Shown here in pieces: positions 1-64,000 of a DNA stretch of 64,000 nucleotides (position 1 is its first letter; every line of letters begins with the position of its first letter). The stretch lies in assembly GCA_963705105.1 (NCBI GenBank), contig CAVPIW010000005.1, positions 512,001 through 576,000 of the forward strand, written 5' to 3'. The notes beneath the pieces were generated by a model. The model did not search any database and had not been told where the DNA came from. It saw only the letters and a list, made by a program, of their open reading frames with translations. The position numbers and the translations under genes were made by a program. Source of the DNA: an uncultured Nitrospiraceae bacterium (lineage in GTDB: Bacteria; Nitrospirota; Thermodesulfovibrionia; Thermodesulfovibrionales; Dissulfurispiraceae).

Positions 1-189
1 AAGATGCCTCTGAATACAACATATTTCCTGTTCAACAGGACGATCTTTTACAGGGAATTGGCCAAACTGGAGGAGGAGGTGAGAAAATCGCTCTCCTTCG
101 CGGGACCATACAGAAAGACGACGGCGGAGATGGTCCTCGCCATACTCGGGGAGGACCCGGGAGCTGTGCAATGTCCACCGTCATCATAG
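1..189 (+). CDS. 3' end of a hypothetical protein (partial, runs off window start)
   Basis: Open frame from position 1 to TAG at 187-189, overlapping the next start; no recognisable motif. Confidence 0.5.
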   Translation, partial: KMPLNTTYFLFNRTIFYRELAKLEEEVRKSLSFAGPYRKTTAEMVLAILGEDPGAVQCPPSS

Positions 190-692
190 ATGGCTACAAT
201 GTCATCGGCACCGACCACCGCGACGCGGAAAAGGTCCGCGAGGTCTTCGTCAGCCGCCTCATAGCGTACAGGAAGGCAACGGGTCACGACATCACCGTCG
301 TTTTTGACGCTTACAACAGGGGATCGCTCCGTGAGACCGCAACGGTCCGCGGGGGGGTGAAGGTCATCTTCACGCGCCATGGCGACAGGGCCGATGATGT
401 CATCAAGAGGATCATCGCCGACAAGAGCAGGGAGCGTATTGTCATCACCTCCGACAGGGACATCGAACACTTCGCTTGGTCGGCAGGCTCGATCCCCGTT
501 CCCTCGGACCTCTTCTCCGAAATACTGAAGGACCATGGGCGGGACCGTCAGTCCGGACAGGACGGAGGAGGATCCGCAGAGGAAACGCGTGACCCCGATG
601 AACCTGATTACGCCGGCAGCCGCCCCCGGGGGAATCCTCACAGAACGTCCAGGAGAGAAAAAGCGCTCAGGCGGGCACTGGGCAAATTGTGA
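171..692 (+). CDS. NYN-domain (YacP/Rae1-like) ribonuclease
   Basis: IIDGYNV, VVFDA, ADDVI and ITSDR acidic motifs typical of YacP-like NYN. Confidence 0.85.
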   Translation: MSTVIIDGYNVIGTDHRDAEKVREVFVSRLIAYRKATGHDITVVFDAYNRGSLRETATVRGGVKVIFTRHGDRADDVIKRIIADKSRERIVITSDRDIEHFAWSAGSIPVPSDLFSEILKDHGRDRQSGQDGGGSAEETRDPDEPDYAGSRPRGNPHRTSRREKALRRALGKL

Positions 693-1598
693 GTGTTCCC
701 TTTCGTGCAGAGGCATGGCAAACCCTCATACAGGGCTTCCGATGCGATTACCCTCGTCTTTTGCGCTTTTCTCATCGTCCTGACGGCGGCCTACTTCCCT
801 GAAATCCCCGCGTCAGGACCCCTTCTCCTGATCTACCTTTCACTCATCGTCTTTCAGGTCATTATCGTGCACATCAGTCCGCTCAATTCCTTCCTCTCCT
901 ACACGAGGGACATCATTTTCCCGGTCATCGCCGTCGTCATCCTCTTCGACAGCCTCGGCCTCATCGTCCATGCCGTCAATCCCCGTGACATCGATTACCT
1001 GCTCATACAGATCGACTACCTCCTGTTCGGCCTCTACCCGACGGTCTACCTGGAAAGGTTCGTCCATCCCGTCCTGACGGACATTCTCCAGATCGCCTAT
1101 TCCACCTATTATTTCCTGCCTGTCACCCTCGGAGTGATGCTGAAGCGCAAGGGCGAGCGGCAGGCCCTCGAGCGGACCCTGTTCACGGTTCTCCTCTGCT
1201 TCTATCTTTCCTACGCGGGCTATCTGCTCTTTCCCGCCTTAGGCCCTCGGTACGCGATGAACCACCTGCACGAGCAGGAATTGGGAGGATTCCTTTTCTC
1301 AGAAACGATCCAGAACATCCTCAACCTTCTGGAGGGAGTGAAGCGCGACGCCTTTCCGAGCGGGCACACGGCGATCGCCCTCGTCGTGCTGTACCTGTCA
1401 TACCGCTACGCGAGGACAGTCTTCCGTATGCTGCTCGTGCCTGTCCTGCTCCTGGTCGTCGCCACCGTCTACTGCAGGTACCATTATGTCATCGATGTCA
1501 TCGCGGGCGTCGTCCTCGCTGTTGTAAGCGTCATTTGCGCTGAAGTATACTATAAATTCGCCGCAGCCGGGAGGACGACGTCCCCGGGCGACCGGTGA
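693..1598 (+). CDS. PAP2-family membrane phosphatase/phosphotransferase
   Basis: Multiple TM helices; FPALGP, AFPSGH and RYHYVID motifs. Confidence 0.85.
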   Translation: MFPFVQRHGKPSYRASDAITLVFCAFLIVLTAAYFPEIPASGPLLLIYLSLIVFQVIIVHISPLNSFLSYTRDIIFPVIAVVILFDSLGLIVHAVNPRDIDYLLIQIDYLLFGLYPTVYLERFVHPVLTDILQIAYSTYYFLPVTLGVMLKRKGERQALERTLFTVLLCFYLSYAGYLLFPALGPRYAMNHLHEQELGGFLFSETIQNILNLLEGVKRDAFPSGHTAIALVVLYLSYRYARTVFRMLLVPVLLLVVATVYCRYHYVIDVIAGVVLAVVSVICAEVYYKFAAAGRTTSPGDR

Positions 1599-1891
1599 AA
1601 GACAGCGGGATGGATATGGACTTTCCCTATGTGAGGGTGAAAGACGGCATCGTCATCGATGTCAAGGTCGACCCGAGGTCGTCGAAAAAGGAGATAGCCG
1701 GTGTGACCGGAGGCCACCTCAAGGTCAGGCTCACGGCGCCGCCCGTCGGGGGAGCGGCCAATGAGCAGCTCATCGAGGTGCTCTCGGACCATTTCGGCAT
1801 ACGCAAGAGCGACGTAATAATCCTGAGGGGAGAAACATCGAGGTATAAAAGGGTGAAACTGGCAGGGGTGAATCCATGCTTCAGAGCATGA
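1595..1891 (+). CDS. yggU: DUF167/YggU family protein
   Basis: VKVDPRSSK, LKVRLTAPPVGGAAN, GETSRYK. Confidence 0.85.
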   Translation: MKDSGMDMDFPYVRVKDGIVIDVKVDPRSSKKEIAGVTGGHLKVRLTAPPVGGAANEQLIEVLSDHFGIRKSDVIILRGETSRYKRVKLAGVNPCFRA

Positions 1892-2724
1892 CTGGGTATG
1901 GCGCTGCAGAGCGTGATTGTTTCAAAGTCGAGGTGCGGTCCCTCAACCACAGGTATCTCGACATTTCGGTGAAAATGCCGTCCGTCCTGCTGGAGCACGA
2001 AATCCCGATACGGAACATGATTAAGGAGAAGTTCACGAGGGGCAAGTTCGATGTCGTCGTCACTCTGACGCAGACGCAGCAGGTCCGTGTCAGGATCAAC
2101 CGGGACATGGCCCGGGAGATATACGGCGCCATTTCGGCACTCCAGAAGGAGTTGAACATACCGGGCCATCTCTCCATGGATTTCATCGTCGCCTTCAAGG
2201 AACTCCTGTTGTCCGAAGAGGCTGCGTACTGCAGGGATACCCTCCTGAACGTGCTCAAGGAGACCCTTGTCCAGGTCGAGGAGATGAGGAGGAAAGAGGG
2301 GGCGCATCTGAGGCGGGAGATGGAAAAGAGCATCGACCGCCTCGAACATATCCATGGTGAGGTCAAGGAATTTGCAAAGGACCTCGGCCCCCGCCATCGG
2401 GAAACACTTCTCCGGAGGATTGCCGAACTGATGGAAAACCACGGCATCGATGAGACGAGGCTTGTCCAGGAGGTGGTCCTCATGGTCCAGAAGAGTGACG
2501 TTTCGGAGGAGATCGCCCGGTTCGCGAGCCATATAGAGCAGAGCAGACACCTCCTGACCTCCGGCGGCGGCGTCGGGCGAAAGTTCGACTTCCTCCTCCA
2601 GGAAATGAACAGGGAGACGAACACCATCGCCGCCAAGGTCGATGATTTCAGGATGATCAGTGCCACGACGGAGCTTAAGACGGAGATTGAAAAGCTCAGG
2701 GAGCAGGCCCAGAACATCCAGTGA
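1876..2724 (+). CDS. yicC: YicC-family endoribonuclease
   Basis: [41 protein letters not shown]. Confidence 0.95.
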
Positions 2725-2746
2725 CGGGTTTGATCGGACAGGACTC

Positions 2747-3022
2747 ATGACCGTAAACAACCTCCTCGTCAACATCGGATTCGGCAATGTCGTCGCCGTT
2801 TCAAGGATCGTCGCCGTCGTCAACCCCGGGTCCGCCCCGGTAAGGAAGATGAGGGAAGAAGCCCGGGACAGGGGAAAAGTCGTCGACGCAACAGAGGGCA
2901 GGAAGACGCGATCCATCCTCATCACCGACAGCGATCACATCATCCTCTCGGCACTGCAGGTGGAGACCCTCGTTCAGAGGATAGCCGGACCGGAAGTGGG
3001 GGATCTCCGTGGCGGCGCCTGA
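2747..3022 (+). CDS. remA: DUF370/RemA family protein
   Basis: NIGFGNVV and [22 protein letters not shown]; conserved yicC-remA-gmk-rpoZ order; start moved to ATG 2747. Confidence 0.9.
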
Positions 3023-3635
3023 GACCAGGGGAACGCTATTCGTCGTCTCCGCGCCCTCCGGCGCCGGGAAAACGACGCTCTGCAGGAGGATTTGCGAGCT
3101 TCATCCGGAAATCGGGTTGTCCGTGTCGCACACGACGAGAAATCCCAGGCCGGGAGAGAAGGACGGCGCCGATTACGTCTTCACCGACAGCGCGGCATTC
3201 CGTCATATGATATCGGCCGGTGAGTTCCTCGAGTGGGCCGAGGTGCACGGGAACTTCTACGGCACCCCCCGGAGCGGCATCGACCGGATCACCTCATCCG
3301 GCAGGGACGTCATCCTCGATATCGACGTGCAGGGGGCCCGCCAGATCCGGCAGAACTACGGCAGAAGTACCCTCATTTTCGTCCTCCCGCCTTCGATGGA
3401 AACGCTCAGGAGCCGGCTCTTCATGCGGATGAGCGATTCCGAGTCGGTCATACGGAGAAGACTCGACAAGGCGAGGGAGGAGATCAGGCACTACCGCTTC
3501 TATGATTATGTTATAGTAAATGACATTCTTGATCACGCAGTGAAGACTCTCCAATCGGTCATTCTCGCCGAAAAGGCGCGGCAGGAAAGGATTGATCACA
3601 ACTGGGTGGAAGAGACATTTTTCCGGGAGGATTAG
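3009..3635 (+). CDS. gmk: guanylate kinase
   Basis: [36 protein letters not shown]. Confidence 0.97.
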
Positions 3636-3637
3636 GC

Positions 3638-4030
3638 ATGGACATCATTACGCTGCCGATTGAGCATGATAAGGAGAAGATCGAAAGCAAATACAGGCTT
3701 GTTGTCATTGCCGCACAGAGGGCGCGGGAGCTCTCTCTCGGCGCCGAACCGAAACTGCAGTTGAAGACCGGCAAAGTGACGACGACGGCCCTTCTCGAAA
3801 CCATTTCGAACGCCATCGAATTCATAACCGGCGATGAAGCGGCCGTCGCCCGCGAGCAGGCAGAGAAAATGGATTTCAAGAAAATGATCGAAGACAAGAG
3901 AAGGCCCATGGAGGACCTTTCGGACCTCGAGAAAGACCTCAAGGTCTATCTCCATGAGAAAGAGGCGACGGAAAAGGCGCTTGAAGAACTCTTCATCGAG
4001 GGAGAAGACAGGGAAGAGAGTGAGGAATAG
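3638..4030 (+). CDS. rpoZ: RNA polymerase omega subunit with acidic C-terminal extension
   Basis: SKYRLVVIAAQRAREL; position between gmk and coaBC. Confidence 0.92.
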   Translation: MDIITLPIEHDKEKIESKYRLVVIAAQRARELSLGAEPKLQLKTGKVTTTALLETISNAIEFITGDEAAVAREQAEKMDFKKMIEDKRRPMEDLSDLEKDLKVYLHEKEATEKALEELFIEGEDREESEE

Positions 4031-5214
4031 TGCTTGACCATAAGACTATTCTCCTCGGGGTGACGGGGAGTGTAGCCGCCTACAAGGCGATCGACATCGT
4101 CAAGGGCTTGAAGGAAGAGGGGGCCTCTGTTACCGTTATCATGACAGAGGCCTCGAAACGTTTTATAACACCTCTTTCGCTCGAGCTCGCTTCTGAATTT
4201 CCTGTCCACAGCGACATGTGGGAGCACCCCCTGTCGCACATCCGCCTGCCCTCCTCGGCCGATCTCTTTCTCGTCGCGCCGGCCACGGCGAACACGATCG
4301 GCAAATTTGCCGGGGGCTTGGGTGACGACCTTCTCAGCACCGCCATGCTCGCCTTCCGTGGTCCCGTCGTTGTCGCGCCGGCCATGAACTGGAGGATGTA
4401 TGAAAGCCCCGTTTTTCAGGAAAACCTGCGCCGGCTCCTGTCCGCGGGTGTGAAGACCGTCGGCCCTGAAAGGGGAAGTCTCGCCTGCGGAGAAGAAGGC
4501 ATCGGAAGAATGGCAGAAACGGAAAAGATCGTCGAGGCCGTCCGCCGGGCACTGACGCATCAGGATTTATCGGGCGAGCGCGTCCTCATCACCGCCGGTC
4601 CGACCCGTGAGTATGTCGACCCCATTCGGTTCCTGTCGAACAGGTCCTCAGGGAAAATGGGGTTTGCGTTGGCAAAGGTGGCCCGGAGAAGGGGCGCAGA
4701 GGTGATCCTCATCAGCGGGCCGTCCATTGCCGAGCCCCCCCCGGATGTCCGTCTCGTGAGGGTCGAAACGGCGAAGGAGATGTTCGGCGCCGTCATGGAG
4801 CATCTGGGCGAGGCGACGACAGTCATCATGGCGGCGGCGGTGGCGGACTACACGCCGGTGGTCACAGCGATGGCGAAGCTCGAAAAAACCGATGCGATGA
4901 CCCTGAACCTGACGAAAACCGATGATATTCTCGAGTCCGTCGGCAGGACCGAAGGCAGGCCGTTCACAGTCGGATTTGCCGCAGAGACAGGAGAGAAGAC
5001 CGGCCGGGCGAGGAAGAAACTCGGGCGCAAGCATGCCGACCTGATCGTCTTCAATAACGTCCTGAAGCCCGGGTCGGGTTTCGACGTCGATACGAACGAG
5101 GTCGTGCTGATCGACGCAGGCGGGGAAAAACGTCTCCCCCTGATGTCGAAGGAGCGGACGGCCGGCGCGATTCTGGACAGGGTGCGGGAACTGAAGGGCC
5201 ATGGACAGGAATGA
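4030..5214 (+). CDS. coaBC: bifunctional phosphopantothenoylcysteine decarboxylase/synthetase
   Basis: GVTGSVAAYK, PAMN, LACGEEG, ITAGPTRE, NRSSGKMG, GFAAET. Confidence 0.97.
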   Translation: MLDHKTILLGVTGSVAAYKAIDIVKGLKEEGASVTVIMTEASKRFITPLSLELASEFPVHSDMWEHPLSHIRLPSSADLFLVAPATANTIGKFAGGLGDDLLSTAMLAFRGPVVVAPAMNWRMYESPVFQENLRRLLSAGVKTVGPERGSLACGEEGIGRMAETEKIVEAVRRALTHQDLSGERVLITAGPTREYVDPIRFLSNRSSGKMGFALAKVARRRGAEVILISGPSIAEPPPDVRLVRVETAKEMFGAVMEHLGEATTVIMAAAVADYTPVVTAMAKLEKTDAMTLNLTKTDDILESVGRTEGRPFTVGFAAETGEKTGRARKKLGRKHADLIVFNNVLKPGSGFDVDTNEVVLIDAGGEKRLPLMSKERTAGAILDRVRELKGHGQE

Positions 5215-5716
5215 GTATATCGAAAAGCTGAAGGCGCGGCTCAGCGAGAAGCCTGACTCACCCGTCTTCCTTTCTCTCGCGGGGGAATACCGGAATCGCG
5301 GCGACATGTCCGCGGCGATGGAAACCCTCCTGAGCGGCGCCGGCAGGAGGCCCGACATGGTGAATGCCCGCCTGTCCCTTGCCGGGATGTACCTGTCCAA
5401 TGCCATGATCGGGGAGGCGAAGGCCGTGTACAGGGAGATCGTCGAAAGGGACCCCGGGAACATCGCGGCCTGGAGAGGACTCGGCCTGTCCCACATGAAA
5501 CTGGGTAGCGACAGGGAGGCCGCCGATGCCTTCAGGAACGTGCTCGCCCTTGATCCGTTCGATGAACAAGCGCGGAAATATGTCAGCACACCGGCGACGC
5601 CAGGGGAAAAGGAGCGTGTCGTCAATGACCTCAGGCGTTTTTCGGAAGCCCTCAGGCACCGCTTTACCGGCAGGGCCTCGTCGCGGCAGCACCCCGGCGC
5701 GTCCGGACCGGCCTGA
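5201..5716 (+). CDS. tetratricopeptide repeat protein
   Basis: TPR-like helical repeats (ARLSLAGMY, AWRGLGLSH, ALDP). Confidence 0.75.
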   Translation: MDRNEYIEKLKARLSEKPDSPVFLSLAGEYRNRGDMSAAMETLLSGAGRRPDMVNARLSLAGMYLSNAMIGEAKAVYREIVERDPGNIAAWRGLGLSHMKLGSDREAADAFRNVLALDPFDEQARKYVSTPATPGEKERVVNDLRRFSEALRHRFTGRASSRQHPGASGPA

Positions 5717-5740
5717 TCGGCCGCACTGCCGATGAATCGA

Positions 5741-5862
5741 CCTTGTTGTGTCATCGACCCCTGGGTTAAAACACTGCCTTTTGTAACTGCAACGGCATCG
5801 CCGCACCAGGGTTTTCGGCGCATACACCCTGACTTTCCTGAGGGGTACTGCAACGATAGGGT
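5741..5862 (-). repeat. MITE-like intergenic repeat copy (one terminus plus internal module)
   Basis: Reverse complement reads ACCCTATCGTTGCA...GTATGCGCCGAAAACC...GTCGATGACACAA, shared with other copies. Confidence 0.7.
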
Positions 5863-5868
5863 CAGTCG

Positions 5869-6933
5869 ATGAGCAGAAAAGAGCGTGTCCAGAGGGCTCT
5901 CAGGGCAAAAAAGCTCGACGCATTTCTCGTCACGCACATCAGAAACGTGGGGTACCTCACCGGTTTTCGCGGTTCCTCCGCCTTTGTCTTCGTGACCCGT
6001 GACAGGGGTTTTTTCTTCACCGATTTCAGGTACCGGGAGCAGGCGGAGCAGGAAGTCAGCGAATGGGAAATCGGCATTGAAAAGGGGAAAAGGGTCCAGT
6101 CGATACGCCGCCTCGTCGAAACGCTCGGCGTGAAGAGTATGGGCTTCGAATCGACCGTCGATTACGGGTTCGCGGAACGCCTGAGGGGATTGCCCGTCTC
6201 CCTGTTTGCCCGGCGCGATCTTGTGGAAGCGATGAGGAAGGTCAAAGACGACGACGAGATCGCACAGATACGGACAGCCGTGAGGCGCGCCGAATCGGCC
6301 TTCCTGCAGATCAAGCCGAAGATCAGGGTCGGGGTGACGGAAAGGGAAATAGCCCTGCGACTGGAAGACAGGTTGCGACGGGCGGGATGCGGAACCATCC
6401 CCTTTGAAGTGATCGTTGCTTCGGGAAAAAACTCGTCCATGCCTCACGCGAGACCGACGGACAAAAAGATAGAGGCCGGGGATTTTGTTATAATTGACTG
6501 GGGCGGCGAGTCCGATGGGTACTTCTCGGACATGACCAGAACGCTCCTCATGGATGGGGGTGATTTGTCCTTTTCCCGGAAGATCTATGAGATCGTCAAT
6601 ACGGCCAGGGAAAGGGCTGTCAGATCGGTCCGCGCCGGAGCGAAGTCGCGCGACATCGACAGGGAAGCAAGGGAGTACATCAGGGCGAAGGGCTTCGGCG
6701 AGTTTTTCGGCCACGGTACGGGGCACGGTGTCGGTCTCGACGTCCATGAGGGACCCCGCATTTCGCCCGTCTCGGCCGGGACTGTGTCCGAGGGGATGGT
6801 CTTCACGATCGAACCGGGCATCTACATACCGGGACGGGGTGGTGTCAGGATCGAGGACATGGTGCTTGTCAGGGGCGGGGCTGCCCAGACCCTGACGGGC
6901 CTCGGCAGGGCGCTCGAAATAGTGCGGTCATAA
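5869..6933 (+). CDS. Xaa-Pro aminopeptidase (M24 family)
   Basis: Creatinase-like N-terminus; SDMTRT, HGTGHGVGLDVHE, TIEPGIY, GVRIED. Confidence 0.95.
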   Translation: MSRKERVQRALRAKKLDAFLVTHIRNVGYLTGFRGSSAFVFVTRDRGFFFTDFRYREQAEQEVSEWEIGIEKGKRVQSIRRLVETLGVKSMGFESTVDYGFAERLRGLPVSLFARRDLVEAMRKVKDDDEIAQIRTAVRRAESAFLQIKPKIRVGVTEREIALRLEDRLRRAGCGTIPFEVIVASGKNSSMPHARPTDKKIEAGDFVIIDWGGESDGYFSDMTRTLLMDGGDLSFSRKIYEIVNTARERAVRSVRAGAKSRDIDREAREYIRAKGFGEFFGHGTGHGVGLDVHEGPRISPVSAGTVSEGMVFTIEPGIYIPGRGGVRIEDMVLVRGGAAQTLTGLGRALEIVRS

Positions 6934-6956
6934 CCCGCTGACGGGATACAGCATGG

Positions 6957-7024
6957 ACCCTGTCGTTGCATGAAAAGGCGGGGCGAAGCGCCGCCTTTCC
7001 CGAGGGTGTATGCAATGATAAGGT
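6957..7024. repeat. miniature MITE-like copy with both termini
   Basis: ACCCTGTCGTTGCAT...ATGCAATGATAAGGT terminal inverted repeats around AAAGGCGGGGCGAAGCG. Confidence 0.7.
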
Positions 7025-7053
7025 AGAGAAAGGACGTTTTCAGGAGGTGTTCA

Positions 7054-7614
7054 GTGATTACGACAGGTGATTTCAGGAGGGGAACGAAGATTGAGTTCAA
7101 GGGCGAACCATACGAGGTCATAGAGTTCCAGCATGTGAAGATGCAGCAGCGGGCCCCTATCGTGAGGACGCGGATCAAGAGCCTGAAGACCGGCAGGGTC
7201 CTCGAAGAGACCTTCTCGGCAGGCGAAAAATTCGAATCGCCCGGTCTCGAGGAAAAGGAGATGCAGTATCTCTATGCCCAGGACGACCTGCATTATTTTA
7301 TGGACACGGAATCGTACGAGCAGATCCCCCTCTCCGCAGAGCAGCTCGGCGACGCCAAAAAATTCATTAAAGAGAACATGAACGTTCGCATACTCTATTA
7401 CAAGGGTCAGCCCATGACCGTTGAGCCGCCCATGTTTGTCGAACTGGCCGTGGCGGAGACGGAGCCGGCCCATAAAGGGGATACGGCGTCAGGGGGAAAC
7501 AAGCCGGCGAAACTCGAAACCGGTGCAGTCGTCAAGGTCCCCTTTCACATTTCCATAGGCGACGTGCTGAAGATCGACACAAGGACATCTGAATACATAG
7601 AGAAGGTGAAATAA
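7054..7614 (+). CDS. efp: elongation factor P
   Basis: KGDTASGG-KPAKLETG, KIDTR-EY; AGGAGG RBS. Confidence 0.97.
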   Translation: MITTGDFRRGTKIEFKGEPYEVIEFQHVKMQQRAPIVRTRIKSLKTGRVLEETFSAGEKFESPGLEEKEMQYLYAQDDLHYFMDTESYEQIPLSAEQLGDAKKFIKENMNVRILYYKGQPMTVEPPMFVELAVAETEPAHKGDTASGGNKPAKLETGAVVKVPFHISIGDVLKIDTRTSEYIEKVK

Positions 7615-7703
7615 CCGATGATGCGCCCCGCCTTGGGAGCAAGTCATCAGGAGCTTTGCACCGCAACGGGGAGACGCGGATGCGGCGGGAAACGGAGGCC
7701 GTC

Positions 7704-8138
7704 ATGGAACTGAACGAATTGAAGGAACTCTTCGCCCTCCTGAAGGACACGGACATCTCGGAGTTCCAGATGGAAAAAGAGGGTGTCAAGATCAAGGTCC
7801 GCCGCGAGAGACTCTTCAGCCATCTCGGCGTTGAAAGACCGGGCTTCTTTGAGAAAATGGGCCTTCCGGAGGGGGAGATCAAACCGGAAGGGAAATTCGT
7901 CACCATCACATCGCCGATCGTCGGCACTTTTTACCGTGCGCCGGCACCCGATGCCGAGCCTTTTGTCGAGATCGGCTCGAGGGTCAAAAAGGGGCAGGTC
8001 CTCTGCGTCATCGAAGCGATGAAGCTTATGAACGAGATCGAGAGCGAAACGGACGGCGTGGTGGAGAGGATCCTCGTTGAAAACGGCCACGCCGTAGAGT
8101 ACGGGGAACCCCTCTTCATACTGGAGCCCCTGGAATAA
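7704..8138 (+). CDS. accB: acetyl-CoA carboxylase biotin carboxyl carrier protein
   Basis: SPIVGTFY, EAMKLMNEI biotinylation motif; GGAGG RBS before ATG 7704. Confidence 0.95.
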   Translation: MELNELKELFALLKDTDISEFQMEKEGVKIKVRRERLFSHLGVERPGFFEKMGLPEGEIKPEGKFVTITSPIVGTFYRAPAPDAEPFVEIGSRVKKGQVLCVIEAMKLMNEIESETDGVVERILVENGHAVEYGEPLFILEPLE

Positions 8139-8144
8139 CCTGCA

Positions 8145-9536
8145 ATGAAACTCTTCAAGAAGATCCTTGTCGCAAACCGCGGTGAAATAGCCCTGCGGAT
8201 CATCAGGGCCTGCAGGGAGCTCGGTATCAGGACCGTCGCCGTCTATTCCGACATCGAGCGCGACTCGCTCCATGTCCAGCTTGCCGACGAGTCCATCTGC
8301 ATCGGCCCTGCGAGCCCCGCCCAGAGCTACCTTCACATACCGGCAATCCTGAGCGCCGCCGAGATCACCGATTCAGGGGCGATCCATCCGGGCTACGGGT
8401 TCCTGTCGGAGAACGCCCATTTTGCCGAGGCCTGCGCAACCTCTGGCATCGTCTTTATCGGCCCCTCGCCGGAGAGCATCCGCCTCGGCGGCGACAAGGC
8501 GAAGGCCCGCCAGATCATGAAGAGGAGGGGTATTCCCGTGGTGCCCGGCAGCGAAGGGCCCATGCAGTCGGAGGATGCCGTCCTGAAGACAACCCGGAGG
8601 ATCGGGATGCCCGTCGTCCTGAAGGCATCGGCAGGGGGCGGCGGCAGGGGGATGAGAATAATCAGGGACGAGCAGGAGCTCTCTCAGGCCTTCCATATCG
8701 CCCAGCGGGAGGCCCTCGCCGCCTTCGGCAACGGCGAGCTCTATGTGGAAAAATACCTCCCCTCGATCCGCCACATCGAGGTCCAGATCATATCGGACGG
8801 AAAGGGCAACATCATTCACCTCGGCGAGCGGGACTGCTCGATCCAGAGGAGGCATCAGAAACTCGTCGAGGAAGCGCCGTCTCCCGTCGCCAGCGAGAAG
8901 TTCAGGAAGAAGATCGGCGAGTACGCCATCAAGGCCGCCAAGGCGCTGAAATACAAGAGTGCAGGCACCGTCGAATTCATCGTCGACAGCGAGCAGAACA
9001 TCTACTTCATGGAGGTCAACACGAGGGTGCAGGTCGAACACCCCATCACGGAGGAACTGACGGGTGTGGACATCGTGAAGGAGCAGATCAAGATCGCGGC
9101 AGGACTGCCTCTCTCGTACCGCCAGGGCCAGATCAAGGTGAGCGGCCACTCCATCGAGTGCAGGATCAATGCCGAAGACCCCGAAACCTTTATCCCCTCG
9201 CCCGGCAGAATCACCCTCTTCCTCAGTCCCGGCGGCCCGGGCACGAGGCTCGACACGGCGGCCTATCAGGGGTGGTACGTGCCATCCCAATACGATTCTC
9301 TCATCGCCAAGCTCATTGTCCGCGGGAGAAACAGGGAAGAGGCGATTGCACGGATGAAGAGGGCCCTCAGCGAGTTCAGGATTGAAGGCATCAAGACCAC
9401 CATTCCCTTCCACCAGAAGGTCTTCTGCCATCCCGAGTTCATCAAAGGCACCTACAATACCGAGTTTCTCGATCGCGTCATCGCGCCGGACAAGTCGCTC
9501 CCTCCGCCAGACACCGCACCTGTTGAGACCGAGTAG
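8145..9536 (+). CDS. accC: biotin carboxylase
   Basis: ANRGEIA, HPGYGFLSEN, GGGGRGM, RDCSIQRRHQK, EVNTRVQVEH. Confidence 0.97.
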   Translation: MKLFKKILVANRGEIALRIIRACRELGIRTVAVYSDIERDSLHVQLADESICIGPASPAQSYLHIPAILSAAEITDSGAIHPGYGFLSENAHFAEACATSGIVFIGPSPESIRLGGDKAKARQIMKRRGIPVVPGSEGPMQSEDAVLKTTRRIGMPVVLKASAGGGGRGMRIIRDEQELSQAFHIAQREALAAFGNGELYVEKYLPSIRHIEVQIISDGKGNIIHLGERDCSIQRRHQKLVEEAPSPVASEKFRKKIGEYAIKAAKALKYKSAGTVEFIVDSEQNIYFMEVNTRVQVEHPITEELTGVDIVKEQIKIAAGLPLSYRQGQIKVSGHSIECRINAEDPETFIPSPGRITLFLSPGGPGTRLDTAAYQGWYVPSQYDSLIAKLIVRGRNREEAIARMKRALSEFRIEGIKTTIPFHQKVFCHPEFIKGTYNTEFLDRVIAPDKSLPPPDTAPVETE

Positions 9537-10155
9537 ACTCAGCCCCCTCTGTTTCCTGACGGCCGAGACGGCTTCGACCGCCGACCTCATGGACACGGTC
9601 AGGAAGGTGCTCGACGGCGGCGTCTCATGGGTACAGTACCGCCAGAAGAACAAAGAGCGCAGGGCCATGTACGTCGAGGCCGAAGAGATGCGAAAACTGA
9701 CGGCGAGCTACGGCGCCTGCCTCGTCGTAAACGACTTCGCCGACATCGCCCTTGCCGTCGACGCCGACGGTGTGCACCTGGGACAGGACGACCTGCCCCT
9801 CCGGGAGGCGAGGAAGATCATGGGGACAGGAATTGTCGGCATATCCACCCACAGGCTCTCCGAGGCTATCGAGGCTGAAGCGGGCGGGGCTGATTACGTC
9901 GGCTTCGGCCCCCTCTTCCCGACGACGACGAAGGATGCCGGCGAACCGAAGGGCGTCCACGCACTGGAGTCCGTCTGCACTCAATTGCGTATCCCCGTCA
10001 TCGCCATCGGCGGCATCAAGGTCTCCCATGTGGAAGCCGTCTTCAGGGCAGGCTGCGCAGGGATCGCCGTCTCGTCGGGCCTCCTCTTCGGCGACATCAG
10101 GGAGACGGCCCGGGAGTTCATGTCCTGCATCGGTCGAACCGCCTCCATCAGTTGA
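9523..10155 (+). CDS. thiE: thiamine-phosphate synthase
   Basis: VQYRQK, VND, DGVHLGQDD, STH, PTTTK, AIGGI; start (TTG 9523) uncertain. Confidence 0.92.
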   Translation: MRPSRLSPLCFLTAETASTADLMDTVRKVLDGGVSWVQYRQKNKERRAMYVEAEEMRKLTASYGACLVVNDFADIALAVDADGVHLGQDDLPLREARKIMGTGIVGISTHRLSEAIEAEAGGADYVGFGPLFPTTTKDAGEPKGVHALESVCTQLRIPVIAIGGIKVSHVEAVFRAGCAGIAVSSGLLFGDIRETAREFMSCIGRTASIS

Positions 10156-10231
10156 CAAAGGACATTTTGTCCTGATACCCTGTAGCCTTGCCGGGACGAA
10201 TCCGGCTGCTTTTATGCGGACAGGAGGAACC

Positions 10232-10822
10232 ATGAACGTCCTTTGCGTGCTCGGGAGCCCCAGGCTCAAGGGAAACAGTGCCAGGATCGCGCAGCATTTC
10301 CTGCGAAGCGCCGAATTGCTGGGGGCGAAAACGCAGACATTCGCCCTGAACACCCTCATATACCGGGGCTGCCAGGCCTGTTACGCCTGTAAAAAGAAAC
10401 TCGACCGGTGCATGCTCGACGACGATCTCACACAGGTGCTCGACGCGATGAGGGAGGCCGACGTCATCGTGTTGACGACACCGATCTATTTCGGGGACAT
10501 CTCGGGACAGCTCAAATGTTTCATCGACAGGACCTTTTCCTTTCTCGTGCCCGATTTCATCACCAACCCGAATCCGAGCCGCCTTCCTGCCGGCAAGAAG
10601 CTCCTGTTCGTCATCACCCAGGGACAGCCCGATGAGGCCCTCTTTGCCGATGTCTTTTCCAAGTATGAGAGGTTTCTGAAATGGTTCGGGTTTTCGGAAT
10701 CCTTCCTCATCCGTGCCTGCGGCGTTTCGAAGCTTGATGACGTGGAGCACCGTGACGACATCATGAGGCAGGCGGAGGACCTGGCAAAGAAACTCGTGTC
10801 GGCCGAAAAGACGAAGGGATAA
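10232..10822 (+). CDS. iron-sulfur flavoprotein / NADPH-dependent FMN reductase family
   Basis: GSPR-GNS, CxxCxxC-x5-C, TPIYFG, KCFIDR; AGGAGG RBS. Confidence 0.9.
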   Translation: MNVLCVLGSPRLKGNSARIAQHFLRSAELLGAKTQTFALNTLIYRGCQACYACKKKLDRCMLDDDLTQVLDAMREADVIVLTTPIYFGDISGQLKCFIDRTFSFLVPDFITNPNPSRLPAGKKLLFVITQGQPDEALFADVFSKYERFLKWFGFSESFLIRACGVSKLDDVEHRDDIMRQAEDLAKKLVSAEKTKG

Positions 10823-10836
10823 AGGAGGTATGACCC

Positions 10837-11004
10837 ATGCCTGCATATGAGTATTACTGCAACGACTGCAAACACGATTTCACCGCTTTCCTGACGATCA
10901 AGGAGTATGAGGCAAAGCCCAAATTGAAATGCCCCCGTTGCGGCAGCGATGGGGTGCAGCGCAAGATAACGCCCTTCTTCGCCAAGACGAGCAAGAAATC
11001 GTAG
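10837..11004 (+). CDS. FmdB-family zinc-ribbon protein (55 aa, not in ORF track)
   Basis: MPAYEYYCNDC...CPRCGS; AGGAGG upstream. Confidence 0.85.
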   Translation: MPAYEYYCNDCKHDFTAFLTIKEYEAKPKLKCPRCGSDGVQRKITPFFAKTSKKS

Positions 11005-11088
11005 ACATTCATCGGGAATACGCACAATGACGCCGGACATGATCATGGAATACAGACATCGCTGCGCCTCCGGGAAAGGGGGCCACAT

Positions 11089-12642
11089 ATGAATCTCGTC
11101 ACGGCCTACGCGGTCACGTTCATCGCCAGTTTCTGCACCCTCGTCATCGAAATCGTCGCCGGCCGCATCCTGGCCCCCTATGTGGGCGTTTCGCTGTACA
11201 CATGGACGAGCATCATCGGCGTCGTTCTTGCCGGCATCAGCATCGGCGCCTATGTGGGCGGGCGCATTGCCGACCGCTTTCCCCGGCGGAAGACCCTGGG
11301 ACTCCTGCTCCTCATTTCGGGATTCGCGGCCCTCTCCATCGCTCCCCTGACGAACCTCTTCGGTCCCCTTTCATTCAATATGCCCCTGATGTGGCGGATC
11401 CTCCTGATCACGACGCTCATCTTTTTCATCCCGAGCTGCATCCTCGGGACGATCTCGCCCGTCGTCGTCAGGCTTGCCATCCAGGACCTCGAAAAGGTCG
11501 GCCATGTCGTCGGCAAGATCTACGCCTTTTCCACCCTCGGATCGATCATCGGCACCTTCATGGCCGGGTTCTTTCTCATCTCCTGGATGGGCACGAGGAA
11601 CATCATCCTGCTCATGGGCGTCATCCTCATCATCACTGCCGTCGTTCTCGGTGCGCTCTTCAAATCAACAAAACCGGCCATAGCCTTCCTCGCTCTTCCC
11701 CTCGTCCTCCTCTGGGGGACCTATGACATCGCCTTCAAGCCCGACCTGGCGGCGAACACCTATCATTACAAGGAAAGCGATTACTACACGATCAAGGTGA
11801 ACAAAACCGTCGGCTCGGACAAGGAGACACGGTTCGAAGCCCTCATCCTCGACAACCTCATCCACTCCTTCGTGAATCTCCGGGACCCCCTGCACATCGA
11901 GTACAGGTATGAGAAGATATACGCCGAGGTCCTCAAGTGGAGATACGCCCGTGACGGGGCCTTCAAGAGCCTCACCATCGGCGGCGGCGGATATACGTTT
12001 CCGCGGTACATGGAGATTTATTATCCGAACTCGCAGATAGACGTCGTCGAAATTGATCCCGAAGTGACGAAGATCGTATACAGCCACCTGGGCCTGCCGA
12101 AGGATACAAGGATCAGGACTTTCAACACCGACGGACGGTGGTTCGTCATGAACTGCAGGGAGAAATACGATTTGCTTTTTGCAGACGCCTACAACGACCT
12201 GTCAATCCCCTATCATCTCACGACAAAGGAATTCGCCCGGTTAATGAAGGGCATCATGAACCCCGGAGCGATTCTGCTGACGAACATCATCGACAATTTC
12301 CAGAGGGGCTCCTTCCTGCCCTCCTACATCAGGACCCTGCGGGAGGTCTTCGGCGATGAAAACGTCCACATCCTCTCGGTGAGTCCCCAGTTCGAGAAGA
12401 TCGGCATCAGCACCTTCATCGTCCTCGCCTCAAACGGGCATCTCAACATTAAGGACTTTGACGCCTACGTGAAAAACGCCTTCGGCGGACAGGCCGCGTC
12501 GGCCGTCGTGCCCGAAAAACTCGTCGATGAATTCCTGAAGAAACGTCACTCCATCGTCATTACCGACGATCACGCCCCCGTCGACAACCTCATCGCCCCC
12601 AACTTCGAAGAGAGATTCGGGTATAACCGGAAGAACCGGTAG
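11089..12642 (+). CDS. fused membrane/spermidine synthase-like protein
   Basis: N-terminal TM block (GRILAPYVG-SLYTW), IGGGGY, VEIDP, TDDHAPVD. Confidence 0.88.
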   Translation: MNLVTAYAVTFIASFCTLVIEIVAGRILAPYVGVSLYTWTSIIGVVLAGISIGAYVGGRIADRFPRRKTLGLLLLISGFAALSIAPLTNLFGPLSFNMPLMWRILLITTLIFFIPSCILGTISPVVVRLAIQDLEKVGHVVGKIYAFSTLGSIIGTFMAGFFLISWMGTRNIILLMGVILIITAVVLGALFKSTKPAIAFLALPLVLLWGTYDIAFKPDLAANTYHYKESDYYTIKVNKTVGSDKETRFEALILDNLIHSFVNLRDPLHIEYRYEKIYAEVLKWRYARDGAFKSLTIGGGGYTFPRYMEIYYPNSQIDVVEIDPEVTKIVYSHLGLPKDTRIRTFNTDGRWFVMNCREKYDLLFADAYNDLSIPYHLTTKEFARLMKGIMNPGAILLTNIIDNFQRGSFLPSYIRTLREVFGDENVHILSVSPQFEKIGISTFIVLASNGHLNIKDFDAYVKNAFGGQAASAVVPEKLVDEFLKKRHSIVITDDHAPVDNLIAPNFEERFGYNRKNR

Positions 12643-13026
12643 AACCGGCCGATTTCAGACACCCTCAAGGGCATACGTAATCTTCACGTTTCAAGCTCCC
12701 GTGGCAATCACCATAACATCGTAGACGGAATTTCAGACGGTCAAGGGAATAATCCTCGCAGAAGTCCGCCCTGGAAGAACATCCACGCAAAGTCCTAGTT
12801 TCAATCAGAAACCCTCAAAGTTCTGGCCACTACAAGAGGTGGTGTAAGGCTTCAGGACAAAGACTTTAAAAATAGACTAAGGTGTAAGAGATAGGACTTG
12901 GAACAGACAAGTCTCATCTTCTTCGTACGACCGCTTCTCTTGACGATGGCTGCTGGTTAAGCTATCCAATGAAATCAAAGATACTCCTATAACATAACTG
13001 GTATGAAACCGTGTATAATTTGCTGA

Positions 13027-16000
13027 ATGGCTATCACAGGTCCACCAGCGGAAGATAGTCCCATCGAGCTGACAACAATGTTGCGTCGGGTAACCACAGA
13101 CCTGCAAACTGAGTTTGTCCATGGTCGGACTCTCTATGGAAAGTACCTTGACAAGTTATCAGAACGGCAATACGATGATGAGGCAGTCATTCATGTCGGC
13201 GATCATGTAACCGTCATTACCGAGGCCCCAGCCAATTTTATCCCACGGAGACATACGAGTTTGGTGTGGTATTGGTCGAACTATCTGTGGCCTTGTTACA
13301 CACTGACTACGTGGTGGAAAACACTCGATGGCCATACAATTCGTCGGATCGCTTTCTTCCCTATAGGTACTCCCGCCGCAGATCTTATGTTCTCCCATCC
13401 TATTCGAGTTGCGCTCATCAACAAAGAGAAATGCCTCGATGCTTTTGATATCGATATCGCAAAGCTCGAAGATAAATACTGGAGTAACATCCCTTCAGAT
13501 CGTGTGACAAAGCATATTCATGAATTGCAGGGAGCAAAGGCATATGTGTACAGATACCTAGTTGCTAGGCTCGCAAAAACGAATCCGGCTGGCGAGTTGG
13601 AGAAAGAGTGGTCTAACCGTTTGAACGGTTGGTTTGAGACATTCTTTAATAACTTAGAAACCCTGGAATTCCAGGCAGAAATAGAGAAAGAAAGTGAGGC
13701 AGTAAGGCAGACTCAGTTTGCCCACTTATTTGATAATGATAATCCCTTAGCAAGTATCTATCATGAATTCGTCAGGCTCTTTTGGAAGGAAATGGAGAGC
13801 CCGGTGGCATTCGTAGGCCTTGTAGATGCGGAGCTTGCGGATGCGCCTTTTTCGATGACGGTAATGCGTTGGCTCTTAAATTGTGCGTGGCTTTCCCCTC
13901 GAGGGAGGTCATGTCAATAGGTGTGTAAAAAGCCATCAGGCGGCGACCCTTTCGGCAGCCCCTTCCTGCCCAACGGCAATGCCGTCAGTGAAGTGTTTCC
14001 CCTCGTAGACATCCCTCAGTAACCAATATCCCTTCAGCCTGCGGTATCTCGTTCAGCGAACCCAGTACTCCAGACGACGCCGCCGCACTTGGACTCAATC
14101 GATTAGCATCCGGCCTAGCGTAAGCGAACTCAACCGTGATCCACCACATTGGACGTCCAGAAGGACCAGTGCTATCGGCAATAATAGAGTATCTTGGGCT
14201 CCAAATCATGCAGCTCCATCGCCTCGGGAAATCCCTCCGAACCGGCGGAGAAAGTGTCCCTGAGCCTCTCATATTCTGCCGCGTCTCTGCATAGTGGTTT
14301 TTGTGAGATACCCGCCTGCCACGGGAACAATTCTCTTCCACCCACCCTTCACGTTGGTTATCTTATGGTTCCAACACCTCTGCACCTTGCCCTCGGGATG
14401 AAGCTCTCCCAACGCTGACCATATCCCCAAATGACCATCGGCAACCGTCAATGTGCCCAGCTTCAGTCCCCGAGCGGTCAGATCCCTCAGGACCCCTGCC
14501 CAGGATTCCTTGCTCTCCCGATACCCGCTCTCGCAGGCCAGCAGGATCTTTTCCCCCGTAACCAACGCCCCGATGATCACCAGCAATGCTGCTTTGTCTT
14601 TCTCCAACCCGGCCTTCACGTATATCCCGTCCGCCCACTGATAGACGACCTCAAGCCCGGAAAGATCCCGAGCAATCCACTCGTCGTATCCGCACTGCCA
14701 TTTGCCCTTCAGCCGCTGGATCGACGAGGACGACAGCGGCGCCCCTTCTCCCAATAACCCCCGAAGCGCTAAATCAAAATCCCCCTGCGCCAGTCCGTGG
14801 AGATACAATTCCGGCAGTAACTGCCCCACTTCTTTTGACCGACGTATGAATAACGGCAGGACCTTGCTCTCAAATCGCTCCTCCGCTCCCCGCACACGGG
14901 GCCGTCGGACCGTGATCGTCCCGTTCATCAGCGTGAACTTCTTCCGCTTCCCGTGTCCGTTCCAATACCCCCGCTTGCCATCCACCTTCTTGATCCTCTC
15001 GGATTTCTTCCTCCCCAAAAATATCTCGACTTCTTCTTCCAGTATGTCCTGAATGTACTCCTGTACTTTCAGCCGAACTATGCTTTCCAATGCCTCGTAT
15101 GTCGCTCTTGACGGCTCAACTGCCTCGGTGATACTCTTGTCCATGGTGGTGTCTCCTTTCTCTGTGTTGATCCCAAGTCACCTGATTAAGGATACACCGC
15201 CTTCTTACTCATTTACACACTTTTTGATCTTACCTTCCTCGAGGAACGGATTGTGGAAAGAGTCTCGTATCCATTGAACTGGACGGCTCCCGTGAGACTC
15301 TCTCCCTCGTGGAATCTCTTCCCGTTGGCTACACCGAATACTTCTGGCATAGGACCTCTCTTGCGCTGCCGATGTATCATGGGCGACTTCTTGGGGCAGG
15401 CAGCTGTCCCGTTGATTTAGATGTTGTAAAGGACCGCGTCCCGCTCTACAAAGACGATGTTGACAAGGGCAAAGAGTTCGTAAAGTCTCTCCTCATGGAG
15501 GCCGTATCCTTCAAGCAATGGACCATCCCTCACGGCGCGTATGTTCAGATGGATATTGGGCCGTTCAAGGCTGTCACACACCTTGAACGCAATAATGACC
15601 GATGCTGTGTTCTTGTCGATGACAGTGGGCATTATTTCAACATCTGGGTAGATCCTTATGCCCAAAACTTCTCCTTTTTACGCAATGACGACTCTAACCC
15701 GGAAGCACTCGCTAGAGTAATCCATGTCATCTTGAAGGAGAAGGGGCTGCTGAAACAGTCGGTGCAAGACATGAGGCAGAATGAGTCGATTGCTACGGTC
15801 ATGGATGCCGAAGACTTGTGTGGACGCGTTAGGGAGCGAATGGCTCTCGAGGATGAACGGTTCACCCTCGGGTTCAAGATTCTTTTAAGCGCGATTATCC
15901 GCGATTTCTGGGTGGTTGAACAGCGAGAGCGTGTCTTTGGGAGGGGGAGACCGATCCGCAAATCCCCGCGACTGAGGGCTGATTGGGGCAAAAAGACGGT

Positions 16001-16753
16001 TATCTATTTGCCACGTATAAGATATGTCGGGGAGGTGACCAGTGGTGAGGAGCAGTTGCATGTAGTCGCTAGGGCTGCGCATTTTGTCACAGGACATCTG
16101 AGACGGGCAGTGCAGGCAAACGAGCAGCAAATAATGCTTGCACGACGCTTCGGCATTATTGTTCCAGAGGGGTTTACCTTCGTCAGGCCGCACCGCAAGG
16201 GGGACAAGGCTCAAGAGCCATGTTATGGTCTTTCATCAACAGTTTCGGGTCAGGCTTTACCGGACCGACAACTTCGTCCCCGTCCGCCTTGCCGTGAGCC
16301 ATACACGAAGTGGCTAATTGCGAACGGCTATGAAGTGGAGCATCTGGCAGGTGGCAGAAATGGGGACGGCGGTGTGGACATCCAGGCCAGCAAAGAAGAT
16401 GAGCACCTCTTGGTTCAGTGCAAATTCTGGCTCACGCAGAAGATTGGCCCAACGTTATCCGGGAGATGTTAGGGACACTAGAGACGTTTCCGGCAGGCTC
16501 AAAGGGAGTGATAATAACTTCTTCTGAATTTACGGAAGGGGCTAAGACTTTGGCGCTGGAACATAGAATACAGTTTATTGAGCCGGAGACAAACCTAAAA
16601 GCCGGTGAACGTCAATCAACCCGTCAGGTTATCCAACTCACAACCTGCTTAACTATGCACCCAAGTCGCTATCTTCCACGTCTGCTCAAAGCACTTGTTC
16701 CCTTGTTCGAATCATTGTATATGTTTGTACGAATATTCCTCAGTCTAAGGTAG
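13027..16753 (+). pseudogene. large protein with C-terminal Mrr-like restriction endonuclease domain, split by IS256 and frameshifted
   Basis: Removing the IS256 and one target-duplication copy fuses ORFs 13027 and 15309 in frame; GDGGVDI...VQCK motif; frameshift near 16450 continues NVIREMLG...ITSSEFTEGA. Confidence 0.75.
13905..15236 (-). mobile_element. IS256-family element with degenerate transposase (ORF 14269-15144 plus decayed 3' half)
   Basis: ELYLHGLAQGDF, WADGIY, ADGHLG, QRCWNHK; imperfect terminal IRs containing GTGTGTAAA; CCTCGAGG repeated at 13897-13904 and 15237-15244. Confidence 0.88.
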
Positions 16754-17487
16754 GATGGAAGAAGTGGACACCAAAGTCGGTAAACTAGAGAAAGACGGAG
16801 GTGTCAGGATGAAAGGTATTCCACAGGGACGGTACACGAAGGAATTTCGAGAGGAAGCAGTGAAAATGATTATGGAAGCAGGCATGTCATTGCCGGTGGT
16901 AGCACGTCTGCTCATCGTAGACGCCGTCGAGTTGAGCAACTGGGTCAAGGCATATAAGGCTGGCAATCTCAAGGAAATCGGCAAGAACTATCGGCGGCTC
17001 ACCGAGATAGTGATGGAACTGGCACGAGTCAAGAGAGAGCTTATAGAGACGAGGATGGAGCGAGATTTGTTAAAAAAAGCCGCCGCGTACTTTGCGAGGG
17101 AGACGCAGCCTGGTCCTCGATGGAGGAATACCCAGAATCCTTTCCCCTCCAGGAGGCTTTGAGACTCCAGCGGATACTTGCCGGGTTTTTCGCCCTGCGC
17201 AATCTGCAAGGAAAATCCGCGGCTGGAGGTTGAAATCCAGGCGGCACATGAGCGCACACGGGGGACGTACGGCCGGGACCGCTGATGGAGCATCTTGCCG
17301 TCAACGGGGTGAAAGACGCCTGTGCCTGCATAAGAGACCGCAAGGAACAACTCGTTGAACTCTGCAAACAGAAGAGGCGTTCAAGGTGACAACGGACCGC
17401 GGCATACACTTCCTGGGCGGACAATCTGCTACAGCAGGAAATTCAGGCGACGGCGCCGGGCCGCGTGTGGGTCAGCGACATCACGTA

Positions 17488-18599
17488 TTAACCGTCTCAT
17501 AATAGAATGGAGTCATGCTGCATACTTTGTCGTCTCGTTCTTGAAATATGAACGGACGCGATCTGGTGTTTTTTGAATAAAGCGCAAGTGACTTATGACT
17601 GCCCCACGCATTTGTTCAAGGGTTATCAGAGCTTGTCTGCCGATCGAGTTGTTTTTCAGATCATTCCAGACACGCTCATCAGGATTCAGCTCAGGAGAGT
17701 ATGAGGGGAAGAAGAACAGACGAAATCTCTTCTTGATGGGTTCCGTTTCAATAAATCTGGTGACAAGATTCGCCTTGTGTATCGGATGACCGTCGACAAT
17801 CAGGAAGATCATACGTTCGGTGCCATGAAGCAGCCGCTTGATGAATTCGATAAACACAGAAGCGCCCACGCGACCTTTGACGGTCATAAAACGGAACTCT
17901 CCTTGTGCGCTGACAGCAGACAGAATGTTCAAGCTGAAGCGCGCACCGGTCGTGCTGACCACAGGGGTCTTCCCCTTGGCAGACCATGTCGTTCCCGCAT
18001 GATGATCCGAACGCACTCCCGCCTCATCGCCAAAGAATATCTGTGCCTTCAGACGGCGCGCCATACGCCGAATGCGGGGATACTCCTCTTGAAGCCATCG
18101 TTGCACTTCTTCGGGTTTTTGCTGATATGCACGCCAGACAGGTCGCTGCGGGGTCAAGCCCAACTGCGACAGCAACCGACACACGGACGCCTTGCTCAAC
18201 TTGACCTTAAAGCGCTCATAAATCAGTTGCCCAATCATCTTGGCCGTCCACAGAGCATAGGTAAACTTCAACTGCAAAGGATTCTTCAAGGTCACGGTCT
18301 GATAAATCCAGTGCAGCGCAATCGCATCCAATTTAGGCGGGCGACCGCCTCGCTTGCTGGCATCCAGAGAGCCCCAGCCCCCCTGGCGGTATCGCGCAAG
18401 CCACCCGTACATTGCTGCCCTGCCAATGCCAAGGGCTTTTGCCACAACCTCAGGGTTTTGACCATCTTGCACGCTCTGTACTGCACGCTTCCTCAGTTCC
18501 GTCAGTGTCTTGTGATCAAGTCGCCGAGCATCGTTCGTTTTCATGCATAATAGTATACCAAATTATTCACAAAAGTACATACTATTATGAGACGGTTAA
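17488..18599 (-). mobile_element. IS630-family element
   Basis: Perfect IRs TTAACCGTCTCATAATAG; TA duplication at 17486-87 and 18600-01. Confidence 0.93.
17513..18544 (-). CDS. IS630-family transposase (intact, 343 aa)
   Basis: [29 protein letters not shown]. Confidence 0.93.
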
Positions 18600-19110
18600 T
18601 ATATCCCGACGGAGGAAGGGTGGCTGTATCTTGCAGCGCATAAGGACCTTTTTACAGGAGAGATTGTGGGGTATGCCATGGGGCAGAGGATAACACAGAA
18701 CCTTGTCAGGGAATCGCTGGTACGAGCGGTGCGGGCGAAACGTCCAGCTGACGGGCTGATACACCACTCTGACCGGGGAAGTGAGTATTGTGCGTATGAC
18801 TTCGGGAAGTTGCTGAACCACTTGAAGATGAATGCTTCAATGAGCGGTACGGGAAACTGCTTTGATAACGCTCCGATGGAGAGCTTCTGGGGGATGTTGA
18901 AGAGTGAGCTGTGCATCACAGGCGCCATCTGAGAGGCATGAGGCGACGGGTGAAATCACCGAGTATATTGAGATAGTTCACAATCGGCAACGGCGGCAGG
19001 CAAGACTTGGGTATCTTTCACCTGCTGCTTTTGAAAGAGCATACCACATGCATGTTCGGGCAGCATGAGAGGTTTGGTGTCCACTATTGACAACCGACCC
19101 CATATATAGC

Positions 19111-19913
19111 TTACGGTCCCGGTTTCCCCGTTAAATTAAGTAACGATTTTACGAAACTCAAAATCGACTCCCATTTATTGGCTATTATTCCTCCAATAGC
19201 GCCAGAAATAATGCCAGCCAGTACGAGCCATATGCCACTATTAACAATCTTGTAGCGCTTCAAGCTTTGTTGTGTTTGATGTAACTCTGCGTACTTTTCA
19301 AGATTATAAACACGGCCAGCGAGCTCGCCAACAGGTCCACCAAGAAATTCTTTAGTATCTTCTGCTGATATAGAGCCTAACTTATGGCGCTCAGAATATA
19401 AAGAATGTTCCAATGATCCTTCAAGGACACGCGGCCTATAGTTAGCGCCATAAATTCGGTCCGGATTAGGCGCAACAGGGGAAAGTAAGAGTTTCGCGAT
19501 TCTATCGCTCTCCCGAATTCTATACGGCGTATTACCTTGATTCAGTTGTGTGATAGTAAGCGGTCCACCGAATCCTGGATCACTGTGGAAATAGGATGAA
19601 AAACCCCGTGAGAAAGCTGAGTATGGCTATTGCCTATGATCCGAACTAGAAAAGGATCTGATAGGTCAATAATCTCTTTTGATACAATTGTTACAACCTC
19701 CCCTGGTTGAACGACGTACCCTTCAGAAGCTATATCAATCGTTATGCTGCGGTTCCGAGATGTCAATCTATTGCCAGCGCGAAGATCATATGCACACCGG
19801 CTGAACTGCTGTGGTGCAAACGTACCATCCAAGAAAAGCTTACCGCTATCAGCAAGAATGATGATATCCCTGTCTATAAGAAAATTCTGAGTCCGTTTCT
19901 CAAAAATTGTCAT
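19111..19913 (-). pseudogene. dCTP deaminase/dUTPase-fold protein with C-terminal TM helix (1-bp frameshift near 19582)
   Basis: AYDLRAG and VQPGEVV; after a -1 shift reads DPGFGGPL...ESDRIAKL and joins ORF 19111-19413 with IWLVLAGIISGAIGGII. Confidence 0.75.
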
Positions 19914-20490
19914 CGTCCGCCAGCCCCGAATAGCGTGGTGCTCTAAACTGAAGATTAGCTGGGAGCACATCGGTTTGACCTTCATATTGCTCTTGTTCAA
20001 GACGCAATGAAGCCTCACCTACGACTCTTTCGAAGGTTACCATTCCAATTCCAATGCCAAATGGAAGTAAGATATCGAAAGAACCCAAGTTTTTTATTTC
20101 GACGACGATTGTGCGATGCTCAAGGTGGTTACCGTCAATGATTGAAGAGGTGCAATGCACCATAAGACCGAGCCGTGCGAGAGTGCTGCGACCATCTAAC
20201 TTACACATAAGCGTCGGGCTTATCTTGAATGCCTCAATTGTCGAGCCAAGAACAAAATCGCCAGGTTTGAGCTTAATAGGTCCATGATCGAGCATGTGAG
20301 GAACGTGACGCGGCTCAGAAGGTTCTGAACTGCTCAGGTCGACAATCTGGCCTCCTTCCGGAACAAGCAAGCGACTGCTTAAATGCACACGCAGGCCAAA
20401 TGGCCTGAGTTGTTTTTCATCGAATTTAGGAAGGACAGATATTAGCCCTTGGTCAACGAACTCTTTGATAATATCACCTGGAAGAATCAT
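19900..20490 (-). CDS. dcd: dCTP deaminase (trimeric dUTPase fold)
   Basis: LKPGDFVLGSTIE, LDGRSTLARLGLMVH, TIVVEIKNLG, EQYEGQ. Confidence 0.85.
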   Translation of the reverse strand: MILPGDIIKEFVDQGLISVLPKFDEKQLRPFGLRVHLSSRLLVPEGGQIVDLSSSEPSEPRHVPHMLDHGPIKLKPGDFVLGSTIEAFKISPTLMCKLDGRSTLARLGLMVHCTSSIIDGNHLEHRTIVVEIKNLGSFDILLPFGIGIGMVTFERVVGEASLRLEQEQYEGQTDVLPANLQFRAPRYSGLADDDNF

Positions 20491-21033
20491 TTAAGCCTCC
20501 TTGCTTTTACTCTCTTTACGAAAGTCACGATGTATCTGAGACCCCCACGGCCCCATCGAGCCCTGATACTTCCCAGAATACAACTCAATATCACCTTCGG
20601 GTCTCCAGAATGTAACTTGCCCTATTCGCATGTCGGGGTAAATCCGCACCGGCTGCACCGCATGAAGCTGGAGAGTCCATTGATTGTGCGATCCAATATC
20701 GATAATATCTGCCGTCACGTGGATAAAAAGCCCAAGCCTTGCAGTGGAAGAACGCCCTCTAATTATCGGAACATAGTGGTCACTGCCCATGATTTCCATA
20801 GTATGCCCCAAATAAATCCAGCCTGGCTCCAGCACAAGGCCACTTTCTGAAAAAGGAACTTCAATGGTAGGATTGTCTTTCTTACAATCAAGAATGTAAT
20901 TCTTATAACGCTTGATAATAGGGCCAAGGCGAAAATCATAGCTGTTTGGGCTGATCTGGTCCGGAGTGAAGGGACGAATGTCTATTCGGCTCGAGCCATG
21001 CTCTTTGGCTATTTGCTGTCCCGTAAGAATCAT
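20491..21033 (-). CDS. dCTP deaminase-like protein (catalytic Glu position is Gln)
   Basis: PNSYDFRLG, GRSSTARLGL, IDIG, WTLQL, MRIGQV, GKYQG. Confidence 0.85.
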   Translation of the reverse strand: MILTGQQIAKEHGSSRIDIRPFTPDQISPNSYDFRLGPIIKRYKNYILDCKKDNPTIEVPFSESGLVLEPGWIYLGHTMEIMGSDHYVPIIRGRSSTARLGLFIHVTADIIDIGSHNQWTLQLHAVQPVRIYPDMRIGQVTFWRPEGDIELYSGKYQGSMGPWGSQIHRDFRKESKSKEA

Positions 21034-21577
21034 TGCTTGTCTCTCTTCTTATGCTGGATAGAGTGGTAGTCAATGACAAAGCGACTAGGCGTTGGCAAGC
21101 ATGTGTCTCGGTAACGACCTGAGTAAGTCTCAGCGTTGCCCTCGGGCCGCCAAAAGCTTACTTGCCCTATTCTCATAAGAGGATAAATGCGGAGTGGTTG
21201 AACAACTTTGAGCTCAAGCGTCCAATTATGAACGAGGCCGAGTTGCCCCAAGTCGCTTGATAGCTGCAAAAAAAGTCCAAGGCGCCCAACGATGAGCGGC
21301 CAATTAAAGAAGCGACAAAAACTGGACTGCCTATTTTCTCATAAGTATGACCCAGATAAAGACGCACCGGATGCAGCAAGATACCATCGGTGGGGATATC
21401 CATTGTCTCCCAGTGGCCCTCAATGCGTGGATCAGACAATTCGCTCCGAGGGATGCCAAGCTGCGGACCTAAGCGGTAATTGTAACTGTTTGGATTTGTC
21501 AGGCTACGATCATATGGATCAATAGTTATATTGCCGGAACTGACCTGTTCTTGAATCTCACGGCTGGTTAAAATCAT
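21030..21577 (-). pseudogene. dCTP deaminase-like protein with 1-bp frameshift near 21285
   Basis: ORFs 21173-21577 (PNSYNYRLG, GRSSLG) and 21030-21269 (WTLEL, MRIGQVSFW) join as GRSSLG[R]LGLFLQ. Confidence 0.85.
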
Positions 21578-22151
21578 CGAATAGCTCGTGCAGGAAAGAT
21601 GTCACTTCAGTCTTAAGGTCAGCTAAAGTGCCATTGTTTGTAATTATATGATCCGGCTTGATTGTATCAAGCCCCTGTTCTGTAGGATGTTGTGAAGACT
21701 CGAGACTTATATCGCCACGTGACCTTCTTCGTTCAATACATGTTTCATGCGATGCCTGTATCTTCACCACGATAAATTTTAACTCTGAAATGAACTCATA
21801 GTCTGGCTGCCGCATGTCATCGCACACTATTAAAGAGTTGGAAGATCGGCCATCCATTTCCGCCAGAGTATCCTGCAATTTCTTGTCAAACCGATCAGTT
21901 AAGACTGACGGGTTAATTTTTCTGAGGTGGGAACCAAGGAAATTCAACAACTCACCATCCTGGACATAGAAACTGGCTAATGGTTTTCCCGCGATCTGGT
22001 ATAATGCGTTTTGGCATTCATACAAAGGATCTGCAAGTCGCAACCTCCGCATTATTATCTGCCTATCAGCGCATAGATCAATTAATAATTTGGTGGTGGT
22101 ACTTTTACCAGCACCAGGACTTCCGTATAAAGCAAGCTTCTTGACCGACAA
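21558..22151 (-). CDS. deoxynucleotide monophosphate kinase-like P-loop protein
   Basis: GSPGAGKST, LADPL, LGSHLR, DDMR, HPTE, ITNNGTL pattern of phage-type dNMP kinases; AAGGAGG RBS, TTG start. Confidence 0.75.
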   Translation of the reverse strand: MSVKKLALYGSPGAGKSTTTKLLIDLCADRQIIMRRLRLADPLYECQNALYQIAGKPLASFYVQDGELLNFLGSHLRKINPSVLTDRFDKKLQDTLAEMDGRSSNSLIVCDDMRQPDYEFISELKFIVVKIQASHETCIERRRSRGDISLESSQHPTEQGLDTIKPDHIITNNGTLADLKTEVTSFLHELFDDFNQP

Positions 22152-22199
22152 TAGACCCTCCTTGACGAAACGGTATGGAGTAAGGGGCTAAGTAGCGTT

Positions 22200-22232
22200 G
22201 TAATATAACTGCAATTTCCTTTTATTTGCAAG
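22200..22232 (-). promoter_or_regulatory. putative sigma70 promoter for the kinase-dcd operon
   Basis: Minus strand TTGCAA-18 nt-TATATT upstream of the RBS. Confidence 0.4.
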
Positions 22233-22364
22233 AACTAACAAAGACAAAAGATGAACATACAAATATGCATGAAAAGAAACAACAGGGCTTGGCCGAGGCT
22301 TGCTGAAGCGTTGCAGAAGCTCTGCAAGGCGAAGGACAAGCATGGAGGGAGCGAAGGCGTGAGC

Positions 22365-24857
22365 TTGCTTCCATCAGCTCGCGCCATACCTTCCGTAACG
22401 CGTCGTGCGCTGATCTGCCCGCCGATATCCATAACTGCAGTCATTGAATGCAGGTTCATACATGGGTTCCAGCCAGCTCTTCAGCGCCTGCTGACAGACC
22501 GATCCCATACCGCCGGAATGCCGAGAGGTCGCATCTCCTTTGGTTTACCGCGTTTTGGTATCGGCACTCTCCGTACAGGCATCGGTGCATACCGGTCACT
22601 CCTCAGTTCCCCGTGAAGCTTCTCAAGTTCACTGGCCGAGACCGCATCGATGCCCCCCGCGCCGTGGTTCTCCTTCACCTTCTTCCAGACCAGGTGCAGA
22701 TTACTCGGCTTGTACACCTTGTCAATCAGCAAGTGTACCTTCTTCCGCTTGATCGCGCTTACTTGCTCCATCGTCGCCAGTTTCCTCTGATGCAGGCTCC
22801 AGGTCTTTCTCTCAGGGAACTATCCTTCGCCTACACCCTACTTGACAAGGTTCAACACATCGTTTACTTATTTTAGGTTCAAGAGATCGTTTACTATCGC
22901 TCTTTGACAATGATGTAGCCACAGCCGATTTAATCATGAACATCTGTTTTGCGGAGGTGTTCATGAAGAAGACTCTCCTGAAGCAACGGGTATCGGCAGT
23001 ACAGCGATACCTCAAAGGGGAAAGTCCCAAAGTATCTGCTCTTCATTGAGAAAGACAAAGCCGTGGCTGTACAAATGGATAGCTCGGTATATCCCAGATG
23101 ATCCAACATGGTTTGAAGACCAGTCCCGGCGACCCCTTACAAGCCGATCCCGGACGCCTACGGAAATTGAAAAGATCGTGGAGATGGTTCGGTTAAGCCT
23201 GTACAATAAGGGACTGTTTTGCGGCAAGCAGGCTATCCAATGGGAAATGATTGACATGGAGATTCAACCGCTCCCTTCCCTAAGCACGAGAGGTCGTATC
23301 TTGCGCCGTCTCGAATTGAGTCATCGACGGACCGGGAGATATGAGCCCAAGGGCAAGAAGTATCGGCTGAACTCTCGTCCGCAGTTCCAAATCAGAGACG
23401 CACCTTATGCTGATGCTGATTGGTCCCATGTGTAGTCTCTCCGGCCAACCTCCTTGTAACCCGGAAGCCTTGATCCGCACTAACGGTGTGAGAAGAGTCG
23501 AGACATTCTGGTCGCGGCGCAAAGCGTTGTGGATGCTGTTTACGCAATTTGGCTGCGGATGGGAATCCCGGAGAATCTTCAAGTGGACAACGAATGGGCC
23601 TTCTTTGGAAGTCCGGTGCACCGCGAGGCATGGGTGCCTCATCGCTTGGGGTTCGTTACGCGTCACGACGGTCCAGTCCACGCGCAGCCTGGAGAAACGG
23701 GATCGTCGAGAAGTTCAATGATCATTATGAGCAGAAGTTTCTCGCCAAGGTCATGATTCCCTCAAGGACGCAGCTTCACCAAGAATCGCTTGAATTCGAG
23801 CATAGGCACAACAGCACCTATCGCTATAGCAAGATGAAGAGGAAAACTCCTCTGAAAGCATAGGCTGACACAGAAAGGAAATTAATCTTCCCAAGCAAGA
23901 GCGATACCCCGAGACATCCCTTGGATAAGCCGGAAGAGGGATACTACCACTTCGTGCGATTCATTCGAGGCAACTGCCGGCTAAACATCTTCGGCGAAAT
24001 GTTTCTTACTCCCCCGCAAAGCCAGTACGAATACTCTGTGCTACCTGTCGTAATTGTCACAGATCAAAAGCGCAGCTCTTGCTGGACATGACAGATCGAA
24101 GAAGACAAATATCAGCTGCGATAATTGTTGATACCGGTCACGGCATCGTGAAGCATATCGACTCTAAATGAGTAAACGATGTCGTGACCCTTTCTTGAGT
24201 AAACGATGTCCTGAACTTTATCACCTACTCACTGCTTCCTTTGGATCTTTCAGACTCAGTTGAGTGAATCGCCTTCCCCTGGCACGTCACCGTTTGGATG
24301 ATGGCAAGCTGCCCCTTCCCGGACAGTCCCGACGTTACTGCTGTTCGCCGGTTCAAGTACAATAGGCTCTTCCGATTCCTCGCACCGCTACAGCGCCGAT
24401 TTCGGGGTTGCCTTATAGAACGCCTTACTTGACCACTATGCTTGTCTGATAAGGACGGCTATGCATAGCAACCACCATCCCGGCTATTCATAACCACCGG
24501 CCCTTGCACGGCGCCCTCGTCAAGACGATACGAGGTCTCCGTGGGTCACCTGACTGTATTCCCTATCAGGCCGCCCGCACACACCTTGGTACGACGGTTG
24601 GATTAGAACGCCTTCGCCTCCATAGTGCAGGCTCAACCTCGTCCCGTCTTTGGCCGACCGGTTCATCGCTGGGGCAGCCCCCATCGATTACGGCCTGGTA
24701 GTTCTCCACAAGCCCTTCTGATTCCACCTCGCGGTGGACACCCTGCCCTCCGGGTCTCGCCCAGCCCCCGAGACATTACTCCCGGGTTCGGATATGAGTC
24801 CCCTAATCTGAGACTCAGTGGGACTTGAACCCACCTGACAGCCACGCTGCCACGCAC
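22365..24857 (-). mobile_element. group II intron remnant (inner): 5' RNA and N-terminal reverse transcriptase fragment; 3' part missing
   Basis: GTGCG 5' end at 24857; RT fragments GAGGID, VRRVPIPK, RPLGIP-DR, EPAFNDCSYGYR, SAHDALRKVW from 22771 down to about 22365. Confidence 0.8.
22843..24223 (+). mobile_element. IS481-like element with degenerate transposase
   Basis: IRs TGACAAGGTTCAACACATCGTTTACT / TGATAAAGTTCAGGACATCGTTTACT; CCTACT duplication; HTH, LQVDN and WRNGIVEKFND fragments. Confidence 0.8.
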
Positions 24858-25250
24858 ACTATGGAACTGTCCGACTGCCTGCCCCCGTGCATCACCGGAT
24901 TATGGACTCCTCCTTCCCGGTGCGTTCCTCCGTACCCGGAGAAAAGACACAGGCTCTCCCGGTTCTCGCCATGAAATTTCGATACATGCAAGGGATCTCT
25001 GAACGCGCTGGGTCAGACATGTGCTCGCCCTTTCGCTCATGCCCGCATTGCCTTCCGCTTTCGTTGACAGCGTCGGCACCCTGGACTTACGCTTTTCGCG
25101 GCTCAATACCCTGCCAGTGTATTTGGCTTTGTCGGATTGCTTCGTCTATCCCCTTACGAGCACCTAGTCCTGACTCGGGGCCGTTGTGTTTGTCTGCACC
25201 ATAAAGTGAGGCTCTTGTATTCCAACTACAGGCCGATTTATCCGGCGCTC
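24858..25250 (-). mobile_element. group II intron remnant (outer): 5' domains only
   Basis: Starts GAGCGCCGGATAAATCGGC; contains group II-like blocks GAGCCGCGAAA, GGGTGCCGACG, GGAAGGCAA, AGTCGGACAG..CATAGT. Confidence 0.65.
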
Positions 25251-25402
25251 CAACGATAAGGTAAGGTGATTAGACGGCAATTGACAAAACATCAACGACA
25301 TTTTACGATTTGTCCAGTAAGTGGCGGCGATGGTGGGGCAGGGGACAATGTTACAGATGCCTCGGTAACGGCCTCCTGTGATTGTCCTTCAGTCTGCAAC
25401 CT

Positions 25403-27034
25403 CTACTTCTTAGCACCATACCCAGATAGGCGCTTCCAGTAGGCGGCATCAACTCTCAGGTGCGTGAGCCGCGCCGGGTCTATCCACCTGAGGAATGAGG
25501 ATGCGGTCTTCCAGTTGCCAGCGAAGTTGCGCGTGTGAATGAGTGTGCATTTCTTGCGCGTGCGGGTTAACCCAACGATGAACTTGCAGATTTCGAGATC
25601 CTTGATTGAGGTGGGGTCGTGTGGCAATGCTACGTCATGTAGCCCGGCAATGAACACATGCTGCGCCGAAAAACCCTGGGAACCTTCGAAGGATGTCACC
25701 TTGATTGTCGGCCGAATCTCTGCATCGGCTTCGAGGGCCATCTGCTCAGCTCGGTCGTCCGGTTCACACCCCTCAGCCTGCGATACGACCTCAGCTTTGT
25801 AGTCACCAGGAATGACATCTTTCAAGGGAATGCAATTGTCCGCAGTGGCTCGAAAAGCGTCGCCGAGGAATGCGGGCTTGTCTGTTCCGAGCACGATCTG
25901 CCATGCGAGATTGGATCGAGAGTTTGCCTTGAGAATAGACGAACCTATGTCCCGGGTGCCGAGCCCTCAGAGTCACGCTGGGTCAACTCATGCCCGCACC
26001 CTCGAGGTATTGGACGACTTGATCTCGGTAGGGCTGCGCTACGATGACGAGCGCCGTTGGATAGCCCTTTTCCAGCGATTCCCGAATCTCGTCCTGCGGA
26101 ATCCTGCTGATTGCCTCTGCGATGAGTGCCCCATGTAGTTCGATCACGCCGTTGAACGGAAGTCTCATTCTCTTCAATCAGGAGTACTTCGCGCTCTCGA
26201 CGCCATTCGCTGGCGGGAAGTGCTTGTATGGCTTATCAATTCGCCCAGGGAGCCGTTCAAGCTGCTTCGCCCTGGTAATGATGTCGTTCACCGCATCGAC
26301 GACCACCTTGGGACACGCTTGCAGAAAGGGAGCACCTCAACCTCTAATCCGAGCGCCACGCGGCAATACGACAGCAACTCGCCGATACCAGGAGGATAGA
26401 GCTTCAGAATCTCTTGCCTCGAGGATCACTAGCGAGTGCGTCTATAATCCGCTTCCAGGGCATTGAAGTCTTGGTACTCATCGATGAGAACCAGTTGAAA
26501 CGAGTCAACCGTAGCATACCCAGCTGACAGTCCCCGGTATGCGCGAAAGACGGTATCATCGAAGTCGACGGCATCGTAGTAGACACCTCGGTCAAGATAC
26601 CACTGAGTGTCCTCGTCATGTCGCAGGGCGCGCATCTTGCCGACGAACAGGGGCGCGCCAACGCCCCTGATGAGCTCGAAATCGTCTGCAATCAGACTTG
26701 CGAGTCCGGGGCAACATGTGAACTCTTCGGAGAGCGGCTCCCTGAGTAGCGCGTGCCGATGAAGCAGACCGAGACCATAGGAATGGAGGGTGTAGACCTG
26801 AGCGAAGTCCCCGAGATCGGCTTCAAGGTCGTTCCTGAGATTGTTGATGAAGGTCAAAACAACTCGCTCCTCATGTCCGCCCGGAGCCAATTCTATCATG
26901 CGCTTGAAGAGCGTTGTCTTCCCAGTCCCAGGGCCTGCGATCACAAGCTTTTTGGCGCTCGACGAGGCCAATACACCCTCTATCGCCGCCCGGAGTTCGG
27001 CCTCTTCAGCCGAGTAGTAGTCTTCTTTCGTCAC
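25403..27034 (-). pseudogene. UvrD/Rep-like SF1 helicase, fragmented
   Basis: AGPGTGKT, LTF, TLHSY, LIDEYQDFN, SQG, GLTRTRK motifs across several frames. Confidence 0.8.
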
Positions 27035-27332
27035 TAACCCCTTTCGCTGACGGCGTTCGCTCTAACATTATATCTAATATAGTGACAGCCTTCCTCCACA
27101 TGATAGCCAATAACAGGGAGGGCGTCAAGCTCCTAAAGCAGCGAAACCCTGGATTCTTGGTCCTAAGAAATAGTGTCCCGTATCAATCAGACAACTTCTA
27201 TTTGGTAACGATGGACTTCTTCGGGAATCCGCGCTCTTGCTGAAGTGGCCCCGGACGAGACTTGCAGGTGACATCTTGCCTCCAGGTATTGATGCGTTCA
27301 CATCTGCAAAACAGGTTGTAGCAGGCTACGAC

Positions 27333-28076
27333 CTAAAATATGACCTGGCAGGGAATCCCTTCCTTTGCAAATGCGGTCCGTAATTCCTCTGCCTTCCGCT
27401 GAAAGAATTCGTCTTCCATAGCCCATTGCAGCCCGTATTTCTTATATGCCCAATCTGCGTAATGATAATTCAGCCTGTCGATGAGGACATGGTCGACCTT
27501 GCCCTTCAGCCCCTGTACGAGCCCCTCGGCGCCCGGAAGGACAGGCGCGATCATGGCGAAGGTCCTGATCCCCTCTGAGTGAAGCTTTCCCAGCGAGTCG
27601 ATTCTCTTCATCGACGGCGGCGCCCCCGGCTCGAAGATCTTCCGTATTTTCTCATCGGCGGTCGTTATGGTGAAGCCGACCTCGGCATCGCTTGATCTCT
27701 TGAGAATCTCAATATCCCTGAGAACGAGAGGGGACTTGGTCTGAATGGTGCAGGGCCAGCCGTTCTCCACGAGGATATCAAGACACCTCTTCGTGACGAG
27801 ATACTTCCTTTCCAGGGGTTGATAGGGATCGCAGACGCCGCTTATCCATACCCTCCCGACCCTTTTCCTTCTCACCTCGGCAGCCAGAAGCTCAGGGGCG
27901 TTTATCTTGACATCGACAAACTCTCCCCATGGTTCCCTGTGGCCGGTAAAACGCTTCATAAACTTGGCATAGCAGTACACGCACGCATGCCGGCAGCCCA
28001 CATAAGGATTCAAGGCGTACTCATAAACCTGCGATTTGGACAGTATGCTCTTTGCTTGTATCTCCCTGATCTTCAT
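27333..28076 (-). CDS. radical SAM protein, spore photoproduct lyase-like family
   Basis: NPYVGCRHACVYCYA, DPYQPLE, IQTKS. Confidence 0.88.
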   Translation of the reverse strand: MKIREIQAKSILSKSQVYEYALNPYVGCRHACVYCYAKFMKRFTGHREPWGEFVDVKINAPELLAAEVRRKRVGRVWISGVCDPYQPLERKYLVTKRCLDILVENGWPCTIQTKSPLVLRDIEILKRSSDAEVGFTITTADEKIRKIFEPGAPPSMKRIDSLGKLHSEGIRTFAMIAPVLPGAEGLVQGLKGKVDHVLIDRLNYHYADWAYKKYGLQWAMEDEFFQRKAEELRTAFAKEGIPCQVIF

Positions 28077-28121
28077 ATCCTGAAGTCTCTCACGATGCCG
28101 GAATCAGTCACAGCAGCCTGA

Positions 28122-28285
28122 ACCTTATCGTTGCAATACACTCCCGGGAAAGGCGGGGCTGGGGTGAATGCGCCGAAAACCTTGCTGCGGCGACTCCTGT
28201 ATCGTGACAGAAGACGAGGCATACGCCGATGTCAGGAAAATTGGACATCTTTTCCGACACTGACACTGTTTTCAGACCGCTTCGC
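28122..28285 (+). repeat. MITE-like repeat copy
   Basis: ACCTTATCGTTGCA...GGAAAGGCGGGG...ATGCGCCGAAAACCTTGCTGCGGCGAC...CACTGACACTGTTTTCAGACCGCTTCG. Confidence 0.75.
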
Positions 28286-28287
28286 AG

Positions 28288-28575
28288 TTATTCTACCTCG
28301 TGAGGCCATTTCCTCGAGGCATGAAGCACGCGCAGTATCTCGACAGTGTCGTTCTTCACGCGGTAGGGGATAATATAAGGCAAGGCGGATAAAACAAGCT
28401 CCCGTGTTCCCTCTATCCTGCCGGGCCGCCCGGAGTCCGGATATTCTGCAAGGACATCAACGCTTTGCCTGATAAGAACGGCTACCTTGGCTGCAGCCTG
28501 CGGCTTGTCCGAGGCGATATATTTCCTGATCTGAATGAGATCGGTGACGGCGTCGTCGAGCCAGCTTATCCGCAC
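28288..28575 (-). CDS. RelE/ParE-family toxin
   Basis: A-DL-I--YI, GRPGRIEGTREL, PYIIPYRV, ILRVLH. Confidence 0.9.
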   Translation of the reverse strand: MRISWLDDAVTDLIQIRKYIASDKPQAAAKVAVLIRQSVDVLAEYPDSGRPGRIEGTRELVLSALPYIIPYRVKNDTVEILRVLHASRKWPHEVE

Positions 28576-28835
28576 TGCGGGGGCTCCTTCTCATTTTCCG
28601 CCCCCCATGTATCGAGCCATGCCGAAACATCCTCATGGGAGGCGAACCTCGCGCCGGGACTGTCAGCCCTGTTGACGGCTTTCCTTATGGTCCTCACCTG
28701 CCATTCGTTCTGTTCGAGGTAATCCTGAATGGCAAGTGTGACAATGTATGTTTTTGAACGTGAAACAGCCTCCGCCAGGCGTTCGAGTCTCTCCTTAGTC
28801 TCCTCATCGATGCGTATTGTTAATGTCGTGCTCAT
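28566..28835 (-). CDS. CopG/RHH antitoxin
   Basis: TLTIRID-E--ERLERLA---RSK; overlaps toxin start; GGAGG RBS. Confidence 0.88.
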   Translation of the reverse strand: MSTTLTIRIDEETKERLERLAEAVSRSKTYIVTLAIQDYLEQNEWQVRTIRKAVNRADSPGARFASHEDVSAWLDTWGAENEKEPPQCG

Positions 28836-28946
28836 TGCGCACACCTCCGTAACACAATATAACACAATGCAAAACAAAAGCGGAATTGAGGATGCAAGTC
28901 TCAGCCACTTGCTATTGAAATATTACCGTTTTCTCCCGTTATGCAA

Positions 28947-29567
28947 TCATACCTGAAAGGCATTCTTTTCCCTGTACACGAACATCGTGAAGTCGTAGGC
29001 CATGCGGTCGTGACGGAGCGAGACGAAGGGGGAGAGGTTCTTGACGGTAAAGGTGAATAACTCCTCGGGTGACGTGTAGTTGAGCTCGAAGTCCTTCTTC
29101 GGATTGAGCGCTGACAGGGCATTGAAAGCGAGCCCGATCCTGCAGCGCCGGAAGAGTTGCACGAGCGCTCTCCTGATCAGGTCATCGACGCCCTCGACTT
29201 TGAGGTTGAAGACCCCGCAGAGGAGGATGTAATCGAAGTCCTCAGTCAGATCGTCTCTGTCGATGTCGAAGACCCTGAAGTCCACTCCGGGGAACTTGCT
29301 CTTTGCGAGGTCGATGAGCTTTTCGTTGATATCATATCCGGTATAGTCGACGCTGATGTCCCGCTCATCAAGAAAGGCGTAAAGGTCGCCCTTCCCGCAG
29401 CCGAAGTCGAGGATCTTCGATCCGCTGATGTCCCCTATGTCGAGCAGCGCCTGATAGTGCTCCCGCTGCCCCTTTGACGTCCACCGCACCGCCTCGGGCC
29501 TGTCGCCGTGGAGCATGAGGTTTTTATCGAAAAAAGATATTACGTATTCCTTTGAAAGATCATCCAT
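28947..29567 (-). CDS. class I SAM-dependent methyltransferase
   Basis: ILDFGCGKG, YTGYDIN, FDY; start moved to 29567. Confidence 0.88.
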   Translation of the reverse strand: MDDLSKEYVISFFDKNLMLHGDRPEAVRWTSKGQREHYQALLDIGDISGSKILDFGCGKGDLYAFLDERDISVDYTGYDINEKLIDLAKSKFPGVDFRVFDIDRDDLTEDFDYILLCGVFNLKVEGVDDLIRRALVQLFRRCRIGLAFNALSALNPKKDFELNYTSPEELFTFTVKNLSPFVSLRHDRMAYDFTMFVYREKNAFQV

Positions 29568-29602
29568 ATGACACCCCCTTGCCACATCATTATGGCAAAT
29601 GG

Positions 29603-29892
29603 ACCTTATCGTTGCAATATACCCCCGGGGAGAGGCGGGGCGTATGCGCCGAAAACCTTGCTGCGGCGACTCCTGTATAGAAAGGAAAGACGAACTATAA
29701 ACCAATGATCGATGACACAAAAAGTGGATTCCTGTAGGGGCCGTTCCCCGAACGGCCCGACATGAATGACGCTTCCCATACGGATCATTTCAGGCAAAGG
29801 GCTGAACAAAATAAACCTTTTACGGACACTCACACTGACACTGACACTGTTTTTCAGAGCGCGTCGCCCCGCCTTTCTATGCAACTACAAGG
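29603..29892 (+). repeat. full-length MITE-like repeat with internal REP-like hairpin
   Basis: ACCTTATCGTTGCA ... TGCAACTACAAGG termini; subterminal AGGCGGGGCG / CGCCCCGCCT; GTAGGGGCCGTTCCCCGAACGGCCC at 29734-29758. Confidence 0.8.
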
Positions 29893-29925
29893 CAGACCAG
29901 CAATCGTGAAACCCTGCCGTTCTTA

Positions 29926-30840
29926 TCAGCGTCTCTCTTCCTCGCGGCTCCGCTGAAGAAATACTATGGAGACGATCACGAGGCCTGCCCCGGCCATCTG
30001 AACGGGTTCGAGGACCTCGCCGATAACGACGAATGACAGCACACCTGCTATGACCGGTTCGAGCGTCGCCGTGACGCTTGCCCTTGTCGCGCCGATTCTC
30101 GCGATGCCCTCGTTGTAAAGTCCGAAGGGCACAACCGTTCCGAATATCCCGACATAGAGGATCAGAAGCCAGAGTCCGGTCTCTCGCCCGTGAAAGAAGG
30201 ACTCGAAAGGGGGATGCAGCAGGTTCCAGATGAAGGCTGCGACGACCAGCGCAAGGCAAAGGACCAGCCAGGGATCGCGGCTCTTCATGTGCCGCTCGCT
30301 CATCAGCGAATACAGGGCGAAGGATATGGCGGAAAGGAGACCCGTTATGACGCCCTCCACATTCACGACGCTGACGTCGAGCCGGTATGCCCCGACCATG
30401 AGGAAGCAGCCGGTGACGGCCCCGCAAAGCACGGAGAAGAGCGGCAGCGTGAGCCTCTGATAACCGGCCAGGACGCTGTAAAGGGCTATGAGCACAGGCG
30501 CCTGGTACTGGAGAAGGATGGCGGCGGCCACAGGTATCTTGCTGATTGCGGACAGGTAGGTGAACTGGGCGGCCGCAAGAATCCCGCCGAGCAGGAGAAA
30601 CTGCCGGACGTCGCCCCGGCTGAAAACCAGGGCATGTCGCTTTCTCAACAGGATGAAGGATGTCAGGACTCCGGCCCCTATGGAAGTGCGGAGCTGCACA
30701 AGCTGGTAGGGAGACAGGCCGCTCTCGAAGAGGAACTTCGCCGCTGTGCCCGAGGCCGCCCAGAACGTCGCCGCCATGACGACGAGGATGTAACCGGTCC
30801 CGCTGCGCGGGGTGTTCCGCCTGAACTGACAAAGGATCAT
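29926..30840 (-). CDS. EamA/DMT-family transporter
   Basis: Many TM helices in two EamA repeats, LEPV motif; start uncertain. Confidence 0.88.
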   Translation of the reverse strand: MILCQFRRNTPRSGTGYILVVMAATFWAASGTAAKFLFESGLSPYQLVQLRTSIGAGVLTSFILLRKRHALVFSRGDVRQFLLLGGILAAAQFTYLSAISKIPVAAAILLQYQAPVLIALYSVLAGYQRLTLPLFSVLCGAVTGCFLMVGAYRLDVSVVNVEGVITGLLSAISFALYSLMSERHMKSRDPWLVLCLALVVAAFIWNLLHPPFESFFHGRETGLWLLILYVGIFGTVVPFGLYNEGIARIGATRASVTATLEPVIAGVLSFVVIGEVLEPVQMAGAGLVIVSIVFLQRSREEERR

Positions 30841-30946
30841 CGTTTGATTTACTATAATCGATAGGCCTGCGCTTTTTCCCGCTCTCTCCGTTTTTTCCGA
30901 AGGGGACGTCACCGGTGCGCAGGTTTCGCAGATTATGGTTTCGTAT

Positions 30947-31274
30947 ACCTTATTAGTTGCATGCAAAGACGGGACGAAGTGCCTCAAAGCCTTGCTGATC
31001 GAGACGTTGCCGCCGGGGAGGCAGATATGGGTCAAAGCCTTTCCAATGCGATGATGAGACATCGCCAGGTGTTCAGCGCCTGTTGCCTGACGGGCTTCCG
31101 GCATCGATGGACACGGCACAGGGTGGTCTGGTGATGATTAAGGTATCTTGGCGGAAAGGCTCTTCACCACATCAGCCTCCCCGCCCGGGTGTTCATAGGC
31201 TTGTTCCGACAGTTGACTGTTATTGGTGGCATCTTCGCCCCGCCTTTCCGGATGTTTTATTGCAGCGATAAGGT
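30947..31274 (-). repeat. degenerate MITE-like repeat copy
   Basis: ACCTTATTAGTTGCA at left; CGCCCCGCCTTTCCGG...TGCAGCGATAAGGT at right. Confidence 0.6.
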
Positions 31275-31322
31275 ATACAATACCGTCAGACACGGCGGTT
31301 TTGCGAAAGGAGGTTCGGAGGA

Positions 31323-31607
31323 ATGGTAAGCGCACTCGTTCTGTTAACGACTGATCGGGACAGGGTGAATGTCGTCGCCCAGCAGTTGGCCGACATCGAC
31401 GGCATTACGGAGGTCTTCTCGGTGGCCGGGCAATACGATCTCGCGGCGATCATCAGGGTCAGGGACAACGATGCCCTGGCTGAGCTCGTCACGAACCGGA
31501 TGCTGAAAGTCGAAGGCATCCAGCGGTCGGAAACGCTCATCGCATTCCGTGTCTTCTCGCGTCACGACCTGGAGTCCATGTTTTCGATCGGCATGAAAAA
31601 CCCCTGA
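31323..31607 (+). CDS. Lrp/AsnC ligand-binding domain protein
   Basis: EVFSVAGQYDL, VEGI-RSETLI; AGGAGG RBS. Confidence 0.88.
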   Translation: MVSALVLLTTDRDRVNVVAQQLADIDGITEVFSVAGQYDLAAIIRVRDNDALAELVTNRMLKVEGIQRSETLIAFRVFSRHDLESMFSIGMKNP

Positions 31608-31671
31608 TGGCCGAAGATCTCCCATGATGATTCGGCAGATACATTCACAGGTTTGACCGGGGTGCCGCACC

Positions 31672-33273
31672 ATGTATGAGGAATATTTCGGACTGAAGGG
31701 TCCGCCTTTTTCGATCGCCCCCGATCCCCGTTTCCTCTATATGAGCGGGCAACACCAGGAGGCCCTCGCCCATCTCCTTTACGGTCTGCGCAGCAACGGG
31801 GGCTTCGTCCTCCTGACGGGAGAGGTGGGGACCGGCAAGACGACGGTCTGCAGGCTCCTCCTGGAACAGGTCCCCGGTGATACCAATGTCGCCTTTATCA
31901 TCAATCCCCGGATCAATGTCGAAGAATTCCTGGCGACGTTCTGTGACGAACTGGGCATCGCGTATCCCGGGGGAAACCAGAGCGTCAAAGTCTTTGTGGA
32001 CCGCATCAACGCCTATCTCCTCGATGCGCACTCCCGGGGCCGCAGGACCGTCGTCATCGTCGAGGAAGCTCAGAATCTCAGCTATGACGTCCTGGAGCAG
32101 GTGCGGCTCCTGACGAATCTCGAAACGAACGAGAAAAAACTCCTGCAGGTCATCATGATCGGTCAGCCTGAGCTGAAAGAGATGCTGGAACGGCCGGAGT
32201 TGAGGCAGCTTGCACAGAGAATCACCGCCCGTTATCATCTCGGCCCGCTGACGGAAGACGAGGTCCCTCTCTATATCAAACACCGCCTCTCCGTCATGGG
32301 GGTGCAGAGGGGCATTTTCACCGATTCCGCGTACAAGGCTGTTTTCCGCCGCAGCGGCGGGATTCCCCGCCTCATCAACGTGATCTGCGACAGGGCGATG
32401 CTCGGCGCTTACGTGGAAGGAAAGGACCGCATCGACCGCAAGACGGTCAACAAAGCGGTAACGGAAGTATTCGGAAAGGATCCCTCGTCCCTGAAGACGG
32501 GCGCAGCCAGGAGGGCGGCAGTAATCCTCATTTCTGTCGTCGTCCTCTCCGGGCTGCTCACCCTGTCCTTCTTCGCACTCAAACAGCCTTCGACAGGCCT
32601 GGTTTCGACCGATCAGGGGACCATGAAAACGGATGTTTCCTCCCTTTCTCCCGGGACCGGCAACCCTGCACCCCCAGCAAAAGATGAACGCGTCCAGGAG
32701 GGTCCGTACGAAGCCCTTTTCCGGCTCTGGGGAGCGGGATTCCGGAAAGACGGAGGCAGTACCTGTGAACAGGCGCTGACTCAGGGGCTCCTCTGCATTG
32801 AAGACGCCGGCAGCCCCGACGACCTCCGGATCATGAACAGGCCGGCCGTCGTGAAACTGAAAGAAGCGGAGGGAAAAGAGAAGCCCGTTCTTCTGACCGC
32901 CTTCGATGGCCAGTCCGTCACGATTGTCACGGATGGTGAGACGAAGACTTTCGCCCTGGAGGATTTCAGGGGGCGGTGGACAGGAGCATACACTGTCCTC
33001 TCGAAGCGGCCCTCCGGGTACCGGGAAAAGATCAGTCCCGGCTACAAAGGCGATTTCGTATCCTGGATAGAAGAAAAGCTGACCCGCCTGCAGGGGCGGA
33101 AGATACGGAGCGGGACTCCGGGCGAATATGATGAAAAGCTCTCCGGTGAGGTCAGGAACTTTCAAAAGTCCCGGGGCCTGAAGCCCGACGGGGTCATCGG
33201 TCTCCGAACGATACTCGTCCTGAATGCTGATGGCTCGGACGGGCCGGTTATCAGCGGGAAGGGGGGGCAGTAA
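31672..33273 (+). CDS. gspA: ExeA/GspA-type AAA ATPase with peptidoglycan-binding domain
   Basis: YFGL--PF, TGEVGTGKTT, EEAQNL, GQPEL, GGIPRLIN; C-terminal FQ--GL-PDG--G. Confidence 0.9.
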   Translation: MYEEYFGLKGPPFSIAPDPRFLYMSGQHQEALAHLLYGLRSNGGFVLLTGEVGTGKTTVCRLLLEQVPGDTNVAFIINPRINVEEFLATFCDELGIAYPGGNQSVKVFVDRINAYLLDAHSRGRRTVVIVEEAQNLSYDVLEQVRLLTNLETNEKKLLQVIMIGQPELKEMLERPELRQLAQRITARYHLGPLTEDEVPLYIKHRLSVMGVQRGIFTDSAYKAVFRRSGGIPRLINVICDRAMLGAYVEGKDRIDRKTVNKAVTEVFGKDPSSLKTGAARRAAVILISVVVLSGLLTLSFFALKQPSTGLVSTDQGTMKTDVSSLSPGTGNPAPPAKDERVQEGPYEALFRLWGAGFRKDGGSTCEQALTQGLLCIEDAGSPDDLRIMNRPAVVKLKEAEGKEKPVLLTAFDGQSVTIVTDGETKTFALEDFRGRWTGAYTVLSKRPSGYREKISPGYKGDFVSWIEEKLTRLQGRKIRSGTPGEYDEKLSGEVRNFQKSRGLKPDGVIGLRTILVLNADGSDGPVISGKGGQ

Positions 33274-34002
33274 GTGTCATACATCCTTGATGCCCTGAAG
33301 AAAGCCGAGAGAGAGAGCAGGAGAGGCCCCGTGCCGGACCTGCTGACGACCCACGAAAAGCCCTCACGGCCGCAGGGCCGCCGCGGGCTCTGGGCTGTCA
33401 TTTTCGCGGCGGCGCTCCTCCTGAACGCCGGGGCGCTGTTGTGGTGGCTTGGACCATTGAAGAGCGACAAGCCTGCCGTCGCTCCATCGGGACCTCCCGC
33501 CGCAAATCTTTCAAAGCCGGACAGCCCGACCGCCGTGCAACCTGATGTCAAGGGAGCCATAAAGGAATCGCAGGTCGATCAGAAGAGAGGCAGCGTACCA
33601 AAATCTGCCGATGTCCCGAAGGGAAAGGCCGGTCCCGGCACGACCGGGCCCGCAGGACAGGGCGACGGGAAGGCCGCGGAAAAGACAGCGGAAAAGACAC
33701 GACCCGGTCCGCCCTCCAAAGACCGGGAGGCGCCTGCCGCCCCGTCACCCGAACCGCCGCCGGACAGGAACAGGCTGTATCAGATCGGGGAACTTCCCCC
33801 CTCGGTGCGCCAGGGACTGCCGTCTATCGCCATTCAGCTTTCTATGTTCTCCGATGAACCCGCCTCACGCCTTGTGAGGATCAACGACAGGGTGCTGAGG
33901 GAGGGGAACTATCTCACGGAAGGCCTGAAGGTCGAAGAGATCGGCCGTGAAGCCGTGATCTTCAGCTACCGCGGCTATCGCTTCCGCGTCGCTGTACGGT
34001 AG
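33274..34002 (+). CDS. gspB: ExeB/GspB-type protein
   Basis: MSYILDALKKAE, TM helix, Pro-rich linker, VRIND--LREG. Confidence 0.85.
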   Translation: MSYILDALKKAERESRRGPVPDLLTTHEKPSRPQGRRGLWAVIFAAALLLNAGALLWWLGPLKSDKPAVAPSGPPAANLSKPDSPTAVQPDVKGAIKESQVDQKRGSVPKSADVPKGKAGPGTTGPAGQGDGKAAEKTAEKTRPGPPSKDREAPAAPSPEPPPDRNRLYQIGELPPSVRQGLPSIAIQLSMFSDEPASRLVRINDRVLREGNYLTEGLKVEEIGREAVIFSYRGYRFRVAVR

Positions 34003-34024
34003 TCCCTTTCATCAGCGTCCGTTA

Positions 34025-34218
34025 ACCTTATCCTGCAACAAAGCCTCCGGAAAGGCGGGGTGTATGTGCCGAAAACCTTTATGCGGCGACACCTCAATCG
34101 TCACACAAGACGATGTTTCAAGCCGATGTCAGGAAAATTGGACATCTTTTCCGACACTGTCACTCACACTCACACTGACACTGTTTTCAGACCCCTTCGC
34201 CCCGCCTTTCTATGCACA
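34025..34218 (+). repeat. MITE-like repeat copy with CACT(C/G)A hexamer tract
   Basis: Internal block GCCGATGTCAGGAAAATTGGACATCTTTTCCGACACTG shared with copy at 28122. Confidence 0.75.
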
Positions 34219-34219
34219 G

Positions 34220-36742
34220 TTAGCGTCTCTTTGTTTGTCTCGTCGGAGGGGCATTCCAGGGATCGTCGGGCCAGGGATGCTTGGGATATCGCCCCTTCAG
34301 TTCCTTCCTGACATCCTGGTACCCGCCGTTCCAGAACCCCCTGAGGTCCTGCGTCACCTGGACGGGTCTCCGGGCCGGGGAGAGGAGATGGAGAAGCACC
34401 TTGACCCGTCCGCCGGCGACGGTCGGCGTGTCACCGAGGCCGAACATCTCCTGGAGCTTGACGGCGAGCACGGGGATGTCTCCCGCCGCATAATCGAGCT
34501 GCACGCGGTGGCCGCTCGGTACGACGATCGCCGAGGGTGCGCGCTCGTCAAGGAGCCGCTGTTGCCGCCAGGTAAGCTTTTCCCATAGTGCCGGGAGGAG
34601 TTCAATCGATGCAATGTCCCTCATGCTGCGGATACCGGTGAGCCTGGAAAGGATCCATTCCTCAGGTGCTGACGCAAGGCGGTCATCGGACAGATCGGGC
34701 CATTTCTCCTCCGGGAAGACCCGCCTCATGAGAGCGACTCTGCCCTGGAACTGACGGGCCTCTCTCGTGAAATGCAGCAGCGCCGATGGATCGGAACGGA
34801 TTGCATCGCACAGGAGAGGTGTCGCCTCGTCGTCACCGGGATCGAAGTTCTTCGACGAAAGGGTGACGGCGCCCAGATGCTCCTCAATGGTCGCGATGAT
34901 TCTTTTTTCCTTTTTGTCCACCCTGACCTGTTTCAACGTCCCGATGCGCCCTGCACATTCACGACGGATATTGTCGGCGGAAACGGGCGCGGCTATATGG
35001 ACAACACCATCACCGCCCTCGCCGATGTCGGCGGAGACAGCAACGATATAGGGGCTCTCTCTCGGTCCGCCCGTCGAAGGCAGGCGGACACCGCGGCCCG
35101 AGACGAGAACGAACCGTCCTTCGCCGCGCAACTGGGCGATCCTGTCGGGGTAGGCCGCCAACAGGAGGGTCGAAATGACATCCTCATCAGGCTCCTCCGT
35201 CGTGGATATTCCCCGTGGCCCGTGAACAAGCCTGCCGAGATGCTGCGCAATCCTGTCCGCGTTCCGGAGGGCCCAGGGATCGGCCCCGTGCAGCCGCACT
35301 CCCCGGCGCCAATCCTGCAGCATCTCCACCCTTTCAGTCATGCCTTCGGGATGCCCGCGCAAACTCTTATCGAAGGAAGATCCTCTGCGGGCGACATCGC
35401 GCTCCGAGAGCAGGGCGGCAAGGTCCGCACCGAGCCGCGGCCTGTCCATGTCACGGGCCCTCAGCATCAGTTTCGAGAGTCGGGGGTGCACGGGCAGACG
35501 GGCCATAGCCTTGCCCAGAGGCGAGACATGACCGCTCCCGTCCAGGGCGCCGAGATCGATGAGGAGACGTTGAGCAGCCTCCCAGGCCGTTGCGGGAGGA
35601 CAGTCGAGCCACGAGAGCCTGGAGGGATCCCGGACTCCCCAGACGGCCAGTTCAAGCGCCACCGGCGACAGGTCCGACACGAGGATCTCCGGCGGGGCAA
35701 AGGGGATCATCGAGCGAAAGGTGTGAGGGCTGTAGAGGCGGAAGCAGATGCCCGGCCCGAGCCGTCCGGCTCTTCCCTTGCGCTGCTCCGCCGAAGCCCT
35801 CGAAACGGGGATAGTAACGAGACGATTCATGCCCGTTGAAGGATCGAAGTGGAGTCTCCGTGTGAGACCGCTGTCAATAACGGTCCTGATGCCTTCGATG
35901 GTGAGACTCGTCTCCGCAATGTTTGTGGCGAGGACGATCTTGCGCGTTGCCAGCGGTACGATTGCCCGTTCCTGCTCCTCGAAAGGCAGATCCCCGTACA
36001 ATGGGTGGACCGTTATGCCGCCGCCTCCGCCTTTCACCACCGGGCCGAGGGCGTCGCAGCAGGCGCGGATCTCCCGGGCTCCCGGCAGGAAGACGAGGAC
36101 GTCACCGGGCTGCTCCCGCAAAGCCCTGATGATCGCGCCGCATACCTTTTCCGTGAGCGGCCTGTCCCGGTTGTCCGAGATGTAACACTCATCGACGGGG
36201 AAGGGCTTTCCCTCCGACCTGATGACCGGGGCTTCAGCGAGAAGCTTTGCAATGGGGCCGCTGTCGAGAGTTGCCGACATGACGAGGATCTTCAAATCCT
36301 CCCGCAGGCCCCGGTGGACGTCGAGGCAGAGTGCGAGAGCAAGGTCCGCATGGAGGCTGCGCTCATGGAATTCATCGAAGATGACCATGGCGACGTCCTC
36401 CATCGCCGGGTCGGACTGGATGCGCCTCGTGAGAATGCCCTCCGTGACGACTTCGACGCGCGTTCCCGCTGACACCTTCCTGTCGAATCGGATCGTGTAC
36501 CCGATCGTCAGTCCCACCCGTTCATCCAACAGACGGGCCATCCACCGGGCCGAAGAAACGGCCGCGATCCTGCGGGGCTGGAGCATGACGATCCGTTTTC
36601 CCGCCGGGATGAGGTCGAGCAGGGCGAGTGGCACCCGTGTCGTCTTGCCCGCCCCGGGCGGCGCCTGCAGGACGACGGAAGACCGGGCACGAAGGGTCTG
36701 TATCAGCTCCGGCAGGATGGCATCGACGGGACAGGGTGTCAC
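34220..36742 (-). CDS. hrpB: ATP-dependent RNA helicase HrpB
   Basis: APPGAGKTT, DEFHER, MSAT, ATNIAETSLTI, QRKGRAGR, YPKHPWPDDP. Confidence 0.96.
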   Translation of the reverse strand: MTPCPVDAILPELIQTLRARSSVVLQAPPGAGKTTRVPLALLDLIPAGKRIVMLQPRRIAAVSSARWMARLLDERVGLTIGYTIRFDRKVSAGTRVEVVTEGILTRRIQSDPAMEDVAMVIFDEFHERSLHADLALALCLDVHRGLREDLKILVMSATLDSGPIAKLLAEAPVIRSEGKPFPVDECYISDNRDRPLTEKVCGAIIRALREQPGDVLVFLPGAREIRACCDALGPVVKGGGGGITVHPLYGDLPFEEQERAIVPLATRKIVLATNIAETSLTIEGIRTVIDSGLTRRLHFDPSTGMNRLVTIPVSRASAEQRKGRAGRLGPGICFRLYSPHTFRSMIPFAPPEILVSDLSPVALELAVWGVRDPSRLSWLDCPPATAWEAAQRLLIDLGALDGSGHVSPLGKAMARLPVHPRLSKLMLRARDMDRPRLGADLAALLSERDVARRGSSFDKSLRGHPEGMTERVEMLQDWRRGVRLHGADPWALRNADRIAQHLGRLVHGPRGISTTEEPDEDVISTLLLAAYPDRIAQLRGEGRFVLVSGRGVRLPSTGGPRESPYIVAVSADIGEGGDGVVHIAAPVSADNIRRECAGRIGTLKQVRVDKKEKRIIATIEEHLGAVTLSSKNFDPGDDEATPLLCDAIRSDPSALLHFTREARQFQGRVALMRRVFPEEKWPDLSDDRLASAPEEWILSRLTGIRSMRDIASIELLPALWEKLTWRQQRLLDERAPSAIVVPSGHRVQLDYAAGDIPVLAVKLQEMFGLGDTPTVAGGRVKVLLHLLSPARRPVQVTQDLRGFWNGGYQDVRKELKGRYPKHPWPDDPWNAPPTRQTKRR

Positions 36743-36787
36743 AGGGCTGTCCTCAGGGCTTGTGATTCATGCGAGGAGCGCAGGTCC

Positions 36788-37612
36788 TCAGAAGGGAAAG
36801 GATGTTATGAGACGCACGCCTGTCATGTTTGGGCCGAAGAGGAATCCCACCCCGAGTCTCTCTACCTTGAAACCGAGGACATCCCAGGGTTTCTTCGGAG
36901 CGGTCAGCAGGCCAATCTCCGTCTCCCCTTTCAGCGACACCGTCTCATTGCCGGGAAGCAGGAATTCGAGGTCGTTGAAATACCAGGTATAGATCGCGTG
37001 CATGCCGACCCTGATTGACTGATCCGAATCGATGGTCCAGGGGCTGATCCACTCAACGCCTATTCCAAAAGAGGACAGGGTATCGGCATTTCCTTTGTCA
37101 TTGCGGGCGCCTGAAAAAATGAGCGATCCGCCGAGCGTCATGTCGGACTGCTCGACGTTCAGATGATAGCGGCTCCTGACGCCGATGACTCCGAAGGCCG
37201 CCGTTCCCCCGTTCCGGACTTCCCATCCCGCCCCGATGTTGAAAAAGGGAGTGACCATCCAGGAGGGGGACAGCGGCATCTCCACCTCCACCCCGGGTGC
37301 GACGGCGATCAACGCGACCCGTTCATAGAAGGGATCATCGTCGCCCACCGAGCCGAAGCCGACGGTGACGGGGAAGAGGAGCTTTATTCCCCAATACTGA
37401 TCGGTGGCCTCCTGAAGGCGGAATGAAAAGGGTATGCGGAGAACGGCCACTTCAGCGCTGTCGACTTTGTAATAACCTGTTCCAAAGGCCGTCGAGAAAT
37501 ACCAGTTCAGATTGAATTCCGAGTCTTCAGCCGGGGAAGGAGAAGTCGTCAGGTGCAGCAGGCATAAAACGCAGAGTGCGATGAGGAAAAGCCGGAGCGC
37601 GATAGAACCCAT
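36788..37612 (-). CDS. hypothetical exported, probably beta-barrel, protein
   Basis: Signal peptide, amphipathic beta strands, C-terminal Phe; start uncertain. Confidence 0.6.
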   Translation of the reverse strand: MGSIALRLFLIALCVLCLLHLTTSPSPAEDSEFNLNWYFSTAFGTGYYKVDSAEVAVLRIPFSFRLQEATDQYWGIKLLFPVTVGFGSVGDDDPFYERVALIAVAPGVEVEMPLSPSWMVTPFFNIGAGWEVRNGGTAAFGVIGVRSRYHLNVEQSDMTLGGSLIFSGARNDKGNADTLSSFGIGVEWISPWTIDSDQSIRVGMHAIYTWYFNDLEFLLPGNETVSLKGETEIGLLTAPKKPWDVLGFKVERLGVGFLFGPNMTGVRLITSFPF

Positions 37613-37856
37613 ATGTCTGCGGTCCTGTGAACAGTCCGGAGGCCTGCGCGGCCGTCTTGTTCCGTTCATAGACATCTGCACAATTATATCATACTTCGCC
37701 GGTATCCAAAATAACGTTATCCTTGCATTAGACCCCCGGAAAGGTGAGGCGAATGCAATGAAGCAGTAAATGTTAGAGAGCAGGCAAAGGCAGGAACCAG
37801 ACAAAAAACGCGCCGACGGGAAGGCTGATGTGGCGAAAAGCCTTTCTGCTAAGCTT

Positions 37857-38070
37857 CCTTATCGTTGCATACGCCATCCGGAAAGGTGAGGTGAATGCTT
37901 CGAAAAGCCTCGGTGCTGCGACACCTTTGCCGTCCCATAGAGACCATTTCAGGCCGACGGTTGATGACACAAAGGATGAAATCCTGAGAAACCAATAATA
38001 AACAATCATGCTCGCTATCAGCGAGGCTTTGAGGAGCTTTGCCCCGCCTTTCCATGCAACCGATTAGGGT
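37857..38070 (+). repeat. MITE-like repeat copy (extra partial terminus near 37714-37760)
   Basis: CCTTATCGTTGCA...CCGGAAAGGTGAGG...GATGACACAAAG...GCCCCGCCTTTCCATGCAAC..AGGGT. Confidence 0.7.
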
Positions 38071-38127
38071 AATCAGAAATATCCGTGGTAAAATAGCGGA
38101 ACCATTCTTTTGAACAGGAGGATAACG

Positions 38128-39114
38128 ATGAACTATTCTGTGACGTCATTCGTCTGCCTGATCTCGGCGACAGCGCGGTCCTGCGCCCGCCGGGTGATCG
38201 CGGGATCAGCCTCGATCCTTGCTTTCATAATGCTTCTGCCCATGCTTGTTCAGCCTTCCCCCCTGTATGCCCAGGAGGGGGGAGACACCGGTGACGTGCG
38301 GTTTTCGTTGACCGCCCTGGGCAGTTACCAGTTCGAGTCCGATGTCGACGGCGGGGGCGATCTCAGCATTGCCCGTTATGCAGTGAACGCCGAGGTCGTC
38401 GGCCGGATCGATAACAATCTCAGGCTTGGGCTCGGTCTTCTCTATGAGTTTGATGACTATGATTTTTCCGGACTGACCGACTTCCCCGTTGCTCAGCCCT
38501 GGGGTGAAGTTCACCGCTTCGGCATCAGCGTGCCTATCTTCTATTCCATAGACAGCAACTGGCGCCTCTTCCTCAGCCCCTCGGTTCAGTGGTCAGGGGA
38601 ATCGGGAGCGAAATGGGGAGACGCTGTCACGTACGGCGCGGTCTTCGCAGTGTCACACTCTTTCAGGCCGGGCCTTGTTCTCGGCCTCGGGGCAGGCGTT
38701 TTCTCGAACATCGAAAAGACGACCTTCTTCCCCTACATCGCCGTCAACTGGCAGATCAACGAGCAGCTCCGGCTCATCAATCCCTTCAGGACGAGCCCGG
38801 CCGGGCCGGCAGGACTTGAGCTCGCCTATGCCTTCAACAGGAACTGGGAGCTCGGAATCGGCGGGGCCTACCGGTCATACCGTTTCCGTCTCGATGAGGA
38901 CGGGCCCATACCGAACGGCATCGGCGAATCGAAGACTGTCCCTGTCTATGCCCGTTTGTCCTATTCGCTGTCCCGGGACTTCAGGGTCGATCTGTACGGC
39001 GGGGCAACATTCAGCAACAAGCTCAGGGTCGACAACGAGGACGGAGACGAAATCTACAGGACGAAATATGACGTGCCGCCGCTCGTTGCCCTGTCGCTGA
39101 CGGCAAGGTTCTAA
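38128..39114 (+). CDS. putative outer-membrane beta-barrel protein (DUF6268-like)
   Basis: Signal peptide, alternating beta strands, C-terminal ARF. Confidence 0.65.
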   Translation: MNYSVTSFVCLISATARSCARRVIAGSASILAFIMLLPMLVQPSPLYAQEGGDTGDVRFSLTALGSYQFESDVDGGGDLSIARYAVNAEVVGRIDNNLRLGLGLLYEFDDYDFSGLTDFPVAQPWGEVHRFGISVPIFYSIDSNWRLFLSPSVQWSGESGAKWGDAVTYGAVFAVSHSFRPGLVLGLGAGVFSNIEKTTFFPYIAVNWQINEQLRLINPFRTSPAGPAGLELAYAFNRNWELGIGGAYRSYRFRLDEDGPIPNGIGESKTVPVYARLSYSLSRDFRVDLYGGATFSNKLRVDNEDGDEIYRTKYDVPPLVALSLTARF

Positions 39115-39131
39115 GGGTCTCCCGCGCGTTC

Positions 39132-39305
39132 ACCTCATCGTTTCGTGCCCCGGAAATGCGGGGCTGGGGTGAATGCGTCGAAAACCTTGCTGGGGCGACA
39201 CCTGTATCAAAACGAGAGATGAACTGATACGCCAATGGTCGATTCTACATGACACAATGAGTGGATTCCTGTAGGGGGCCATAGCCCGAAGGGCCGACAT
39301 TAATG
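39132..39305 (+). repeat. MITE-like repeat copy (left part) with degenerate REP
   Basis: GCGGGGCTGGGGTGAATGCGTCGAAAACCTTGCTG...GTGGATTCCTGTAGGGGGCC. Confidence 0.7.
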
Positions 39306-39447
39306 ACTTTCCTGATCGTTTCTCTTAGAAATTCCCGTCGGGACGTCTGTTTTTCCTGCCCGTCGTTCATGCCTGCCTCCTATGAGCCTGCACTGTCTAA
39401 ATCTACTCTTGCAGGTTCTCAGTCTATGACATGCATAAATTGTGCCA

Positions 39448-40353
39448 CTATACCGATAATGATCCTCCGGCTGTTTCTGCGAATTGGCCGACTATGTCTG
39501 TTGCGGCAATGAGGTCATGGGATTTCAGCATATAGGCCGGGTATTGGCGGACAAGGAGGGAAAGATTGTCCAGACCCTCCGCTCCAAGATCGGCCAGGTT
39601 GATCGAAAAGGCTGTCAGAAGCGACAGGGCAGGTGTCTCACCTATAGGTACCATTTCGGTCGCATGCCCCGGACTGTGGTCAGGGAAGACGAGGCACCAC
39701 GGCATTGCTGAGAACGACCACCAATCGGGCCTGACGACGGCGGGATCGATCCTTACCTTTCCGGATGTGTCGCCGAAGGGCATCACCACACCGGGCTTAT
39801 TCAAGGCCGGGAAAAGGCCTGTCGTTTTCCGATCGACCTGGAAGGGTCTCGGGAAAGAGAGAAGCCGCAGCGTTGAAGGTTCAATAAAAACAACCTCATC
39901 GGAAAGGCATTTCCACCCCCGCATGAGAAAACTGAGAGCGAGAGACGATTTCCCTGCGCCGGAGGCCCCGGCAAAAAGGATCGCCCTGCCACCCGATACG
40001 ATTCCCGATGCGTGCACCTGAATGAGGTGTTTCAGATGCTCCAGCATCGTCATCGTCATGGACCATTCGAGGGCGTTGAAGAGATCCTCGATGTTCTCTT
40101 TTTCAAACAATATGGCGCCGTCCTTTCGGACCTGGTACAGTGTCTTGTTGTTTCTTTCGTATACAGCTTCTTGTGTACTGTTTCCTTTGTATACAATCCT
40201 CTGAAGATTGAAATCGACTGTCGTGTTCGCCGGTGTTGACCGAAGGGACGGAAAAAGGTGGTCGATCATGCCTTTCAAATCTAGGCAGTCATAGGACAGA
40301 GAGAAACGAAAATCATGAAGCTCGAAGAACTCCTGCTTCGCGGCCACTGGCAT
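39448..40353 (-). CDS. HPr kinase-related P-loop kinase
   Basis: VHAS, GASGAGKSS, LSDE, FPRP. Confidence 0.8.
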   Translation of the reverse strand: MPVAAKQEFFELHDFRFSLSYDCLDLKGMIDHLFPSLRSTPANTTVDFNLQRIVYKGNSTQEAVYERNNKTLYQVRKDGAILFEKENIEDLFNALEWSMTMTMLEHLKHLIQVHASGIVSGGRAILFAGASGAGKSSLALSFLMRGWKCLSDEVVFIEPSTLRLLSFPRPFQVDRKTTGLFPALNKPGVVMPFGDTSGKVRIDPAVVRPDWWSFSAMPWCLVFPDHSPGHATEMVPIGETPALSLLTAFSINLADLGAEGLDNLSLLVRQYPAYMLKSHDLIAATDIVGQFAETAGGSLSV

Positions 40354-40640
40354 TACGGCTCGTCAAATAACAGTAAACCCTGATTACGAAGGGTCTCGAC
40401 GGCATACAGAACGTCGTCGGAGACACTGTCAGCAGTTCGCCCGCTCGCATCGGCAAGCAATTCCGAAATCGCGGCAAGGGAATGCCTGCCGTCGCAAAGT
40501 GACCACACGAAGGAAGCCGTCACATTGAGCGAGTATATCATCCCCTTCTCCTCGTCATGGAGCACGCAACCATCAGCGAGGTCTCTCTGCTGAACATGCG
40601 CTTTCCGTTTCGGAGCGATCCGGCCATATTCGTTAATCAT
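40353..40640 (-). CDS. PqqD-family peptide chaperone (RRE)
   Basis: LNVTASFVWSLCDG, DV---VETL---GLL; start 40640 or 40661. Confidence 0.85.
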   Translation of the reverse strand: MINEYGRIAPKRKAHVQQRDLADGCVLHDEEKGMIYSLNVTASFVWSLCDGRHSLAAISELLADASGRTADSVSDDVLYAVETLRNQGLLLFDEP

Positions 40641-40895
40641 CGTGTCATCACCCTTGTCCATAATGACTCTTCGTGAACCTTTGAATCTGGAGATCGACAC
40701 CGTATTTTAGCAGAAAATTTTCCCCCCGTCAGTCACCGGCGTCCAAAATGATCTGATACGAGGATAGGTGTACCCGTAAAGTTTACTTCGGAAATCAACC
40801 GCTATCCTCGTTTTCAAGGTTTTACTGCAAGCCGTTTTGGACACGAGTGCCCGTCAGTCGCCCACATGGATTGCCGCGATGATATCGTCATACTG

Positions 40896-42062
40896 TCACA
40901 TCGACCGCAGGGCGTCGACGATGTTCATTCGCGATGCCCGGTACGCTGGCAGGACACCGCCGATGAAGCCCATGACGAGGGCGAACGCGAGTGACATGAG
41001 GACGATTTCCGCGTTCAGGGTGAACGAGAAGGCGAGCTCCGAGAAGGTCTGGAAGTTCACCGTGGATATGGTGAGGAGCTGGAGAAAGGATGCGAGAAAG
41101 AGGCCTGTGCAGCCTCCCAGGAAGCCCAGGAGCAGCGATTCTATGAGAAAGGCGATGAGGATGCTTCCGCTCCGGAACCCGAGGGCCCGGAGTGTCCCGA
41201 TCTCCCCGATGCGGTTCGCAACAGCGGAAAACATGGTTATCATGGCGCCGATCATGGCGCCCAGCGAGAAGATGATCGTCAGGGAGATACCGAGGATGCG
41301 GAGGAAACTGGCGAGCATCTCAGACTGCTCTTCGTAGTAACGTTTCTCCCGTTTCGCTTCGACTGTCAGCCGGGGATCGCTCTCGATGCGGGCCTTGAAT
41401 TTACTGAACTCGGAGGGGTCGCGGAGACGGAAGAGGATCGACGAGTAGACGGGCCGGCGGAAGGCCTGCATGAGCTGATCGGCGTCTCCCCAGATCTCGG
41501 AACTGAATCCCGTGTTGCCGGCATCGAAGATACCCACGACGGTCCAGTCGCGCATCCCAAAGCGCAGGGTCTCGCCGATGCCGCCGCCCTTGAAGCGCTT
41601 TGCAATGCTCTCGCCCGCGATGATCTCCGATGAACCCGGCTTCGGCAGACGCCCTTCCACGATCTTTACCTGGGGACGCAGGGCAAGGGAATGCCCTGCC
41701 GTTCCCCTGATGACGACGTTCGACGGTTTGTCGCTGCCGCGCTTGGGCAGACTGATAAGGACGACGACCTCTTTTGCGAGAAAGGGCTGACCATCCTCAC
41801 CGATCGCCACTTCCGGCTGCGTCTCGACGATGGATGCCTGGAGGCGTTCGACACCGCTCTGGACCTCCGATGCCGAGGCTTTCCGTATCACGACGACATT
41901 TTCCGAAAGTCCCGTCTGGACAAGGGTCTTCCGAAGACCGGCGGCGAGCATGAGGACCGCGGCGAAGACGAAGACGACGAGGGCCATGCCCGAAGCGGTG
42001 AGGAAAGTCGTGAGTTTTCGGGTCCAGAGGTTGCGAAAGCTGTATGAAAAGGGGATCTTCAC
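40896..42062 (-). CDS. ABC transporter permease (MacB/FtsX type)
   Basis: RIGEIGTLRALGF, ESLLL, PAYRASR. Confidence 0.92.
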   Translation of the reverse strand: MKIPFSYSFRNLWTRKLTTFLTASGMALVVFVFAAVLMLAAGLRKTLVQTGLSENVVVIRKASASEVQSGVERLQASIVETQPEVAIGEDGQPFLAKEVVVLISLPKRGSDKPSNVVIRGTAGHSLALRPQVKIVEGRLPKPGSSEIIAGESIAKRFKGGGIGETLRFGMRDWTVVGIFDAGNTGFSSEIWGDADQLMQAFRRPVYSSILFRLRDPSEFSKFKARIESDPRLTVEAKREKRYYEEQSEMLASFLRILGISLTIIFSLGAMIGAMITMFSAVANRIGEIGTLRALGFRSGSILIAFLIESLLLGFLGGCTGLFLASFLQLLTISTVNFQTFSELAFSFTLNAEIVLMSLAFALVMGFIGGVLPAYRASRMNIVDALRSM

Positions 42063-55926: not shown

Positions 55927-57129
55927 TCATTCTTTTCCGCCTGCCTTTTCGATCAGCTCGACCATACCCGTGTACCCCCGTGATTTCGCGATGCGCAGGG
56001 CCGTCATGCCCCGGAAATCAGCGGCATTCACGTCGGCGTCTTTGTCGATGAGCAGCCCGGCGACTTCCGTCTGGTTCGTGTATGCCGCTGCCATCAGGGC
56101 TGTCCAGCCGTCCCTGGTCTTTCCCTTCACGTCAGCGCCGGCCTCTATCAGCAATTTCACGACAGCCGGCCGTTCCATCTGGACCGCGTCGATCAGCGGC
56201 GTCCACCCGTTGGCCATGGGGGCATTCACGTCGGCGCCGCCGTCGATGAGCAGTTTGACCACCCCGGCGTGTCCCCAGTGGGATGCGAACATGACAGGCG
56301 TCTGTCCCTTGGGATTCTTCTCGTTGACACGGGCCCCCTTCTCCAGGAGGAGACTGACGATGCCGCTGTGCCCCTTGCTTGCCGCCACCATCAGGGCGGA
56401 CCAGCCGTCGCTGTTCGTCGCGTTTGCATTCGCCCCGCGGGCCAGTAACTGTTTCGCCTTTTCCGATTTGTTCTCGTTCACCGCTTCAAGAAGCTCCTTG
56501 CTGAGCGACGACATCGGAAAGGCGGGGTCCTTTATCTTCAAACCCGCAATGACGGGATGTATCTCTTTGGGATTCGGCGTGTGCAGCCCCTTGGTGAAAG
56601 CGTCGCTGAAGAAGAACACATAAAAAACATGGTTTTTTTTGTAGTCTGCGGGGAAATGGAGGTAGATGACGGCCTCTACGGTGACCTCCGGTCCTGTACC
56701 CTTATAGCTCATGAAATGGAGTTTCTTCCCGCCGATTGTCGTCGTGCCTTTCTTCAAATCCTTCAACTCCTGTTTTGTCAGCGCATCGAAGGACTCCTTC
56801 GCACTTTTTTCCTCTTTCCTGAGATATGACTCCGCCATCTCATTTTCACCGAGGTCCCACTGTTCCGTCGGTGCACCCGTCCTGATGACCTGAATCGACG
56901 CCGATGACAGGGGCATTTTCGGATCGGCAGGATTTCGTATCACCCTTTGAAACTGGACGCTTCCCGATTCCCTGTCGATCGTTTCGGTCCAGTCCTTCCC
57001 GTCCGGCGGCCGTATCATAAAGCTGCCGGCATCGATGGTTTTCGCCGATGCCTCTTGTTGGGCGAGTGATCCTATCACGATAGAGCAGAGCAAAACCAGA
57101 AAAGTCATCAAGAAAAAAGATCTCTTCAT
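55927..57129 (-). CDS. exported ankyrin-repeat protein
   Basis: Signal peptide; about five G-T(P/A)L--A---G ankyrin repeats. Confidence 0.9.
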   Translation of the reverse strand: MKRSFFLMTFLVLLCSIVIGSLAQQEASAKTIDAGSFMIRPPDGKDWTETIDRESGSVQFQRVIRNPADPKMPLSSASIQVIRTGAPTEQWDLGENEMAESYLRKEEKSAKESFDALTKQELKDLKKGTTTIGGKKLHFMSYKGTGPEVTVEAVIYLHFPADYKKNHVFYVFFFSDAFTKGLHTPNPKEIHPVIAGLKIKDPAFPMSSLSKELLEAVNENKSEKAKQLLARGANANATNSDGWSALMVAASKGHSGIVSLLLEKGARVNEKNPKGQTPVMFASHWGHAGVVKLLIDGGADVNAPMANGWTPLIDAVQMERPAVVKLLIEAGADVKGKTRDGWTALMAAAYTNQTEVAGLLIDKDADVNAADFRGMTALRIAKSRGYTGMVELIEKAGGKE

Positions 57130-57274
57130 AATGAATCCTCCATTGTCCGACGAGTTGTAGGAATTACTGTCAGTTTACCCGATTGAACGGGATCCGGGAA
57201 AGAATGCTTTTTTCACGCTAGGGCTTATCGGGGAGAGCACTCTCTGTCCGTAATTCATTTAGTACAGGTTGTCC

Positions 57275-57356
57275 GTCATTCCGGCTTGTCCGGAATCTTT
57301 ATTTCAGAAGGATTCCCCGACGGCCCCCGCTTCATGCACGGGGCTGCGGGAATGAC
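57275..57356. repeat. GTCATTCC...GGAATGAC palindromic intergenic element
   Basis: GTCATTCCGG-CTTGT-CCGGAATC...GATTCCC...GGGAATGAC. Confidence 0.6.
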
Positions 57357-57464
57357 AATGAAGGTGACTTTATAACACCGGTGTTCTGACTGGCTGATGG
57401 GTCCCGCGGTGGATTTTTCGGGACTCCATCGGGTAAAATGATATGTTATATTCTTCGCCTGAAC

Positions 57465-57537
57465 GGCGGCGTACCCAAGTGGCTAAGGGAGAGGTCTGCA
57501 AAACCTCGATGCAGCGGTTCGAATCCGCTCGCCGCCT
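57465..57537 (+). tRNA. tRNA-Cys(GCA), CCA not encoded
   Basis: GGCGGCG acceptor stem, GAGGTCTGCAAAACCTC anticodon arm, GGTTCGAATCC. Confidence 0.95.
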
Positions 57538-57669
57538 CTCTTCAATTCATCTCTGCAGTGACTTCGCTTCCCTCGTCTGTCTTACTGAGGCTCTCACAGT
57601 GTAATCAGGAACATTCTTGACCGACTTCTTGACAAACCAACGGAAATCTATGCACAGGTCGCTATGATA

Positions 57670-57717
57670 ACCATTGTAGTTGCATAGAAAGGCGGGGCGT
57701 GTAGTACAACGATAAGG
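57670..57717 (-). repeat. miniature MITE-like copy
   Basis: TGTAGTTGCATAGAAAGGCGGGGCG...CAACGATAAGG. Confidence 0.65.
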
Positions 57718-57765
57718 ATACATCAGGCGCTCTGAATGAAATCTTCATTTATCGACTAATGATTA

Positions 57766-57794
57766 TTGACATAGTTGAACTCATTTGCTATGAT
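57766..57794 (+). promoter_or_regulatory. sigma70 promoter of the dnaJ operon overlapped by a HAIR-like operator
   Basis: TTGACA-17 nt-TATGAT with TG extension; TTGACA-N7-ACTCAT resembles TTGAGT-N7-ACTCAA. Confidence 0.7.
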
Positions 57795-57815
57795 AAGAAA
57801 TAAGTGAGGTGAACT

Positions 57816-58883
57816 ATGGCAACGACCGTGAAGGATTACTACGCCGTACTGGGAGTAAACAAGGACGCCTCTCAGGATGACATCAAGAAGGCCTTCAGGA
57901 AACTTGCGCGGAAGTATCATCCTGACCTGAACCCCGGCGACAAGAAGGCGGAGGAAAAGTTCAAGGACCTCAACGAGGCCTATGCGGTCCTCGGTGATGC
58001 ACAGAAGCGCGCGGAGTATGACAAGGGAGGCACGGCTGCCTTCGAGGGGTTTGAGGGAGGCGGCTTCGATTTCAGGGAGTCTTTCGATTTCGGCGATATC
58101 TTCGGCGACATCTTCGGAGGACGCCATGCTGCGGGTCCTCACTATGGAAAGGGTGAGGACATCCTCATGGGCATGGAGATGACCCTTGAGGATGCCTACA
58201 ACGGCATCACGAGGCCGATCTCCGTGACGAGGGCGTCGAACTGCGATGCCTGTGGAGGGAGCGGCGCCGAGGGATACCAGACCTGCGACCGGTGCAAGGG
58301 GACCGGCCAGAGCCAGGCGTCAAAGGGATTCTTCAAGATGTCCCAGGCCTGCCCCGAATGCAGGGGGACAGGAAGGAAGATCACCGCCGCCTGCAGAAAG
58401 TGCGCGGGCAGGGGAAAGGTCCTGATGACCGATACGGTGAAAGTGAAGATTCCGGCCGGCGTCGACAACGGCTCCGTTGTCCGCCTGAAAGGCAAGGGCC
58501 ATGCGGGAGAGGGAGGAGGGCCTCCGGGCGACCTGCTCATCGAAATAAGCGTTCGGCAGCACCGCCTGTTCCGGAGGAAGGGAGATGACATCCATGTGCA
58601 GCTTCCCGTCACCTTCGGCGAGGCGGCCCTGGGCACGAAGATCGAGGTGCCGACAATTGACGGCGTTTCGGTCATGAAGCTGCCGCCCGGTACACAGGGC
58701 GGGCAGAGGTTCAAACTTTCCGGGAAGGGGTTTGTCTCTCCCAGGACGAAACAGCGGGGAGACGAGGTCGTCGAGATAAAGATCGTGGTTCCGAAGAACA
58801 TTCCGGATAGCGCGAGGGATGCCCTGAAAGTCATTGAATCGCTCTATACGGAGAGCCCGAGAAAAGGGACGGTGTCGAAATGA
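57816..58883 (+). CDS. dnaJ: chaperone DnaJ
   Basis: J domain HPD, G/F region, four CxxCxGxG repeats. Confidence 0.96.
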
Positions 58884-59239
58884 AGGGGAGAAAGCGTGAA
58901 GATACAGCCAGACCTCTGTACATGATCAGTGTCGTTTCAAGGATGCTCGAAGTGCATCCGCAGACCCTGAGGATGTATGAAAGAGAGGGATTTATCATAC
59001 CCCGCCGGGTGAACAGGCAGCGGCTCTATTCAGACGACGACATCGAGCGGCTGAACCTCGTAATACAGCTGACGAAGGAAATGGGTGTGAACAAGGCGGG
59101 CGTTGATATCATTCTGAGGATGAGGAACCGCATCGAGGCACTCCAGGACGAGATGAGGGAGATGATGAGATTTCTCGAAGATGACGTGAGAAGGGAGTTC
59201 GAGGAAAAGATCCGGTCCCTCTATTCCGAGGAAAAGTAG
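58880..59239 (+). CDS. hspR: HspR-type MerR-family heat-shock regulator
   Basis: [27 protein letters not shown]. Confidence 0.85.
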
Positions 59240-59257
59240 CGCCGGTGACACATATAA

Positions 59258-59449
59258 ACCTTACTCTCGCCATCGGACCTCCGGAAAGGCAGGGCGTATG
59301 CGCCGACAAGCCTCGGTGCTGCGAAACCTTTGCCTTCCCATGAAGATTATATCGGGCCGACGGCTGACAAAATCTCTTTCTGGCACTCACACTGTCACTG
59401 ATACTGTTTTTCAGAGCGCTTCGCCCTGCCTTTTCATACAACTGGGGGT
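59258..59449 (+). repeat. MITE-like repeat copy
   Basis: CCGGAAAGGCAGGGCGTATGCGCCGA...CACTCACACTGTCACTGATACTGTTTTTCAGAGCGCTTCGCCCTGCC. Confidence 0.7.
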
Positions 59450-59537
59450 AAAGATCGTGTTATTGGAGTCCAACATGATGTTCCGCAGCGTCTTGCTGCA
59501 AACCGCTTTGGTTACGAGTGAGTTCAGGCGGTATTTC

Positions 59538-59562
59538 GGGCCGTTCGGGGAACGGCCCCTGC
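59538..59562 (-). repeat. REP-like hairpin
   Basis: Reverse complement GCAGGGGCCGTTCCCCGAACGGCCC differs by one base from 29734-29758. Confidence 0.65.
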
Positions 59563-59649
59563 AGTGAAAAAATGCTGTTGCAGACGCCCGTTCCGTCGTT
59601 TTACCCATCTGCAACATTGAGATATATTTTATGAAGGAGGCTATATATC

Positions 59650-62295
59650 ATGAGACTGGATAAATTGACTGTCAAGAGCCAGGAGGCCCTCCAGGAGGCC
59701 CAGCGCATCGCCGAGCGGAAGGGCAACCAGCAGCTCGACGTGGAGCATCTCCTGTCGGCGCTGCTCGTCGATGAGGAGGGGACGGTCTTCCAGATCCTCT
59801 CCAGACTCGGCGCGGACATCAACGCCGTCAGGGCGGAGATCGAGAAAGAGATAGAGAAGTTTCCCAAGGTATCTGGCGCGACGCCCCTCGGCCAGATATA
59901 CCTTTCGCCGCGCCTGAAGGCAGTGTTCGAGAAGGCCTTCGAAGAGGCGGGCCATCTGACGGACGAATTCATCAGCGTGGAGCACCTGCTCATCGCCATC
60001 GTGAACGAATACGGGCCGGCTTCGGAGATCCTCAAACGGCAGGGTGTCACAGCCGATACCATCCTCACCGTATTAACCGACATCAGGGGATCGCAGCGCG
60101 TGACGGACCCCAATCCCGAGGAGAAATTCCAGGCCCTCAAGCGGTACGGGAAAGACCTTACCGATCTTGCCAAGAGAGGCAAGCTCGATCCCGTGATCGG
60201 CAGGGATGAGGAGATCAGGAGAGTCGTCCAGGTCCTTTCGCGGCGGACGAAGAACAACCCCGTCCTGATCGGGGACCCCGGAGTCGGAAAGACCGCCATC
60301 GTCGAGGGCTTGGCCCAGAGGATCGTGGCGGGAGACGTGCCCGAGTCGCTGAGGGACAAACGTCTCATAGGCATCGACATCGGGAGCCTCGTCGCAGGCT
60401 CTAAATACAGGGGAGAATTCGAGGAGCGCCTCAAGGCGGTGCTCAAGGAGATCGAGAAGTCGGAAGGCAAGATCATCACTTTTATTGACGAACTTCACAC
60501 CCTTGTCGGCGCAGGCGCCGCTGAAGGCGCTGTCGACGCGTCCAACATGATGAAGCCGGCACTTGCCAGGGGCGACCTCCGGTGCATCGGCGCGACGACG
60601 GTGAACGAATACCGGAAACACATCGAGAAGGACCCTGCCCTCGAGCGGCGGTTCCAGCCCGTCAACGTCAGCGAACCCTCCGTCGAGGACACCATATCGA
60701 TCCTGCGAGGTCTCAAGGAACGGTACGAAGTGCATCACGGCGTGAAGATCAAAGACGCCGCACTCATCGCGGCCGCCATGCTCTCGCAGCGCTACATCAC
60801 CGACCGATATCTCCCTGACAAGGCGATTGACCTCATCGACGAGTCCGCCGCCCGGCTGCGCATGGAGATCGACAGCATGCCCGTGGAGCTCGACGAGATC
60901 GAGAGGAAGATCAGGCAGCTCGAGATCGAAAAGCAGGCCCTCATGAGGGACGACTCGGACGACGGGCGGGAGAAGCTCGATAAACTGGTGCGGGAGATGG
61001 CGGAGCTCGGGGAGAAGAGGGACGCGCTCAGGACCCAGTGGATGAGCGAGAAAGAGGTGATCCAGAGGATCAGGGACATCAAGGAGCAGATCGAGAAGAC
61101 CAAGAACGAATCGGAGCTTGCCGAGAGGGACGGCGATCTCACCAAAGCGGCGGAGCTCAGATACGGCACACTCATTAACCTGCAGCGGTCCCTCGACGAG
61201 GAGAACAGGAAACTCAAGGACACCCAGACGAAGCGCCAGATGCTGAAAGAGGAGGTCGACGAGGAGGACATCGCCGAGGTCGTTTCGAAATGGACGGGAG
61301 TGCCGGTGACGCGCATGATCGAGAGCGAGGTGCAGAAGCTCATCCACATGGATGATCGCCTGAGGCTCCGCGTCGTCGGGCAGGACGATGCGATCGTCGC
61401 CGTCTCCAACGCCATCAGGAGGGCACGGGCAGGCATCCAGGACCCGAACAGGCCGATCGGCTCCTTCATCTTCCTCGGACCCACCGGTGTGGGCAAGACG
61501 GAGCTCGGAAAGGCGCTGGCCGAATTCCTCTTTGACGACGAAGGCGCCATGATCAGAATCGACATGTCCGAATACCAGGAGCGCCACACCGTCTCCCGCC
61601 TCATCGGCGCACCGCCGGGCTATGTGGGCTACGAAGAAGGCGGGCAGCTCACCGAGGCCGTCAGGAGGAGGCCCTACGCGGTCATCCTCTTCGACGAAGT
61701 GGAGAAGGCACACCCCGAAGTGTTCAACGTGCTGCTCCAGCTTCTCGACGACGGCCGGCTCACGGACGGCCACGGCAGGACCGTGGACTTCAGGAATTCC
61801 GTCGTGATCATGACGTCCAACATCGGCAGCGTTCATATCCAGGAGATCCTCGAGAAATCAGCGAAACGGAAGGCCGTCCACTGGAGCGGTGAAGACGGCG
61901 GTGACCTCAAAGAAAAGGTCATGGAGGACCTGAAGGGTTTCTTCAGGCCCGAGTTTCTGAACAGGGTCGACGAGATCATCATCTTCAATCCCCTCTCGGA
62001 GGAGCTCCTGAGGGCGGTCGTCCGGATTCAGGTGGAGCGTATGAAGAGGTACCTGAGGGACAAGAAGATCGATTTCACGCTGACCGACGCAGCCACGGCG
62101 TATATCGCCCGCATCGGATACGATCCGGTATATGGCGCCCGTCCCCTGAAGCGTGCCATTCAGAAGGAGATTCTCAACCCTCTCGCCCTGAGGCTTCTGG
62201 ATGGCTCGATCAGGGAGGGAGATGCCGTCGAGATCGATTATGCCGATGACAAGATGATCTTCAACAAGATAGATGTTGCCGAGACCGTTTCATAG
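59650..62295 (+). CDS. clpB: ATP-dependent chaperone ClpB
   Basis: Two AAA+ modules ([16 protein letters not shown]), long coiled-coil middle domain, GARPL. Confidence 0.97.
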
Positions 62296-62373
62296 GGCGG
62301 TCTTTGGCCGCCTGAAAAAAGGATACGAAGGGGTCGGGGACTGTGACAGCCCGGCCGGCAGAAGGAGGATATC

Positions 62374-62829
62374 ATGTCGATCATGAAATGGAGCCCCATG
62401 AAGGAACTGGAAGAGATGAGGAGGGACATGGACCGGCTGTTCGATGAAGTCTTCACGCCCGGCCGGAGGAGGAGATGGCCCGGCAAGACGGAACCCGGCA
62501 TCGTCGTACCGAGCATCGAGGTGTATGACCGGAAAAGCGAGATCGTCGTCAAGGCCGAGCTGCCCGGAGTCACGAAGGACGACATCGATCTCACCATCAC
62601 GAAGGATTCCCTGACCCTGAAGGGAGAAGTAAAGAGGGAGGAGGAGGTCAAGGAAGAGGACTACTATTCCTGCGAGCGGACCTTCGGCAGTTTCGCGAGG
62701 ACCGTCGCCCTTCCCGTCGATGTGGACAGTGAAAAGGCGAAGGCGACCTTCACCAACGGTATCCTCGAGATCGTTCTTCCCAAGAAGGAGGAGGCGAAGC
62801 CGAAGGAGATCAAGATCGAGGTGAAGTAG
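62374..62829 (+). CDS. Hsp20/alpha-crystallin small heat-shock protein
   Basis: AELPGV, ER-FG-F-R, A-F-NGILEI-LPK, I-I tail. Confidence 0.95.
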   Translation: MSIMKWSPMKELEEMRRDMDRLFDEVFTPGRRRRWPGKTEPGIVVPSIEVYDRKSEIVVKAELPGVTKDDIDLTITKDSLTLKGEVKREEEVKEEDYYSCERTFGSFARTVALPVDVDSEKAKATFTNGILEIVLPKKEEAKPKEIKIEVK

Positions 62830-62912
62830 ACCGGGCAGGATTGTACTCTCACGGGGGCGGGGATGACCTTCCCCCATCTTGTTTCGCGTCCCCGGCAAAA
62901 AAGCTTATCGTC

Positions 62913-63131
62913 ACCCCTGTAGTTGTATAAAAAGGCGGGGCGAAGCGCCTCAAATCCTTGCTGAAGGCGACGATACGCCCCCTCGTTAGCTTTGTGTTTC
63001 AGGATTCCACTCTTTGTGTCATCGACCATTGGCGTATAGTTCGTCTGCCCTTTCGATACAGGTGTCGCCGCAGCAAGGTATTCGACGCATACACCCCGCC
63101 TTTACCGGCATGTATTGCTCAACGATAAGGT
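62913..63131 (-). repeat. full-length MITE-like repeat copy
   Basis: ACCCCTGTAGTTG...AGGCGGGGCGAAGCGCC...CAGGATTCCACTCTTTGTGTCATCGA...CAACGATAAGGT. Confidence 0.8.
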
Positions 63132-63277
63132 CAATTCAATCAGCTATCAAAGAGCGTGTGGCCCCCGGCAGGCCGGAAGCCCCGACAATCCCATTTCCTC
63201 ATTTACCCTGCCAAAGAGAGGTCTCGCAAGCCGAGTCGTGAGATTGTCGCAAGCTGTGTCGCAAGATTGTCGCAAGT

Positions 63278-64000
63278 TCAACCAGTCCCCTTCATCCGGT
63301 AGACGAGCTTGTTGGTCGATCCCTCCGAAACCAACAGCCCCATATCCACCATGGCCTTCAGGTCGCGCTGCAGAGAGCGGCGGTTGACCTCGGGAAAGTA
63401 GTGCTCGAAATCCTGGATGGTCAGACTGCCGTGTTCCAGAATGTGGCCGAGGACTTTGGTCTGGCGCTCCGAAAGTCTGTGCTCTTTGATGAGCACATCC
63501 CGGCGGATGGCCTGCTCTCCGCGCTCCCTGACTTCGGCAAGCTGCGTGGTCAGCCCCTCGACGAAATATTCCAGCCAGCCGGTCATGTCCATGCGGTGCT
63601 CGCGGACGCTCTGGATAGCCCGATAGAATGCCGGCCGGTCTCGGTCGTAGTATTCGCTGATCGCAAACAGCCGCTTGAAGTCGTACCCGGCCCGGTAGAG
63701 GCACAAGGTCGAGAGCAGCCGGGAAGTCCGGCCGTTGCCATCCAGAAACGGGTGGATATGCACGAGCTGGAACTGAGAGATGCCGCTCACCAGAACCGGG
63801 TGAACCTCCGTCTCCTGGTTTAGCCAGTCCACCAGATCCGCCATCATGATCGGCACATCATGCGCCGGGGGCGGAGTGTAGACCGTCTCGCCGGTGGTCG
63901 AGTTGACCACGTAGTTCTGGATTTTCCGATACTCGCCGGGAGCAGCTGCTCCGCCACGCACGCCCTCGACGAGCCGCTTGTGAATTTCCCGAACGAGCCC
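63278..64000 (-). CDS. Fic-family protein with C-terminal winged HTH (5' end outside window)
   Basis: [12 protein letters not shown]ic motif; [11 protein letters not shown]. Confidence 0.92.

Follow-up and report, generated by a model that had tools for sequence, protein, structure and literature searches.

A kinase and Dcd-fold operon of an uncultured Nitrospiraceae bacterium as a possible pyrimidine-nucleotide alarm against phages

In a window of 64,000 nucleotides (the whole stretch of DNA analysed) from an uncultured Nitrospiraceae bacterium, an operon of five co-oriented genes on the minus strand (22151..19111; gene order K, A, B, C, D) encodes a P-loop kinase followed by four proteins with the dCTP deaminase (Dcd)/dUTPase fold. 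We tentatively propose that it is a nucleotide-signalling anti-phage system similar to Kongming and Metis, in which an effector-linked, disabled enzyme would act as the sensor of dUTP or a C5-modified dUTP. Related cassettes have a TIR-fused or NLR-like protein in the slot of D, which argues for a likely undescribed virus alarm that would work with an altered pyrimidine nucleotide.

The gene junctions given in a preliminary description of this DNA (a 20-bp overlap, an ATGA overlap, a 0-bp gap and a 14-bp overlap) were all reproduced. That description also placed the genes behind one promoter and ribosome-binding site; the latter is present, but a single promoter is not established, since the match agrees with the consensus at 9/12 positions and is not above chance (9 promoter-like sites observed vs 5.3 ± 2.2 in shuffles). 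The GC content of the operon is 45%, vs 57% for the genome, and the surrounding low-GC island holds split genes and remains which, from their translations, we take to be transposase-like and intron-RT-like (Table 1).

Table 1. Features of the operon and of the island around it
Feature	Coordinates	Strand	Basis or remark
Low-GC island enclosing the operon, with presumed transposase-like and intron-RT-like remains, split nuclease and split helicase	13027..27034		translations, profiles
Split Mrr-like nuclease	15309-16753		within low-GC island
D, Dcd-fold domain followed by a long helix and a hydrophobic tail; frameshifted by a 1-nt deletion near 19582	19111..19913	-	sequence, model
Predicted single membrane helix of D	19180..19236	-	twin residues 227-245, mean hydropathy 2.1
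C, Dcd-fold protein, 196 aa, intact	19900..20490	-	profile, residue patterns
B, Dcd-fold subunit, 180 aa, intact	20491..21033	-	profile, residue patterns
A, Dcd-fold subunit; 1-nt deletion near 21291	21030..21577	-	residue patterns
K, P-loop kinase of the phage dNMP-kinase family, 197 aa, TTG start, open frame	21558..22151	-	profiles
Ribosome-binding site AAGGAGG, 5 nt upstream of the TTG of K	22157..22163	-	sequence
Promoter-like match TTGCAA-18-TATATT, 9/12	22202..22231	-	not above chance
Split UvrD/GajB-like helicase	25403-27034		within low-GC island

The single-nucleotide deletions in A and D were detected against the related locus L002; these frameshifts are absent from the preliminary description. 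Both lie outside homopolymers, the assembly has a median ORF of 260 aa (three contigs) and a completeness of 99%, and a near-identical intact D exists (P0172, 267 aa), which makes decay in this strain slightly more probable than sequencing error. The matching reads in public sequencing runs were short pieces covering neither 21291 nor 19582, and exact look-up found no intact twin of A. The window K presents two Gly to Glu changes vs its near-identical twins. The operon copy in the window is probably inactive, and both long loci with a membrane-tailed D (D-TM) are damaged, the second being L002, with a 137-nt loss in K.

K carries the Walker A motif GSPGAGKST and matches the Pfam DNMK profile (28 bits, cut-off 27.1) and the dNMP kinases of PHROG 139 (E 1.4e-21), which confirms the P-loop kinase assignment. 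Its phage relatives amount to 33 records at E ≤ 1e-5, with identities of 24-34% among the 30 listed. K is stand-alone and falls outside the AvcD type (197 aa vs a fused protein of more than 350 aa); fusions of K to a zinc deaminase occur in L016, L017 and several relatives, and L018 has K in the absence of Dcd genes.

The four following genes had been described as Dcd-fold paralogues. The fold stands, as Pfam DCD matches all of them (the A and D pieces weakly; the intact D of L002 with E 2.8e-13), but they are not four deaminases. In A, Ser/Arg and the deaminase Glu are present, and the His and hydrolase Asp are missing; B retains Ser/Arg, His and Asp, with Gln in place of Glu; and both have an Asp at the position of Gly116 in 2QXX. 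Judged by these residues, A and B are predicted complementary half-sites, with the deaminase Glu in A and the hydrolase Asp in B, and in L025/L026 they are fused. B passes the cut-off of TIGR02274, the housekeeping dCTP deaminase family (94.3 vs 92.8), yet has the Gln for Glu. C, found in part of the loci only, is alone among the paralogues in combining Ser/Arg, His, Asp and Glu in one chain, and every canonical catalytic residue is kept in all five C genes. Known Dcd and bifunctional Dcd:Dut enzymes (PDB 1XS1, 2QXX, 4XJC, 1OGH) share the fold and motifs, C being fully canonical; however, they are single-gene homotrimers, whereas here two genes, A and B, contribute the Glu and the Asp separately, and D has a membrane tail. 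A separate housekeeping dcd is located on contig C9 of the same genome, and the housekeeping gene lies elsewhere in 6/6 genomes checked. A duplication of it was rejected as the origin of these genes, given this separate copy and a best match of B among 60 relatives of only 36%.

D retains the fold (model vs E. coli Dcd, E 3.5e-11), and its deaminase Ser, Arg and Glu are replaced in 14/14 sequences, in all of which a pocket of Asp112, His97, His106, Asn125 and Lys141 is invariant. The 19-residue hydrophobic segment follows a long helix (modelled as residues 193-255) and is modelled weakly as a membrane helix (pLDDT 50-67); two of the 14 tails score below 1.5 in hydropathy. D looks like a membrane-tailed binder, although its invariant His-His-Asp may constitute a new active site. 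Four further K/D pairs may share a contig, judged indirectly from equal lengths of the longest contig (6293, 6527, 30282 and 17391).

The kinase-plus-Dcd module is conserved and accessory, with a defence-style architecture: K, A and B occur together in 17/18 genome loci from four phyla; L030 was excluded as a weak match. When a partner gene was counted as coupled by an overlap or a gap below 20 bp, the related cores presented D-TM in three loci (the window, L002 and the chimeric L019), an HD(His to Gln)-TIR protein in 12 (10 genome and 2 metagenome loci), and NB-ARC-TPR in three, two of them with HIT. D and HD-TIR never occur together in the 18 effector-type loci, several of which are on short contigs. 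Streptomyces and Lentzea present a small intact version of four genes and about 3.6 kb; these actinomycete cassettes have no exporter or tailoring genes, and the Streptomyces copies are differently flanked.

The HD domain of the partner is SAMHD1-like (E 7e-15), and the best fold matches are TIR domains, at E 4e-3 and weaker; the HD part is modelled poorly (mean pLDDT 49). Of the 67 family members, 66 have QD in place of the HD motif and one has LD, so the HD His is lost in 67/67, while the plain HD matches have HD in 34/34. The catalytic Glu of the TIR is kept in 65/67. SAMHD1-like HD dNTP triphosphohydrolases (PDB 2O6I, 4BZB) share a domain with the partner of 12 related loci; unlike them, the partner has HD changed to QD, a second His changed to Glu and a fusion to TIR, and it is absent from the window. 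The Gln and Glu of this altered site can still bind metal.

Quick LG+G4 trees, with SH-aLRT support only, were built for K (without L018, L002, L028 and L029, which are too short), A and B (without the chimeric B of L019). A starred clade of six rows in the B tree (support 95) mixes the partners, with two D-TM, three HD-TIR and one NB-ARC, and all five C genes found sit in loci of this clade. The K tree splits six tailoring rows from the 24 others (support 96); in the A tree the contexts are not resolved from one another.

The proposed mechanism starts with an infection in which deoxypyrimidine monophosphates, free or non-canonical, would accumulate massively, through chromosome breakdown or phage base modification. 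K would phosphorylate these, and the host NDK would finish the triphosphate. Sites built on A (Glu, without Asp) and on C would deaminate it, the A sites being unable to hydrolyse the product; sites built on B (Asp, Glu to Gln) would hydrolyse this product, setting a threshold. Above it, the triphosphate would bind a disabled-enzyme receptor, here D, leading to membrane damage; in related cassettes it would bind the HD(QD) domain and turn on the TIR NADase. The outcome would be cell arrest triggered by the tail protein. In its specific form, the system would use its own dNMP kinase and a dCTP deaminase of mixed subunits to make a deaminated pyrimidine triphosphate (dUTP or C5-modified dUTP), for which two unrelated dead enzymes would act as readers: a membrane-tailed Dcd trimer in some cassettes, a SAMHD1-like-TIR protein in others; this we regard as possible, with more reserve than the general proposal.

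The preliminary description had suggested depletion or conversion of (modified) cytosine nucleotides. A kinase-plus-Dcd module unlike AvcD in fold is indeed found, but the swap of effectors (D-TM, HD(QD)-TIR, NB-ARC-TPR) favours signalling over simple depletion. A rival, which we find doubtful, is defence by sabotage of the nucleotide pool: on infection, K, A, B and C would either exhaust dCTP or cycle dUMP and dUTP at the expense of ATP, with the HD(QD) domain as an altered, active triphosphohydrolase, the TIR or EAD as adaptor, D as membrane anchor of mixed trimers and NB-ARC-TPR as sensor. It is consistent with the complete catalytic set of C, with the coupling of NB-ARC-TPR in three loci and with P0252 and P0246, in which a different C-terminal domain stands in place of the TIR. 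In P0252 the new domain has a precomputed match to PF19961, which we take to be EAD8, and the replacement fits an adaptor role for the TIR. EADs recruit effectors, according to one study (PMC7159879). The fusions of K to a zinc deaminase also recall AvcD, in which one protein depletes dCTP through its zinc-dependent deaminase (10.1101/2021.04.26.441389); compared with it, the operon shares a P-loop kinase and predicted dCTP deamination, but has separate metal-independent Dcd-fold genes, half-sites that complement each other and an extra gene resembling an effector. This explanation leaves without a reason both the retention of the TIR Glu where the HD His is lost, and the lack of any co-occurrence of D and HD-TIR in the 18 effector-type loci.

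A non-immune role in salvage or detoxification of non-canonical deoxypyrimidines is unlikely in our view. K would rescue modified dCMP, a mixed A/B enzyme (with C) would produce dUMP or dTTP precursors, and D and HD-TIR would be regulators or anchors. The A-B fusion fits this, as do the six chlamydial loci, which have a nucleoside-deaminase-like amidohydrolase, an MFS or NTP/NDP transporter, HIT or a YjjG-like HAD, and no effector; their K sequences are nested within the same clade as those of effector-type cassettes. The defence-island signal is also weak: in PADLOC runs on 109 neighbours, clear defence genes appeared only at L007 (HEC-01 and type IIG RM), with candidate matches beside L001, L012 and L015, weak or candidate ones at the window, and generic kinase, ABC or HTH matches or nothing beside L003, L008-L011 and L013. 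However, neither NB-ARC-TPR nor a TIR that keeps its catalytic Glu belongs to salvage, the housekeeping Dcd is present anyway, and the spread is very patchy: D was found in 1/400 sampled genomes (a known locus) and HD-TIR in 0/401 and 3/401 (the three being known loci).

Biosynthesis of a modified pyrimidine nucleotide (an antibiotic or antiviral analogue), of which the window cassette would be a minimal version with D positioning or exporting the product, is improbable: A/B, usually with K, adjoin tailoring genes in nine clusters (7/7 plasmid regions opened plus L016 and L017; three without K), among methyltransferases, glycosyltransferases, TauD, WbqC, PIG-L, cytidine deaminase, NUDIX, MazG and tRNA-ligase-like genes, but effector-type cassettes have no tailoring enzyme or exporter and their kinases lie outside the tailoring clade. 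The preliminary description had set biosynthetic clusters and prophage modules against a defence role, and the outcome is divided, as the nine tailoring clusters, the six salvage-like chlamydial cassettes and the small share of loci flanked by known defence genes speak against it, and no prophage placement was found. A prophage or viral module was rejected, as no relative of K was found in viral contigs and its phage matches are distant; the HD-TIR profile gave one weak plain HD match there.

As to novelty, no PADLOC model matches any gene of the operon. No description of the cassette was found in the literature within reach of the search; two Aravind-group surveys outside that reach (Burroughs 2015, Iyer 2013) may include operons of this kind. 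The supplements of PMC7159879 (two files) gave no match to the cassette, and those of PMC13092281 (ten files) gave generic neighbour rows only.

For the signalling proposal, the closest parallels are Kongming and Metis. Kongming comprises the adenosine deaminase KomA, the HAM1-like KomB and the SIR2 protein KomC, with a kinase borrowed from the phage; its signal is dITP, for which the catalytically disabled KomB is the sensor (10.1101/2024.12.20.629578). Similarly, a dNMP kinase and a deaminase could yield here a base-modified dNTP, with a putatively disabled nucleotide-hydrolase fold as candidate receptor and, in the HD-TIR form, an NADase-type effector; the differences are the kinase within the operon, the trimeric Dcd/dUTPase-fold enzymes, the pyrimidine base and the putative receptors, Dcd-TM or HD(QD)-TIR. 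Kongming components were not found: in Pfam, NCBIfam and PHROGs, the five genes match DNMK/P-loop and DCD/dUTPase families and nothing else. In Metis, an eraser that sets the threshold is paired with an NADase or membrane effector, and its authors anticipate cytosine-sensing versions (10.1101/2025.11.05.686725). Types I and II resemble the cassettes in having one nucleotide-handling set, alternative NAD-cleaving or membrane effectors and a threshold-setting eraser, but Metis (MisA, MisB and MisC) senses m6dAMP directly, relies on a HAD eraser, lacks both kinase and deaminase, and shares no protein families with the window operon. The latter has no HAD or metallophosphatase, and D has one hydrophobic segment, so the Metis parts (the HAD MisB, the calcineurin-like NAD diphosphatase MisA and the 3-TM MisC) were not found.

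If the proposal holds in its specific form, the cassette would be a pyrimidine counterpart of Kongming and the anticipated cytosine-sensing Metis, with a bacterial SAMHD1 fold as dNTP receptor. The dITP of Kongming and the m6dAMP of Metis are both purines, and the cassette offers a testable pyrimidine route with two candidate receptor folds. Whatever its role, the split of bifunctional deaminase-dUTPase residues between A and B is a natural test of how deamination and hydrolysis are coupled.

The operon comprises a dNMP-type kinase (K) and four Dcd-fold paralogues (A to D), and a check of the sequence confirmed the five genes and their junctions as first described, on the minus strand; the match to the promoter proposed with them was no better than chance. 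In profile searches K resembled phage dNMP kinases (Pfam DNMK above the cut-off; PHROG 139, E 1.4e-21), and Pfam DCD matched all of A to D. A long helix and then a hydrophobic segment extend D beyond the Dcd domain. The housekeeping dcd is a separate gene, to which the operon copies are additional; it was also the only, weak, match when the genome was searched with PF00692, which found no trimeric dUTPase. The GC content of the operon is 45%, against 57% for the genome, and the surroundings include what we take, from translations, to be transposase remains, together with split Mrr-like and UvrD/GajB-like genes.

Features of the operon, its surroundings and related loci
Feature	Location	Strand	Description
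K	window:22151..21558	minus	Kinase gene
A	window:21577..21030	minus	Dcd-fold gene
B	window:21033..20491	minus	Dcd-fold gene
C	window:20490..19900	minus	Dcd-fold gene
D	window:19913..19111	minus	Dcd-fold gene with C-terminal extension
Helicase	window:25403-27034		Split, UvrD/GajB-like; GajA not seen with it
Nuclease	window:15309-16753		Split protein with Mrr-type nuclease domain
Orphan	window:13027-13920		297 aa
Gene pair	window:28288-28877		Presumably RelE/ParE-like and CopG-like, from translations
Chlamydial cassette	L025:340-4186, L026, L027:6486-11273, L012:5580-12313, L014, L015		Amidohydrolase, K, A, B, NTP/NDP or MFS transporter, HIT, HAD
NB-ARC-TPR cassette	L001:6926-12212, L020, L022		Coupled to K+A(+B+C), via HIT or directly
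Kinase-fusion members	L016:9983-10999, L017:9980-10996, P0051, P0071, P0075, P0047, P0130, P0143		In tailoring-type clusters; K-family kinase carries a fused domain (zinc cytidine deaminase, NUDIX or phosphodiesterase)
Split kinase	L018:9986-14840		Faces operon containing a TtcA-like gene as well as two nucleoside 2-deoxyribosyltransferase-like genes; Dcd genes absent
Conflict-system protein	L004:880-5118 (also L005, L006)		iHD-CE/wHTH, about 3 kb upstream of HD-TIR cassette

This copy of the operon is probably decayed. With the 80% identical locus L002 as reference, one base is missing in A and one in D, breaks that may instead arise from assembly error; the sequencing reads examined span neither of them. 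K, B and C show 3, 1 and 1 residue differences from proteins encoded by a contig of 17,391 bases; for D the count is 7, against an intact 267-aa protein (P0172) from a contig of equal length. Most D variants of the window fall where the family sides with this twin.

The cassette is real and conserved. A kinase profile search of 185,579 species genomes returned 18 loci, in Chloroflexota, Nitrospirota, actinomycetes and Chlamydiae. A and B lie near K in 17 of them. Among 109 neighbours scanned, clear defence genes occurred only beside L007, with candidate matches at L001, L012 and L015. In the 12 metagenome loci, A adjoins K in eight, three stop in or just past K and one is a weak match; none of the loci found is viral.

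Three settings of the core were observed. Effector-type cassettes carry HD-TIR coupled to K (10 genome loci and L021; L024 is reordered as B-C-K-A-HD-TIR, with HD-TIR after A), the NLR-like NB-ARC-TPR (L001, L020 and L022, two also with HIT, which weakly resembles Thoeris ThsC, E 8.7e-7) or the membrane-tailed D (the window, L002 and the B/D chimera L019). The six chlamydial loci contain amidohydrolase, MFS or NTP/NDP transporter, HIT and HAD genes and no effector. Tailoring clusters comprise L016, L017 and 7/7 plasmid regions opened, from 41 plasmid records that gave a B-like match. In the K tree, six tailoring rows stand apart from 24 others, among which the Chlamydiae are nested. In the B tree the window falls within a starred clade of six rows that have D-TM, HD-TIR and NB-ARC partners; every one of the five C genes comes from these loci. 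Resolution in the A tree was poor.

HD-TIR has a SAMHD1-like N-terminal domain. Gln replaces the HD His in 66 of the family's 67 full members, and Glu replaces the His that follows in 65; plain HD matches, by comparison, keep HD in 34/34. The C-terminal domain gave a good model with TIR domains as best fold matches, at weak E-values; the TIR Glu occurs in 65/67, and the other two have a different C-terminal domain. In P0252 and P0246, both HD(QD) proteins, TIR is exchanged for other domains, with a PF19961 match in P0252. HD-TIR is linked to K+A+B in 12 of the loci collected; a reverse search found this linkage in 3 of 401 HD-TIR family genomes, all among those 12.

Dcd residues carry the numbers we presume for the E. 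coli enzyme, anchored by alignments to 2QXX and 4XJC and by mutant entry titles (E138A, H121A, A115V, E145Q). A keeps Glu138 in 31/32 sequences (the remaining one is incomplete), has Asp128 in none and Gln for His121 in 30. B has Asp128 in 31/31 and Glu138 in none (Gln 29, Met 2). E138Q Dcd is reported to be inactive; the literature searched gave no paper on this. C has every canonical residue (5/5), and L025/L026 carry an A-B fusion. Asp directly follows Ala124 in A (29/32) and B (28/31), where 2QXX has Gly; since this loop presumably adjoins C5 of the base, the residue hints at a C5-substituted substrate. D retains the Dcd fold, the DPGFxG hairpin Asp and several further invariant residues, with Ser111, Arg115 and Glu138 all replaced (14/14). 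Matches to P0172 in the ESM Atlas form several clusters of Dcd-like proteins (213-285 aa, 64-103 members), so C-terminally extended Dcd domains may represent a broader group.

By protein families, the operon belongs to none of Kongming, Metis and AvcD. The cassette is undescribed in the full-text literature searched; Burroughs 2015 and Iyer 2013, outside that set, may list such operons. PMC13092281 names a dUTPase and a nucleotide kinase among defence domains that are predicted but not validated.

Judged from sequence, the layout is a fixed nucleotide-converting core with swappable partners, in which a nucleotide-binding fold without catalytic residues is joined to TIR or a membrane helix. Kongming and Metis share this layout: in Kongming, a dNMP kinase from the phage helps to make dITP, which a disabled HAM1 enzyme binds (10.1101/2024.12.20.629578), and Metis has NADase or membrane effectors with an eraser (10.1101/2025.11.05.686725). 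On this ground we tentatively favour signalling by dUTP or C5-modified dUTP, at somewhat less than an even chance, and infer every chemical step: K would activate monophosphates whose levels increase upon infection, A and C would deaminate them, B would erase the deaminated product, and D or HD(QD) would sense the signal nucleotide.

Nucleotide depletion, though unlikely, ranks first among the alternatives; it fits the presence of C, the kinase-deaminase precedent of 10.1101/2021.04.26.441389, and the finding that TIR can be swapped for what is likely an adaptor domain (PMC7159879). Salvage, placed just behind it as a doubtful reading, agrees with the chlamydial loci and with the weak showing of defence genes nearby. 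Biosynthesis of a modified pyrimidine nucleotide is improbable; it is consistent with the tailoring clusters and at odds with the bare cassettes. In amoeba symbionts, the chlamydial cassette is a possible route to import or export unusual nucleotides. Overall, with substantial doubt, the cassette is most likely a variant form of nucleotide-signal immunity.
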